From NCBI GenBank assembly GCA_965217895.1, contig CBDCJV010000002.1, forward strand, positions 4,416,001-4,480,000: a stretch of 64,000 nt of DNA, written 5' to 3'. Position 1 is the first letter of the stretch. Every line of letters begins with the position of its first letter. A program made the translations under genes and the position numbers. Below are positions 1 through 64,000 of the stretch, in pieces. The notes beneath the pieces were generated by a model, which was not told where the DNA came from, made no database searches, and worked only from the letters and a program-made list of their open reading frames with translations. Source of the DNA: Waterburya sp. Its GTDB lineage: Bacteria > Cyanobacteriota > Cyanobacteriia > Cyanobacteriales > Xenococcaceae.

Positions 1-423
1 CATGTACTAATAGTAAGGCTGGTTTACCAGACTGTTTTTCGCCAGCACAAACATAATAAATTGAATTTCCACGCCACTGCCAGTACGTACCAGGAAATTG
101 TCCTATAAGGGGAGAAATTAAAGACATTTTCAGCTAAAATATTGTATCATTAAGTTATGTTAATTCTTTTTTATTGTACAGTTTTTTTAGAGTCTAAGTT
201 AGTTTTACAGTCGTTAATTTAGTTCCATTTTTTGATGAGAACAGTAAAATTAATTGGTCAGATAAGTAATTTATCTAGATTATAATTACTTATTACTGGG
301 CAGAAATAAGAAGCGTAGCTTAGATAAAAGCGATCGCGGTTCGCTTAATTCCTAAGTAAATCAGCAAATTTAGGAATATTCAATAATTTATAAAGTAGAT
401 AGAGATTTCAAAGGAGAAAAGTT

Positions 424-717
424 GTGTCCCTAGGAACTTCTGTAATTGATAAAAAGTCAACTTCAACAGTACGTAAACTTGCACCCCGCTATAAAGTTTT
501 ACTTCACAATGACGATTTCAACTCAATGGAGTTTGTAGTTGAGGTGCTAATGCAGACTATTGCGGGAATGACTCAGCCTCAAGCAGTAAATATTATGATG
601 GAAACTCACAACAGCGGTGTTGGTTTAGTTATTACCTGTGCTTTAGAACACGCCGAGTTTTATTGCGAAACTCTTTGTAATCATGGTTTGACAAGCACTA
701 TTGAGCCTGATGAATAA
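424..717 (+). CDS. clpS: ATP-dependent Clp protease adaptor ClpS
   Basis: YKVLLHNDDFNSMEFVV motif, 97 aa. Confidence 0.95.
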   Translation: MSLGTSVIDKKSTSTVRKLAPRYKVLLHNDDFNSMEFVVEVLMQTIAGMTQPQAVNIMMETHNSGVGLVITCALEHAEFYCETLCNHGLTSTIEPDE

Positions 718-776
718 TTAACCAACTGGGATAATGTTATGGTGATGCTTGTTGATTGTTAATGGTTGAGCCTTAA

Positions 777-1613
777 TTGTCCACCGTCATTAATTTACGC
801 AAAATAGCAAAATTCAAAGCACCAATGAGATTGTTGTTTTTCGTTGGTGTTTTGTCTATTTTATGGCTACCTATAGCAATTCCTCTATATTTATTACTAG
901 AACGCGATCGCAATTTAGCCAGCATCTTGAACTATGTTCTATTATTTATAGACTTATTGTTTCTCTGGCGATTTTGGGGCAAGTTAGTTTATCAAGAAGC
1001 TGACATTTTCAACCGCTATGGTTTAGTAAAAAGCCAAAGAAATGGTAGAGAATTATTTCAAGGTCTTGCTATTGGCTTTTGGTTTTGCCTAAGTTTGTTT
1101 ATTACTGAAGCCCTATTCGGCTGGATTGAAGTTGTTTCCCCGTCAGTAAGTTTATTCAAGATTGTTGTTGAAGGCTTGCTTAGTGCGACTGGGATTGCAT
1201 TAGTAGAAGAGTTGTTATTTCGTGGCTGGTTACTAGATGAGTTACAGCGAGACTATAGTAAAGGTATTAGCTTGTGGATTGGTGCTACAGTGTTTGCCTT
1301 AGCTCACTTCATCAAGCCGATGGAGGAAATAATTAGGACTGCGGTAACTTTTCCTGCACTAATGTTAGTAGGAATGATTTTGATCTTAGCTAAATATCGC
1401 CACGGCGATCGCCTGGGAATCTGTCTTGGTATTCATGCAGGTTTAGTCTGGGGTTACTATATTGTTGATGTCGGAGAATTAATCAACTATACAAACAAAG
1501 TTCCCGCTTGGGTTACAGGCATCGACGGCAACCCCATCGCGGGAATCATAGGATTAATTTTTTTAACTGGTTTGCTTTGGGTAGGGCAGTTATCAATAAA
1601 CAATTATCAATAA
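777..1613 (+). CDS. CPBP/Abi (CAAX-like) intramembrane protease
   Basis: EELLFRG, FALAH and HAG motifs, multiple TM segments. Confidence 0.9.
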   Translation: MSTVINLRKIAKFKAPMRLLFFVGVLSILWLPIAIPLYLLLERDRNLASILNYVLLFIDLLFLWRFWGKLVYQEADIFNRYGLVKSQRNGRELFQGLAIGFWFCLSLFITEALFGWIEVVSPSVSLFKIVVEGLLSATGIALVEELLFRGWLLDELQRDYSKGISLWIGATVFALAHFIKPMEEIIRTAVTFPALMLVGMILILAKYRHGDRLGICLGIHAGLVWGYYIVDVGELINYTNKVPAWVTGIDGNPIAGIIGLIFLTGLLWVGQLSINNYQ

Positions 1614-1815
1614 ACAGTTGTCAATATTCATAATGTTTCAATATTAATGAAACATCATGAATTAACTACTTTCTGCTTAATACCCTATCAACTTGGAATT
1701 GATGGAAGTATTCTAGGCAAGGGAGGTAGAGAGGATGGAGTAGAAACGATCCTACCCCAATTACTCCTTAAAACAATTTTAACGGACTGCTAAGTTATAG
1801 ATAATTAGCTAAAAG

Positions 1816-2427
1816 CTAAGAATTAACAGGCTCAGGAGGATTGCTAGCAGAGGGACGACGAGCAATTACCTGATCGATCAGACCATACTCTTTGCATTCT
1901 TCGGCAGACATAAAAAAGTCTCTTTCGGTGTCCTCTTCAATTTTAGATAATGGCTGTCCTGTATGATCTGCAAGGTGTCCGTTAAGTTTCTGCTTAAGAT
2001 ACAAAATTTCTCTAGCCTGAATTTCAATATCTGTTGCCTGTCCTTGCGCGCCACCCAAAGGTTGATGAATCATAATCCGAGAATTAGGCAGACTCATGCG
2101 TTTACCTTTCTGCCCTGCACTAAGCAAGAAAGCACCCATACTCGCAGCTAAACCAATACAGATGGTGCAAACATCAGGACGAATTTGATTCATGGTGTCA
2201 AACATCCCCATTCCAGCCGATACAGAGCCACCAGGAGAGTTGATATAAAGATAGATGTCTTTTTCAGGATCTTCAGCTTCTAAAAACAAGAGTTGAGCAA
2301 CAACTAAGTTTGCTATTTCATCGGTAACTTGCTGTCCCAAAAAGACGATTCTTTCTCTGAGTAAGCGAGAATAAATGTCAAAGGCGCGATCGCCACGACC
2401 TGAACTTTCAATAACGGTAGGAATCAT
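1816..2427 (-). CDS. clpP: Clp protease proteolytic subunit
   Basis: [31 protein letters not shown]; start moved to ATG 2427. Confidence 0.97.
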
Positions 2428-2671
2428 GAAGCTATGCCCGATCAATATTTTGTTCTAATTGTAGCTATTTTAAAGGACGAAGAGTAGGTGGAAAACCTAA
2501 CCCGATTAATTCAGCCTGGTAAGCAAGTTTTATTTTTATGCTACATAAATCTTACTTTTGTATATAAAGCGATCGCGCTTTTTAAATTTCAGGCAAAAAG
2601 CGACCGACTATAGATTCATCAAAGCTCTTTATAATTGGAAATATGATTTGTATTTTTATTTTGAGCAATTA

Positions 2672-2852
2672 ATAAAATCTTTACAAGATTATACTGTCGT
2701 TATTCGTCCTGACGATAATAATACCTTTGTGGCATACATTCCTGCAATTGAAGGGTGTCATGCTTGGGGGGCAACTCCCCAAGCAGCAAAGAGTAGAATT
2801 AGATAATATTTTCACCATGATATTAGAAGAATATCAAGCAAAAAGCTTATAG
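2672..2852 (+). pseudogene. HicB-family antitoxin remnant
   Basis: YTVVIRPDDNNTFVAYIPAIEGCHAWGATP then a frameshift near 2788 continuing RVELDNIFTMILEEY; ATA at the presumed start. Confidence 0.7.
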
Positions 2853-2903
2853 CTTGAAAAAAATTGCTCTGATTTTTGATTTACACGCTTACGTAATCTA
2901 GAT

Positions 2904-4421
2904 TCAAACTTCTTCAGCTACTACAGGAAAATCAGCCGATCGCTCTGAGGGGATAGCAGCAATAATAGCATCAATTACTTTAGAGATGGGAATAATTTCT
3001 AAGCCTAGATCATCAGGAAGACTTTGACCCTTGGGAACGATCGCTTTTTTAAATCCCAGTTTGGCAGCTTCTTTTAGACGTAATTCCATCTGCGAAACCA
3101 AACGCACCTGTCCGCCTAAACCTACTTCCCCAATTAATACAGTACGAGAATCGACGATGCGATCGCGAAAACTGGCAACAATGGCGATCGCCACACCTAA
3201 ATCCGCAGCAGGTTCGCCTACACCCAAACCGCCTACCGAGGCGACATAAGCATCAAGTTTAGATAAGGGGACCCCAACTCGCTTTTCTAACACTGCTAAT
3301 ATCTGCTGGAGACGATTGTAGTCAATGCCTGTAGTCGAGCGACGAGGAGATGTATAGCTGGTGGGACTAACCAACGCCTGAATTTCGACTACCAGAGGAC
3401 GAGTTCCTTCACAGGCAACGACAATTGATGTTCCTGGAGAAGCTTCATCTCGATTGCCGAGAAACAGCTTAGAAGGGTTATCTACCTCGATCAAACCATG
3501 CTCTGCCATTTCAAAGATACCGATTTCGTGGGTAGCACCAAAACGATTTTTAACCGAACGCAATAAACGATGGGAAGCATAGCGATCGCCTTCAAAATAC
3601 AGTACTGTATCTACGAGGTGTTCTAATACCCTTGGTCCTGCGATCGCGCCTTCTTTGGTGACGTGACCTACAATTAGCAGGGTAATATTCTCTCTTTTAG
3701 CTACCTGCATCAAAGCTGAAGTACATTCCCGTACTTGTGCTACCGAACCAGGAGAAGAAGTTAAAGCTGCAAAGTGCAGGGTTTGAATACTGTCGATAAC
3801 AGCTACTTGAGGCTTTAAAGACTCTAATTCTCGCAAAATCTCTTCTAAATCTGTCTCAGGCATCACGTAGAGATTATTCTCTTTTTTAAGAGCAGATTTA
3901 CCGTTCTTACCGTTGCCATTTTGAGCTACTGTTTCTGCTTCTGCCTCATTTTCTCCCACATCCAAACGAGATGCTCGTAACTTTACCTGTTGTCCCGATT
4001 CTTCTGCCGACACATAGAGAATACGCGGCAGGTTATAAGAAAGCCTATTTGCCACCTGTAATAATAAAGTTGACTTGCCGATGCCAGGATCTCCCCCAAT
4101 CAACACCAAAGATCCAGGCACAATTCCTCCGCCTAAAACGCGATCGAGTTCTCCATAACCAGAAGGAAATCTTTGCTGTACGTCGTTATTAATTTCGGAG
4201 AACTTGCGAGAAACTCTAGGCTGGGCTGTGCTGGGTATTTTGTTACCAGAATGACTAACAGATTGCCATCCGCCTCGACTGTATCCGCCACTCCCAGAAG
4301 AAACTTCTACTGGCTCTTCAGAAATAGTGCCAAACTCGTTGCATTCTTTACATAGCCCAAACCACTGACTGTATTCAGCAGCGCATTCGTTGCAGATATA
4401 TATTTGTTTAGATTTAGCCAT
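2904..4421 (-). CDS. radA: DNA repair protein RadA/Sms
   Basis: C4 zinc finger, GGDPGIGKSTL, KNRFG motif. Confidence 0.98.
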   Translation of the reverse strand: MAKSKQIYICNECAAEYSQWFGLCKECNEFGTISEEPVEVSSGSGGYSRGGWQSVSHSGNKIPSTAQPRVSRKFSEINNDVQQRFPSGYGELDRVLGGGIVPGSLVLIGGDPGIGKSTLLLQVANRLSYNLPRILYVSAEESGQQVKLRASRLDVGENEAEAETVAQNGNGKNGKSALKKENNLYVMPETDLEEILRELESLKPQVAVIDSIQTLHFAALTSSPGSVAQVRECTSALMQVAKRENITLLIVGHVTKEGAIAGPRVLEHLVDTVLYFEGDRYASHRLLRSVKNRFGATHEIGIFEMAEHGLIEVDNPSKLFLGNRDEASPGTSIVVACEGTRPLVVEIQALVSPTSYTSPRRSTTGIDYNRLQQILAVLEKRVGVPLSKLDAYVASVGGLGVGEPAADLGVAIAIVASFRDRIVDSRTVLIGEVGLGGQVRLVSQMELRLKEAAKLGFKKAIVPKGQSLPDDLGLEIIPISKVIDAIIAAIPSERSADFPVVAEEV

Positions 4422-4682
4422 TTTCTTAAGAAAAATAAGAGATTTGAAGAAATGAAAAGATAAATTAGTAAACTTTATAAGTAATACAGCTTAGATCCTA
4501 AGAAATATTAAAACCCGCAAAGATAAATTAAATCGGAAAAAAATACGGAAATTATCCAAATTGTCACATAAATTCTCCTAAAATAGACAGTTGGCTTAAC
4601 TAAATCAACGTCAAGAAGATAATCTAGATCTTAAAGGTAAAAAAATTTAACTTAAATATCGGTAATTTAACTTAAACAAGGA

Positions 4683-5423
4683 GTGTATAGTAACTTGGAA
4701 ACTAATAAAGAAAAAATCCTAGTAGTAGATGATGAAGCCAGTATCCGCCGTATTTTAGAAACTCGTCTATCCATGATCGGCTATGACGTAGTGACTGCTG
4801 CGGATGGAGAAGAGGCATTGGAGACTTTTCGCACTGCCGAACCTAGCCTTGTGGTTCTAGACGTAATGATGCCTAAGTTAGACGGTTATGGCGTTTGCCA
4901 AGAATTACGCAAAGAATCTGACATTCCTATTATTATGTTAACGGCTTTGGGAGACGTTGCCGATCGCATTACGGGTTTAGAATTAGGTGCAGACGATTAC
5001 GTGGTTAAACCTTTTTCCCCCAAAGAACTAGAGGCTCGAATCCGTTCTGTACTCCGTAGAGTTGACAAAAACGGTGTGCCTGGAATTCCTAGTTCGGGAG
5101 TAATTCACGTTGGCTCAATCAAAATTGATACCAACAAACGTCAAGTTTATAAAGGTGATGAACGTATTCGTCTTACAGGCATGGAGTTTAGCCTATTAGA
5201 GTTACTTGTAAGTCGCTCTGGCGAACCTTTTTCCCGTTCAGAAATTTTACAAGAAGTTTGGGGTTATACACCCGAACGTCATGTAGATACCCGTGTAGTA
5301 GATGTACATATTTCTCGGTTACGTGCCAAGTTGGAAGACGATCCTAGCAATCCTGAATTAATCTTGACTGCAAGAGGAACTGGCTATTTGTTTCAACGTA
5401 TATTAGAAGCAGGAGAAGAATAA
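4683..5423 (+). CDS. rpaB: OmpR-family response regulator RpaB
   Basis: DDEASIRRILETRLSMIGY and WGYTPERHVDTRVVDVH signatures. Confidence 0.95.
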   Translation: MYSNLETNKEKILVVDDEASIRRILETRLSMIGYDVVTAADGEEALETFRTAEPSLVVLDVMMPKLDGYGVCQELRKESDIPIIMLTALGDVADRITGLELGADDYVVKPFSPKELEARIRSVLRRVDKNGVPGIPSSGVIHVGSIKIDTNKRQVYKGDERIRLTGMEFSLLELLVSRSGEPFSRSEILQEVWGYTPERHVDTRVVDVHISRLRAKLEDDPSNPELILTARGTGYLFQRILEAGEE

Positions 5424-5484
5424 AACTAAAGAATGAGGAATGAGGAAGCTGATAGCTAAAAGCTAAAAGCTAAGAGCTTTAAAA

Positions 5485-6126
5485 ATGAATAAATATGATG
5501 CCAATCGTATACTAAGATTGCTACCTTTTTTTGCAGGCGGATTAGGTGGCTTTCTACTATTGGTGAATCGTTTGTTAACGGCACAAATAACCGATTCTCA
5601 AGCACGTTCGGATGCTTTAGGGGTGATCGAAGGAGCAGTTTTGATCTTAGTCGGTTTGCTGTGGCAGCAAATTCAAGCAAGAACTCCTGACACCGTGGAT
5701 CTAATTGGCGAAACAGGTTTAGAATTTGCCCCAGAACTATCAGATGCAGCTAAAACCGAATTGGCTTGGGCTTCTCACTTATTATTAACTAATACGGTAA
5801 CGCGAGCGCTTGTTGTCTATTATGACCAGAAAACTTGGCTTAGACGCGGTGTTTTAGGTGTAAATCCAGAGGTAACACCAGGCGCGATTCTAGAGCGGGT
5901 ATTAGCTAAAGAAAAGCCTGTATATCTGGTAAATCTTAGTTTGTATCCAGGTAAAGTAGAGTTTGACTATTTGCCAGCCAATACCCAAGGGGTAATCTGT
6001 CAGCCTATTGGCAACAAAGGAGTTTTGATTTTGGGTGCAAACGCTCCTCGTAGTTACACAAAAAAGGACGAGCAGTGGATTGAAGGCATTGCTGATAAAT
6101 TAGCGGTTACTTTGGAATCTATCTAG
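5485..6126 (+). CDS. Cofactor assembly of complex C subunit B (CCB2/CCB4 family)
   Basis: Two N-terminal TMs, ELAWASHLLLTNT, usual neighbour of rpaB. Confidence 0.8.
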   Translation: MNKYDANRILRLLPFFAGGLGGFLLLVNRLLTAQITDSQARSDALGVIEGAVLILVGLLWQQIQARTPDTVDLIGETGLEFAPELSDAAKTELAWASHLLLTNTVTRALVVYYDQKTWLRRGVLGVNPEVTPGAILERVLAKEKPVYLVNLSLYPGKVEFDYLPANTQGVICQPIGNKGVLILGANAPRSYTKKDEQWIEGIADKLAVTLESI

Positions 6127-6260
6127 AATTTGTGCCAACCAACGCCTATGGCGAAGCGACTTTTCCTAAGTTGAGCCTAAGACGTGGCTGAGCTTGCTCT
6201 GTTGAGGTGGCCAACTGAATTGATGAACAAGATTGAAAATTCATCTGTTAAGATATAGCC

Positions 6261-6731
6261 TTATAAAACCTTATGAGTATGAGAATGTTGTTTGACATTA
6301 TCTTCAGTGCTTACCACATTAGAATTATTCAAGACTCTTTTTCTTTCTAAAGAATAATTAAAATCCTGTTTGATTGTTCCCAAAGCGATATGTTCTTTGG
6401 CTTCGGGACGACTTTTATAGGTACGGGTTGCTGCTGCAACTCTTTCAGCAAAGCGATCGCACAAATTGATTTTTGCTTCAGTCTGTAGCTCTTGAGGTAT
6501 TTGCACCGTATCTTCTTGAAAAATCTCCCCTAAAGTTTTGGCACAGGCTAATTGATAAGAAGTAGGAATACCTTTAATTAGTGCTTCTAAAGCAGCCGAG
6601 GGAATAGGTTCTAAAACCGTAAGCTGCTCTATTTCTCCCTCTTCTCGTACAAAACAGGTTGCCAAACCCAAAACACAATAGTCTTCAGGAGATAAATCAG
6701 ATGCCTGAGCAAATAAGGTAGAATTTGTCAT
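6261..6731 (-). CDS. Conserved cyanobacterial hypothetical protein
   Basis: 156-aa ORF, GLATCF...EPIPSA. Confidence 0.7.
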   Translation of the reverse strand: MTNSTLFAQASDLSPEDYCVLGLATCFVREEGEIEQLTVLEPIPSAALEALIKGIPTSYQLACAKTLGEIFQEDTVQIPQELQTEAKINLCDRFAERVAAATRTYKSRPEAKEHIALGTIKQDFNYSLERKRVLNNSNVVSTEDNVKQHSHTHKVL

Positions 6732-7110
6732 AATTATTAAATGTCAACTATAAAAGTACTCACTAGCAATTCTAAACTAGTAGACCTGGGCTTAAGTAAA
6801 CAAATTATTTAAATAGCCCTAAAGCCTTAAAACTTTTGACCAACGATCGCAGCGTTGCTGAAGTTAGCAGTCGATATTTAAAGAATGTAGTCTAAAATGG
6901 CAATATTTCCGCAAGTAAAACCGCCAATTGTCACAAAATCACATATTTAGTTGCAAAATCGATATTAATTTCAACATTTATCTAAGTAAATTTTGGGAAG
7001 ACATTTAGATGTTTTTTGGTCATCATTAGCTGAGTATAAAGAATTTAAGACTTCAATCTTACCAATTTACGGTTTGCATGAGACAGTTCGATTGGTGACA
7101 CATTGAACTG

Positions 7111-7884
7111 ATGCTAGTCATGAAACGGAATAGTAAGGTGGCACATAAGCAAGGTTTAATTGATGCTATGAAAATCGATTTCGATCAGTACAATTTATTT
7201 CAATCATCCCCACAAAAGTTATCTGACTCTTTTGATATAGAATTGGCATCAATCTTAGCTTCTGCTTCGTCGATATTAGAAGACTGGAATATCGAAGAAC
7301 AGTTAAGAATTTGCGTCAAAGAAAAAGCATTTCAAGGAGACTATGTAGCAGCGATTACCCTCTTGGATCGATTAATTGCTTTGTGTCCCGATAATGCCAC
7401 AGATTATAACAATCGTGGTTTAATGCACTTTCGTAACGATCAGATCATTGAGGCTCTTTGTGATTTATCCCAAGCATTAGAAATTAATCCTTATCTTGAC
7501 AGTGCTTATAATAATAGAGCTAACTGTTATGCTGCTCAAGGGGCATTAACAGAAGCGATCGCTGACTATGATATTGCTTTAGATCTAAACCCCAGTAATC
7601 TTCGCGCTTGGATTAATCAAGGCATTACTTTTAGAGAATTAAAAATGTATGATTTAGCGATCGAGAATTTTGATATCGCTCAAATTATTGGCGACACTTT
7701 GCAAGAGAGAATTTATCCCGAACGAGGTAGAGCTTATCATCTTCGAGGAGACTGGAATTGTGCTGTTGGTGACTATCAGAATGCCTTGAGAGTTTTAGAG
7801 CAGAAACCAGAACTAGCTAGACACAGAAGAAAAGTATTAGGTTGGCTAGATGAACTGCTGTCGCCTTTATTTATCAATTACTGA
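7111..7884 (+). CDS. Tetratricopeptide repeat protein
   Basis: Repeated YNNRG/AYNNRA units. Confidence 0.9.
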   Translation: MLVMKRNSKVAHKQGLIDAMKIDFDQYNLFQSSPQKLSDSFDIELASILASASSILEDWNIEEQLRICVKEKAFQGDYVAAITLLDRLIALCPDNATDYNNRGLMHFRNDQIIEALCDLSQALEINPYLDSAYNNRANCYAAQGALTEAIADYDIALDLNPSNLRAWINQGITFRELKMYDLAIENFDIAQIIGDTLQERIYPERGRAYHLRGDWNCAVGDYQNALRVLEQKPELARHRRKVLGWLDELLSPLFINY

Positions 7885-8276
7885 TCTCGATCTTTGTTTA
7901 ACCAATAGATACGGCTTTGATGGGGAGAAGTTAAAGAGCTATACTGTTCCATCAAGCTTTGGGTTCTTTGAGGATCGAAGTTGCGGTTTAGTTCCTCTTT
8001 TAATTTAGTAACTCTAGCATCTGTTTCTTGTAACTGAATATTCAACTCTTTTAGCTTTGCCCTTTGAGAAAGGTGATATGGCAAAAGCTTAAATAGAGAG
8101 GAGATCGCACCAAGAGCAATTACCCAGCTTAAAATTAACTTGAGGCTAATTTCTATAGCCATTCCTCTATGAGATTTGGAACGCTTATAAGGAGGACGAC
8201 GGACTTTCTTTGGTAGTCGCTGCTTAGATTTCATGTTTAATTGTAGCCAAGAATTAGGACTCCAGATTAACAACAC
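7878..8276 (-). CDS. Membrane-anchored coiled-coil protein (FtsB/FtsL-like architecture)
   Basis: Basic N-terminus, one TM, coiled coil; start uncertain. Confidence 0.55.
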   Translation of the reverse strand: MLLIWSPNSWLQLNMKSKQRLPKKVRRPPYKRSKSHRGMAIEISLKLILSWVIALGAISSLFKLLPYHLSQRAKLKELNIQLQETDARVTKLKEELNRNFDPQRTQSLMEQYSSLTSPHQSRIYWLNKDRDQ

Positions 8277-8346
8277 TAAGTCATTATTGCCAATCTGAAA
8301 TTCCTAATTTGTGTCATTAAACTAAAAATAGTTTTGTAAGACAGAC

Positions 8347-8442
8347 TTATTTATATAGCTCTAGAGATAAGCGTACTGCCATCACTCCAGGAATCAAAGC
8401 CACAAGCAAAGCTACAAAAATTTGGGTATCTGTAAGAGACAT
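8347..8442 (-). CDS. psaM: Photosystem I subunit XII PsaM (not in ORF track)
   Basis: Manual translation MSLTDTQIFVALLVALIPGVMAVRLSLELYK. Confidence 0.95.
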   Translation of the reverse strand: MSLTDTQIFVALLVALIPGVMAVRLSLELYK

Positions 8443-8738
8443 AGTATTCTAACTCCTTACTAATTTCGATCAAAAGGTATTCCATCCTTAATTTGCGTCA
8501 TAATTGACCCCAATAGAAACATCTTGTAATAAGTATTAACGGAATTTTTATTTTACTTAGTCATTTTATCTATTTCTATTAGGACTTACGCCAAAGAAAA
8601 TTTTGATTAAAGAAGTGCAAACAAGTTAAGGTCAGAATAGAGTCAAATTATCAATTAAATTTGTGGCTTTGGTGAATCGGGGTATGATTTGAGAATAAAG
8701 CAATCGTTTGGCTGAGTGGAGAATAAATCAATTATCAA

Positions 8739-10277
8739 TTAAATTTGATTGTAAAATTCGATTATTTTTTCAATTACTTCTTCGATAGTAAGATTATCAG
8801 TAATCAATTCGATAGCATCATCGGCTTTTTTAAGTGGTGCGATCGCTCTATTACTATCTTGTTCATCTCGCTGTTGGATATCTAAAGCTAGTTGTTCAAT
8901 ACTAATATCATCTCGTCCTTGATTTTGCAGATCTTGCCAGCGTCTTTTAGCTCTTTCTGTCACGGTGGCAGTCAAAAATATCTTTAATTCCGCATCAGGA
9001 AAGACACTCGTGCCGATATCTCTGCCTTCGGCAATCAAGCCTCCTTTTTTACCCCATTGCTGCTGCATCTCTACTAGTTTGACTCTTACCGCAGCCTGAG
9101 CAGCGATCGCTGAGACATTTGCCGTAACTTCTGGAGTACGAATAGCATTAGTTACTTCTTGTCCATCTATATGCACCACCGTAGGTAAATCAACGGCGTT
9201 GGGAGAGGTTAACTTGAGGCTAATATCTTGAATCAAATTAGCGATCGCTGGTTCGTCATTGAGGGCAATTCCAGATTGCATCACTAGCCAAGTTACCGCC
9301 CGATACATTGCCCCCGTATCCAAATAAAGCAAGCCCAGTTGATGAGCCACACGACGAGTAACGGTAGACTTTCCCGCCCCAGCAGGGCCATCTATAGCTA
9401 TAATTGGCTGACGTTTTTGCAACACGATATTATCAATTAAACGGGTAGAGCCGACATAAGCAGCGATCGCCAGTAATCCTTGCTGTTCAATCTGGTTTAA
9501 AGGTTGAAGATTTACAGGATCGACTAGGTCAACGTATTGAATTTTAACTCTTTCTACAGAACTTAATTCTTGTTCAATCAGATTTATTAAAGCTGTGGCT
9601 TTTAACTCCCTCTTATCAAAAGCTGCTTTTGCCTTTTGCAGACTACTATAAATTTGAGCAGCTTCCTTTTTCTCAACAGGCTTGAGATATTGATTACGGG
9701 AGCTTAATGCTAGTCCCGATGTCTCTCGTACAATAGGACAACCAATGATTTCTACAGGAATATGCAAATCTTGTACCAGACGACGGATAATAGCTAGCTG
9801 TTGAGCATCTTTTTGCCCAAAATAAGCTTTGTCTGGCTGGATAAGATTTAAAAGCTTGGTAACTATCGTAGCTACTCCCGTAAAGTGACCAGGGCGGTAT
9901 TTACCGCATAGCACTTGTATCATGTTCTGGTGAGGAATTACGGCGGTAGTATTATTTAAAGCCTCTGTATCTCCTCCACTATTCATTTCTTGAGGACTGG
10001 GAGCAAAAACTAGATCTACTCCTAACTCCTGGCAAATCTGAAGGTCTTGTTTTAGCTGACGGGGATAATTGGCTAAATCTTCGTTGGGTGCAAACTGCAA
10101 AGGATTAACAAAGATACTAACAACAACTATATCGTTATCGGCGATCGCTCGTTTAATTAAGCTTAAATGACCCCGATGTAAAGCCCCCATTGTAGGAACT
10201 AGACCAATTTGATGCTGATGCTGATGAATTGCTATTTGAGAACGTAATTCATTAATTGTCTTACACAAAAGCACCAT
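8739..10277 (-). CDS. panC: Bifunctional pantoate-beta-alanine ligase / cytidylate kinase
   Basis: VPTMGALHRGH, FGQKD, then IAIDGPAGAGKST Cmk domain. Confidence 0.97.
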   Translation of the reverse strand: MVLLCKTINELRSQIAIHQHQHQIGLVPTMGALHRGHLSLIKRAIADNDIVVVSIFVNPLQFAPNEDLANYPRQLKQDLQICQELGVDLVFAPSPQEMNSGGDTEALNNTTAVIPHQNMIQVLCGKYRPGHFTGVATIVTKLLNLIQPDKAYFGQKDAQQLAIIRRLVQDLHIPVEIIGCPIVRETSGLALSSRNQYLKPVEKKEAAQIYSSLQKAKAAFDKRELKATALINLIEQELSSVERVKIQYVDLVDPVNLQPLNQIEQQGLLAIAAYVGSTRLIDNIVLQKRQPIIAIDGPAGAGKSTVTRRVAHQLGLLYLDTGAMYRAVTWLVMQSGIALNDEPAIANLIQDISLKLTSPNAVDLPTVVHIDGQEVTNAIRTPEVTANVSAIAAQAAVRVKLVEMQQQWGKKGGLIAEGRDIGTSVFPDAELKIFLTATVTERAKRRWQDLQNQGRDDISIEQLALDIQQRDEQDSNRAIAPLKKADDAIELITDNLTIEEVIEKIIEFYNQI

Positions 10278-10375
10278 AATTGGTCAGTATCTTGAAATAT
10301 TCAGGTTAAAGTTCTTTGTTTTCTCATTTTAGATGAGCTTGCCAACTAGAGACTGAATATTAGCTGTAAAACATT

Positions 10376-10960
10376 TTACTGTCCCAAAACAGTAACCTCA
10401 ACTGGAGCAACACCAGAACCAATCATATCTAAAGATTGCGCTGCTGCTGCCGATAGATCGATCACTCTACCTTCAGCATAAGGACCGCGATCGTTTATGG
10501 TTACAACTACAGAGCGGTCATTGTTTAGGTTGGTCACTTTAACTCTAGTACCAAAGGCAAGAGTTGGATGGGCTGCTGTCAAAGCATTTTGATCGTATGT
10601 TTCTCCATTTGCGGTCATATTACCATCAAACCCTGGTCCGTACCACGAAGCATTACCGCTAAAGGCGTTAGCAATTATAGTTGACTTAGGTGCGACTGCA
10701 TCTTTCTTTAGCGCAGAAGCTTGAGGATATCCAGATTGTATATTAGCTGCCATGTTTGTTTTTGAAAAACTACTGGCATTAGCAAAATTAAATTTTACTC
10801 GCTTATTTTTGGCAGTTGTTACTGTAGGTAGTTTACGTCGCACTGTTGGTGTATGTAGTTCAGATTTGGCTACTGTAGGAAACAAGACAATCATTGTTGA
10901 GGCTGTTGCCAAGGTTATGGTGGAAGAAAGCTTGTAAAATATTTGTCGGTTTAAAATCAT
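10376..10960 (-). CDS. rlpA: RlpA-family lytic transglycosylase
   Basis: ASWYG, TAAHPTL, INDRGP, IDLS. Confidence 0.9.
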   Translation of the reverse strand: MILNRQIFYKLSSTITLATASTMIVLFPTVAKSELHTPTVRRKLPTVTTAKNKRVKFNFANASSFSKTNMAANIQSGYPQASALKKDAVAPKSTIIANAFSGNASWYGPGFDGNMTANGETYDQNALTAAHPTLAFGTRVKVTNLNNDRSVVVTINDRGPYAEGRVIDLSAAAAQSLDMIGSGVAPVEVTVLGQ

Positions 10961-11200
10961 TGTGATTCAGCTAGATAGAGTTTAGATGTTCAATGTAAAA
11001 ACTCGGCAGTATAGAAAGTTTTGATTTAGAGAGATTAGATTTAAAACAAACTTGAGTATTCTATAAGCAAATAAGTTAAAGACTCGGTAAAATAGGACTC
11101 ATATTTACGTTTGATTCAAACATACTGGTGATATAGTTGTTGTCGTTAGACTATCAGCAGATTATGCGATCGCGGTTAAGATCAAATTGAGCTAGGAAGC

Positions 11201-11250
11201 CCGCGTCGCCGTTAGGCGCAAGGGCAACAGATGCGGCTAAAGCCTTTCTT
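11201..11250. repeat. Nested small dispersed repeat
   Basis: CCGCGTCGCCGTTAGGCGCAAG followed by ATGCGGCTAAAGCCTTT; related to 25448-25490. Confidence 0.7.
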
Positions 11251-11310
11251 GCTTGAGTTCATATTGTTCATCCTAAACCTAAAGCTACTTTTATCTAGAC
11301 AATAATACTT

Positions 11311-12330
11311 ATGGATTATAAAGACGCTGGCGTTGATGTAGAAGCAGGACGCTCTTTTGTCTCGCAAATTCGTCAAGATGTTGCCAGCACAAATCGACCA
11401 GAAGTTCTAGGAGGACTGGGGGGGTTTGGCGGTTGTTTCCAGATGCCGTCGAACTATCAAGAGCCTGTATTAGTATCTGGTACAGATGGAGTTGGCACTA
11501 AACTAAAAATTGCTCAAGAACTTAAACGCCACGATACTATAGGCATTGATTTAGTTGCAATGTGCGTCAACGATATTTTGACTTCTGGTGCAGAACCTTT
11601 ATTTTTCTTAGATTATTTAGCTACAGGCAAACTAAACTCACAACAGTTAGCAGATGTGGTTAAAGGAATTGCCCAGGGATGCCGTCTTAGCGGTTGCGCT
11701 CTTTTGGGGGGTGAAACTGCGGAAATGCCAGGATTCTATCAGCTAGGGGAATATGACTTAGCAGGTTTTTGTGTGGGAGTAGTCGAAAAAAGCCAGCTTT
11801 TGAATGGCTCACGGGTGCAGGTGGGAGACGTTGCCATTGGGCTAGCTAGTACAGGAGTTCATAGCAATGGCTTTAGTTTAGTTCGCAAAATTATTGATAC
11901 GGGCGGTTATTCTTGGTCAGATACTCCAGACGCACTAGGCGGAAAAAGTTTGGGCGCAGAATTAATTACTCCTACCCAAATTTACGTTAAGCCGATTTTA
12001 GAGTTTCTCGCTACAGGCAGAGTTCACGCCATGGCGCACATTACTGGTGGTGGTTTGCCAGAGAATTTACCCCGTTGTTTGAATAAAGATCAATCGATAG
12101 AGGTTAAGCTTGATAGCTGGAAAATTCCGCCAATTTTTAACTGGTTAGCGATCGCGGGTGAAGTAGAACCAGAGGCAATGTTCAATACTTTTAATATGGG
12201 TATTGGTTTTGTAATTGTTGTACCTCCTACTCAAGCTCAGTCTAGTCTCGATTGGTTTGAGTCTCAAAATATTGCCGCATTTGAGATTGGTAAGGTAATT
12301 TCTGGTGATAATAATTTATCGTTTATTTAA
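11311..12330 (+). CDS. purM: AIR synthetase
   Basis: [29 protein letters not shown]. Confidence 0.98.
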
Positions 12331-12381
12331 ATTATCCATAAACTAATACTTTTGATTTGCGCGAGAAGTCTAATTAACTAA

Positions 12382-12684
12382 TCAAGTCCAATCTTGTTCT
12401 TCTCCAGTTGCAGTACGCCTATATACCATTCCTCCCGCGTGAATCATACGGGTTTTAGCATATAGTTCCTCTTCGGTTAGCTTCCAGTTGTCTAAAGCTA
12501 CCTGCAAATCTCTTTGGATATCTCGCGCCCCAGGAAAGTTGCGATAGCGAATAATCAATCGTGCTAATTCGACTAATTCACGCTCATTAGGATCTGACTG
12601 CGTTTTTAGTAAATGGTCTACGGTGAGGCGATCTTTTTTATTCTGAGGATGATTTTGATCTACATTACCGTTAGCCATTGTCAA
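12382..12684 (-). CDS. DUF3288-like cyanobacterial protein
   Basis: QNHPQ...ELARLIIRYRNFPGARDIQ. Confidence 0.75.
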   Translation of the reverse strand: MTMANGNVDQNHPQNKKDRLTVDHLLKTQSDPNERELVELARLIIRYRNFPGARDIQRDLQVALDNWKLTEEELYAKTRMIHAGGMVYRRTATGEEQDWT

Positions 12685-12697
12685 GGTTAAAAATCGC

Positions 12698-12985
12698 TTA
12701 TTTTTTACGTTTATCCTTCATCAAAAGAGGCAGAGGTTGAGGAGATGAACTAGGCGGTAAAAGATATCTAGCTGGCTCATTGGCGATCACCTTGGGTTTT
12801 TTCTCTATTTGTCGCCAGCGCATAATAATACCTAATAAAGCTATCAATAAACCTACAGACAATAAACTCCCCCGTCCGCCTAATCCTCCCACTAGGGCAT
12901 CAGTTGTTCCTAGAATCAGGATAAAGCCAGAGACGGGTTCTCGACGATATACCGTCCTCAAAAATCTTGCGAATAAAGGATTCAC
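12698..12985 (-). CDS. Small hypothetical membrane protein
   Basis: Two TMs, Pro-rich tail. Confidence 0.65.
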   Translation of the reverse strand: MNPLFARFLRTVYRREPVSGFILILGTTDALVGGLGGRGSLLSVGLLIALLGIIMRWRQIEKKPKVIANEPARYLLPPSSSPQPLPLLMKDKRKK

Positions 12986-13121
12986 TATCTTAAACTGCTA
13001 TGAATAAAACTATAAAATTATAGTGCCTAACAAGTTATCTCATAAATTAGCACAATTGTCAGATCATTATCATCTTTCTTTGATTTGCCTGGCTGTATTA
13101 ATCTTATTTTAGTAGAAATAT

Positions 13122-13643
13122 ATGAAGATAATTAATTGTCAGTTTCCTCGCCACGGAAAAACTATTCAGCAGATATTTAATGATGCGATCGCCAATTCTA
13201 CCGCTCTTTATGACTATCAGCCTAGAAGCCTAAACACAATTCAAAACTGGCTAGAAGCAAAAGCAGAGAAATCCTATCCCGTTATCGGCATTGAAGATAG
13301 TCATGGCTCTTTAATGGGATTTGCCACCTATGGAGCATTTCGCGCTTGGGATGCTTATCAATACTCTGTTGAGCATTCAGTTTATGTAGATTCTGCCCAT
13401 AGAGGCAAAGGTGTGGGCAAAAAGCTATTGACAGAGCTTATTCAGGTTGCTCAACAGCAAAATTATCATACGCTGATTGGGGGAATCGACGGACAAAATA
13501 GCGTGAGTATTAGGCTGCATAAGTCTCTGGGCTTTGTTCCCTGTGGCAGTATTAAACAGGTAGGGTTTAAATTCAATCGATGGTTAGACTTGGAGTTTTA
13601 TCAGCTAATTCTATCCACTCCAGAACAGCCGACGGAGAAATAA
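13122..13643 (+). CDS. GNAT acetyltransferase, phosphinothricin/YncA-like
   Basis: VEHSVYV, RGKGVG, VGFKFNRWLD. Confidence 0.9.
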   Translation: MKIINCQFPRHGKTIQQIFNDAIANSTALYDYQPRSLNTIQNWLEAKAEKSYPVIGIEDSHGSLMGFATYGAFRAWDAYQYSVEHSVYVDSAHRGKGVGKKLLTELIQVAQQQNYHTLIGGIDGQNSVSIRLHKSLGFVPCGSIKQVGFKFNRWLDLEFYQLILSTPEQPTEK

Positions 13644-13764
13644 GGCAACTTATCATATACCAGCTAAAAAATCTAGCTTCAGCTAGATGTGTCGCTTTGC
13701 CGACTTATATTTAATGTATTTGATAAATTATAAAATTGTAGATAATTGAATTCTAATAAATCCT

Positions 13765-14652
13765 ATGTTTAGAGGTAATCAAATCAAAACCGCAGCTTTA
13801 TTAGGGCTATTAAGCGGAATCCTAGTCTTGGGTGGTTATTGGGCAACGGGTACTGAACAGGGAGCATTAATTGGTTTAATTTTTGCTGCTGTTGGTAGTT
13901 TTGGCTCTTGGTTTTATTCAGATAAAGCTGCCTTGGCTGCCTACAAAGCCCAGCCTATTACCCGCGAACAAGCACCAGAGCTTTACGATCTGGTAAAAAA
14001 ATTGACTCAAAAAGCAGGTTTACCTATGCCAAAACTCTGCGTTGTGCCTACCCAAACTCCTAATGCTTTTGCTACTGGTAGAAATCCCGAACACGCAGCC
14101 GTTGCAGTAACCGAAGGGATTATGCAAATACTCGACAAAGACGAGCTTGCAGGCGTAATTGCCCATGAATTAACTCATATCAAAAACCGCGATACTTTAA
14201 CTCAGGCTGTAGCTGGAACATTAGGCGGTGCGGTGACGTTTCTCGGCAGAATGCTGACTTTTGGGGCAATGTACGGCTCGGTTAATCGAGATAATCGTCA
14301 GGGTGGTAATCCTTTTGGCGTATTGATTTTGGCAATCCTCGCACCTATTTCTGCATCTTTGATTCAGATGGCAATCTCTCGTACCCGTGAGTTTTCTGCC
14401 GATCGCGGTTCAGCCGAAATTACAGGTAATCCCTTGGCATTGGCGAGTGCCTTAAAAAAATTAGAGTCCGTTGGTAAGCAAGTGCCGATGAATGGTAATC
14501 CTGCTTTTGAACCAGTTCTAATCATGAATCCTTTTTCTGGTGGCGGTTTACAGTCTCTATTTCGCACTCATCCGCCAACAGAAGAGCGTGTACGTCAACT
14601 ACAACAAATAGCTAGAAATCAACAAAACAATCCTACTTTTGCTGCTAATTAA
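13765..14652 (+). CDS. htpX: M48 zinc metalloprotease HtpX
   Basis: PNAFATGR, HELTH, SRTREFSAD, THPP. Confidence 0.95.
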   Translation: MFRGNQIKTAALLGLLSGILVLGGYWATGTEQGALIGLIFAAVGSFGSWFYSDKAALAAYKAQPITREQAPELYDLVKKLTQKAGLPMPKLCVVPTQTPNAFATGRNPEHAAVAVTEGIMQILDKDELAGVIAHELTHIKNRDTLTQAVAGTLGGAVTFLGRMLTFGAMYGSVNRDNRQGGNPFGVLILAILAPISASLIQMAISRTREFSADRGSAEITGNPLALASALKKLESVGKQVPMNGNPAFEPVLIMNPFSGGGLQSLFRTHPPTEERVRQLQQIARNQQNNPTFAAN

Positions 14653-14656
14653 TTAT

Positions 14657-14977
14657 ATGAAATCAAAACTTATCTCCCTAATAATGCTCGTCTGTATGTT
14701 TATGGCGATTGCGCAACTAGCCATAGGCATCGCTTTTACTCCTCTTAACTCAGCATTGGCAGATACTAACGATGCCTCTGCCAAAAAAGCTGCTCAAGAA
14801 GTTACCAAAGATACAGGTGCTAAAGAACAGTTCGGCAAATCAGAAAATGGCGATCGGCTTTTAGATGATGCTCAAGCTAAAGCAAACAAAAATCTAAATA
14901 ATCTGGCAGATAAAGCAAATTCTGACGAAGATCTCCCCGATAGCCAAAAACTATTTCTTAAAAATTTGCAGAAGTGA
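14657..14977 (+). CDS. Secreted hypothetical protein
   Basis: Signal-like N-terminus, hydrophilic helical body. Confidence 0.65.
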   Translation: MKSKLISLIMLVCMFMAIAQLAIGIAFTPLNSALADTNDASAKKAAQEVTKDTGAKEQFGKSENGDRLLDDAQAKANKNLNNLADKANSDEDLPDSQKLFLKNLQK

Positions 14978-14982
14978 TTTTG

Positions 14983-15130
14983 CCATATTTTTGGAAAAAT
15001 CATGCGGCAGCTTTTGTCTGACTCAAGCCTGTTTCTGCCGAGAGTATTTCGGAAATGAGGGCTACTTTAGGCTTATTCTTTCTCGGATTGGGAATAGCCT
15101 GTTTGTGGTTGCAGTCTGCGATCGCCTTCT
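14983..15130 (+). pseudogene. Fragment of a small membrane protein gene (DUF4345-like)
   Basis: Frame from 15001 reads HAAAFV*LKPVSAESISEMRATLGLFFLGLGIACLWLQSAIAF with an internal TGA; resemblance ends at HIP1 15118-15125. Confidence 0.45.
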
Positions 15131-15234
15131 TAATGCGCGTACGTGCGGGCAAGCCAGGGCAAACGCATACTCGAAAATTAAGAGATACTGACAAGTACTG
15201 TTAAACTAGATAGCTATAGTTTATTACCGATAGA

Positions 15235-15930
15235 ATGGTTTTAAATCGCCAAGCTCTAGAATCAAAACTCCTACAGCAACTGTTGGCACATCCCGAACTA
15301 GATCTGGTAATTTGGAGCGATGAGGAGTTGTTGGCATCTATCAAAGCAACCTTACAACAAAAGTCTACTGACGAATTGTGGATTTTTGCCTATGGTTCGT
15401 TGATCTGGAATCCTTTATTCGATTACTTAGAAAAGCGTGTAGTCAGCATTGAAGGTTGGCAAAGACAATTTTGTCTTGTAGCACCTGTTGGTAGAGGCAC
15501 AATCGCCAATCCTGGTTTAGTCTTGGGTTTAGAACCAGGAAACAGTTGCCAGGGAATTGCCTACCGTCTAGCTGTTGACGATAATTTAGAATCGGAATTA
15601 CTGCTACTGTGGCGCAGAGAAATGGTTATTGGTTCTTATGTACCAACTTGGATTACTGCCACAAATGGCGATCGCTCTTTAAGTATTCTACGCGATCGCC
15701 AAATAGAAGTATTAGCTTTTACGGTTAATACCGAGCATTCAGCTTATGTAAAAAATTTATCTACCCAAAAAATTGTCGAATCTTTAGCTACCGCTACAGG
15801 AGCGTTGGGTTCATCGGCGGATTATTTAAGTTCTACAGTCCAAAGTTTGATAAAAGCAGGTATTAAAGAACATAAGTTAATTGAGCTAGATCGCTTAGTC
15901 AAAAAAAGACAACAGCAACTCAAATCTTAG
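15235..15930 (+). CDS. chaC: Gamma-glutamylcyclotransferase ChaC family
   Basis: WIFAYGSLIW, RGT...PGLVLGL, LWRRE. Confidence 0.9.
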   Translation: MVLNRQALESKLLQQLLAHPELDLVIWSDEELLASIKATLQQKSTDELWIFAYGSLIWNPLFDYLEKRVVSIEGWQRQFCLVAPVGRGTIANPGLVLGLEPGNSCQGIAYRLAVDDNLESELLLLWRREMVIGSYVPTWITATNGDRSLSILRDRQIEVLAFTVNTEHSAYVKNLSTQKIVESLATATGALGSSADYLSSTVQSLIKAGIKEHKLIELDRLVKKRQQQLKS

Positions 15931-16175
15931 TAATTATTTATAGCTTTCAGCTTTTGCCTGATACTCATGCTAGACAAAGTTGTGTTGCTACAGGGTAAAG
16001 GTGTAGCAGTAGAATTAAAGGTATTTCTACAAAACGGCTGTAGCTAACTGGGTGTAGAACCTTTCATAAAGATCGCACCGCTAGTCTAATTTTGTACGGC
16101 TATATTTACCAGTAAAGAACTAAGCTAAGTAATAAGACTTATTAGATTTTTAGCATTGATACACACGGTTCAAAT

Positions 16176-16673
16176 ATGTCCGATCCTAACTTAGAAAAAT
16201 TATTGCATCGTTTACATAATAATCTTGCCGAAGATAAACTGATTCAAACAATAACTAGCGATCTCAGAAAGAAACTTGGGGTAGATCGCGTAGCTCTCTA
16301 TTACTTTTATCGTCAGTGGTCAGGAAGGGTGACGTTTGAATCATTGAGTTCTGGTATTTATTCAATTTTAGGCTCAACTGGACCAGATGATTGTTTTAAT
16401 CAAGAATATGCCGATTTGTATCAGGGCGGAAGAGTAAGTGCGATCGCTAATATCGAAACTGCCAATATTGCCGAATGTCATCGAGATTTTTTAAAAGAAA
16501 TTCAGGTAAAGGCTAATTTGGTAGCACCAATTTTAATTCCTTCAGGACTTTGGGGCTTGCTAGTTGCTCATCACTGTCAAAGTACTTTTTATTGGTCTGC
16601 AGAAGATATTCAGGCGATGCAAACAGGAGCAAGTAACCTTGCTGAAGCTCAAGCAATTCGTAACCACAAATAA
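16176..16673 (+). CDS. Stand-alone GAF protein, DXCF cyanobacteriochrome-like
   Basis: DRVALY, DDCF, CH, VKANLVAPI, LWGLLVAHHC. Confidence 0.8.
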   Translation: MSDPNLEKLLHRLHNNLAEDKLIQTITSDLRKKLGVDRVALYYFYRQWSGRVTFESLSSGIYSILGSTGPDDCFNQEYADLYQGGRVSAIANIETANIAECHRDFLKEIQVKANLVAPILIPSGLWGLLVAHHCQSTFYWSAEDIQAMQTGASNLAEAQAIRNHK

Positions 16674-16707
16674 TGTAGCAGGGTTTATTAGCTTTACTCA
16701 GCAAAAA

Positions 16708-16785
16708 GCGATGCAGCGCGTTGGGCGGGTCAGTTGCGGCTAAAGCCTTACTCGACTTGAAGCGACTGTATCAAGAAGCGATCGC
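16708..16785. repeat. Nested small dispersed repeat ending at a HIP1 site
   Basis: GCGATGCAGCGCG...TGCGGCTAAAGCCTT...GCGACTGTATCAAGAAGCGATCGC. Confidence 0.65.
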
Positions 16786-16851
16786 TTCAACCCAGCTTGG
16801 GTCAATTGCGATCGTCTTCTAATTAGTCTAGTTTAGTTCCAGGTTAAATAC

Positions 16852-19350
16852 CTAAAAACCAACGCCGTTAGCATCAATACCAACTAACTGATCCAATTGA
16901 CTTTCTGATAGAGCATCGCCACCAAGATTATCATACTGCTGAATCAAAGCAGAAGCAAAAGGCGCATTGTAGCTTGTTCCAACTTCATTGGTGATCGCAT
17001 CATCACGGCGGTCATTGTGAGAATAATCATCCGCATAACGAGGACCACCAACTATTGCACCATAAAGAATATGTTCGGCTGGTGTTGTAGGTTGAGCGCC
17101 TATGTTAGGAGAAGAACCTCGATGGTGAGGACGCTGAGGATAATTATCCCCAAAGCCAATCATATAGCTATAGTTAAGAGGATTATCACCTAAAATATAG
17201 TCCACTTGATTATGAGCAAAGTTGCTGTAGCGAGAATCTTGTTTAACAGTATCATTATAAAGCTGTGCAAAAAACGCAGCCGAACTAGTTACAGGAATCG
17301 AACCCCATTCAGCACGATGAGCAAAACCACCCGCCGTATATTGAATATTAGCGTTGCCATTGACCCAGTTATTTAACCAGCCTTCTACCTGACCTTTAAA
17401 GAAAGGATCTTTACTTTCTTGAGCCAAAATAACCGCAGCATCATAAGAATGCTCATCTGCTGCTGAAGACCAGTCTCCTAAACCACCAACTTTAGTTTTG
17501 AAGTAGTCTTCAGCTTTATTTAGGTAAGACTGTTCTTTTGTAGCTTTGTATAACCAAGCAGCACCAGAAGCTAACTCATCTCCAAAACCACCCCAGCTAG
17601 TATAGAAAGGATTAGCAGCAGCTACTGAATCAGAATATTTGCCCTGATAAGTTTCGGCAAACTCATATAGCTGTTTAGCGTTGGTGAGTAATTTATCGGC
17701 ATAGGCATTATCTACTCCACGAAACAGCATCGAAGCTGATGCTAAAGCACTAGAAGTCAAGGCAGCCACATCAGTTCCAGGATGGGTAGGATCGATAGCA
17801 AAGGCATTACGGGTAGTGTGTTGTTCTACCGTCTCTGGCGCACCCCAATAGCCATGATCGTTAGCAACACCGCCTTCTCCAACTTGAACCCAGAGTTTGG
17901 CAGTTTTACCACCACTAGTTTCATGAGCCTTGAGGAAATAATCTGTTCCCCATTTAACAGCGTCTAAGAGTTCGTCAAACTGTCCTGACTGCTTGTAAGC
18001 ATCGGTATACTCCACACCACCCCAAGCCAGCATATTAATCGAGGCTGCCATGGGTTGACCAAATTTGACGTGATCTCCTGCATCAAAGTAACCGCCTTCT
18101 AGGTCGCGACCAACGGTACTACCGTCATGAACTGTAGCATCACCACGCCATTCGATGCGGTTGTCAGGTCCCAAGTCTCCAGAGCGATTGGCTTCTAAGA
18201 AGAGGAAGTTTTTTTGTAGGGCTTCACCGTAGGCGAATTTACCTTTTTGTCCTACAGATTTACCTGGCTCATTGGGAATATTAACCGGAGTACTAGGAGT
18301 TGTTGGTTTTGGAGTAGAGATTGGGTCTGGAGTAGATATTGGATCGACTAGATTGCTATCAAATTGAGGAGTTAATGCTTGTTGCCCATTGTCGTCAACG
18401 ATGAAGATTGGTTTGATAGATTGTCCTGTTTTGAGGCTTACTTGGTCGTTTTGACCGCTAATAGTATACGTGCCATCGCCATTGTTAACCATGTCTACGC
18501 CATAAGCAGCAGATATAGTGTAGGGAAGTTTGAAATCTAGCTTCCAATCCTTAGCATTGGATTCAGCTTTTAAACCTAACTCTAATTTGTAGCCACCATC
18601 CCAATCTTCAACAATAGTAGGAGAAACACCAAGCTTTTTAGCTGGCTCTTCGGGGGTAATTGGGCTGGGTGTTGTTGGCTTTTCGGGCATCATCGCGCTA
18701 GAATTTACAATCTGGGGAACTAACGCTTCTTTTCCTTGATCGTCAATAATGAAAATAGGCTTGATAGATTGTCCTTTGGTTAAATTTACCTGGTCGTTTT
18801 GACCGCTAATAGTATACGTGCCATCGCCATTGTTAACCATGTCTACGCCATAAGCAGCAGATATAGTGTAGGGAAGTTTAAAATCTAGCTTCCAATCCTT
18901 AGCATTGGATTCAGCTTTTAAACCTAACTCTAATTTGTAGCCACCATCCCAATCTTCTGTTATTTGACCATCAACATTTAAAGCAGCAGTAGATTTACTA
19001 GGAGTATCTGGATTGCTCGCACCATTGTCAAAAATAAATTCGGTTTTAATGGGGTCAGAGTTGCTTTTGTTGCCTTCATCAATGATTAAAACAATTTCGG
19101 TCTTATTACCTTTACTCAAAGACTTATTCCAACTTGCACCTGAAATGTATGTGGTAGTTCCTTCTTGCTTTAATTCCGCACCATAAATTTGATCGATTTT
19201 ATAACCTTCAGGAAGGGCAATACCCAAGTTCCAATCTTTAGCCGAAACTAATGCCTCAAGATCTAGAACTACTCTATGGCTACCACCCCAATCATCTGTA
19301 ATTGTAGATTTAAGATTAAAAGTGTTTTGATTTACTAATTTTGTGTTCAT
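16852..19350 (-). CDS. Glycoside hydrolase family 9 endoglucanase with three CBM2-like modules
   Basis: DLEGGYFDAGDHVKF, PHHRGSS, GAIVGGP, NEV; three DWxGG modules with Pro/Thr linkers. Confidence 0.92.
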   Translation of the reverse strand: MNTKLVNQNTFNLKSTITDDWGGSHRVVLDLEALVSAKDWNLGIALPEGYKIDQIYGAELKQEGTTTYISGASWNKSLSKGNKTEIVLIIDEGNKSNSDPIKTEFIFDNGASNPDTPSKSTAALNVDGQITEDWDGGYKLELGLKAESNAKDWKLDFKLPYTISAAYGVDMVNNGDGTYTISGQNDQVNLTKGQSIKPIFIIDDQGKEALVPQIVNSSAMMPEKPTTPSPITPEEPAKKLGVSPTIVEDWDGGYKLELGLKAESNAKDWKLDFKLPYTISAAYGVDMVNNGDGTYTISGQNDQVSLKTGQSIKPIFIVDDNGQQALTPQFDSNLVDPISTPDPISTPKPTTPSTPVNIPNEPGKSVGQKGKFAYGEALQKNFLFLEANRSGDLGPDNRIEWRGDATVHDGSTVGRDLEGGYFDAGDHVKFGQPMAASINMLAWGGVEYTDAYKQSGQFDELLDAVKWGTDYFLKAHETSGGKTAKLWVQVGEGGVANDHGYWGAPETVEQHTTRNAFAIDPTHPGTDVAALTSSALASASMLFRGVDNAYADKLLTNAKQLYEFAETYQGKYSDSVAAANPFYTSWGGFGDELASGAAWLYKATKEQSYLNKAEDYFKTKVGGLGDWSSAADEHSYDAAVILAQESKDPFFKGQVEGWLNNWVNGNANIQYTAGGFAHRAEWGSIPVTSSAAFFAQLYNDTVKQDSRYSNFAHNQVDYILGDNPLNYSYMIGFGDNYPQRPHHRGSSPNIGAQPTTPAEHILYGAIVGGPRYADDYSHNDRRDDAITNEVGTSYNAPFASALIQQYDNLGGDALSESQLDQLVGIDANGVGF
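18443..18957. repeat. Intragenic direct repeat (348-nt offset)
   Basis: 18443-18609 nearly identical to 18791-18957. Confidence 0.9.
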
Positions 19351-19863
19351 AGGAATTTTATAAAATTTTCAGTGTTGAAACTTAATTTGATAATTAATAT
19401 CTGGTAAAAGTATTGAAGATATCAATCTGAAATTGATAAAGAACTTTATTTATTCTTTATTTGCTTACAAAACAACTTTATCTCTGCTTAATATCAAATA
19501 CGAGTGAGATGAATACCTAAAGATATGTGATTCTGCTCACAAGTTTTTTTACTGACTAAGATTAGAATTAGAAGGGTATCTTACTTTTGCGCCACTAATC
19601 AGGAGAGCGATAACGCCTGTATTACCCAGTTGCTTAAAGCGGATCTGCGATCGCTAAATTAAAGATAAAAAGCTAGCCTAGAAGGTCAAAGTACGCATTC
19701 GAGGCAAAATCTTACAGATATTAATCAAGCAAGCCTCAATAGTTACGAGAGGAAAGTTTTCAGATGAATCGATAAAGTGATAATCTTAAAGATGGCAAAA
19801 TTTTACACTTTTTTTAAGATTTTACCTGCCATATAAAACAGCTAACCACCAAATAGATATTAG

Positions 19864-21321
<1,458 letters not shown>

Positions 21322-21334
21322 TCAGTAATTAGTC

Positions 21335-21358
21335 AGGGGCGAACAGCCGTTCGCCCTT
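21335..21358. repeat. REP-like palindrome GGGCGAAC-N-GTTCGCCC
   Basis: Related copies near 51699-51725 and 58493-58533. Confidence 0.7.
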
Positions 21359-21495
21359 ACAATGAACAATAATCAGTGATCAGTAAACACAAGTTGACTT
21401 GCTAATGCTTAGTTGATTGTTAAACACTTTTGCTTTTATTGATTGCTGGTTAGTATTAACTAGATGCTGATAATTGATAATTGATAATTGATAAA

Positions 21496-21906
21496 ATGGC
21501 GTTAACTGTAAAAGTAATTACTCCAGATAAAACAGTCTGGGACGATAGTGTAGACGAAATTATTCTACCAAGTACCACAGGACAATTAGGAATTCTTTCA
21601 GGTCACGCGCCTCTACTTACTGCATTAGAAGTTGGTGTAATGCGCGTTCGCCCTGGAAAAGAATGGAAATCCATTGCCCTGATGGGTGGATTTGCCGAAG
21701 TGGAAAATGATGAAATCAAAATCTTAGTTAACGGTGCAGAACTAGGAGATAACATTGATCGAGACACTGCTCGTTCTGAATATGAGCAGGCACAGTCTCG
21801 TTTTCAGCAGGTAGAAAATAGCGAAAATCGTCAGGAGAGAATTCAGGCTGAAAGCTCAATGCGAAAAGCTAGAGCGCGCCTTCAAGCTGCTGGGGGTGAA
21901 GTATAA
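21496..21906 (+). CDS. atpC: ATP synthase F1 epsilon subunit
   Basis: [17 protein letters not shown]; follows atpD. Confidence 0.97.
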
Positions 21907-21908
21907 AA

Positions 21909-21939
21909 AGGGATAAGGGATAAGGGATAAAGGATAAAG
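21909..21939 (+). repeat. Heptamer tandem repeat (AGGGATA)n, STRR-like
   Basis: Read directly; similar heptamer runs near 5454-5476 and 40976-40996. Confidence 0.75.
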
Positions 21940-22020
21940 TATGAGAAGTAAGGAACTACGCCAATGATATGTAGTTTCCTCTGTTCTTGCAATTCATAAT
22001 TTTGGAAAACGTGAAGATAG

Positions 22021-22056
22021 AAAAAGGGCAGAATCCAACTGTTGCTGCCCTTTTTA
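22021..22056. terminator. Bidirectional intrinsic terminator
   Basis: AAAAAGGGCAG...CTGCCCTTTTT between convergent genes. Confidence 0.8.
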
Positions 22057-22130
22057 TTTGATTTATTGAAGTAATTAGGATTCTAAATTCTGAGGGTTAA
22101 ATTTAGATTACTTGTCTATTTTAATAGTTT

Positions 22131-22439
22131 TTAATTAGTTCCAGTAAATTCAATGTGAGGGAACTTAGTCTGTGCTTGGGTCATAGGAGTAGTCTTGCCC
22201 CTTTCTGTCCAAAAGTTGATCACTTCGGTAGCTTGATTAAGAATTTCAATGCTTTCTGCTTCCTCAATCCAGTGTTTTGATTCTATTTCGTCTTTTAGCT
22301 GCTGCCAGGCATCGTTACGAGGCCAGAAATAATAAGCTGTTAAAGGGCTTGTGCCTTTGCCTACTATTTGGTCTACTGCGATCGCCACGTTCTTATCTAA
22401 CCACAAAACTTTTAATTTAAACCTTGTCTCTGACTCCAA
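22131..22439 (-). CDS. ycf65: Ribosomal protein PSRP-3/Ycf65
   Basis: [16 protein letters not shown]...[10 protein letters not shown]. Confidence 0.92.
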
Positions 22440-22512
22440 TTAAGCCTCCGAATAATTATATTAAAAAATACTTTACATATTTAGCCAATGATAATTATAC
22501 AAGATTGCGAAC

Positions 22513-23298
22513 ATGAATAAAAATCAATTAAAGGCAATTGTTATTTTTGATATTGACGGTGTAATTCGAGATGTCGGTAATTCTTATCGAAAAGCGATTG
22601 CCGATACCGTAGAAGAGTTTACTGATGGGGGTTGGCGACCAACGATGGAAGACTTGGACAACTTAAAATCAGAGGGATTTTGGAATAATGATTGGGAAGC
22701 ATCTCAAGAATTAACCTATCGTTATTTTGAAGCAATAGACAAAACCCGCCAAGAAGTTCAGTTAGACTATAATCACCTAGTTGAATTTTTCCAATCTCGT
22801 TATCGGGGTAACAATCCAGAAGTTTTCGATGGCTACATTGCTCACGAACCTTTACTCGCATCCCAAAGATATTTGCAACAGTTAAGCGACAGGCAAATTG
22901 GCTGGGGCTTTTTCAGCGGTGCGACTAGAGGTTCGGCAGAATATATTTTAAAACAGCGATTAAAGCTAGATAATCCAATTTTGGTAGCAATGGAAGACGC
23001 GCCAAGTAAACCCGATCCCACAGGGATGTTTGATGCTATATCTCAAGTAGAAACAAATCCCAGCACTGTTCCTGTATTTTATTTAGGTGACACGGTAGCT
23101 GATATGTACACCGTAGCGAAAGCTAGAGAGATTGCCCCAGAACGCAAATGGATTGGAGTAGGAATTCTTCCGCCTCATGTGCAAACTGCCGACAGACAAG
23201 CTGATTATGCCCAAAAATTAATGGCAGCAGGTGCGGAAATTGTCTTAAGTAACGTTGAAAAATTAACGCTACAAATGATTGAAGATTTGAGTAATTAA
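22513..23298 (+). CDS. HAD-family hydrolase (TIGR01548-like)
   Basis: FDIDGV, KPDP, LGDTVAD. Confidence 0.85.
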   Translation: MNKNQLKAIVIFDIDGVIRDVGNSYRKAIADTVEEFTDGGWRPTMEDLDNLKSEGFWNNDWEASQELTYRYFEAIDKTRQEVQLDYNHLVEFFQSRYRGNNPEVFDGYIAHEPLLASQRYLQQLSDRQIGWGFFSGATRGSAEYILKQRLKLDNPILVAMEDAPSKPDPTGMFDAISQVETNPSTVPVFYLGDTVADMYTVAKAREIAPERKWIGVGILPPHVQTADRQADYAQKLMAAGAEIVLSNVEKLTLQMIEDLSN

Positions 23299-23506
23299 AA
23301 TCTTAGCTGTGTGAGGCGATAATTGCCTAGAGATAGTTGATAATTTCTTTGAGTATCTAAAGATGCCTAAAGTGTGACTATGATATATTGATTAAGATTC
23401 GTAAAATATATATAAATTGTAAACCAATCCTGCTTAACATTTGAGGAGATAAAAAATATGACTACAGAATCCCCTAATTTCTAAGTAAATAAAAACCCCA
23501 CAGGAA

Positions 23507-23908
23507 TTAATTAGGTGTTATTCGGTCAATAATTTTGCCAGTTGCCGAAATTTCTGATTGAATATCACCTATATTCTGAGTTTCTGGTAATTTGTTTATC
23601 CCTTCAATGGCGTTTTGTAACTTGCCATAACCATCAACGCCCTTGAGGCTTTCCTCATACACCTGATGTAGTTGAGCATAAGCCTCATCTTTTTGTCTAA
23701 TAATTTCAGCTTGAGATTCTAATTTGGCTGCTACTTCAGACAGCTTGGTTGCACTGCTACCAATAACAAGCTGCGTATTAGCTACTTTTAAGCCAACTTC
23801 AGGAGCGCGTGCAACCCGTATACCCAAACAGACAATAAAAATAAAAGCACCCCCAGAAAGCAAATTTAGCGAAAGTGGAGGCAGTCGAGAAAAACCTTTA
23901 GTAATCAT
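23507..23908 (-). CDS. TM plus coiled-coil protein, possible phage lysis accessory
   Basis: ATGA overlap with lysozyme stop; one TM followed by coiled coil. Confidence 0.5.
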   Translation of the reverse strand: MITKGFSRLPPLSLNLLSGGAFIFIVCLGIRVARAPEVGLKVANTQLVIGSSATKLSEVAAKLESQAEIIRQKDEAYAQLHQVYEESLKGVDGYGKLQNAIEGINKLPETQNIGDIQSEISATGKIIDRITPN

Positions 23909-24457
23909 TCTTTGGTAAATAAATTGTATTCATCTTTTCGGCGACTAACTAAACCAGGTAACTTTTGCCCACCGCCTCTTACCCAACGAGAAAACTGTCT
24001 AGCAGCGTCTTGATAATCACCTGTATTTAAAATCTGCAGTAAACTAGATTTGCTAAATGCACCTATACCAACGTTGAAAGTAAAGCTCACCAAAGCGTCA
24101 AATTCATTTTGATTTAGAGGTACTTGTACTAAACGTTCGATAGCCTCTTCATAGATTAAAAGATCTTCAAGCAGTAACTCTTCAGCTTTTTGATGGCTAA
24201 TCATCATTCCTTGCCTTACGTTTTTTGTATGACCATAACCAATAGTCCAGACACCAGCAGGACAAAGATAAGCATTGGTTCTTAAGCCTTCCCAACGTTT
24301 AATTAAATTAATTCCTGTCTGCGATAGTTTTTTTTTAACTTGAGATTCCCCTAAACCTATCATCCAAGTTATATATGGTCTTGCTCCTTCAGGTCGAGGC
24401 AGTAAATTTAATACCAGTCTGGCTTGCTGGTCAATTAAATAGTCAACTGGTAAATAG
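23905..24457 (-). pseudogene. Phage-type GH24 lysozyme, 5' end cut by the IS
   Basis: IKRWEGLRTNAYLCPAGVWTIGYGHT, FDALVSFTFNVG, LPGLVSRR; frame runs into the IS left end. Confidence 0.85.
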
Positions 24458-24585
24458 CTGGTTGACTGACAAAAGATGAAGAGAAAAACCTGAGAATAGA
24501 GATTCAGTAAAGAGTTGAGGGATTGACACAAAGCAAGGGGAGTCAGCACTCTGAGATTAGATACCACTGATAATTTCAGAATACT

Positions 24586-25885
24586 GTGAATCAAAACTCC
24601 CGTCTCTACAATGCCTTGAATCAATGGATGAGTCAACCTACTGACTGGTTACATTTATGTCATTTTAAAACTTGTATTTGGATGATAATTGCTTTAATAC
24701 ACACGGGCAATGTCAACCTGACAAAATGGTCGATGTACATCCCTTGTCGAGGGAAGTTTGCTCAAAGTAGACAGAGACGTATTCAGCGTTGGCTAAACAA
24801 TCCTCGAATCAATGTCCATCGAATTTACAAGTCCTTGGTCAAAGCAGCACTTTCTGATTGGTCAGAATCAAAAATATTTTTGGCATTAGACACTTCACTG
24901 TTCTGGGATGAGTATTGCCTTGTGCGGCTTTCAGTTATTCATCGAGGGAGAGCTTTACCGTTGGTGTGGAGAGTGATGAACCATGAAAGTGCTAGTATTT
25001 CAGTTACCGATTATCGAGAGATGATTAAGCAGGCACAAGTTAGGCTACCAGAATCAGTCAAGGTAATTTTACTCGCGGATCGAGGATTTATACATACCGA
25101 ATTGATGACCATGCTGACAACTCAACTAGGATAGCATTATCGTATCCGAATTAAGAGTAATACCTGGATTTGGCGCGGAAGTTGGTGTCAACCTAAAAAC
25201 TTTCACTTTCATTTAAAAGAGGCAATTTGCTTACACAACGTACAGATTCACAAAGGTGAATTTTATGGCAAAGTTCATGTGATTCTTGGTCGCAACAACG
25301 TTAACGGCGAACTATGGGCAATTGTCAGTAATGAAAAAACTACTCTACAAAGCTTTGCTGAATATGGATTACGTTTTGATGGGGCGACCCCCTAAAGGGT
25401 TCAACAGTTTGCTCAACGGGTCATAGACCCGCAATGCAACTGTCTCACCGCGTCGGCGTAAGACGCAAGACAAAGGCTTTAGCCGCATGTACGCGCCCCA
25501 TGTTGATATCGAAGAGAATTTTTTAGATGACCAATCTGGTGGTTGAAATGTTCAACGCTCGATGATTCGAGATGTATGCGCTTTGTCCCGTTTGTGGTTT
25601 ATCCTATCTGTGGCTACTCTCTACGTTAGTGCGCAAGGTGTTGAGGTACTTCGTATTGGCAAACGAAGATGGGTTGATACTCATTGGTTTCGTGGTAATA
25701 GCTATTTGAGGATTGGTTGGGATTGGGTCAAAGCCGCACTCATTAATGGTTGGAATTTACTTCATTGCGTGACTTTCTCTAGTAATCAAGATCCCTCACC
25801 TGCAATGGCATCACGATCGCAATATCAAAAACGAGCATATCAGTTGGAGTTCAAAGTTTTAACTTATTCCTACAATATTTCTTGA
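24586..25885 (+). pseudogene. DDE transposase pseudogene
   Basis: LALDT, LADRGF, YGLRFDIEENFLD; stops at 25132 (TAG) and 25544 (TGA); 127-nt insertion 25381-25507. Confidence 0.9.
25381..25507. repeat. Nested micro-repeat insertion in the transposase
   Basis: Splits RFD|IEE; TTGAT duplicated; ATGGGGCG/CGCCCCAT inverted ends. Confidence 0.85.
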
Positions 25886-25906
25886 AAGTTTTGTCAGTCA
25901 ATCAGG

Positions 25907-26080
25907 GAAACTACACCTATTAATGATGAGTTACTAAATAGCAATCTTATCCAACCCGAATTAGACGTTAGCAGCGTACCCGAGGAGGCAACTAATTTTT
26001 CTAGTATACTTCCTGCTAACGCGGATGTAGCAAACGTACTTGTTGATGCAGTACCCTATATGTCTTCAGATCGCCCGTAG
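25907..26080 (+). pseudogene. Orphan fragment paralogous to the N-terminus of the 1400-aa RTX protein
   Basis: INDELLNSNLIQPEL...VDAVPYM versus QNDKLLDSKLIRPEL...VDAVRYM. Confidence 0.75.
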
Positions 26081-26298
26081 GGTGGGCAAATTAATAATTT
26101 AGATATTTACTTAATTTTAAATTGTTGCCCACCAGAATAATATTTTATTTATTAATACAAACAATCGCTTTTATCCATCCTTTATTTAAATTGCGATCGC
26201 CTTTGTATGAAGATGATCGATAGGTACGATCGCCTTACCGTAGGGTGGGCAAAAAATCAATAATTAGCATGATTTATAATGACTTTAATTTGCCCACC
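26075..26298 (+). repeat. Two GTAG-type REP-like elements
   Basis: CCGTAGGGTGGGCAA-(AT-rich spacer)-TTGCCCACC at 26075-26133 and 26238-26298. Confidence 0.8.
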
Positions 26299-26932
26299 AA
26301 ATAAAAAAATTTTCTGCAATTCTAATCGCTTTTTAAAATTATAATTTATCGATAAATTTTCTCTAGTTGCGATCGCCATAAAAATCTAATCATCTTTTTT
26401 GAGTTCTAATTCTAGAAATAAAAACCACCATGAATTAATTTGAATTAGATAAATGTAATTTAGCTTACAGTGATTTTGACTAATAAATATTTCCCCTGTC
26501 GGTAATTACTTAAACATTCAATTATTTTTTAATCAAAAATACCTAAAGTATTGAAATTAAGTAAAACAAATTACATCATTTAAAAATAAAAGCTAGCTAA
26601 ATATAACTATTGACATTGCCCCCCCCTTTAATGTTATCAATGATACAAGATGTGATTTGAAACATTATTTCTCGTGATTCAGATCACAACCTACTATTAA
26701 TTAACAGTTCGATAAGTATTTAAATTATTTGTAAGTTGATCTTTTGGCAAAACTTTTTCTAAACTCTAGCTTACTAAATATCACCATTACTTTTGAATAA
26801 CAACTATATTTTTTTAGTAGAAATAGAAATACATTTTTGCTACTTAATTAAGTGATTCATTATGATTTTTTTACGCTCAAAAATATTCGATCTTGATACT
26901 CTTATAGATAGTCCTTAATTTCTCAAGATAAA

Positions 26933-27520
26933 ATGAATAATTTGACTAAGTTTTTTCTGTGTATCTTTAGTTCTATCTTATTACTATTACTAACCATTTC
27001 TTTAGTAGAAATTAGAACCAATATCGCCTTAAATGATTACTCAATGTTCCCTTCGGGGGTCAAAGTAGTTGATAAAGCAATCTTAGGTAGAAGAGAAAGA
27101 ACTTTAGCTAATGGATTGATGAGTGCATATTATGATGAGCTTCAGGACGGAATTTTAAGGGCATTTCGTCGTAATGCAATAGAGCTTGTTTGTACTAATC
27201 AAGGTAATGTTTTGCTGAGTCTAAAAATATTAAATTATAGAGGGATTATTATAAATGATAAACCTATTCTTCAAATTGATGATGATAGTTTGAGAGGAGG
27301 TAAAGTTCCAATCAAAAACATAACCTATTTAGGTAATAGATATTTCCATACTATAGTTAGCGATCCACTTTCCAAAAGAGAAAAGACTTTAATTATAAGA
27401 GCTTTAGAACAAAGCAACTTCACTACCATCAGCTTTTATGCAATGGATGGCAGTAATTTGTTTACTAATGATGCCAAAGTTTCTGAAGTCAAACAACTAA
27501 TCAATAATTGTCAACCATAA
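26933..27520 (+). CDS. Membrane-anchored or exported hypothetical protein
   Basis: N-terminal hydrophobic helix; AT-rich; directly upstream of the RTX gene. Confidence 0.7.
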   Translation: MNNLTKFFLCIFSSILLLLLTISLVEIRTNIALNDYSMFPSGVKVVDKAILGRRERTLANGLMSAYYDELQDGILRAFRRNAIELVCTNQGNVLLSLKILNYRGIIINDKPILQIDDDSLRGGKVPIKNITYLGNRYFHTIVSDPLSKREKTLIIRALEQSNFTTISFYAMDGSNLFTNDAKVSEVKQLINNCQP

Positions 27521-27591
27521 ACCATAAATAGCAACAATCATTAAATTGCTCTTGCTATTTATTTCAACTTAAGTATTTTGGAGTATTAACA

Positions 27592-30500
27592 ATGAATAAA
27601 GTTATCTATAATTTTCCACTAGATCCCAATAGTAATTCAGAATCCGAATTAATTACTGCACTATATCTATACGGAGAAAATGTACAAATTGATGCGAATG
27701 GAAAACCAGTTGTTCCTCAAAATGACAAACTGTTAGATAGTAAATTAATTCGACCAGAACTCATTGTTCCTGGAGATGCTACAAATCAGACTCAACTCAA
27801 TATTCCTTTCATTGAAGCCGATGTCGATGCCGTACGATACATGAATATCGGTCCTGGACAATATGCTAATGGAAGTCAGTTTGACTTAGTAAAAGCATTT
27901 TTTGGAGAGGGTAAGTCAGAAATGACTTCAAAAAATGGGAAAGATAATTTTAACCCAAATTACAACGATTCTACATATTTCGATCAAAACAAGAATCTTA
28001 AACCTGGTACTTATACTAGACTGGAATTAGATAAAATATTCTTTCAAGACAAGCTGAAAGACTATAGTACAAATCTGGAATTACGTAACTATAATAAAAT
28101 TGACAACTACGGTGAAACAGTCTACGTTTGGAATTCACAACAATTTTCATTACCAGAAGACGTACTATTTGTCGTCAATAACGATGAAACAAAAGAAATC
28201 CAGAACTTTCGTATTGAACCGAATAAAAGACCACAACTTAACTTCAAAGAAAATTTTGACTTTGAAACCGCCAATTTGGGGGTTGGAATATTAAGTGGAT
28301 TAATATTAGAACCTCGTGTCGATCCTTCAAAAATTGGTCGTACAGTATACTTCGAGTTTGATAACAGAGCCAATCTTCCTTTTCGTGTGTATAACCAGAC
28401 AAATTTTAATAGCGACGTTGCCAGAGAGAACTCGCTCAAAGGTTTTGACCCTTTTAAACTCAATGACGCAATGCTAGAACAAGCTGGAAAATTATTCGAT
28501 GCAGGAATCACTAAGTTTCTCTATCAAGACAAACCAGTTGTTTATGGAACGGATAATCAAGACATTTTAGCTCCAATTGGAATAAATAGCTTAACTTTTC
28601 CATATCAATCAGAGTATAAAAGCAACGGTTATGTTTTGATTGGCGGAAAGGATATAGATTATCTTCCTGGAGGTTTTAATGAAGACATTTTGATAGGAAA
28701 CGAAGGAGATGACGTAATTACAGGGGATGCTCCTGTCACAAGTATTATTGGTGGTAATGATACTCTTGATGGTGGCGAAGGTAATGATAATCTTAATGGA
28801 GGTGTTGGAGAAGATGTAGCAGTCTTCACAGATACTTATACCGATGAAAATGGTACTCCAAATTATGCGATTGTTACCGATACTGAAAATGAAATTACAA
28901 ACGTTAGACATATTGTAGGCATAAGCGACACGGGAATCGATGGGATTGATACCCTCAAAAACGTCGAGTGGGGTTCATTCAAAGGTGAATTAGTAGATTT
29001 AAGCAATCTAGCATCCACCCGTTCAAGCGGAAAAGACGCATCAGGAAACCAAACAATTGCCGCCGTCTCAGCCGATTCAGGCGAAGCCACACCTCCACCT
29101 CGCATCATCCCCCTACCCCTAGAAGACGGAGAAGAAGACACAGAATCAGAACAATCGATAGACACTACAGCCAATCCCAACCCCAACGACCCACCCACAC
29201 CACCCCACGTATCCCTAACTGCACCAGTAGCAATGTTGGATGGAGATGTAGAATATACCCTCAACATTTCCCCCTATAAACCAGATACCCAATACAACAT
29301 CTCTTACATCTTCGACACCTCCGCTAGTATGGATGCAGTCGAACTACAGCAAGCCAAAGACGCTTATACAGATCTAACCAACTACTTTATTGATAATGAA
29401 GTAGCAGAAAACATCAACTTTAGCGTAGTGCAGTTTAGTCGTAACGCCATACCTTACTTTAACTTAACTGCCGACCAAGCCATATCCACTATCCAAAGTT
29501 TAACCACTGCCCCCGCATCAGAAGGAACAAAATACAACGATGCTCTTTATCAAGGATTCAACTTTTTAACACAATCCCCAAAAGATGCCCGAAATACAAC
29601 TAACATTGCCTATTTTGTATCCGATGGAAGATCTCAAACTAACTTTTCTGACCCCAATGATCTTTCTTATGTTTATGATGCTCAAACCCTACGAAGATTT
29701 TCTAACGTGCAAGCATTTGGTATTGATGATGGGACAAATTCAGCAGGAGGAGTAACCCAAAGTCAACTAAACTTTGTCGATTCTAATAATGGTCTGATTG
29801 TAGGTGATGCTTCTAACTTGTCAGCCGAATTAAACAAGTCAGGATTAGCAGGAAATGTAGATCATGTCGATATCCTAGTAGATGGTCAGGTAGTAGAAAC
29901 AGTTCAACCCGAACAATTAACCGATAGTCCTCTGGGATTAACTTATGAAGGCTCAGTCGAAGATTTAGATGTCAGCATTGATGCAGAGAATATAGTTACC
30001 GCCGAGGTGGTTTACACACCCGCAAGCAATCTTGCCACCACAGACGTAGACTTTACCGTTACCGCAGGAGAAGGTAAGCTAACCGACAGTAATGGTAATC
30101 CGATTGACGAGTCGGCAAATACTAGTGGAGATGAAGATCCTTTTGCCAGAATACGTAATGGTGGAGATGGCAATGATGATATTACCCTGGGTTATGTAGA
30201 TAAAGGTGCAAGCGGTGGAGATGGTGGCGATTACATAGTCGGCAACAAGCGAGATAACATCCTCGACGGTGGTGCAGGGAACGATACTATTTATGGGCAT
30301 GGTGGAGACGATACAATTACCACTGGTGCAGGTCGCGACAAGGTAGATGGTGGCGCAGGAATTGATACAGTAGTTTACGATGATGTCGCCTATCAAGGAA
30401 ACAACAGTATTTTTCTGCGCCAAGCTGGCAACACGGTTAGCTACAACAGCACTAATTCCCTGAGCAATATCGAATTTATCCAGTTTGATGATGTCAGAAT

Positions 30501-31794
30501 CAGTACCCAGACATTAGAAATCACTCCAGTAATGGAAATTGAAATTGATGAAGTTCAGGTAAGAGAAGGAAGCACCGCTACCTTCAACTTTAAATTAGAT
30601 ATGCCAGCACCAGTAGATGTACAGTTCAATTACAGTACCGAAGATTTAGATGCTCTGGCTGGATCTGATTATGTTACTACATCAGGACAAATAACTATCC
30701 CCGCAGGAGAAACTACCGCTACGATTGATGTTGAAACTATTGATGATACTGTCTACAACGAGCTAACAGAAACATTTGCTTTAAATCTATCAGGGTTATC
30801 TGGAGCTACCTTTAGCGATAACAAAACAGAATTTGGATTAGTTGCCTATATCGAAAATAAAGATGAAGCCTTGGTTCTCAATGGCGGAACAGATGATGAT
30901 ATTTTAACTGGAGGAAAGGGCGACGATATCTTATTTGGCTATGCAGGTAATGATACTCTCAACGGTGGAGCGGGTACTGACCGCCTTTATGTAGCAGTAG
31001 ATAGTGATATTACCCTGAATAACACCACAGTAACTGGCGATGGCACTGATACCTTTAGCAACATTGAACTGGCTAATCTCTACGGCTATGCAGGCAATAA
31101 TTTCATTGATGCTAGGGGTGCAACTCAAGTCGAAACGGTTATTAAAGGTGGTGCTGGCAACGATACCCTCAGAGGCGGTGCAGGAAATGACACGATTTTC
31201 GGCGAGAATGATAATGATGTTTTATTTGGTGAAGCAGGTAATGATACTCTCAACGGTGGAGCGGGTACTGACCGTCTTTATGTTGTTAGCGATAATAATA
31301 TTGTCCTAAATGACAACACGGTAACTGGCGATGGCACTGATACCTTTAGCAACATTGAACTGGCTAATCTCTATGGTCGTGATGGAAATAATTTCATTGA
31401 TGCTAGAGGTGCAACTCAAGTCAAAACGGTTATTAAAGGTGGTGATGGCAACGATACCCTCAGAGGTGGTGCAGGAAATGACACGACCGAGGGTGGTAAT
31501 GGTAATGATATCTTATTTGGTGGAGCAGGTGATGATACCTTAAGCGGTAACGGTGGCGCAGATGTTTTTGCTCTTGAATCGGTAGTAGGTAGAGATGTAA
31601 TTAATGATTTTGATAATGGAGTAGATTTATTTAATTTGACTGGTTCATTAAGCTTTAGCGACTTGAATATCTTTAGTAATGCAGCAGGCACAGCAGTGAT
31701 AATTAGAGATATTAGCAATGACAATCAACTCTTGGCAATTATTAATGATGTTAGGGCAGCAGATATTACGGCAGAGGATTTCACCGATATCTAA
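27592..31794 (+). CDS. RTX calcium-binding protein with unknown N-terminal domain, vWA and Calx-beta domains
   Basis: GGxGxD nonapeptides; vWA MIDAS FDTSASM and FVSDG; Calx-beta AGSDYVTTSGQITIPAGET. Confidence 0.9.
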   Translation: MNKVIYNFPLDPNSNSESELITALYLYGENVQIDANGKPVVPQNDKLLDSKLIRPELIVPGDATNQTQLNIPFIEADVDAVRYMNIGPGQYANGSQFDLVKAFFGEGKSEMTSKNGKDNFNPNYNDSTYFDQNKNLKPGTYTRLELDKIFFQDKLKDYSTNLELRNYNKIDNYGETVYVWNSQQFSLPEDVLFVVNNDETKEIQNFRIEPNKRPQLNFKENFDFETANLGVGILSGLILEPRVDPSKIGRTVYFEFDNRANLPFRVYNQTNFNSDVARENSLKGFDPFKLNDAMLEQAGKLFDAGITKFLYQDKPVVYGTDNQDILAPIGINSLTFPYQSEYKSNGYVLIGGKDIDYLPGGFNEDILIGNEGDDVITGDAPVTSIIGGNDTLDGGEGNDNLNGGVGEDVAVFTDTYTDENGTPNYAIVTDTENEITNVRHIVGISDTGIDGIDTLKNVEWGSFKGELVDLSNLASTRSSGKDASGNQTIAAVSADSGEATPPPRIIPLPLEDGEEDTESEQSIDTTANPNPNDPPTPPHVSLTAPVAMLDGDVEYTLNISPYKPDTQYNISYIFDTSASMDAVELQQAKDAYTDLTNYFIDNEVAENINFSVVQFSRNAIPYFNLTADQAISTIQSLTTAPASEGTKYNDALYQGFNFLTQSPKDARNTTNIAYFVSDGRSQTNFSDPNDLSYVYDAQTLRRFSNVQAFGIDDGTNSAGGVTQSQLNFVDSNNGLIVGDASNLSAELNKSGLAGNVDHVDILVDGQVVETVQPEQLTDSPLGLTYEGSVEDLDVSIDAENIVTAEVVYTPASNLATTDVDFTVTAGEGKLTDSNGNPIDESANTSGDEDPFARIRNGGDGNDDITLGYVDKGASGGDGGDYIVGNKRDNILDGGAGNDTIYGHGGDDTITTGAGRDKVDGGAGIDTVVYDDVAYQGNNSIFLRQAGNTVSYNSTNSLSNIEFIQFDDVRISTQTLEITPVMEIEIDEVQVREGSTATFNFKLDMPAPVDVQFNYSTEDLDALAGSDYVTTSGQITIPAGETTATIDVETIDDTVYNELTETFALNLSGLSGATFSDNKTEFGLVAYIENKDEALVLNGGTDDDILTGGKGDDILFGYAGNDTLNGGAGTDRLYVAVDSDITLNNTTVTGDGTDTFSNIELANLYGYAGNNFIDARGATQVETVIKGGAGNDTLRGGAGNDTIFGENDNDVLFGEAGNDTLNGGAGTDRLYVVSDNNIVLNDNTVTGDGTDTFSNIELANLYGRDGNNFIDARGATQVKTVIKGGDGNDTLRGGAGNDTTEGGNGNDILFGGAGDDTLSGNGGADVFALESVVGRDVINDFDNGVDLFNLTGSLSFSDLNIFSNAAGTAVIIRDISNDNQLLAIINDVRAADITAEDFTDI
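30943..31486. repeat. Intragenic tandem duplication (291-nt offset)
   Basis: 30943-31195 matches 31234-31486. Confidence 0.9.
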
Positions 31795-32202
31795 AGATGG
31801 CACGGCTGAATTGAAACATGAACCGTAATCTCAGAAAGAACAAGCTCAGAAAGACTACTTTAATGATGCTTGAAGACCCGTTCCTGAGCCTGATTATGGA
31901 TAGGAGTTAATGTCATTGGTGAATCATTTAATCCCTTCTATCCCAATTTATTTGATTTATGAATCGCCAAGGTAGCGATCGCCTGACCAATAAAAAAGCG
32001 ATCGCTTTTATTTTTTAACTATATTACCAACTTGCGATCGCTCGGCTGTTGAACTCACGTTCTTTTAGGAAACTGAGGTAGAAATGCCTTTTTTTCTTAA
32101 TTTATACTAGACATAAAAAATAAAATACAAAAATGTTTGATTAATATTTTTGAGCTAATGAAATCAGCTATTTTATTGCTAAAAATTTGTCTAATAGACA
32201 GT

Positions 32203-32244
32203 CTCTAGATAGATAACCTTTAGATAGATAAACCTTAGATAGAT
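32203..32244 (+). promoter_or_regulatory. Three phased CYNNNGATAGAT boxes with 15-nt period
   Basis: Boxes at 32203, 32218, 32233; further copies at 36306 and 36652. Confidence 0.65.
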
Positions 32245-32441
32245 GTTTTTTATCTAGAAAAATGCAAACATTATGAGCGTGAATAAAAATAAATTTCTTG
32301 CATGAATAAAATGTTAGTTTTCTTATCTTTTGGTTAGATAATTGACAATCATTTGTGTAAGAAGTCTAATCGCTAATTTTAACTTGAGTCAATTAAATGA
32401 TTCAAATTAGCTTAAGGCATAAATAAATCAAGGAGAAAACT

Positions 32442-33443
32442 ATGGATAATTACAATAACATGGATAATCATAAGAAATTTTATAAACGTGCTTCTGGACT
32501 ATTTTATAGTCGCGACGAAGCAGAAGCAGCAGTTCGCGCTCTTAAAGATGATGGTTATGATATGGATCATGTATCTGTCATTGCTAGAGATGCCGATCAA
32601 ATAAGCGGACACGAAACTACTGAGCATGTTGGTAATAAAGCTGATGATGGTGCTGCTACTGGAATAGTAACAGGTGGTGCTTTAGGTGGTATCGGTGGAC
32701 TATTGGTTGGTCTAGGAACACTAGCAATTCCTGGTATTGGACCAATCTTACTAGCAGGCGCAGGAGCGACAACTCTGGCAACTACGTTGGCTGGTGCGGG
32801 TATTGGTGCTGTTGCGGGTGGTCTGATTGGAGGTTTAGTTGGTCTGGGTATTCCTGAAGAAAAGGCAAAAATATACAATGATCGTGTAAAGGGAGGAAGC
32901 TTCCTAGTCATAGTTAACGGCACAGCAGCAGAAATTGCCCGTGCAAAACCAATCATGGAACATCATGGTGTAGAAGAATTTGGCATTTACGATGTCCCAG
33001 GCGCAAGACCCACTGCTGTTACTGATGTAGATGAAGATATTAGAACTAGAACCGATGTAGCCGACCACGACAAAATTAGACTATACGAAGAACGCTTGAT
33101 GGTGAACAAACAGCGCACTAAAGCTGGGGATGTTTCTATTGGTAAGCGAGTAGAAACCGAAACCGCTAGGGTTGATGTTCCTGTAGAGAAAGAGCGTATC
33201 GTTATTGAACGCACAGATGCTACCTCTGGCAGAGCTGTTGCTCCTGGTACTGCTAACTTTACTGGTAACGAAGTAGCTAAAGTGGATCTTTACGAAGAAA
33301 CTGCCGACATTAAAAAGCAAGCTTTTGTTCGTGAAGAGGTCAATGTTCGCAAAGAAGTAGATACAGAAACTGTCCAAGCCAGAGAAACTGTTCGTCGTGA
33401 AGAATTAGAGGTAGACTCAGACGGCGATGTTATTGAGCGTTAA
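32442..33443 (+). CDS. General stress protein with Gly-zipper and DUF2382 (YsnF/AvaK) domain
   Basis: GLGIPEEKAKIY; IRLYEERL...GDVSIGKRVETE. Confidence 0.85.
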   Translation: MDNYNNMDNHKKFYKRASGLFYSRDEAEAAVRALKDDGYDMDHVSVIARDADQISGHETTEHVGNKADDGAATGIVTGGALGGIGGLLVGLGTLAIPGIGPILLAGAGATTLATTLAGAGIGAVAGGLIGGLVGLGIPEEKAKIYNDRVKGGSFLVIVNGTAAEIARAKPIMEHHGVEEFGIYDVPGARPTAVTDVDEDIRTRTDVADHDKIRLYEERLMVNKQRTKAGDVSIGKRVETETARVDVPVEKERIVIERTDATSGRAVAPGTANFTGNEVAKVDLYEETADIKKQAFVREEVNVRKEVDTETVQARETVRREELEVDSDGDVIER

Positions 33444-33724
33444 CTGTAACAGACATTGAGCGTTAATTAGCAAGAAAAAGGCGATTAATGTTCAAGACCC
33501 GACGGCAAATTTTCTAGGCAATCTCTAATCTGTCAAAGATGAAGTACATAAGATTAAATGTGCAGCTATATAATTTTCTATCTAGTTGTTACATTTTTGA
33601 AAATAATTTATATGTCTGTATTTTTAGTCTTTTAGCTTGATACCTTGGCAATTTATCGATTTGATGATGATACTTTCGCCACAGTCAGTCAATAAAATCA
33701 ATTATCCATAAGCGAGACAACACA

Positions 33725-34180
33725 ATGAATAAACTAACAACATTTTTAATAGGTGGTATTTTACTTTTCGGCGCAGTCGGCTGTGATGTAGCTCGAACTA
33801 GTGCTGATGCTCCTACTTCGGTCAACGGTAAAGTCGAAGACCCTGGACAGGTAAAGGATACCAAAGAAGACGCTACCAACGAAATTCGCCAAAAGCAGCT
33901 AGATTCTGACATCCGCGCCAGAGAGCAACGTAATGATATAGCAGGCAACCAGGGAAAAAGAGACGATTCTGATATCGAAAGTGAAATTAGAGCAAAACTA
34001 GAGGCTAATATACCTCGCTCTAAACTAACTGTACAAGCAGACAATGGAAATGTAGTTATTGCAGGAACTGTTCCTAATGATAAAGAATACTCAACCATCA
34101 AACCATTAGCTCAAAAAATTACGGGAGTTAACAATGTAAATATAGATAACGTAAAAGTAGTACCTGGACCAGAATCATAG
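33725..34180 (+). CDS. BON-domain lipoprotein
   Basis: Lipobox GAVGC, BON domain DSDIESEIRAKL...VVIAGTV. Confidence 0.85.
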   Translation: MNKLTTFLIGGILLFGAVGCDVARTSADAPTSVNGKVEDPGQVKDTKEDATNEIRQKQLDSDIRAREQRNDIAGNQGKRDDSDIESEIRAKLEANIPRSKLTVQADNGNVVIAGTVPNDKEYSTIKPLAQKITGVNNVNIDNVKVVPGPES

Positions 34181-34341
34181 ATTTAGTCTTTAGTTAATTC
34201 CTGACTCGTCAGATACGATAGCCAAGCTTAAAAGTTATACAAGTAATTTACTATGTAAGAAAACAACTGTTTAGCAAACAAAATGAGTTGGCATCAGTCT
34301 CTGACGAGTTTTTTGCTTAATTTGCTTTTAAATAACTCATC

Positions 34342-34875
34342 ATGTTTAGTGATTTCAACCCATTTTTAGAAATACTGATAACGAGTCCCATAGCATACGT
34401 AGCAATTATCATTATGCTACGAGTGTCAGGCAAACGAACTTTATCTAAATGGAATTCTTTTGACTTTGTAGTCACCATTGCTTTTGGTTCAGTTTTAGCC
34501 AGTATACTTATATCTACTAAAGTTAATTTTGTCAAAGGAATTTTGGCATTTGCCCTGCTAGTATTATTTCAATACGTTGTTACCTGGATTTCGGTGCGCT
34601 CTTCAATTATCCAAAAATTGATTAAAGCAGAACCAGCAATGCTGCTTTATCGAGGAGAAATGCAGCATGAGGTCATGAAACAAGAGCGTATCACTGAGGG
34701 AGAAATATTAGCGGCTTTACGCAGTAATGGTTTATCGGCAATAGAAGACGCTGATGCGGTAATCTTAGAAACAGATGGAAGCTTTAGCGTTATTCAAAAT
34801 CTTAACGACAGTTCTGCTTCTGCTTTAAAAGATGTTCGAGAATTTGACCGTACCAAAATGGCTCGTGCTAATTAA
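34342..34875 (+). CDS. DUF421 (YetF-like) membrane protein
   Basis: GKRTLSKWNSFDFVVT, ILETDGSFSV. Confidence 0.9.
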   Translation: MFSDFNPFLEILITSPIAYVAIIIMLRVSGKRTLSKWNSFDFVVTIAFGSVLASILISTKVNFVKGILAFALLVLFQYVVTWISVRSSIIQKLIKAEPAMLLYRGEMQHEVMKQERITEGEILAALRSNGLSAIEDADAVILETDGSFSVIQNLNDSSASALKDVREFDRTKMARAN

Positions 34876-34905
34876 AAATTTAAAAATGCTGATTATAACT
34901 GTTGA

Positions 34906-35628
34906 TTGCTTAAAATAATGAAACTTTGGCTATATTACCTTTTTTGCTTTTTTGGTATTATTCTTATACGTTACTTTTTGGTTGCAGGTGGAACTTACTG
35001 GCTGTTCTATTCTTCTAACCACAAATCTTTGGTTAAAAGTTCTATAAATCTTAAATCCCCAAGTCGCAAGTTAATCAAACAAGATATCACCTTATCTATT
35101 ATTACGGCGATCGCCCTAGCTATTTGTGCTGCCATAATAATGACTATTTATGATTCTGGTGCTACTCGTTTGTATTGGTCAGTTGACAAATATGGGGTAT
35201 GGTATTTAATTGCTAGTTTTCTGGGAGTGATTTTGCTACAGGATACCTGTTTCTATTTTTTTCATCGCGGATTCCATCATCCCCGATTATTTAACTGGCT
35301 GCATCGGGGACATCATCACTCCAAGCATCCAACACCCTGGACATCTTTTGCCCTTGATTTTCCTGAAGCACTTATTCAAGGACTGTTTTTAGTGGCGGTG
35401 GTTTTTATAATCCCACTCCATTTTGGTGTTTTGGCTTTATTACTAATCACTATGACTATTTGGGCATTGGTTAATCATCTTGGTTTTGAGCTATTCCCTA
35501 AATTTCCTCAGCATTGGCTAGGCAAATGGTTGATTAGTTCGGATCATCATTCTTTTCATCATCGCCATTATGCTCGACATTACGGACTTTACTTTACCTT
35601 TTGGGATCGTCTACTAGGTACTAACTAA
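34906..35628 (+). CDS. Sterol desaturase / fatty acid hydroxylase family protein
   Basis: His boxes HRGFHH, HRGHHH, HHSFHH. Confidence 0.9.
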   Translation: MLKIMKLWLYYLFCFFGIILIRYFLVAGGTYWLFYSSNHKSLVKSSINLKSPSRKLIKQDITLSIITAIALAICAAIIMTIYDSGATRLYWSVDKYGVWYLIASFLGVILLQDTCFYFFHRGFHHPRLFNWLHRGHHHSKHPTPWTSFALDFPEALIQGLFLVAVVFIIPLHFGVLALLLITMTIWALVNHLGFELFPKFPQHWLGKWLISSDHHSFHHRHYARHYGLYFTFWDRLLGTN

Positions 35629-35675
35629 AGGTAATAAATTTTTTTATTTAATACAATCTGAGGGTATTTAAAACA

Positions 35676-36224
35676 ATGGATAATTTTTCTAAGGATGAAG
35701 CTGTACAAACTGACTTTTACAACAACGATGTAGACAAAATACAGGCAGAAATACGAGAAACCCATCAAATTTCTCTGCTAGAAGAGAAATTAATCGTCAA
35801 ACGTCGCAAGCTCAAAGTTGGGGAAGTGATTGTTCGCAAAGAAGTAGAAACGCGAATGATACATCTGCCAATTCGTCGTGAAAAGCTAATTATAGAAAAA
35901 GTAGGCGCAACCAATGAACACCTAACAGAGGTTGATTTAGGAGAAGGGAAAATCAACGGCGTTAAGTTTAGTGAGTTGAGCAATACGGATGATATTTACC
36001 AAGTACAAAGTGGTTTTATTTCTCTAGAGGCGGTTAAACAGCTATTAGCGAAGATTGATAGTTATCAAGATCGGAATGAATTAGGCGATTGGGCTAATAC
36101 TCAGCCGAAGAATCGCCCTAATTCTAAAAATGTTAAAGTGCGCCTAGAGATAATTACCGATAATTCTCAATCTCAACAAACTTTTCAAGATCTTTGCGAT
36201 TCTCTGGATAGTTCTTTTAACTAA
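35676..36224 (+). CDS. DUF2382-domain protein
   Basis: ISLLEEKLIV...GEVIVRKEVETR. Confidence 0.8.
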   Translation: MDNFSKDEAVQTDFYNNDVDKIQAEIRETHQISLLEEKLIVKRRKLKVGEVIVRKEVETRMIHLPIRREKLIIEKVGATNEHLTEVDLGEGKINGVKFSELSNTDDIYQVQSGFISLEAVKQLLAKIDSYQDRNELGDWANTQPKNRPNSKNVKVRLEIITDNSQSQQTFQDLCDSLDSSFN

Positions 36225-36406
36225 GTAAAAGTCCTTATTAACTAATAGTAAAAAATTGAAAGCAATAGTATTTATAGTTAACACTATAAATACTGTTCAT
36301 TACATCTATTGATAGATGTTTTCGCTTTATCTTATTATTAAGATAAACAGTGTGAAAAGGATTAATCATCCTTAAAAAAACCAATTAAGCTTTAGCTATT
36401 TACATA

Positions 36407-36568
36407 ATGCAATACCAAACAACTATAGGATGGTCACTTATTACTTCGGGATTGACTACACTCGTACTTAAAGTTCTCCCTGGCAACTCACTTTGGTGGG
36501 GAATTGGATTTCTAATTATTGGTGGTGTTGTGCTTTTCTTACGCAAAAGCGATGTTGCCAGTACTTAG
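36407..36568 (+). CDS. 53-aa two-helix membrane protein (not in ORF track)
   Basis: MQYQTTIGWSLITSGLTTLVLKVLPGNSLWWGIGFLIIGGVVLFLRKSDVAST; followed by a hairpin. Confidence 0.65.
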   Translation: MQYQTTIGWSLITSGLTTLVLKVLPGNSLWWGIGFLIIGGVVLFLRKSDVAST

Positions 36569-36718
36569 ATTTATTGCATCAATTGTGTTTTTAAACCGCA
36601 TTTTCTTAGAAAATGCAGTTTAATATTTAGGCTAATTAAACATAAATCAACCTCATGATAGATAGAGATAAAGTAAACCAATTATTTAAACTTAAAGTAA
36701 TTAGATAGTTTTTATTTC

Positions 36719-38245
36719 TTGAATATCATGACAACTTTATTAGGGAAACCTATTTCCTTTTGGTTAGATTCTACTGCCAAAACAAGCTTTCCTAAAATGG
36801 AAAACGTTACCGTTGATGTTGCTATTATTGGCGCAGGCATTACAGGTATTACCGCAGCATATTTACTCAAAAAAGCGGGGAAAACCGTCGCCCTAATTGA
36901 AGCAGAACACATAGCAGCCAGTGCTAGTGGACACACCACTGCTAAAGTTACCTCTCTACATCAGCTTATTTATGCAGATCTGATTGATAAAATCGGTGAA
37001 GATAAAGCTAGACTCTATGGTGAATCAAATCAGGCTGGGGTTGAGTTTGTTGCTTCAACGGTACAAGAAGAGGAAATAGACTGCGATTTTCAACGCAACG
37101 ATACTTATAGCTTTGCTGAGAAAAAAGACAATTTAGACAAGGTTCAAAAAGAATATGATGCAGCAGTTAAGTTAGGTCTTCCTGCTCATTTTGTCAGTGA
37201 CACTACCCTGCCTTTTGAGATTGCAGGTGCGGTCAAGTTTACCAATCAGGCTCAATTTCATGTTCGCAAGTATCTTCTACACCTAGCTAATACTATTCCT
37301 GGAGATGGCAGCTATATTTTTGAAGATAGTCGAGTGCAAAGTGTAGAAGAGGGAACACCCTGTACGGTATCTGCCAACAATACCACTTTGCAGGCGACTG
37401 AGGTACTGCTGACAACTCATTTGCCAATTATGGATCAGGGGCTGTTTTTTGCTAAAACTTATCCCCAACGTTCTTATATTGTTGGTGCCAAAATTAATCA
37501 AGAAAAAGCACCCAAAGGAATGTATATTGGTGTGGGCAAAAACTATCACTCAATTCGTACTACTCCTACCGAAGATGGAGGCTTGCTACTGTTGATTGGT
37601 GGTGGTGGTCATAAAGTTGGAGAAAAAAGCGAAACAGAAGAATCTTATCAAGAATTAGAAAGCTACGCCCATTCTCATTTTGGCATCGACAAAATCGACT
37701 ATCGTTGGTCAACTCAGGATTATAAATCTTTTGACCGACTTCCCTATATTGGCAAGTTGACTCCTGCAAACGAGCATATTTATGTAGCCACAGGCTTTAG
37801 TCTTTGGGGGATGAGCAAAGGCACAATGGCAGGAATACTTTTAGCAGATTTAGTACAGGGAAAAGAAAATCCTTGGGCAGATTTATACGATTCTCTTAGA
37901 GCAACACCTTTTGTAACAACTGAATCGATTAAAAATAATCTTGATGTGGGAATGCATTGGGTAGGAGATCGGCTTAAAGGTATCCAAAACTGGTCTACCG
38001 ATGATGTCAAACCTGGTGAGGGAAAAATAATTACTCTCAAAGGTGAAAAAGTTGGAGTTTATAAAGATGAAGCGGGTAAAGTAACCGCAGTCAACGCTAC
38101 CTGTCCTCATCTCGGCTGCATTGTTAACTGGAACAGTGCCGAAAAAAGCTGGGACTGTCCTTGTCATGGTGGACGTTTTACCTATGAAGGGAAGCTAATT
38201 CAAGCTCCTCCAGTCAAGGACTTGGAGCAAAAAGTTTTGTCTTAA
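36719..38245 (+). CDS. FAD-dependent oxidoreductase with C-terminal Rieske domain (YhfW-like)
   Basis: IIGAGITG, SGHTTAK, CPHLGC...CPCHG. Confidence 0.92.
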   Translation: MNIMTTLLGKPISFWLDSTAKTSFPKMENVTVDVAIIGAGITGITAAYLLKKAGKTVALIEAEHIAASASGHTTAKVTSLHQLIYADLIDKIGEDKARLYGESNQAGVEFVASTVQEEEIDCDFQRNDTYSFAEKKDNLDKVQKEYDAAVKLGLPAHFVSDTTLPFEIAGAVKFTNQAQFHVRKYLLHLANTIPGDGSYIFEDSRVQSVEEGTPCTVSANNTTLQATEVLLTTHLPIMDQGLFFAKTYPQRSYIVGAKINQEKAPKGMYIGVGKNYHSIRTTPTEDGGLLLLIGGGGHKVGEKSETEESYQELESYAHSHFGIDKIDYRWSTQDYKSFDRLPYIGKLTPANEHIYVATGFSLWGMSKGTMAGILLADLVQGKENPWADLYDSLRATPFVTTESIKNNLDVGMHWVGDRLKGIQNWSTDDVKPGEGKIITLKGEKVGVYKDEAGKVTAVNATCPHLGCIVNWNSAEKSWDCPCHGGRFTYEGKLIQAPPVKDLEQKVLS

Positions 38246-38299
38246 ATTGATTCTTTGATTGACTATGAGAAATCTGGGTGAGTCGTCAGGCTTACCTTA

Positions 38300-38331
38300 T
38301 AGCTGTTTAAAGCGATCGCTTTAAACAGCTA
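38300..38331. terminator. Perfect 32-bp palindrome centred on HIP1, likely terminator
   Basis: TAGCTGTTTAAAGCGATCGCTTTAAACAGCTA between convergent genes, followed by an A-run. Confidence 0.7.
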
Positions 38332-38389
38332 AAAAAATAGAGATGCTTTAGTCAAACATCCCTACAAAACAGAAATAAATCTTTTAGTG

Positions 38390-39013
38390 TTAATTAATCA
38401 GATATACCAAGACAAATAACACTAACCAAATTACATCAACAAAGTGCCAATATATTTCTGCTGCCTCTACGCCAAAATGGCTGCTGCTAGAATAGTGTCC
38501 TTCTTCGCGCGATCGCCATAAGACACAGAGAATTAACAAGACACCTGTCAATACGTGCAAACCGTGAAATCCAGTTAAGACATAAAAGCAACTGGCTAAT
38601 AGGTTAGTGGTTAAACCAAACTCAGCATGAGAATACTCATATATTTGTCCAGCTAAGAACACCGCGCCCATAGCTGCGGTGATGCCGAACCAAGTCTGTA
38701 AACCTTTAACGTCGTTATTTTTAAGAGCAGTTTGTCCTCGGTGCATTACAAAACTACTGGCTACGAGAATCGAAGTATTTATAATGGGGATTAGCAGCTC
38801 AAACTCTTCCATTCCCTCAGGAGGCCAGACTGGCATAATCGCTCGATAAATGAGCAACGCAGCAAAAAAACCGATGAAGGTCATGCTATCGGAAACCAGA
38901 AAGATGTACAGACCAAACATTCGATGATCGGGATGTCCGTGATGTCCATGGTCTGCTTCTTGTTCTGAGGCGATTGCTATTTGTGATTTATTGTCTACTG
39001 TTGAACCTTGCAT
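38390..39013 (-). CDS. ctaE: Cytochrome c oxidase subunit III
   Basis: TGFHGLHV, YWHFVD. Confidence 0.96.
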   Translation of the reverse strand: MQGSTVDNKSQIAIASEQEADHGHHGHPDHRMFGLYIFLVSDSMTFIGFFAALLIYRAIMPVWPPEGMEEFELLIPIINTSILVASSFVMHRGQTALKNNDVKGLQTWFGITAAMGAVFLAGQIYEYSHAEFGLTTNLLASCFYVLTGFHGLHVLTGVLLILCVLWRSREEGHYSSSSHFGVEAAEIYWHFVDVIWLVLFVLVYLIN

Positions 39014-39167
39014 ATTAAATAAATTGGTTTTGTTCTAATTGATTGGTTAAGACAGTTATTAGTTGTTAGTTATTAGTCAGGAGAAAAGGAAATTAGGTTT
39101 GAAGAAAAGACAAATCACTTTGCTACTGTTTCTTTCCTCATTCCTTATCCCTTATCTCTCATCCTTC

Positions 39168-40850
39168 TTACCGCCTTTCTGCCGTTACGGCTGCCAACAT
39201 ATCTTCAACATCTTCATCTCCATCGATACTTTCAGTGTCTACACCATAATCATAAGGTCCTGCCCATAAGACAGGCTCTTCTTCAAAGTTTTCAATAATT
39301 GGTGGGGAAGCAGTTTGCCATTCTAAAGTTAAAGCACGCCAAGGGTTGCGACCAGCTTTTTTGCCTTTATACAAACTCCAAACAATATTGATAATGAAGG
39401 GGAAGGTAGATAATGCCAGAATATATGACCCAATAGTACAGACCATGTTGAGAGTCTGAAACTGAGGATCGTAAAGGGCAATACGACGGTTCATACCCTG
39501 TAAGCCCAATTGGTGCATGGGTAAAAAAGTAATGTTAAAGCCAATAAAGGTCATAATAAAGTGAATTTGACCCAGGGTTTCATTAACCATCCGCCCAGTC
39601 ATTTTCGGAAACCAATGATAGACCGCTGCAAACAAGCCAAATACCGAACCGCCAAAGAGAACATAGTGGAAGTGAGCCACAATAAAATATGTGTCATGGA
39701 CGTGAATGTCAAACGGCACAGCAGCCAACATTACTCCACTTAAGCCACCAATTAAGAAAGACGAAAGAAAACCAACTGCAAAAATAAAGGCACTATTGAG
39801 ACTAAGTTTTCCACCCCAAATAGTCGCACACCAGCTAAATACCTTAATCCCTGTAGGTACGGCAATAATCATAGTGGTTGCCATAAAAAACATCCGCAAC
39901 CAACCAGGAGTTCCACTAGAGAACATATGGTGCGCCCAGACAATTAAGCCTAAAAAACTAATTGCCAAACTAGAATAGGCGATCGCCCGATAGCCGAAGA
40001 CTGGTTTACGGGCATGAACTGGCAAAATTTCAGAAATTGCGCCAAAAAAGGGCAAAATCATAATATATACCGCAGGATGGGAATAGAACCAGAACATATG
40101 CTGGTAAACTATCGGATCTCCACCTCCCGCAGGATTGAAAAATGCCGTACCTGCAAGCAGATCGAAAGAAAGCAAGATTAATGCCGCCCCTAATACCGGA
40201 GTACCAATCAAGATCAAGCCTGAAGTTGCCAACATTGACCAGCAAAACAAAGGCATACTGTGAATGTCCATATCAGGCATCCGCATTAGCAGGATAGTAG
40301 TGACAAAGTTAATTGCCCCCAACATTGAAGATGTTCCCAAGATCAAAATGCTGAGAATCCAAATCTCTTCTCCTGATTTACCGCTTACCAAACTCAAAGG
40401 TGGATAAGAAGTCCAGCCAGCTTGAGGCGCACCGTTAAAGAAGCTACTCAGTAATAAAATACCGCCTGGGGGAATCATCCAGAATGCCACGGCATTAAGA
40501 CGGGGAAATGCCATATCTTCTGCCCCAATCATCAGCGGAATCAAATAATTAGCAAATGCTGCCCCCGCAGGAATAATCCACAAAAACAACATAATTGTGC
40601 CGTGCATCGTCAAAAGCTGATTGTAAAATTCGGGTTGCACAAAATCAGGGTCGGGAGTAGAAAGTTCAGTCCGCATTACCTCGGCTAATGCGCCACCTAT
40701 AAAGTAGAAAAGGAAAGCGGTAGTTAGATATTGAATACCAATTACTTTGTGATCGGTACTAAAGCCAAAGTAGTCCTGCCACTTTCTTTGAGGATGTTCA
40801 TTCTGCTCTGGAGAAGTTGTAGGAGCATTTCTTTCTAGTGTTGTACTCAT
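39168..40850 (-). CDS. ctaD: Cytochrome c oxidase subunit I
   Basis: WFYSHPAVY, WAHHM, HFHY. Confidence 0.98.
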   Translation of the reverse strand: MSTTLERNAPTTSPEQNEHPQRKWQDYFGFSTDHKVIGIQYLTTAFLFYFIGGALAEVMRTELSTPDPDFVQPEFYNQLLTMHGTIMLFLWIIPAGAAFANYLIPLMIGAEDMAFPRLNAVAFWMIPPGGILLLSSFFNGAPQAGWTSYPPLSLVSGKSGEEIWILSILILGTSSMLGAINFVTTILLMRMPDMDIHSMPLFCWSMLATSGLILIGTPVLGAALILLSFDLLAGTAFFNPAGGGDPIVYQHMFWFYSHPAVYIMILPFFGAISEILPVHARKPVFGYRAIAYSSLAISFLGLIVWAHHMFSSGTPGWLRMFFMATTMIIAVPTGIKVFSWCATIWGGKLSLNSAFIFAVGFLSSFLIGGLSGVMLAAVPFDIHVHDTYFIVAHFHYVLFGGSVFGLFAAVYHWFPKMTGRMVNETLGQIHFIMTFIGFNITFLPMHQLGLQGMNRRIALYDPQFQTLNMVCTIGSYILALSTFPFIINIVWSLYKGKKAGRNPWRALTLEWQTASPPIIENFEEEPVLWAGPYDYGVDTESIDGDEDVEDMLAAVTAERR

Positions 40851-40897
40851 TTTTTACGGTTGGAAAGTCTGAATTTATCTGTTTTAAGAGCTATTAG

Positions 40898-40971
40898 CCC
40901 TTCGGGTTCGGCAGTTGCTCATGGGACAAAGGCTTTAGCCGCATGTGACCCCCAAGACCGCACTGCCTCAC
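40898..40971. repeat. Nested small dispersed repeat
   Basis: CCCTTCGGGTTCGGCAGTTGCTCATGGG[ACAAAGGCTTTAGCCGCATGT]GACCCCCAAGACCGCACTGCCTCAC. Confidence 0.8.
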
Positions 40972-41039
40972 TATCAGCTTTTAGCTTTTAGCTTTTTAAA
41001 TAATTGCTTGTAAGTTGGGTTAGCAAGCTATTTCAAATT

Positions 41040-42008
41040 TCACTTGCTACTTGAGCGAAGCGTTATTAAGGCATCGGCATCTATTCCCATATCTTTAGCA
41101 TAGGGTGCTAAAAATTCGGCATCAGAACTAGATGCAGGAGTCATGGCTACGGATTTATTGCTGTCACTATTCATAGCAAAAGTATTTTCCTGAATCCACT
41201 TTTGATAGTTCTCTTGAGTTTCTACATAAAGCTGAGTTTTCATTCCGCCATGATATGCGCCACAAAGTTCGGCACAAACGACAGGATATTGCCCGACTTT
41301 ATTAGGTGTAAAGACCAACTTGGTTTCTCTACCAGGAATTACGTCCTGCTTGATTCTAAATTCAGGCAGCCAGAAGGCATGAATTACGTCGCCCGCCGTC
41401 ATATTTAGGGCTACAGGGCGATCGACAGGAACGTGTATTTCTCCTGAAATTACGCCACTTTCTGGGTAGGTAAATATCCAGGCGTACTGAATACCATTGA
41501 CCTTTACTTCTAGAGGGTCTACACCTTGATCCGAGTCAGGAGAAACGCCTAAACCTAAAGCTATATTTTGCCTACTCGGATCTAAAGCCACTAATTCTGA
41601 ATGATGATGAGCATGGGCTAACTGAGGGCCAGAATCTCCTGCTGCCATGGGATCTAATCCCCCCATGCGGTTGTATATTTCAAAACTGTAAATGGAGAGA
41701 ATAAAAACAATTACCGTAGGTATGGCAGTCCAGACAATCTCTAGAGGAACATTGCCCTCGATCGGAGGACCATCAGTGGTATCGCCTTTTTGGCGACGAA
41801 ATTTAAATAGGGAGTAAACTAATACCCCTTCTACTAAAAGAAATAAACCAGTAGCAATGGTCATCATAAAGTTAAAGAGTTCATCCACGTCTCCTGCATC
41901 ACTAGATGCTGCTACAGGAAGAAGTCCATGATTTTGTCCGTACCACAGACTGATTAAAGTCATCGCAATTCCTGCGATGAGAGTGATTATGTTACCAGGA
42001 ATATTCAC
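41040..42008 (-). CDS. ctaC: Cytochrome c oxidase subunit II
   Basis: DVIHAF and CuA motif CAELCGAYHGGM. Confidence 0.97.
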   Translation of the reverse strand: MNIPGNIITLIAGIAMTLISLWYGQNHGLLPVAASSDAGDVDELFNFMMTIATGLFLLVEGVLVYSLFKFRRQKGDTTDGPPIEGNVPLEIVWTAIPTVIVFILSIYSFEIYNRMGGLDPMAAGDSGPQLAHAHHHSELVALDPSRQNIALGLGVSPDSDQGVDPLEVKVNGIQYAWIFTYPESGVISGEIHVPVDRPVALNMTAGDVIHAFWLPEFRIKQDVIPGRETKLVFTPNKVGQYPVVCAELCGAYHGGMKTQLYVETQENYQKWIQENTFAMNSDSNKSVAMTPASSSDAEFLAPYAKDMGIDADALITLRSSSK

Positions 42009-42519
42009 GTTTATAGATTTTGGGTAGTGTTTTCAAAAATTAGGACTAGCTGATTATTTCTCAGGGTTATATTTATAATTTACGACTTATGGATGGAAAT
42101 TGTTGATGGAAATAATACTAAAATTTCAACTACTTAATATTTTTCTGTCTACTTATTAGGTTAAATCAAATTACTGGCGGATAGGCAAAGATAAAGCTTA
42201 AGTTTCTAATATTGAACCCAATTCTTTATCTTTTATTTGGGATCGGTTAAATTCTTAGCTACGGGCATAGTCTATAAGTTTGCTTTTGTCAGAAAAATTT
42301 TATTTTTTCTTTATAAAGAACAGCCTTTATCAGAAAAATTCCTAACTCAATCTGAAGAATATCTAAAATGATCAACCTATTATAAAAAGGTCGCTAGAGT
42401 ATTAGTAGAGGAAAGTAAGATAAGACCTAAGAAAAAATAATAGTTCATAGTTTAAATTTTAAACGAACACTCTTATAAGTTTAGTAAAGTTTTTTTCCAT
42501 TTAGTTAGTCAAGTGTGCT

Positions 42520-43443
42520 ATGACAGAATCAACTTTTCAACCACAAACCAGCAACAGAAAAGACCTCCCGAAACCCCAAGTCTGGATTCGCCGTTTAGTT
42601 TGGAAAATTGCGATCGCCACACTACTTTTGATGGCGGTTGGTAGTGCCACTAGGGTGATGAACGCGGGATTAGCTTGTCCAGACTGGCCTTTGTGCTATG
42701 GTCAGCTTGTGCCAGCCCGACAGATGAACCTCCAGGTATTTTTAGAATGGTTTCATCGTTTAGATGCTGCTTTGATTGGAATTAGTGCGATCGCCTTATC
42801 TGGTTTATCCTGGTGGTATCGTCGCCTATTGCCAAAATGGCTGCCTTGGGCTGCTACTTTTGCCCTATTTCTGATTGTTTTTCAGGGTATTTTAGGCGGT
42901 CTTACAGTTACTCAACTGTTACGCTTTGATATTGTTACAGCACATCTAGGCACAGCACTATTATTCTTTACAACCCTAATCATTATGGGAACTGCACTGC
43001 TACCTTATCAGGGAACAAAAACCGCAGGAAAGCTAAGTTGGTTAGGCTTGAGCGCAACAGCTTTAGTTTATCTGCAAAGTATTTTAGGAGGTTTAGTTGG
43101 CTCTCGTTGGGCATTGCATCAGTGTTTTGGCGGTTCTCAACTGTGTAACATCATGAATGCCCATATTTTAGGAGTTGTTCCCCCTACTTTGGCAACCATT
43201 GCGCTGGTTTGGTTTGCCAAGAAAACTCCTGGCTTACATAAAAATCTGCGTATCTTAGCCAACGCAGCAGCAGCCCTAGTCAGTCTGCAAATTTTACTGG
43301 GGTTTGCTACGTTCAAACTGCACCTTCAGGTTGAGCCTTTAACAGTTACTCATCAGGCGGTAGGTGCGAGTTTATTAGGAGTATTAGTTGCTTTTACGGT
43401 ACTAGCTATACGAGATCAAAAAGAACAGGCGATCGCTCAATAA
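42520..43443 (+). CDS. ctaA: Heme A synthase
   Basis: GLACPDWPLC, EWFHR. Confidence 0.93.
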   Translation: MTESTFQPQTSNRKDLPKPQVWIRRLVWKIAIATLLLMAVGSATRVMNAGLACPDWPLCYGQLVPARQMNLQVFLEWFHRLDAALIGISAIALSGLSWWYRRLLPKWLPWAATFALFLIVFQGILGGLTVTQLLRFDIVTAHLGTALLFFTTLIIMGTALLPYQGTKTAGKLSWLGLSATALVYLQSILGGLVGSRWALHQCFGGSQLCNIMNAHILGVVPPTLATIALVWFAKKTPGLHKNLRILANAAAALVSLQILLGFATFKLHLQVEPLTVTHQAVGASLLGVLVAFTVLAIRDQKEQAIAQ

Positions 43444-43503
43444 AATCAAAAATACTTTACACTACTTTACACATAGTCACAATAAACTAAAGGAAAAATC
43501 ATA

Positions 43504-44448
43504 ATGACAGGGACAAGTCTAGCCCGCCAAAATCAAAATTTAGCTGAAGTAGTCAAAAGCTATTATCAGCTAACCAAACCCCGTATCATTCCCTTGCTGC
43601 TAATCACTACGGCTGCATCAATGTGGATTGCTTCTGAGGGCAGAGTAGACCCAATTTTACTATTAGTTACTTTATTAGGGGGTACATTAGCAGCAGCTTC
43701 GGCTCAAGTACTCAACTGCATCTACGACCAAGATATTGACTACACCATGACTCGGACACGCAAGCGTCCGATTCCTTCAGGTAAGGTGCAGCCTCGTCAT
43801 GCTCTAATTTTTGCTGCCGTATTAGGCATACTTTCATTTTCTTTGCTAACTTTGTTTGCCAATTTATTGGCAGCATTATTGGCAATGTCTGGCATTATCT
43901 TTTATATGCTCATTTATACCCATTGGCTAAAGCGACACACGACTCAAAACATTGTGATTGGTGGTGCTGCGGGGTCAATTCCACCTTTAGTTGGTTGGGC
44001 TGCGGTCACAGGCAGCTTGGGCTTTACTCCCTGGCTCTTGTTTGGCATTATCTTTCTGTGGACTCCTCCTCATTTTTGGGCTTTGGCACTGATGATCAAA
44101 GAAGACTATGCCGAAGTGGGAATACCAATGTTGCCTGTAGTTAAAGGTGAGGAAGAAACTGTTAAGCAAATCTGGGTTTATACTTTGTTGGTATTTCCCT
44201 GTAGCCTGTTGTTAATGTATCCTGTAGGTAATTTAGGCATTGTCTATGGCGCGATCGCAACTTATCTCGGCTACCAGTTTATCTACAAGGCTTGGGAATT
44301 AAAACAAGATCCAACTAGCAATCAGTTAGCGCGGGGAATGTTTAAATATTCCATCTTATATATGATGCTGTTGTGCGTAGGAATGATTATTGACACTTTG
44401 CCTCTGACTCACAAGCTAATAGGCATGGTGTTTACCTGCGGTGGATAA
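43504..44448 (+). CDS. ctaB: Heme O synthase
   Basis: LTKPRI, DQDID, WTPPHFWAL. Confidence 0.96.
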   Translation: MTGTSLARQNQNLAEVVKSYYQLTKPRIIPLLLITTAASMWIASEGRVDPILLLVTLLGGTLAAASAQVLNCIYDQDIDYTMTRTRKRPIPSGKVQPRHALIFAAVLGILSFSLLTLFANLLAALLAMSGIIFYMLIYTHWLKRHTTQNIVIGGAAGSIPPLVGWAAVTGSLGFTPWLLFGIIFLWTPPHFWALALMIKEDYAEVGIPMLPVVKGEEETVKQIWVYTLLVFPCSLLLMYPVGNLGIVYGAIATYLGYQFIYKAWELKQDPTSNQLARGMFKYSILYMMLLCVGMIIDTLPLTHKLIGMVFTCGG

Positions 44449-44603
44449 TTTTGAAACTATCTAGTGTGGATCGATAATATGCCATTAGAATTAAAGAGCT
44501 TTGATTATATTTTTTCCACACTACACTGTAGTATTTGAATTGATGGATTATAAATTACTCCTTATCAAGCTATTTACCTAAAAAATTAGAATGCATCTCA
44601 GCT

Positions 44604-44633
44604 AAAAGCCCCAACAAATAAGTTGGGGCTTTT
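44604..44633. terminator. Bidirectional intrinsic terminator
   Basis: AAAAGCCCCAAC...GTTGGGGCTTTT. Confidence 0.85.
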
Positions 44634-44749
44634 GACTTAAGATTTAATTTCAAGAAGGACGTTCAGCCTTGACTAACTTTTACTATTTTTTTTATTTAAA
44701 ATGTCAATCTCAACTGAAAGTTAGAAAGTATTAACAATTAACATAATAG

Positions 44750-45091
44750 CTAGTTTGTATCGAAATGGTCAGCGAGAGTTCTTACACTACGTAAATAACC
44801 TTGATCGTTGAGAGTAGCTTCTGATAGCCTACCTGTCGAAATGGCAGCTTTAACTAGATCTCTAGATTGTAATTTGTTAGTTTTGATTGCGCCAATAAAT
44901 CTGCTACCAGAAGGAATTCTTTGATTTGTAAAACGACCTTGATAGGCTGCTGATACTAAATTAGACGGACTAATTTCGACGCTATTACGTGCCTGTTGAC
45001 TATTGATAACAACGTTTTCTTGAGCCAATAAGGGGGCAGAAAAACCTAAAGTTGCTAATATTGATAAAGTAATAATTGAAGATAGTTTCAT
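44750..45091 (-). CDS. Secreted hypothetical protein
   Basis: Signal peptide, LVSAAYQG. Confidence 0.7.
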   Translation of the reverse strand: MKLSSIITLSILATLGFSAPLLAQENVVINSQQARNSVEISPSNLVSAAYQGRFTNQRIPSGSRFIGAIKTNKLQSRDLVKAAISTGRLSEATLNDQGYLRSVRTLADHFDTN

Positions 45092-45371
45092 GATTTTGTA
45101 GCCTATAAATTAGTTTTAGCTTTGAATCATTTTTTACTTGATTCAATTACTATATTGAGCTGGATAACTTAGATGATGATGAGGGAGATCTAAAGCACCA
45201 ATAAGATATTGTTTCAAAAAACTAACCAATAAATCAGCAAATATTAATTCTGTCCGTTTATAATTTATTTGACTAAACCGTTTTTTGAGAAAGCGAAAGA
45301 AATTAACTCTTTACTAGTCTCTTTTTTATTAATCGCAAATTACAGACAAAAATACTCATATCTTGGTATTT

Positions 45372-45902
45372 ATGCTTGAGTCTGATTTAATTGTTCTACA
45401 AAAATATACTATTGAAGATATTCCTTTGCTATTTGAAGCTATTAAAATTTCAGTAGATCGTGTTTATCCTTGGCTACCCTGGTGTCATCCTAACTATACA
45501 ATTGCCGAAACCGAAGCATGGATAAAAACAAGACCTCAGCGTTGGAATGAGGGTAAAGAATTTGGTTTTAGTATCCGCGATCGCCAAGGTAAAATAGTTG
45601 GTGGTTGTGGAATAGGTATTAGATCACCTTGGTGCGGTAACTTAGGTTACTGGCTAAGGACTGGATATACAGGTAAAGGATACGCAATAGAAGCAACCAA
45701 ACTTGTAGCTGAATTTGGCATTCGACAGTTAAAGTTAAAGCGCATTGAAATTGTCGCTTCAGTAGAAAATATTCCCAGTCAGAAAGTTGCAGAAAGAGCA
45801 GGTGCTTACAAGGAAGGAATGAGCAGAAACAGGCTATTAATTCACGATAAATTTCATGATGCAGTAGTTTATTCTTTTATTCAAGATGATAACGACCGAT
45901 AG
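45372..45902 (+). CDS. RimJ/RimL-type GNAT acetyltransferase
   Basis: LGYW...GKGYA, NIPSQKVAERAG. Confidence 0.9.
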   Translation: MLESDLIVLQKYTIEDIPLLFEAIKISVDRVYPWLPWCHPNYTIAETEAWIKTRPQRWNEGKEFGFSIRDRQGKIVGGCGIGIRSPWCGNLGYWLRTGYTGKGYAIEATKLVAEFGIRQLKLKRIEIVASVENIPSQKVAERAGAYKEGMSRNRLLIHDKFHDAVVYSFIQDDNDR

Positions 45903-46011
45903 AATTTAAGACCTTGGCGAATCAAGGTATGATTTCACTCACTTTAAATTTAACAAAATCTTCGATTCTGATTTAAAGTTGTTTGATTGAAGCGAGTAGA
46001 ATATAAATTTT

Positions 46012-46839
46012 GTGTGGAGATACAGCTTGGAGTGTAAACCATTCATTAAATGGGTAGGGGGAAAAAGAAAATTACTGCCTGAGTTAGAAAAACGCCTTCC
46101 TCAAGATTTTAAAACTTATTTTGAACCTTTCATGGGTGGAGCAGCTTTATTTTGGCAGACAAAGCCTAAAAAAGCAGTATTGCTAGATATTAATCAAGAA
46201 CTAGTCAATACTTATCAATGCGTACAGCAGAATGTTGAAGCTTTGATTCTAGATTTGCAGCAGCACTACTATGATAAAAAATATTACTATCAGATTCGCC
46301 AAGGCGATCGCCTTGCTGAATATTCCAATTGGACAGACATTCAACGAGCCAGTCGCTTTATTTATCTCAATAAAACCTGCTTTAATGGTTTGTATCGAGT
46401 CAATTCTAAGGGTCAATATAATGTTCCTTTTGGAAAATATAAAAATCCCCAAATTGTCGATCGGCAGAATTTGCGCACCTGTAGTCAAGCACTACAGCAA
46501 ACAGAAATACTCATGGGTTCATTCTTGTCTATAGAGTCTAAGATTACAGCTCAAGATTTTGTTTACTTCGATCCGCCTTATATTCCTCTCAACGCTACTT
46601 CTAGCTTTACCAGCTATAGCAAAGAAGGTTTTGATATCCAAATGCAGATTGCACTGCGCGATCTCTGCTGTCGATTAAATACAAGAGGAGTTAGATTTAT
46701 GCTGTCTAATTCTTCTGCACCTCTAGTCTTAGATCTTTACAGTGAATTCAGAGTAGAGTTAGTTGATGTACCGCGATCTATCAACTCAAAAGGAGATAAA
46801 AGGGGAAAGATAAAAGAAGTTTTAGTTACTAATTATTGA
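46012..46839 (+). CDS. dam: Dam-family (D12) DNA adenine methylase, orphan
   Basis: KWVGGK, EPFMGG, DPPY; no adjacent endonuclease. Confidence 0.9.
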   Translation: MWRYSLECKPFIKWVGGKRKLLPELEKRLPQDFKTYFEPFMGGAALFWQTKPKKAVLLDINQELVNTYQCVQQNVEALILDLQQHYYDKKYYYQIRQGDRLAEYSNWTDIQRASRFIYLNKTCFNGLYRVNSKGQYNVPFGKYKNPQIVDRQNLRTCSQALQQTEILMGSFLSIESKITAQDFVYFDPPYIPLNATSSFTSYSKEGFDIQMQIALRDLCCRLNTRGVRFMLSNSSAPLVLDLYSEFRVELVDVPRSINSKGDKRGKIKEVLVTNY

Positions 46840-46861
46840 TCGCGATCAATTTTCAACCGCA

Positions 46862-47734
46862 CTATTGTTGTTTCATCCAGTTAATACACTGCTGTAATTG
46901 TTTTTTGGTGGTATCAACATCACTATGATAACGACGACCATGACCAGGCAGAACCCATTCAAAAGAGTAATTCGCTAGTTTTTCCATGGATTTAATTTGT
47001 TCTGACCAAGAATACCAACAGAAGCGACGAAAAGCATAAAGATTTTCCAGGTATGGCGACCAGGCTAAATGATCTCCTGTAAATAAAAACTTGTTTTTAT
47101 AGAGTAAAACAGTGTGTCCTTGACTATGACCAGGAACAGGAATAATTAAAATGTCTGGAGTTAGCTCAACTGTATCAGTGCCAGATAGCTGAATTTCAAC
47201 TTCTTGAGTAGATGGTTTTATGTCGTCTGAATGTAAAATTCTCTGGCAATTAAAATGCTGTCGGAATTTTTGATGATCTGCCACATCATCTTGATGGGTA
47301 AGATACAAATATTCAATACCGCCTAGATCTTCTAAACGTTTTACCAGAGGCGGTGCAAATCGAGGTGAATCAATTAGGATATTGCCTTCTGGTCTTTGAA
47401 TGAAATAGCTAGCAGCACCATAAGAAGCTTCAGCATGATATCCACAGTGATAAACATTATCTTCTACCAGCAAAGGAAATGTCTGTTGAACTTGTTTTAT
47501 ATCTGTTGGCTTATCTACTGTACCAATAGAAGCGGTAGGGCAAGATAGTAAAGCCTGCATTGCCAGCAGTTTATCTACCGTAGTTTCTGGTTGATGATAT
47601 ACGGCAGAGGAGGATGATTGACGATTGAATACATCTGCTGCCATCCAACGACAAGTATCACAATCAATACAGCTAGAGTCCACATAAAAATTACCGTCAA
47701 TATTTTCTTTTCTTCTTTGTTGTAAAGTAGCCAT
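46862..47734 (-). CDS. Ferredoxin-fused metallo-beta-lactamase-fold hydrolase
   Basis: CIDCDTC, THQDD, PGHS, PGHG. Confidence 0.88.
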   Translation of the reverse strand: MATLQQRRKENIDGNFYVDSSCIDCDTCRWMAADVFNRQSSSSAVYHQPETTVDKLLAMQALLSCPTASIGTVDKPTDIKQVQQTFPLLVEDNVYHCGYHAEASYGAASYFIQRPEGNILIDSPRFAPPLVKRLEDLGGIEYLYLTHQDDVADHQKFRQHFNCQRILHSDDIKPSTQEVEIQLSGTDTVELTPDILIIPVPGHSQGHTVLLYKNKFLFTGDHLAWSPYLENLYAFRRFCWYSWSEQIKSMEKLANYSFEWVLPGHGRRYHSDVDTTKKQLQQCINWMKQQ

Positions 47735-47924
47735 AGTATAATGTTGTGCCTCAAATTTCAAATAGAGATATGGACATTATTTACAGGCATATCTCTTTTA
47801 TTTAAAGATCTAAATATTCTTTCATTTTATCTAATAAAGCTAAATTAATTGACTAACTAACGAAAGATAATTTCAGTGCCTAAAGAATGTAACATTGTTT
47901 TAGTAAGGCATAGAGAATAGATAG

Positions 47925-48794
47925 ATGGTTATGTCATCAGTTAAAACCAACAAGCAAATAACAAACTTATCCTTTTCTAAAATCTGGTTATGGTTAGGTG
48001 TTTTATTAATTTTGCTCTTTTTTTCTGCACCTATCATTTGGCAGATACTGACTTCTGTAAAGCTAAATAAAGATATCTCGGCAATTCCCAATGTCTATTT
48101 ACCTAGTAAGATTACCTGGGAACACTACACCGAACTGTTTAAGCGTCGTCCCTTTTTGACCTATATTTTTAATAGTGCCTTGGTAGCAAGTATTTCAACT
48201 ATTTTGTGTCTTGTCTTTGGTTCTCCAGCAGCTTATGCTTTGGCACGAATGAATTTAAAAGGGGAAAAGCTGATTTTGACTGGAGTTTTAATTGTTACTT
48301 TATTTCCCTATGTATTATTATTTTTAGGACTATTAGAAATAGTCAAAATTGTTGGTTTAGGAAACAATTACTTAGCTTTAATTATTCCTTACACTGCTAT
48401 TAATCTACCTCTAACTATTTTGGTAATGAGAAGCTTTTTTCAACAGCTACCTAAAGAGCTAGAAGACGCGGCGAAGATGGACGGCTTTAAAACCTTGGGA
48501 ATGTTGACGAATATAGTATTGCCCATGACTTTACCAGCATTGGCAACCACTGGTATTTTGACTTTTATCTTCGCTTGGAATGAATATATTTTTGCTTTAA
48601 CTTTTATCACCGAAGAAGCAAAAAAAACGATTCCTGTAGCTACAGCGCAGCTTGGAGGCGCAACTTTATTTGATATTCCCTATGGACCGATCGCCGCAGC
48701 TACAGTTTTGGGTACTCTACCATTAGTGATTCTTGTCTTAATTTTTCAGCGTCAAATTGTACAAGGACTAACGGCAGGTGCAGTAAAAGGTTAA
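47925..48794 (+). CDS. Carbohydrate ABC transporter permease
   Basis: ELEDAAKMDG EAA loop, AWNEY. Confidence 0.92.
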   Translation: MVMSSVKTNKQITNLSFSKIWLWLGVLLILLFFSAPIIWQILTSVKLNKDISAIPNVYLPSKITWEHYTELFKRRPFLTYIFNSALVASISTILCLVFGSPAAYALARMNLKGEKLILTGVLIVTLFPYVLLFLGLLEIVKIVGLGNNYLALIIPYTAINLPLTILVMRSFFQQLPKELEDAAKMDGFKTLGMLTNIVLPMTLPALATTGILTFIFAWNEYIFALTFITEEAKKTIPVATAQLGGATLFDIPYGPIAAATVLGTLPLVILVLIFQRQIVQGLTAGAVKG

Positions 48795-48866
48795 ACAGTA
48801 GAAATGACAAGTTAAACATTGTTCATATCTGCCAAAAAATAATTTTAATTAATGAATTAGCCCCTA

Positions 48867-49226
48867 ATGTATATCTCAGAAAGTGATAAGGCAATAATTC
48901 GTCAGTTAGTAGAAAAACAGCTACAGGCATTTCAACAGGGTGACGATGAAATAGCTTTTTCTTTAACCAGTCCAACTATTCAAGAGAAATTTGAGCAAGA
49001 TGATTTTATGACAATGGTAAAAAAGAAATATCATGCCATTGTCAAACCAAGATCGATTATGTTTCGCGGGTTTACCCTAGTCAACAACTTTCCAGCGTTG
49101 GTATCAATAATTATGGCTCAAAACGGAGAGGTGACTCAAGGGGTTTTTGTTGTCCAACATCAAAAAGACTATAGTTGGCGCATTTACGGTTATGAATTGA
49201 TTTCTGTTAATGAGAAAATAATTTAG
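48867..49226 (+). CDS. DUF4864-like protein
   Basis: QLQAFQQGD...AFSLTSPTIQ. Confidence 0.75.
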   Translation: MYISESDKAIIRQLVEKQLQAFQQGDDEIAFSLTSPTIQEKFEQDDFMTMVKKKYHAIVKPRSIMFRGFTLVNNFPALVSIIMAQNGEVTQGVFVVQHQKDYSWRIYGYELISVNEKII

Positions 49227-49366
49227 ATTAATACAACGAAAGTGAGGAATACAAAATTTTGCCTGAAATGCAGTCAAAACATCTTTTTAATGCCTTAACT
49301 GCATTTCAATATATTTGCTGATAGAATTACTGAACCAAACTAGCAAATTACAATTTAGAAATCAGT

Positions 49367-50440
49367 TTAAACAATCGACATAGTGGGAGATACAATTTCT
49401 TTCTGGTCATCTGAAGGCTGCCAAATCTTACCATCTAGAGCCATTTGTTCAATCAAGCTTGCTAGGCGTAGAGCTTTTAAAGCTTGCTCCCCGCCAACGG
49501 AAGGGCGATCGCCTCCACGAATACAGTTAACAAAATGTTCGATTTCAGCATAAATAGGTTCAGTATTGCTGGTATAAACTTTTTCAGTAATACCGTCTTG
49601 CTTATAGAGTTTTTGTTGTTCGGGTTGCAGATTAGGCTGTTGATGGCGATGAATTAGGATTTCGTTTTTGAGAAAATCAGTTTCAATTAAAGAATGCTGA
49701 CAGTGTGCTGATAAACAGCGAATTTTGCGGTGAGTAACCTTAGAAGCTGTCAAAGTTGCGACTACACCATTGGCAAAACCAAGATTAGCCGTTACGTAAT
49801 CTAGGTTTCTCGAACTATTAGAAGTATTTCCACTAGCAGTTAGCCTAATCACTGGAGAAGCGGATAGTTCTAGAAGCAAGTCTATATCGTGAATCATTAA
49901 ATCCAACACTACAGAAACATCGTTCGCCCGATTAGAATAGGGACTCATACGACGAGCCTCAAGAGCTAGAATATTTTCAGTTTGGATTACTTTACTTAGC
50001 TCACAAAAGGCAGGATTAAACCTTTCGATGTGTCCAACTTGCAAAATACAGCCAGTCTCAGCAGCTAAATTCACCAAAGACTCAGCTTCAGTAATTGAAG
50101 CAGCAATGGGCTTTTCAATCAAAACATGAACTCCAGCCTTGAGACAGTTGCTTCCTACCTCGTGATGAGCTTTAGTGGGAACAGCTATACAAACTGCATC
50201 CACGTCAGGCAACATTTCTGCATAATTTTCATAAAAATGAGTTTGATAGCGACTAGCAATTTCAATGCCTCTTGCTAAATTACAGTCAGATACTCCTACC
50301 AGTTCAGTATCCTTCAATAAGCTCAGGATACGCACATGGTGTTGTCCCATATTGCCTACGCCAATAACACCTATTCTTAAAGGCTGTGGCTGATTTTTAA
50401 ACCCGCTATTTAGCGATCGCCCAGATAATTTATATTGCAC
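49367..50440 (-). CDS. Gfo/Idh/MocA oxidoreductase
   Basis: IGVGNMG, EKP, GHIERFNP, DLMIHDID. Confidence 0.93.
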   Translation of the reverse strand: MQYKLSGRSLNSGFKNQPQPLRIGVIGVGNMGQHHVRILSLLKDTELVGVSDCNLARGIEIASRYQTHFYENYAEMLPDVDAVCIAVPTKAHHEVGSNCLKAGVHVLIEKPIAASITEAESLVNLAAETGCILQVGHIERFNPAFCELSKVIQTENILALEARRMSPYSNRANDVSVVLDLMIHDIDLLLELSASPVIRLTASGNTSNSSRNLDYVTANLGFANGVVATLTASKVTHRKIRCLSAHCQHSLIETDFLKNEILIHRHQQPNLQPEQQKLYKQDGITEKVYTSNTEPIYAEIEHFVNCIRGGDRPSVGGEQALKALRLASLIEQMALDGKIWQPSDDQKEIVSPTMSIV

Positions 50441-50759
50441 TTTATTTAGATAAACTCCTCCACCAATGAGTTGATCAACGGTCAGAGCAGGCTCCGCCCT
50501 AAACGGACGGAGTAATCTCTGACTAGTAAAACTGATATTTCAATTGCTACATAATCATCCAGATATTATCACAGAGATATTCATTGTGAATAACTTAGAA
50601 AATTGTCAAGCAAATTTCTAATCCTACTGTATGCGTGTATCTTAATAGATCTTCATAGTTTCTACCAATAACTATTTAAGAAGACTTCTCGCTGTGGCAA
50701 TTTTTTTTCCGTCTACAGCAACACTTTAGAATTTAAACAATAAGAAGGTTGAGCAAGAG

Positions 50760-51659
50760 CTAGGCTTTAGCCTCATACAGAATTTGATCTGACTGGATAA
50801 CAAAATCGCGATCTAACCAAACCAAGGATATTTTTTGAACTCTTCCTCGGTCAAGTGAAACTAGAGAAAAATTGCGCTTTACACCTTCAGGGCTTTTGAC
50901 TATGCGAGGAACACAGGCAGAATTCAAATAGACAGTATTGTCTCTAACTTCGGTTACAGTTCGTTGTTGAGCGGGGGGATGTTTAAGATGGTGGTGCATA
51001 TGTCCAAAAGTCACTAGGGGAATGGATTTGCCTAGGTTTTGAACTTCGGCGATCGCTTTGGTAAAATCAGGATCGCCATAATCCCCTCCCTCTGACTTCC
51101 AGTCTCGACCACAAATTGATTGTGGTTTGTCTCCTAAACCATAGGGACCATTATGTCCCATAAAAAGCAAAGTATTGTGTTGAGAATTTTGAGCAGAAGC
51201 GACAATTTGTCGGCTTGACTCTTCAAAACTTCTTATCTGATAGCGATCGCTATAAAACTGGCTGTTTCTCCAGGTAGAGCCTCCCCAGCTAAAGGGACGA
51301 CTACCCACCACCGATAAATTAAATTGAGGAAAATCTAGCCCAGAAAAACCAACATGAGCTTTGCCCAATAATTCTAGCTGCTGCTGCACCCGATCTTCTT
51401 GAGAGCGATCATAAGGAGCTTTTTGTCTACCCCAAGAGGAAGCACTATACCAAGCATCATGATTGCCCATGATTACGGCTTTAGGTAGCTTAACCGCTGC
51501 AATTTGGCGGACTACCTCTACTGCTTCGTTACCAAAATCGCCGACAAACAAAACCAAATCAACACCAAGATGTTCTAGTGCCAATTCATCTTGTTCATCC
51601 CATAAATCGTGGACATCTCCCACTACGGCTATGGTTATTCTTTCTTTTACCTGCGCCAT
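50760..51659 (-). CDS. Metallophosphoesterase (TIGR04168-like)
   Basis: GDVH, GDFGN, GNHD, GHMH. Confidence 0.85.
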   Translation of the reverse strand: MAQVKERITIAVVGDVHDLWDEQDELALEHLGVDLVLFVGDFGNEAVEVVRQIAAVKLPKAVIMGNHDAWYSASSWGRQKAPYDRSQEDRVQQQLELLGKAHVGFSGLDFPQFNLSVVGSRPFSWGGSTWRNSQFYSDRYQIRSFEESSRQIVASAQNSQHNTLLFMGHNGPYGLGDKPQSICGRDWKSEGGDYGDPDFTKAIAEVQNLGKSIPLVTFGHMHHHLKHPPAQQRTVTEVRDNTVYLNSACVPRIVKSPEGVKRNFSLVSLDRGRVQKISLVWLDRDFVIQSDQILYEAKA

Positions 51660-51753
51660 TCAAACAAGATATAAATTATTGAATTAATACCGATTACTGT
51701 ACGGGAGAACGGCCGTTCGCCCCTAACTTATTAATTATTTAATTCGGCAAAAA

Positions 51754-52728
51754 CTAAACTGCCCCACTATTTTTATTAAAGACGATCAAAATTGTTTTAA
51801 AAATTAGCTTGAGATCGTATTGCAAATTCCAGTTGTGCTGATATTTTAGATCTAGCTTAATCACATCTTCAAAATTGCGTACCTGAGAACGACCATTTAC
51901 CTGCCATTCTCCTGTCATTCCAGGCTTGACATCTAATCTCTGCCACTCTGGTATTTGATATGTTTCTACTTCTTCTGGAGTTGGAGGGCGAGTACCGACC
52001 AGACTCATATCTCCTTTTAGAACATTCCAAAACTGCGGAAGCTCATCGAGGCTAGTACGGCGCAAGAAGTGACCAATCTTAGTAATGCGCGGGTCATTAT
52101 CGTTTTTAAAAAAAGCTCCACTAGCTTGATTTTCAACCTGCCTTTTCATTGCTTCAGCGTTGGTATACATCGAGCGAAATTTCCAAATTTGAAACTTTTT
52201 GCCCATCCAGCCACAGCGAGTCTGTTTAAATAGTATAGAACCAGGGCTGCTAAGTTTAATGGCGATCGCAATAGGCAAAAAAATGATGATCGTAATCATC
52301 AACCCCACCAATGCTCCCCCAATATCTATAATTCTTTTGACTATAGATCTTACGGAAGGATGAGTTTCTAGATGTTCTTTGGTTGACCATGCTGCTGAAG
52401 ATTTTATGTTCAGTACGTCAACCAAACCCGTCATCGCTAGAGTAGCCATCACTGGAGGCTGAACTGATTCTAAAGCCAATTCAATGTCTTTTTCTTGAGC
52501 AGACTTCAAACTAGCAATAAGTGCGCCAATGCCACTGCTATCGATAAATTTAGTTTTGCTAAAGTCGAGAATTATTTGCTGACGAGCAATTTTTTGCTGT
52601 AATAAGTTGCTGACAGTTTGCTTGAAGGCTATGGCTTCTAAAACTGTCAGGCGTTCAGGTAGTTGTACGATCGCATTGTCCTGAAGAAAGGACTGGGAAA
52701 ACCGAATATCCGGTGTCTCATCAATCAT
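51754..52728 (-). CDS. STAS domain fused to an initiating sugar transferase
   Basis: [32 protein letters not shown]. Confidence 0.9.
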
Positions 52729-53023
52729 TAATTCTCAATTTTGGTTATCAGCAAAAGTAATTTATTTGTTAGATGGAGACAAAAGTATTTGAGAAAGTCA
52801 GATAGACTTCAGACCGTACGGTCATCCTATTTTAGTTTAACCATTATTATACAGACTGTGCTTTCTAATTCATTTGGCAGGCTCAACTCAAATATTATGA
52901 ATAATACCAATAATCATCCATATATTCTTGGCTTAATTTTACACTTGATTTAACTATCTTGCTTAAAAGTGAAATCTATTGGCAAAAATATGAGTTCGAG
53001 CTTAGTTTTACTTTAATTCAAAT

Positions 53024-53683
53024 TTAAAGTCTATTCTCTCTTCTGCCGATCGGCTCTCTTCCCTCTTGTGTCCTAGCTTTTTCTCTAGTTGCACTGCGAC
53101 GTAAAGCCTGTAAACGCTCTTCGTATTTTTTTCTTTTGCGACGACTAGGGGTCATTTCAATCAGGGTTTTCAAAGCACTACCCAAGCTTTTATAGGCATT
53201 AGGTAAAGAATAACCAAAACGAGTAGCTAAAGCGATCGCTTTTTCATCAGCTTCGATGGCTTCGGTAAGCGTCTTTTCGCTACTGTTTTTTTGCCAGAGA
53301 CGATATCCTGAGATACCACACAAAGACATAGCCAAAAGCAATAATAAGCCATCCTGTACCCATAACTCCCCAACAGCACCACCCAAGCCAATAGCCAAAG
53401 CCGCCATTTCCCATCCTTCTTTAGGAATAGTATCGTTTTGTACCCTAGCCACCTCATGCCAAAATAGCAAATTACGCTGATCGATTGCTAGACTATCCCA
53501 TTTAGCTAAATCTATCTGAATTTCAATTTCGTCTTTACCAATTTCTTCGCTACGGACGATAGGAGGATTGACTTCCGTTGAGCCTTCAACAATTACCCAA
53601 CTTTGTAATTCAGGAGGAAGCAGGGTTTTAAGACGACGCAGTTCATTGATTTCTGCCCTAGCGGAGGAGGTTGCATAACTCAT
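53024..53683 (-). CDS. DUF3318-like protein
   Basis: QRNLLFWHEV, GLGGAVGEL. Confidence 0.8.
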   Translation of the reverse strand: MSYATSSARAEINELRRLKTLLPPELQSWVIVEGSTEVNPPIVRSEEIGKDEIEIQIDLAKWDSLAIDQRNLLFWHEVARVQNDTIPKEGWEMAALAIGLGGAVGELWVQDGLLLLLAMSLCGISGYRLWQKNSSEKTLTEAIEADEKAIALATRFGYSLPNAYKSLGSALKTLIEMTPSRRKRKKYEERLQALRRSATREKARTQEGREPIGRRENRL

Positions 53684-53847
53684 ACTTTTACCAAATTAAT
53701 AGTTTAATTTTTAGCAATTTTTCAAGTGTACTCACTTTTTATCATATCTAAATTTAATTATTCATTTAAAATACTTAAGTTATTAAGAGATTTACGATAT
53801 GCTTGAAACTTAATAAATATTTGGGATTGGGAATTAATAAATATACT

Positions 53848-54840
53848 ATGTCCGCGTCAAGCAAAAAATATTTAAAATATGCTTCTTTTCTAGGTGCTGG
53901 ACTTATATTAAGCCTCATTACTTTGGGGTTCGATCGTAATTCAGCGGCAGCTTTATCTCCAGACATATTGGCTCAAGGGAGTGAAGCGGCAGGGGGGATC
54001 GCCCAAGTAAATTTGTTTCAGGCGATCGTTTTAGGTTTCGTTCAAGGAGCAACAGAATTTATTCCCATTAGTAGTACGGCACACCTAAAAGCCGTTCCCG
54101 TTTTTTTGGGCTGGGACGATCCTGGAGTGGCTTTTTCTGCTGTAATTCAGCTTGGTAGCTTGGCTGCGGTTTTATCTTATTTTTGGTCGGATATTAGTCA
54201 AATTACCAGAGGCATGATTAGGGCAGTTCGTACCAAAAATTATGATTCTCAAGATTTTTGCTTAGCCGTAGGAATTGCCATCGGCACTGTGCCAATTGTG
54301 CTTTTAGGTTTAATCTTAAAACTTTTTGAACCGCCATTTTATGAAAATATTCTTAGAAGTATGCCCTCAATTGCCATTGTCTCGATTGTCATGGCTTTAT
54401 TCCTGGCTTTAGCAGAAAGCGTCGGTAATCAAAAACGTAATTTCCAAGATTTAAAGCTTAAAGACGGTATTTTGTTGGGTTGCGCTCAAGCACTAGCAAT
54501 TATACCTGGGGTGTCTCGCTCAGGTTCAACCCTGACGGCTGGTTTGTTTAATAATTTAGAGCGGGCAACGGCAGCTAAATTTTCTTTTTTACTAGGTATT
54601 CCTGCGATCGCCCTATCTGGGCTAGTAGAATTAAAGGATATGGTCAGTTCTGGTGCAGCAAGCTCTGGGCTAATTCCTTTGGTGGCTGGGTTAATATCTT
54701 CGACAATATTTTCTTATTTAGCGATCGCCTGGCTGCTTAAATTCTTACAAAGAAGAAGTACCTGGGTGTTTGTTTGGTATAGATTGGGATTTGGGGTGTT
54801 TATCTTAGCTGCTGTGGCTCTGGGCTGGATTAAGGGATAA
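53848..54840 (+). CDS. uppP: Undecaprenyl-diphosphate phosphatase
   Basis: QGATEFIPISSTAH, PGVSRSGST. Confidence 0.96.
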   Translation: MSASSKKYLKYASFLGAGLILSLITLGFDRNSAAALSPDILAQGSEAAGGIAQVNLFQAIVLGFVQGATEFIPISSTAHLKAVPVFLGWDDPGVAFSAVIQLGSLAAVLSYFWSDISQITRGMIRAVRTKNYDSQDFCLAVGIAIGTVPIVLLGLILKLFEPPFYENILRSMPSIAIVSIVMALFLALAESVGNQKRNFQDLKLKDGILLGCAQALAIIPGVSRSGSTLTAGLFNNLERATAAKFSFLLGIPAIALSGLVELKDMVSSGAASSGLIPLVAGLISSTIFSYLAIAWLLKFLQRRSTWVFVWYRLGFGVFILAAVALGWIKG

Positions 54841-54916
54841 GGGATAAATGTTAATAATTATTGTCCTACTATTTATGCTACTATATCGTAGACAATTATA
54901 CTTTACAAGCTAAGTT

Positions 54917-55162
54917 ATGGCTAAAATATCCATTTATTTAGACGATCATCTGGTAGAAGATTTAGATGATTTAGTTGAGAATAGTCCAAATTTAATCAAA
55001 CGTAATCGTAGCGAATTATTTAACTATTTACTCAAACAAGAAGCTATCAAACAGAAAAGAGCAGCAATGTTAGACGCAGCAGCAGCAGTAGATGACTTAA
55101 ATCTTGGCTGGAGTGAGGAGGAACAAAATTGCGCGATTATCGATGTGGAAGTATCTGGTTAG
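54917..55162 (+). CDS. CopG/RHH antitoxin
   Basis: KISIYLDD...NRSELF, acidic tail, overlaps toxin. Confidence 0.8.
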   Translation: MAKISIYLDDHLVEDLDDLVENSPNLIKRNRSELFNYLLKQEAIKQKRAAMLDAAAAVDDLNLGWSEEEQNCAIIDVEVSG

Positions 55163-55491
55163 TAAGTTTCGAGCCTTCAGTGAGAACCGAGATTAATAAA
55201 ACTAGACCTACTTTAATTATTTCTCCAACAGATTTCAACCAAGTTAGATCTAAAGTAACATTATTACCTATTTCTTCAGCCGTGGTTAGAGCTAAAAAAA
55301 TAGCTTCCGTGGTTGTTCGAGTTAAAGCAACTTCGGTAAATGGACTGAATTCGGACAGTACTATAATTGCCATTGAACCAAGTACCTTTGATAAAACAAG
55401 ATTGATTAAATATTTGGGTGATTTAGAATCAAGTTATCTAAATGAAGTTAAAGATATTTTAAAGTTTTATCTTGATTTATTTATTCTTTAA
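55129..55491 (+). CDS. PemK/MazF-family toxin
   Basis: GSIWLVSFEPSVRTEINKTRPTLIIS...NGL. Confidence 0.88.
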   Translation: MRDYRCGSIWLVSFEPSVRTEINKTRPTLIISPTDFNQVRSKVTLLPISSAVVRAKKIASVVVRVKATSVNGLNSDSTIIAIEPSTFDKTRLIKYLGDLESSYLNEVKDILKFYLDLFIL

Positions 55492-55499
55492 AGAAATTC

Positions 55500-55623
55500 G
55501 CGATCGCCTGGCTGCTTAAATTCTTACAAAGAATGAAGTACCTGGGTGTTTGTTTGGTATAGATTAGGATTTGGAGTCTTTATTCTGGTTGCCTTGGCTT
55601 TGGGATGGATTGATAATGTATAA
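55500..55623 (+). pseudogene. Duplicated, diverged 3' end of uppP
   Basis: Matches 54721-54840 starting exactly at GCGATCGC; carries an extra T. Confidence 0.9.
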
Positions 55624-55688
55624 GGGATGAAGGACGAGAGCGGAAGAATAATTGGTTGCGTTGTTTATCAAAACAACCAATCACATCT

Positions 55689-56855
55689 TTAAATTGGTAG
55701 CTTTGTATTTTCGAGAATAGCTTGATTTAAATTAACTCCGTTAAGATTGGCTTTTGACAAGTCAGTGTTGGTTAAATTGGCATAAGATAAGCTTGCACCA
55801 CTAAGATCTGCATTCTCAAAATTAACTCCTCTCAAATCAGTCCCGCTAAAGTTACATCCTCGTAAGCTACTATTGGCAAAATTAGCTCCTCTGAGTTTGG
55901 CATCATGAAAATCTGTACCATCTAAGCCAAGGTTAATCAGTTTTGCACCATTCATATCAGAGTAAGTAAATGCACAGTCGATGATTTTAGCTTCGGTCAG
56001 ATCTATTCCATCAAGATACATACAGGTATTATCTGGTTTTATGCCAATAATTGTTGCTCTATGTAGAATAGCTCCTTCTAGATGAACATTAGCGTACAAG
56101 TCTCTATCCCAGCGACCTTTTTCATAGATAAGAGTGGCTTCAGTAAGATTAGCCCCGTTTAAATTAGCAGATGTAATTCTTGCTCCAGTCAAGTTAGCAC
56201 CACTAAGATCTGCACCACTAAGATGAGCTTCGGCTAAATTGGTAAAACTCAAATCGGCATTAGTCAAGGAAACACCCGCAGTTATCAAATAAGCTCCTGC
56301 TGCTTGAGGATCGAATCCTGAAGGAAATACAGTGTGTGAATCATACAAAGCTCCTTTTAAATTGGCATATTCAAAATTAGAATTACTTAAATCCAAATAC
56401 AATCGAGATTCACGGGCATTGTAGCCTCTTAAGTTTGCCTTACTGAGGTTTGCTTGCTGAAAACTAACGTTTTGGAGTAATTTTACTTGGCTAAAATCTG
56501 CCCCTTCTAAATTAGCTCGCTCAAAATTGGTATTTACTAGTTGGCTTTCATAAAATCTAGCTTGAGTGAGGTTAGCTTCAGTAAAATTGGTATTGGTCAA
56601 GTCATTGTTTTGTAGATTTGCTTTGTGCAGCTTGGAATTTTTTAGTGATGCCCTAGTCAGGTTACAGTTATATATTTGGCAATCGATCAAATCTAAGTTT
56701 TCTAAAACAGCATCAGATAAATTGAACCCTGATAAATGAGCTGGTGAATTGAATTTAACTTGAGTTAAATCCGATCCAATCAAAATTTCGCGTTCTTTTG
56801 GATCATTTATCGATAACAATTGATTAAATGTATTGGTATTAATAATTTGCTTCAT
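55689..56855 (-). CDS. Pentapeptide repeat protein
   Basis: A(D/N)Lxx repeats, YDSHTVFPSGFDP. Confidence 0.93.
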   Translation of the reverse strand: MKQIINTNTFNQLLSINDPKEREILIGSDLTQVKFNSPAHLSGFNLSDAVLENLDLIDCQIYNCNLTRASLKNSKLHKANLQNNDLTNTNFTEANLTQARFYESQLVNTNFERANLEGADFSQVKLLQNVSFQQANLSKANLRGYNARESRLYLDLSNSNFEYANLKGALYDSHTVFPSGFDPQAAGAYLITAGVSLTNADLSFTNLAEAHLSGADLSGANLTGARITSANLNGANLTEATLIYEKGRWDRDLYANVHLEGAILHRATIIGIKPDNTCMYLDGIDLTEAKIIDCAFTYSDMNGAKLINLGLDGTDFHDAKLRGANFANSSLRGCNFSGTDLRGVNFENADLSGASLSYANLTNTDLSKANLNGVNLNQAILENTKLPI

Positions 56856-57038
56856 ATTGCTTTTGGTGATTTAAAGTTAGAAAATAAACTCCTGAGTAGT
56901 GAAGTATGGTTTGGTAACTATATTTTATCTTGTATTAAAACTGTAATAATATTTTCCTAGATAATGCGATTAAGCTGATGCTGTAAGATGCGATCGCAAC
57001 TTCCATCAAATGTTTATTCTTGATATCATCAAGCTATT

Positions 57039-58373
57039 ATGAGTCGAGCTACTGTTCAACCAGCCAAAATAAGTGGTGTATTGCCAGATTCAATCGCCGA
57101 AGAGATTGGGTTTGAAGTTGGTGATGCGATCGTTTCGATTAATCAAACCCAGCCACGGGATCTAATTGACTATCGTTTCTTGTGTAGCGATGAGTATTTA
57201 GAGTTAGAAGTAGTTGATGCTACGGGCAATACTCATCAGATTGAAATAGAGAAAGATTACGACGACGATTTAGGTTTAGAATTTGAAACGGCTTTATTTG
57301 ATGGTCTAATTCAGTGTAATAATCATTGTCCATTTTGCTTTATCGATCAGCAGCCGACTGGTAAACGCCAAAGCCTTTATTTTAAAGATGACGATTACCG
57401 TCTCAGCTTTCTTTATGGTAGCTATCTTACTCTTACCAATCTGACAGATAAAGAATGGCGACGGATCGAACAGATGCGCCTTTCTCCTTTGTATGTCTCG
57501 GTACACGCCAGCGAGCCAGAAGTTAGAACTCGTTTGCTCAAAAATAATCGCGCTGGTTTAATCATGTCCCAGTTAAAGTGGTTTCAACAGAGACGGTTAC
57601 AGATACACGCTCAGGTAGTAGTATGTCCTGACATCAATGATGGAATACACTTGGAAAAAACCGTTTTAGATTTAGCCTCTTTTCATCAGGGAGATATCCC
57701 CGCAGTAGCTTCGGTGGCAGTAGTTCCCGTCGGCTTAACTAAGTTTCGTCCTTTAAAAGATGAGTTAATACCGATAAGTCAAGCTAAAGCCGTGGAAGTT
57801 ATCGAACAGGTACAGCAGCTACAGCAAAAGTTTAACCAGCAGTTTGGCAGTAACTTTGTCTGGTTAGCCGACGAATGGTTTTTAATTGCCCGCCAAGATG
57901 TTCCCGCAGAATCTCACTATGAAGATTATCCCCAAATTGGCAATGGTGTTGGTTCAATTCGTTTATTTCTTAAGCAATTTCAAGCCACGGCTAGAAAGAT
58001 GTTACCCAAAGCGATTAATCCGCCTCGTCGTTTTACCTGGGTGGTGGGTAATGCAGTCGAACAAGCATTTAAACCTCTAGTGGAACAGCTTAATGCAGTT
58101 AAAGGGTTAGAAATTAATTTGGTTGCTCTAAATAGCCTGTATTGGGGACAAGAGATTACCGTTACAGGCTTGTTGACAGGACAGGATTTACTGGCAGGTT
58201 TGAAGGAAAAAGATATAGGAGAGGGAATTTTGCTACCTTCTTTGATGCTTAAACACGACGATACAAAGTTTTTGGACGATATGACAGTTGCAGATGTTGC
58301 TCGCCAGTTGAAAGTGGCAATTTTTCCCGTCAGTGGTGTTAAGGAATTGATTGATCGGTGTCTCATCACCTGA
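57039..58373 (+). CDS. PDZ plus radical-SAM-like DUF512 protein (TIGR03279-like)
   Basis: CNNHCPFC, KDDDYRLSFLYG. Confidence 0.9.
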   Translation: MSRATVQPAKISGVLPDSIAEEIGFEVGDAIVSINQTQPRDLIDYRFLCSDEYLELEVVDATGNTHQIEIEKDYDDDLGLEFETALFDGLIQCNNHCPFCFIDQQPTGKRQSLYFKDDDYRLSFLYGSYLTLTNLTDKEWRRIEQMRLSPLYVSVHASEPEVRTRLLKNNRAGLIMSQLKWFQQRRLQIHAQVVVCPDINDGIHLEKTVLDLASFHQGDIPAVASVAVVPVGLTKFRPLKDELIPISQAKAVEVIEQVQQLQQKFNQQFGSNFVWLADEWFLIARQDVPAESHYEDYPQIGNGVGSIRLFLKQFQATARKMLPKAINPPRRFTWVVGNAVEQAFKPLVEQLNAVKGLEINLVALNSLYWGQEITVTGLLTGQDLLAGLKEKDIGEGILLPSLMLKHDDTKFLDDMTVADVARQLKVAIFPVSGVKELIDRCLIT

Positions 58374-58541
58374 TTACTTTTGCGCTTTATCCAACAAATT
58401 AGCAATTTTATCTATCAATTAAGCCTGTTTCAATTAGCTGATGATAATCTTCTACCGTCCACTTGTATCGAGTTTTCATTCTGATTACTAATGTACGGGC
58501 GAACGGCCCTAAAGGGTGTGGTAGTCGCCCCTAACTAATTA

Positions 58542-58919
58542 CTAATTGCACTTTTGACACAACCCAAAAAACTCTAGGGTATGATAATAGACCTTGAATG
58601 TATGAGACTTTTCAAGCTGTTTTTCTAAGTCGTGTACAGGACATTCATCAATGGCAATAGACACGCCACAATTAACGCAGGTAAGATGATGGCGATCGCT
58701 TTTAATTGGACTATATACAGATTCCCCGTTAGCTAAAGCCCTTACCTGGACTTCTCCCTGAATTTTCAAAGCCTCCAAAGAGCGATAAACCGTTGCCAAA
58801 CCCATATCTTGTTCGCGATTGCGTAATTCGATATAAAGATCCTGAGCCGAAATAGAACGTTTTAGACTCTGAAGGACTTCCATTATTCGCTCTTGAGAAC
58901 GAGTGCGTTGGGCTTTCAT
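58542..58919 (-). CDS. Fur-family regulator, Zur/FurB-like
   Basis: GLATVYRSL, HHLTCVNC, GLCQKC. Confidence 0.9.
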   Translation of the reverse strand: MKAQRTRSQERIMEVLQSLKRSISAQDLYIELRNREQDMGLATVYRSLEALKIQGEVQVRALANGESVYSPIKSDRHHLTCVNCGVSIAIDECPVHDLEKQLEKSHTFKVYYHTLEFFGLCQKCN

Positions 58920-59065
58920 AATTGTTTATATCGAATTTAGATATATAGATATCTATTTTACTGGGCAAAGATAGAAATTGAATTTTGAATTTGGTTATCT
59001 CGAACCATCTACACTATAAAATCAAGAAGGCGATCAAGCTTTTCGTAATCATCAACGGTAATTCT

Positions 59066-59332
59066 ATGGCGACCAAATATCACGCTCGTATCTATGTTAC
59101 TCTTCGATCTTCAGTACTCGATCCAGCAGGTACGGCGGTAGAATCAGGACTAAGGCAAATGGGATATACCGAAGTAGAATCTGTCAGAATTGGTAAGTAT
59201 ATTGAATTGCAGTTAAGTGCAGCTAACGAGGATGAGGCAAAACAGCATTTAGATCAAATGTGCGATCGCCTGTTGGCAAATACGGTAATTGAAAATTATT
59301 GCTTTGAACTAACTGAACTAGCTACGGCGTAA
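59066..59332 (+). CDS. purS: FGAM synthase subunit PurS
   Basis: VLDPAG, VRIGKYIEL, LLANTVIE. Confidence 0.96.
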   Translation: MATKYHARIYVTLRSSVLDPAGTAVESGLRQMGYTEVESVRIGKYIELQLSAANEDEAKQHLDQMCDRLLANTVIENYCFELTELATA

Positions 59333-59353
59333 GATCATCACAGGAGTAAATAA

Positions 59354-60046
59354 ATGAAGTTTGGGGTTATAGTATTTCCTGGTTCAAATTGCGATCGCGA
59401 TATTTCTACGGTAACTAAAGGGTTACTAAATGCACCAACTCGCATGGTGTGGCATCAAGAAACGGATATTGCAGATTTGGATGTAGTAGTTTTACCTGGA
59501 GGCTTTAGCTACGGTGATTATCTACGCTGTGGGGCGATCGCGCAATTTTCTCCCGTAATGAACAGTATCATCGAACACGCTAAACAAGGTAAATATGTCT
59601 TGGGGATCTGTAATGGTTTTCAGGTGCTAACGGAAGTAGGCTTATTGCCAGGGGCATTAATTCGCAATCGTGGTCTACATTTTATCTGCGATCGCGTTCC
59701 CATTCAGCTTGAACGTAACGATCTAATCTGGACAAAAGGTTATCAAGCTCAACAAGTAATTACCTTACCTATTGCCCACGGTGAGGGCTGCTATTTTGCC
59801 GATGAGGATACGCTGAAGACTTTAGAAGATAATAATCAGGTAGTATTTCGCTACTGTAGTGCAGCAGGAGAAATAAACGCTGACCATAATTTCAATGGTT
59901 CAATGAATAATATAGCAGGGATTGTTAACCAACAGGGCAATGTATTAGGCATGATGCCTCATCCTGAAAGGGCTGCTGACAAAGCGATCGGCGGTACGGA
60001 TGGTTTGGCTATGTTTGAGGGGTTACTGAATTTCGCTACTGCTTAG
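59354..60046 (+). CDS. purQ: FGAM synthase subunit PurQ
   Basis: FPGSNCD, GICNGFQ, MPHPER. Confidence 0.97.
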
Positions 60047-60086
60047 TAAGATGTAATTCAAGCTAAATTTTACCAGGAAAATCACC

Positions 60087-60995
60087 ATGAATATCGAACA
60101 GTTAAACGCAGATTACGGCATCGCTAACAAAGTTCAGTTTATTGAGGGCAAAGGTGGTTTTCCTATCATTAAAGTCAACAATGAATATGCTAAAGCCTCT
60201 ATTTCAGTTTACGCAGGTCAAGTACTATCTTTTCAACCTGTAGATCAGGCTGAAGACATAATGTTTTTTAGCAGCAAAGCCTATCACCAAGAAGGTAAGG
60301 CAATGAAAGGCGGTACACCAATATGTTGGCCCTGGTTTGGACCAGATCCAGAAGATAAAGGACGTTCTAGCCATGGTTTTGTACGCAATCGCCTGTGGCA
60401 GATGCGAGAAGTAGTCAGCACTCAAGATGGTGCTACTAAAGTCACATTAGGGCTAACAGATACAGCCGAGACTAGAGCAATCTGGGATTATGAATTTGAT
60501 TTTGCGATCGCCATTACCGTTGGGAAGTCTTTAACCGTCGAATTAATTACCTGCAATACAGCAGACAAGACATTTTCTATCACTCAAGCTTTGCACACTT
60601 ACTTCAAAGTGGGAGATATTAGTCAAGTGCAGGTGCTAGGTTTGGCAGGCAATGATTATATCGATAAGGTTGATAATGGTAAACACAAAACCCAATCTGG
60701 CGAAGTGGCTTTTGATCAAGAGTGCGATCGCATTTATCTAAACGTGCAGCCAGAATTAACTATTAATGACGCTGCATTAGGAAGACAGATTAAGATTACT
60801 GCTACCAATAGCAAAACAGCAATTGTCTGGAATCCTTGGGCAACTAGTTCGGCAAATATGGCTGACTTAGAAGACCATGACTATCAAAATTTTGTCTGTG
60901 TAGAAACTGCTAATGCGGCTAACGAAATAATTGAAGTGGCTGCGGATAGTGAATACAAGATAACTGCCAACTACGCAGTAACTAAATCTGCATAG
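60087..60995 (+). CDS. D-hexose-6-phosphate mutarotase
   Basis: GGTPICWPWFG, HGFVR, ALHTYF, WNPW. Confidence 0.92.
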   Translation: MNIEQLNADYGIANKVQFIEGKGGFPIIKVNNEYAKASISVYAGQVLSFQPVDQAEDIMFFSSKAYHQEGKAMKGGTPICWPWFGPDPEDKGRSSHGFVRNRLWQMREVVSTQDGATKVTLGLTDTAETRAIWDYEFDFAIAITVGKSLTVELITCNTADKTFSITQALHTYFKVGDISQVQVLGLAGNDYIDKVDNGKHKTQSGEVAFDQECDRIYLNVQPELTINDAALGRQIKITATNSKTAIVWNPWATSSANMADLEDHDYQNFVCVETANAANEIIEVAADSEYKITANYAVTKSA

Positions 60996-61100
60996 CGCAT
61001 TTTTAATGCCTGTATCAATTAACAGTCTAGTTCATCATCTCCGTGCTGAAGCAACGAAGATGATGATGATGTCTGAGGGACGATGAATATATAGTCGCTG

Positions 61101-61274
61101 CTATGAGGTTTCACCGCAGCCACAGTCTGACATTTTACAACTTTGATCGTTCACATGACCATTGGCACAGGCTTCACAACAATAATATTGGTCGCCTTTT
61201 TGAATTGCATTTTCTAAAGATATTTCACAATCACAGCGATCGCAGGAGCATTTTACTAAATTGGTAGTGGTCAT
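61101..61274 (-). CDS. smtA: Bacterial metallothionein (not in ORF track)
   Basis: MTTTNLVKCSCDRCDCEISLENAIQKGDQYYCCEACANGHVNDQSCKMSDCGCGETS. Confidence 0.95.
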   Translation of the reverse strand: MTTTNLVKCSCDRCDCEISLENAIQKGDQYYCCEACANGHVNDQSCKMSDCGCGETS

Positions 61275-61306
61275 GATGTTTTATCTAGTGAGGTTATAAA
61301 TTTATT

Positions 61307-61330
61307 ATATATGAACATATATTCAGATAT
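61307..61330. promoter_or_regulatory. SmtB/ArsR-type operator upstream of smtA
   Basis: Imperfect palindrome ATATATGAACATATATTCAGATAT. Confidence 0.75.
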
Positions 61331-61411
61331 TGAAATCTTGGAAATTATTTATTCTATTATTGCAAATTAGACATTCAGTTTGCTATATTGGTTTAGCGCA
61401 ACAAAAAGCGA

Positions 61412-61484
61412 GCCAGGATAGCTCAGGTGGTAGAGCAGAGGACTGAAAATCCTCGTGTCGGCAGTTCAAGTCTGCCTCCCGGCA
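61412..61484 (+). tRNA. trnF: tRNA-Phe(GAA)
   Basis: Cloverleaf with GAGGA-CTGAAAA-TCCTC anticodon arm and GGCAG-TTCAAGT-CTGCC T arm; CCA not encoded. Confidence 0.97.
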
Positions 61485-61486
61485 TT

Positions 61487-61610
61487 TGTACATTCAATAA
61501 TTAAGTGTCGTTGTTCACACATTGTTGTCGTTATTAACAATTTAATGTCGCAAACTAACAAATTGTTGTGGTGAAGTAATAAATCAAACTGTTCACATAA
61601 TAATTGTCGC
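61487..61610 (+). repeat. Tn7-like left end with TnsB-binding repeats
   Basis: TGTACA terminus; TGTCG-ending boxes at 61510, 61530, 61550, degenerate 61570, distal 61609. Confidence 0.9.
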
Positions 61611-61811
61611 AATTAGAGCTTTAAAGATATTGTCTGTTAAGGTGATTTCCAGCAAACATTATACCCACAAGAAAGCAACAGTATTCTGAAGTTGACGGAT
61701 GCAAGTGGGTATGGTCTTTCTTGGAAATCACCTAAGACGGGTATTCTTTCTACGTACTTTGTTTATATTATCTTTATTAGCCTAATAGTGAAATAACATT
61801 AGCTAGAGAGG

Positions 61812-61843
61812 TTTTCAGTCCTCTGCTCCTTTCAACCCTTCCC
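61812..61843 (-). CRISPR. Delocalized homing crRNA: truncated repeat plus 17-nt spacer
   Basis: GGGAAGGGTTGAAAG then GAGCAGAGGACTGAAAA, identical to tRNA-Phe 61433-61449. Confidence 0.93.
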
Positions 61844-61912
61844 AAAGGCTAATATTGTAGTGATTGAATTATATTTGATGCTAATTATAGTTATATCTCA
61901 AAAAAGTTTAAG

Positions 61913-62115
61913 TTTTTAAACTCTTACGCTTAAGAAAGATCAAAGCAAGCAATACAAAAGTAAATAAAATTAGTAAAGCGACTAGAGTAATTGGTTGCTC
62001 ATATCTCTTTCAAACCCTCCCACTTCGGGAAGGTCAAAGCAACTATGGGGGCATTTGTATTACAGACCCAGATTAAACCTTTCAAACCCTCCCACTTCGG
62101 GAAGGTCAAAGCAAC
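61913..62115 (-). CRISPR. Mini CRISPR array
   Basis: 37-nt repeat GTTGCTTTGACCTTCCCGAAGTGGGAGGGTTTGAAAG at 62079-62115 and 62007-62043, 35-nt spacer; degenerate copy at 61913-61949 (26/37). Confidence 0.9.
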
Positions 62116-62324
62116 ACTACCCGTCAAATCTCCTGTCGAACCATGCTTTCAATTTAAATTCTGCCAAAGGTCAAATATCTTCAATTTGGCAAACATAAAA
62201 TTACTGCATGATAAAGGTTTAATTTAGTTTATCTTCGCTACAACCTTTGAATGACAAGAGTTTTAAATATTTGTCGAACCTCTCAGGGATTTCGTCCGCG
62301 CTTAGGTTCAACAAAAAATAATTT

Positions 62325-62650
62325 GGGAAGGATTCCTCCGATGAAGGAGGTGATTCAGTAACTACCACTCCAGTAATCTGTATCCCGATTTTGGGACTAG
62401 TCTCAAGCTGTTCCTCATCTTTAAGACATACTTCTTATTGCTGGGAGCGCACCTGACCGTTAATATAGAGTTACGAGATTCTACATTAAGGCACTTTCCT
62501 ATCTACATTAGCGAGAACTAGAGATAGCAGCTTCAGAAGCGGGTACCTACCAGGGTCAGAAAGAAAAATTGTCTTCCGACAATCAAACTAACCCTATTTT
62601 TCGGCGGTGCAGAGGACTTATTCATAAGACATAAACCGCGACGCTATTAT
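62325..62650 (-). ncRNA. Cas12k tracrRNA
   Basis: Conserved blocks AATAGCG, GGGTTAGTTTGA, CTTTCTGACCCTGGTAG, AGGTGCGCTCCCAGCAATAAG, TACTGAATCACC; 3' AATCCTTCCC pairs with the repeat; ends approximate. Confidence 0.9.
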
Positions 62651-62694
62651 TGTTATTCTATTGTCAAGGTTCGATTGAAGACATTAATTATTAT

Positions 62695-64000
62695 TTAGAC
62701 AGCTTTTTCAAGTCGAGAATTATAAGCAATGATCGCAATATTTTTGGCTTGTTCTTGCTTGCTTCCACCTAAAGGCTGTCGCGATTTTTCTATGGGAATC
62801 CTTACAATACTGGCTTTTTGACTTATAAAGTCTGTCAAACGACCGTAGCTCCAATTATGGACATTAACTCGATATTGTTTAGCATATTTTTTTTGACCTT
62901 CTTTATAGCCTAAGATTCTCTTTTCTGCTCTGGCTTGAACTTCGCTTTGGGTAATTTCTCGAATCTGACTAACTTCGGGCAGAACAATACTGCTAACGTG
63001 AAAAGATCGAGCAAGTTCTACAATGGCATCGGCAAATAATCGATCTATATGTTTACCTAAATTTGACTCTCCAAAGTTACTAGGGGAATTTCGCTTCTGT
63101 GCTTTATGACGTTTAATAGATAGCCTTTGTTTTTCTTGTCTTTGACGATTCAGCAACTTATAATTTTTGCCCAACAATTGTTTTGCACTACGATAAGTTA
63201 AGACTCGACCGCTAATTACATCAACTACCGCTACTGTAGTAGGGTTTTCCAAACCTAAAGATACTCCCAGAATAATTGATGGATTTTCTTGGTATAAATC
63301 TTCATGAGGTCGATCTGGAAGATTTTGTAAGTTAGCTAATTGAGTCTGTTTTCTCTTAATATGCTTTTGTTGTTCCGAATCAAGATCGCCTTTTTCTTGA
63401 GTTTGAGCGATTGCTTTTTTTGAGCTATTAGTTTTCTGCTCTGCTATTAATACGGTACCTTCTTTTGACCATAATCTAGTATCTATTGAACATTGAAGGT
63501 AAAGTTTGTGATTATTCCAAGGCTGCTCTTTACTTAGTCGTGTTGTTAGTTGTCTATAACTATGAAGCATAGATAATGCTAGATTATAGTCTCGATCGAG
63601 AAACAGCAAAAGACAAGCACGACTAATCGTTTTCTTACTTTTATGTCGCTTTTGTTTTCCTTCTCTCCATAAAATTCGTCCAGATCTTAGACTAAAAAGT
63701 GCGCTAGATAATTCACTATCTCTAAGTCCGTCCTTTTTGTCTTGCTTACTTTTCTCTTTGAGTTTTTGGTCTTCTAAAAAACGCCGAAACCAATCTAACT
63801 GTCTAGTATCACAACGAATCTCAAACCTATGTTTGCCTAAACCATTAAACTGAACGGACAAATTTCCTTGCTCGTCTCCTAGCCAAGTTAAATCAGTGTT
63901 ACTTTCATAAGCTATGGGATAAGGAACAGCAAAAGATTTTCTTAAAAGGTTATCCTGCAAAGATCGAGCTTCAATGTTGCCTTCAGGTGCGTAATTATCG
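62695..64000 (-). CDS. cas12k: Cas12k effector, 5' part outside the window
   Basis: PYPIAYESNTDLTW, QLDWFRRFLEDQ, DTRLWS, inactive RuvC GVSLG and IVLP, VHNWSYGRL; frame open to window edge. Confidence 0.95.
   Translation of the reverse strand, partial: DNYAPEGNIEARSLQDNLLRKSFAVPYPIAYESNTDLTWLGDEQGNLSVQFNGLGKHRFEIRCDTRQLDWFRRFLEDQKLKEKSKQDKKDGLRDSELSSALFSLRSGRILWREGKQKRHKSKKTISRACLLLFLDRDYNLALSMLHSYRQLTTRLSKEQPWNNHKLYLQCSIDTRLWSKEGTVLIAEQKTNSSKKAIAQTQEKGDLDSEQQKHIKRKQTQLANLQNLPDRPHEDLYQENPSIILGVSLGLENPTTVAVVDVISGRVLTYRSAKQLLGKNYKLLNRQRQEKQRLSIKRHKAQKRNSPSNFGESNLGKHIDRLFADAIVELARSFHVSSIVLPEVSQIREITQSEVQARAEKRILGYKEGQKKYAKQYRVNVHNWSYGRLTDFISQKASIVRIPIEKSRQPLGGSKQEQAKNIAIIAYNSRLEKAV

Follow-up and report, generated by a model that had tools for sequence, protein, structure and literature searches.

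A CRISPR-associated transposon of type V-K homed to tRNA-Phe in Waterburya sp. encloses a type I-D system and the only cas1 of its genome

Closest described systems

CRISPR-associated transposons (CASTs) of type V-K that belong to the V1 group, such as ShCAST and AnCAST (bioRxiv 2021.02.06.429022; PMC9938897), are described in the accessible portions of these sources with a GTN PAM, a 37-nt repeat and the order tRNA, left end (LE), truncated repeat with 17-nt spacer, array, tracrRNA and cas12k, followed on the far side of cas12k by cargo, tniQ/tnsC/tnsB and the right end (RE). We identified an element with all of these features in Waterburya sp. It differs from the V1 descriptions in that it carries cas1, cas2 and cas4 with a full type I-D system, its Cas12k has an insertion of ~40 aa, its tracrRNA region is ~100 nt longer, an HTH-like gene co-oriented with cas12k is found in place of a divergent CvkR or Arc gene, and the target duplication is absent.

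The V-K_V2 group, as far as the accessible text of PMC12416283 describes it, resembles this element in a PAM-LE distance of 54 nt and in a lengthened tracrRNA, part of the added length lying between P5 and P7. However, the V2 anti-repeat, repeat 3' end and Arc_2 are missing here, TnsC has 288 aa (~306 aa in V2), the predicted tracrRNA has ~330 nt (~450 nt in V2), and the PAM-LE distance varies between 54 and 65 nt within the clade of this element. Membership in V2 was rejected on TnsC, tracrRNA length, Arc_2, anti-repeat and repeat end, in spite of the 54 nt; the V2 anti-repeat and repeat-end motifs were also found in 0 of 31 other loci by a scan that had no positive control for either.

Reports exist of type I-D systems in CASTs of another kind. 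CyCAST is a cyanobacterial Tn7-like element with a complete I-D system, including Cas1, Cas2 and Cas4, and is located at a tRNA gene (PMC10293859, PMC11656645, accessible portions). It has TnsAB together with TniQ and TnsD and relies on the I-D Cascade for targeting, whereas in the Waterburya element Cas12k is the predicted targeting component and I-D is a second system. An adaptation module (cas1-cas4 and cas2) likewise lies inside a Geminocystis Tn7-like element, but that element is related to I-B CASTs and the V-K CASTs of its host are at other loci (PMC8649781); in the accessible part of the same survey (Benler 2021), complete CRISPR cargo is infrequent and no I-D is listed. Hsieh and Peters 2021 (bioRxiv 2021.02.06.429022) put forward the idea that V-K arrays obtain spacers by means of I-D adaptation. 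The accessible texts of PMC9881144 and PMC11406308 repeat this as a suggestion, the latter "in trans", and in 2024 a review still gave it that status. Hu 2024 (PMC11300857) reports co-occurrence as well as the use of I-D repeat crRNAs.

Target site, homing guide and left junction

The window is a stretch of 64,000 nucleotides (G000:C2:4416001-4480000) of the Waterburya sp. genome G000 (5.29 Mb, completeness 99.9%). Coordinates above 64000 keep the window numbering, and adding 4,416,000 gives the position on C2. The CAST has a total length of 30,779 bp; its left end is in the window and the matching right end closes at 92265. It was compared with same-clade elements of relatives, the cargo-free V-K elements of G014 and G035 (the latter assembly 86% complete) and those of G030 and G056, which have Cas1 cargo. 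The left side contains:

61412-61484, + strand: intact tRNA-Phe(GAA), the attachment-site gene (ARAGORN, Rfam)
61430-61432, + strand: GTA PAM, followed by the 17-nt protospacer 61433-61449 (sequence match)
61487-61615, + strand: left end, TGTACA and three repeats resembling TnsB sites (motif search), left flank GCATT
61812-61845, - strand: delocalized homing unit, truncated repeat and 17-nt spacer

The preliminary description of this DNA proposed a type V-K CAST homed to tRNA-Phe, and its reading of the junction proved accurate. The minus-strand 17-mer at 61812-61828, which follows a truncated repeat ending in GAAAG, is identical to tRNA-Phe positions 61433-61449, GTA directly precedes the protospacer, and TGTACA begins at 61487, 54 nt past the PAM and 2 nt past the tRNA, which stays intact. 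The guide match, together with the Cas12k score, the tns genes and the right end given below, supports the assignment. Exact 17-nt matches within the window were expected by chance 6e-6 times, so the identity of guide and target is not a chance event. Genome-wide, 21,327 GAAA[G/C] sites were counted and a tRNA 17-mer came next at 3 of them, two being the 5' ends of tRNA-Ala genes and the remaining one the tRNA-Phe homing unit. An Rfam scan found no RNA other than this tRNA.

Homing to tRNA genes by V-K CASTs is already known, and the anatomy here is the published norm: a truncated repeat with a 17-nt spacer, a target with a GTN PAM, and a distance of 54 nt within the 46–82 nt published for V-K CASTs (PMC9938897, accessible part). 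Within the clade, distances of 54, 59 and 60 nt at tRNA-Phe, 65 nt at tRNA-Ser and 58 nt at tRNA-Lys were obtained, with GTA as PAM throughout (5 of 7 elements tried). The tRNA-Phe homing unit (repeat tail and spacer) also occurs at 11 other GTDB loci in at least two Cas12k clades; PAM and end could be read at 7 of the 11, with distances of 59–96 nt, and stacked ends were present at 5 of the 11 (flanks judged by eye), these counts not being independent of ours because the loci partly overlap with the relatives' elements. Neither a tRNA-Phe target nor this spacer was found in the Ziemann 2025 supplement (128 systems). The target was not found either in the literature searched for Cas12k and tRNA-Phe, which excludes Saito 2021 and the Hsieh and Peters tables, and we therefore claim no priority for it.

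By analogy with characterised V-K systems, Cas12k with its tracrRNA and the short crRNA would bind the D-loop region of the tRNA without cutting, and TniQ-TnsC-TnsB would place the element just beyond the tRNA 3' end. Contigs from two main sequencing runs, which may represent the source sample, span the left junction with only 29 letters on the tRNA side. In a contig of run X2, six letters are added at the junction of tRNA and left end (61486-61488) and one terminal base is changed; this variant is a related element at 60 nt within the same run. The stretch that separates left end and homing unit contains a 29-nt inverted repeat (83%; 61640-61733).

Cas12k, its array and the predicted tracrRNA

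62007-62115, - strand: CRISPR array of Cas12k, with one 35-nt spacer and two 37-nt repeats of identical sequence
62116-62320, - strand: leader of the Cas12k array, with a 38-nt motif at 62272-62309
62325-62650, - strand: predicted tracrRNA, ~330 nt, approximate ends inferred, TTGACA at 62667
62695-64770, - strand: cas12k, 691 aa (NF038191 profile); the 3' part, 62695-64000, is in the window and the start lies 770 nt beyond it
88690-88827 (L002:7690-7827), + strand: orphan tracr-like piece, convergent with tniQ

The remainder of cas12k was found past the window edge, with the frame intact. Against NF038191 (cut-off 150) the protein reaches 827 bits; it matches ShCas12k structures with an E of 3e-182 and, in a tree of 32 proteins, groups with V1 proteins and not outside Cas12k. 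Six Cas12k proteins of the clade form one group with support 100, sister to the V1 proteins, and share the ~40-aa insertion. The element had also been called distinct; this holds at the subclade level only, for a clade whose Cas12k has ~690 aa and the ~40-aa insertion and whose tracrRNA region is extended by ~100 nt. In the alignment, S504 and P598 fall on S and P in the RuvC of ShCas12k, at what we take to be the positions of the replaced catalytic residues, and RuvC is accordingly predicted to be inactivated.

The location of the predicted tracrRNA between cas12k and the array and the 37-nt repeats ending in GAAAG are V-K features. The distance from tracrRNA to leader is 282–285 nt in the clade (6/6) and 170–187 nt in the 4 canonical loci that have both marks. 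The predicted tracrRNA is 92–96% conserved across six clade members (the L013 row being left out of the alignment), and its 3' anti-repeat pairs with the homing repeat. Its 5' part shows a 13-nt likeness to the protospacer, located in a conserved tracr stem.

The orphan tracr-like piece corresponds to the 5' part of the tracrRNA of another clade. Matches to tracr parts (20 loci, 251 genomes) adjoin cas12k wherever the locus has a CAST gene, with G000 as the exception. The piece is probably a remnant and less likely a decoy. A tracr-like copy near tniQ was rejected as a conserved feature, as it is not there in G014, G035 and G056.

A further Cas12k clade, represented by L004, L008, L011, L031 and L032 (~662 aa, ~36% identity), has a far longer region between cas12k and the leader, which suggests another tracrRNA variant. 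Several of its members home to tRNA-Phe too.

A co-oriented gene upstream of cas12k

64884-65099, - strand: 71-aa HTH-like gene, co-oriented with cas12k, with palindromes at 65183 and 65207

A divergent regulator had been expected next to cas12k, but the upstream + strand region contains only ORFs of 25–43 aa. A divergent 58-aa gene was detected in G014, so the check is able to find one. The co-oriented 71-aa gene is present upstream of cas12k in 7 of the 8 clade elements with upstream sequence (G014 is the exception) and absent from all other-clade loci among L015-L044. The protein has no Pfam or NCBIfam match. ESM Atlas features, the one source of its HTH identity, were 0.92 for lambda-repressor-like and 0.91 for HTH_3 at 30% of members, and its structural model (pLDDT 70) matched generic helical bundles only (best Z 5.8, rmsd 2.7, 68 aligned). 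Scored with a matrix derived from five further genomes, the two palindromes rank first and second in the element, and their scores are reached at 2 and 12 sites of the chromosome; no such box was found upstream of tnsB. The modelled protein may be an autoregulated repressor acting via these palindromes.

Transposition genes, right end and origin of the element

88856-91941, - strand: tniQ, tnsC, tnsB
up to 92265: right end with TGTACA terminus, right flank ATAAG
92435-93592, + strand: tyrosine integrase, outside the element

As had been predicted from the window, tniQ/tnsC/tnsB and a right end follow beyond it, 25–28 kb past its edge. DDE-type motifs are present in TnsB and Walker motifs in TnsC. 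The arrangement is that of type V-K: tnsB-tnsC-tniQ lie at the right end, tnsA is absent, and the TGT..ACA ends carry TnsB-site repeats. The predicted 5-bp duplication GCATT was not found; the right flank is ATAAG, so the element is not a clean simple insertion, of which the duplication is a sign (it is not a sign of V-K membership). In other elements, the same check found a duplication in G035 and in the inner element of G305, and none in G049 and the outer element of G305.

Positions 27-73 of tRNA-Phe, without the PAM, are present once more on the opposite strand, 1.93 Mb away (G000:C2:2547187-2549277, L056). After this second copy come 10 nt, then a 36-nt block with 92% identity to the DNA that adjoins our right end on its right side, and then a decayed CAST that has a left end, a homing spacer with one mismatch, and degenerate repeats. 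This CAST belongs to another Cas12k clade, and its 66-aa cas12k end is interrupted by an IS5-like element. Relative to the second tRNA-Phe copy, our element substitutes 8 nt instead of duplicating 5, and either a hybrid of two insertions or a deletion beside an end would explain the lost duplication. The two tRNA-Phe sites with flanking direct repeats look like separated att halves of an integrase island. Pairs of IS982-like or IS5-like elements do not account for the separation, and no breakpoint was located.

The genes of the element also differ in their closest relatives. Identity of tnsB is 89–90% to G014/G035 and 84% to G030/G056, whereas that of cas12k is 80% to G014/G035 and 82–84% to G030/G056. 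Mosaicism fits a tnsB that is closer to the cargo-free elements than to those sharing the cargo. In AU tests, whose groups were chosen with the identity table already known, p was 0.032 for tnsB and 0.094, not significant, for cas12k. From what is read directly in the sequence (the components and the order in which they lie, a guide that matches its target exactly, open frames and a leader motif in common), we consider it probable that this is a tRNA-Phe-homed V-K CAST made mosaic by repeated hits, whose I-D system serves mainly for defence with occasional spacer supply. The tRNA-Phe site would have been struck repeatedly, and the right-end module would derive from another insertion or adjoin a deletion, whereby the duplication was lost.

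The element might instead no longer be mobile, a relic that passed down vertically as a chimera of several insertions and was retained for its defence genes only. The absence of the duplication in G000 and G030, the decayed right end and frameshifted cas12k of G056, and the second decayed CAST behind a tRNA-Phe fragment elsewhere in G000 would all agree with this. We think it unlikely, since in G000 the frames of cas12k, tniQ, tnsC and tnsB are intact and the terminal TGTACA pair and the guide match are perfect. In addition, the junctions of the three carriers differ (54, 59 and 60 nt) and CAST genes are only 80–87% identical to those of G030/G056 while three adjacent host genes are 93% identical, which fits separate arrivals.

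Two further arrangements were observed. Nested and tandem CASTs of two clades are located at tRNA-Pro in G305:C1:3053000-3105000 (L089-L091), and the inner CAST shows a perfect duplication of 5 bp. In G000, a 6-kb block with a transposon end (TGTACA), part of a tRNA and an integrase-like gene occurs twice (99.9%; C2:1-6000 and 3477486-3483489), which may be a contig-start repeat.

Type I-D cargo and the only cas1 of the genome

65329-66285, - strand: WYL-WCX
66831-68927, + strand: cas3'
68924-69473, - strand: yefM-yoeB
70140-71770, - strand: I-D array 1, 23 repeats
72152-80125, + strand: cas10d-csc2-csc1-cas6-cas4-(140 aa)-cas1d-cas2
80327-80949, + strand: I-D array 2, 9 repeats
82154-88340, - strand: pnkp-hen1, Uma2, Clp-N

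The tRNA homing alone is ordinary; the unusual part of the element is its I-D/Cas1 cargo beyond the window. To our knowledge, V-K CASTs are generally stated to be without Cas1-Cas2 adaptation genes. Here, cas4, cas1d and cas2 lie between the ends as part of a canonical I-D set that is complete (cas3', cas10d, csc2, csc1, cas6, cas4, cas1d and cas2, all above NCBIfam cut-offs), with an HD motif in Cas10d and with I-D leaders and arrays. G000 has one cas1, one cas2 and one cas4, all within the element (cas1 by tblastn and HMM), and a simple repeat scan found no CRISPR arrays elsewhere in this genome. Searches of the openly accessible literature turned up no V-K CAST with an I-D adaptation module inside it.

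Among the relatives, G056 has matching I-D cargo between cas12k and tniQ, and in G030 cas4-cas1d-cas2 lie inside a right end with a DevR-type interference module, this module and cas12k being on separate contigs and presumed to pair. Both have a frameshifted cas4. No cas1 match was found in the G014 and G035 genomes, and the Cas1 module is absent from both elements. In the whole order, cas12k was present in 105 of 401 genomes; by hand comparison, covering 150 of 159 cas12k rows and 150 of 613 cas1 rows, cas12k and cas1 were both located in at least 39 genomes and shared one contig in at least 10. No cas1 was within 50 kb on the cargo side of cas12k among the matches listed, a result weakened by draft assemblies. 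A cas1 near cas12k in G016 was rejected as cargo; it is located beyond tnsB, outside the element.

A complete I-D system raises the question whether its Cascade also guides transposition, giving a dual-CRISPR CAST like CyCAST. CyCAST targets via its complete I-D system (PMC10293859), and I-D repeat crRNAs function with ShCAST (PMC11300857), according to the accessible parts of these reports. We regard this as highly improbable here: the fused TnsAB with TniQ and TnsD of I-D CASTs (CyCAST/McCAST) is not found, a single 175-aa TniQ of the V-K type is present with TnsA and TnsD absent, the I-D spacers have no full-length match in the host genome, and the tns proteins are 88–94% identical to those of the cargo-free V-K elements of G014 and G035.

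The pnkp-hen1 RNA repair pair (L002:1154-5187) accompanies the Cas1 module in G000, G030 and G056. Cas4-Cas1d-Cas2 with an I-D-type leader and repeat and a DevR-family Cas7, not Cas10d, were seen in G030:C97 and G058:C130 (L058, L059).

Shared leader motif and spacers

The 38-nt leader motif has exactly 3 copies in 5.29 Mb, before the two I-D arrays and the Cas12k array. Local alignment of the V-K leader with each I-D leader scored 127, compared with shuffle maxima of 84 and 81 (0 of 300 shuffles each). The spacing from motif to first repeat is 194–196 nt in all 6 aligned V-K leaders, from two Cas12k clades, and 184 nt in Cas1d-type leaders (6/6). The two spacings differ by about one helical turn, and judging by these leaders the motif may be helically phased. 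Distal motifs of 202–220-bp I-D leaders raise acquisition (Kieper 2019, PMC6607411, accessible part); the accessible text of bioRxiv 2023.05.26.542337 contains nothing on I-D.

None of the 32 spacer sequences had a full-length target in the G000 genome or in 101 other loci, and no spacers were common to different arrays. An exact 20-nt match of Cas12k spacer 1 to 4 viral loci, identical around the match, was rejected as chance (24/35 overall, CTA flank), and the sequence after the second Cas12k repeat had no viral match. Plasmid and phage collections gave short or repeat-like matches only, so the I-D PAM is not readable.

These data bear on whether the I-D system is pure defence cargo, unlinked to the Cas12k array of an ordinary V-K CAST, the leader likeness reflecting old shared ancestry. 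Tn7-like elements commonly carry defence cargo (PMC8649781, accessible part), the motif occurs also in the cargo-free CASTs of G014 and G035 and thus does not single out an in-cis Cas1, the Cas12k array is short beside the 22 and 8 spacers of the I-D arrays, and the arrays share no spacer and lack full-length matches in the 101 other loci. On the other hand, motif and fixed spacing are conserved in 6/6 V-K leaders across two clades, and G030 keeps Cas4-Cas1d-Cas2 though its interference genes differ (DevR-family Cas7). We give this explanation slightly less than an even chance. In the reading we prefer, defending the host would most likely be the main role of the I-D system, which would only occasionally also furnish the Cas12k array with spacers.

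A stronger version, in which a portable Cas4-Cas1d-Cas2 writes Cas12k spacers via a phased leader and a co-oriented repressor of a fourth type controls cas12k, appears doubtful to us. If true, the element would be a self-programming CAST, independent of the host for new guides. Against supply in cis stand the motif in cargo-free elements, the short Cas12k array (2 repeats in G000, 1 in G056 and 6 in G030; 7 in G014 and 6 in G035), the frameshifted cas4 of relatives and the lack of a spacer target.

The element is a natural test case for the published idea that I-D adaptation supplies V-K arrays. The candidate Cas4-Cas1-Cas2 and the Cas12k leader occur together in it, its two I-D leaders can act as positive controls, and the genome encodes no second cas1, so a matched cross-class adaptation assay is possible. 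The clade further supplies insertion-bearing Cas12k and tracrRNA as a pair, along with what may be a regulator of a new type. With cas1 at 87% identity and spacers unshared, the array-2-type leader (L001:19143-19326) is nearly identical to its G056 counterpart, and the repeat is identical.
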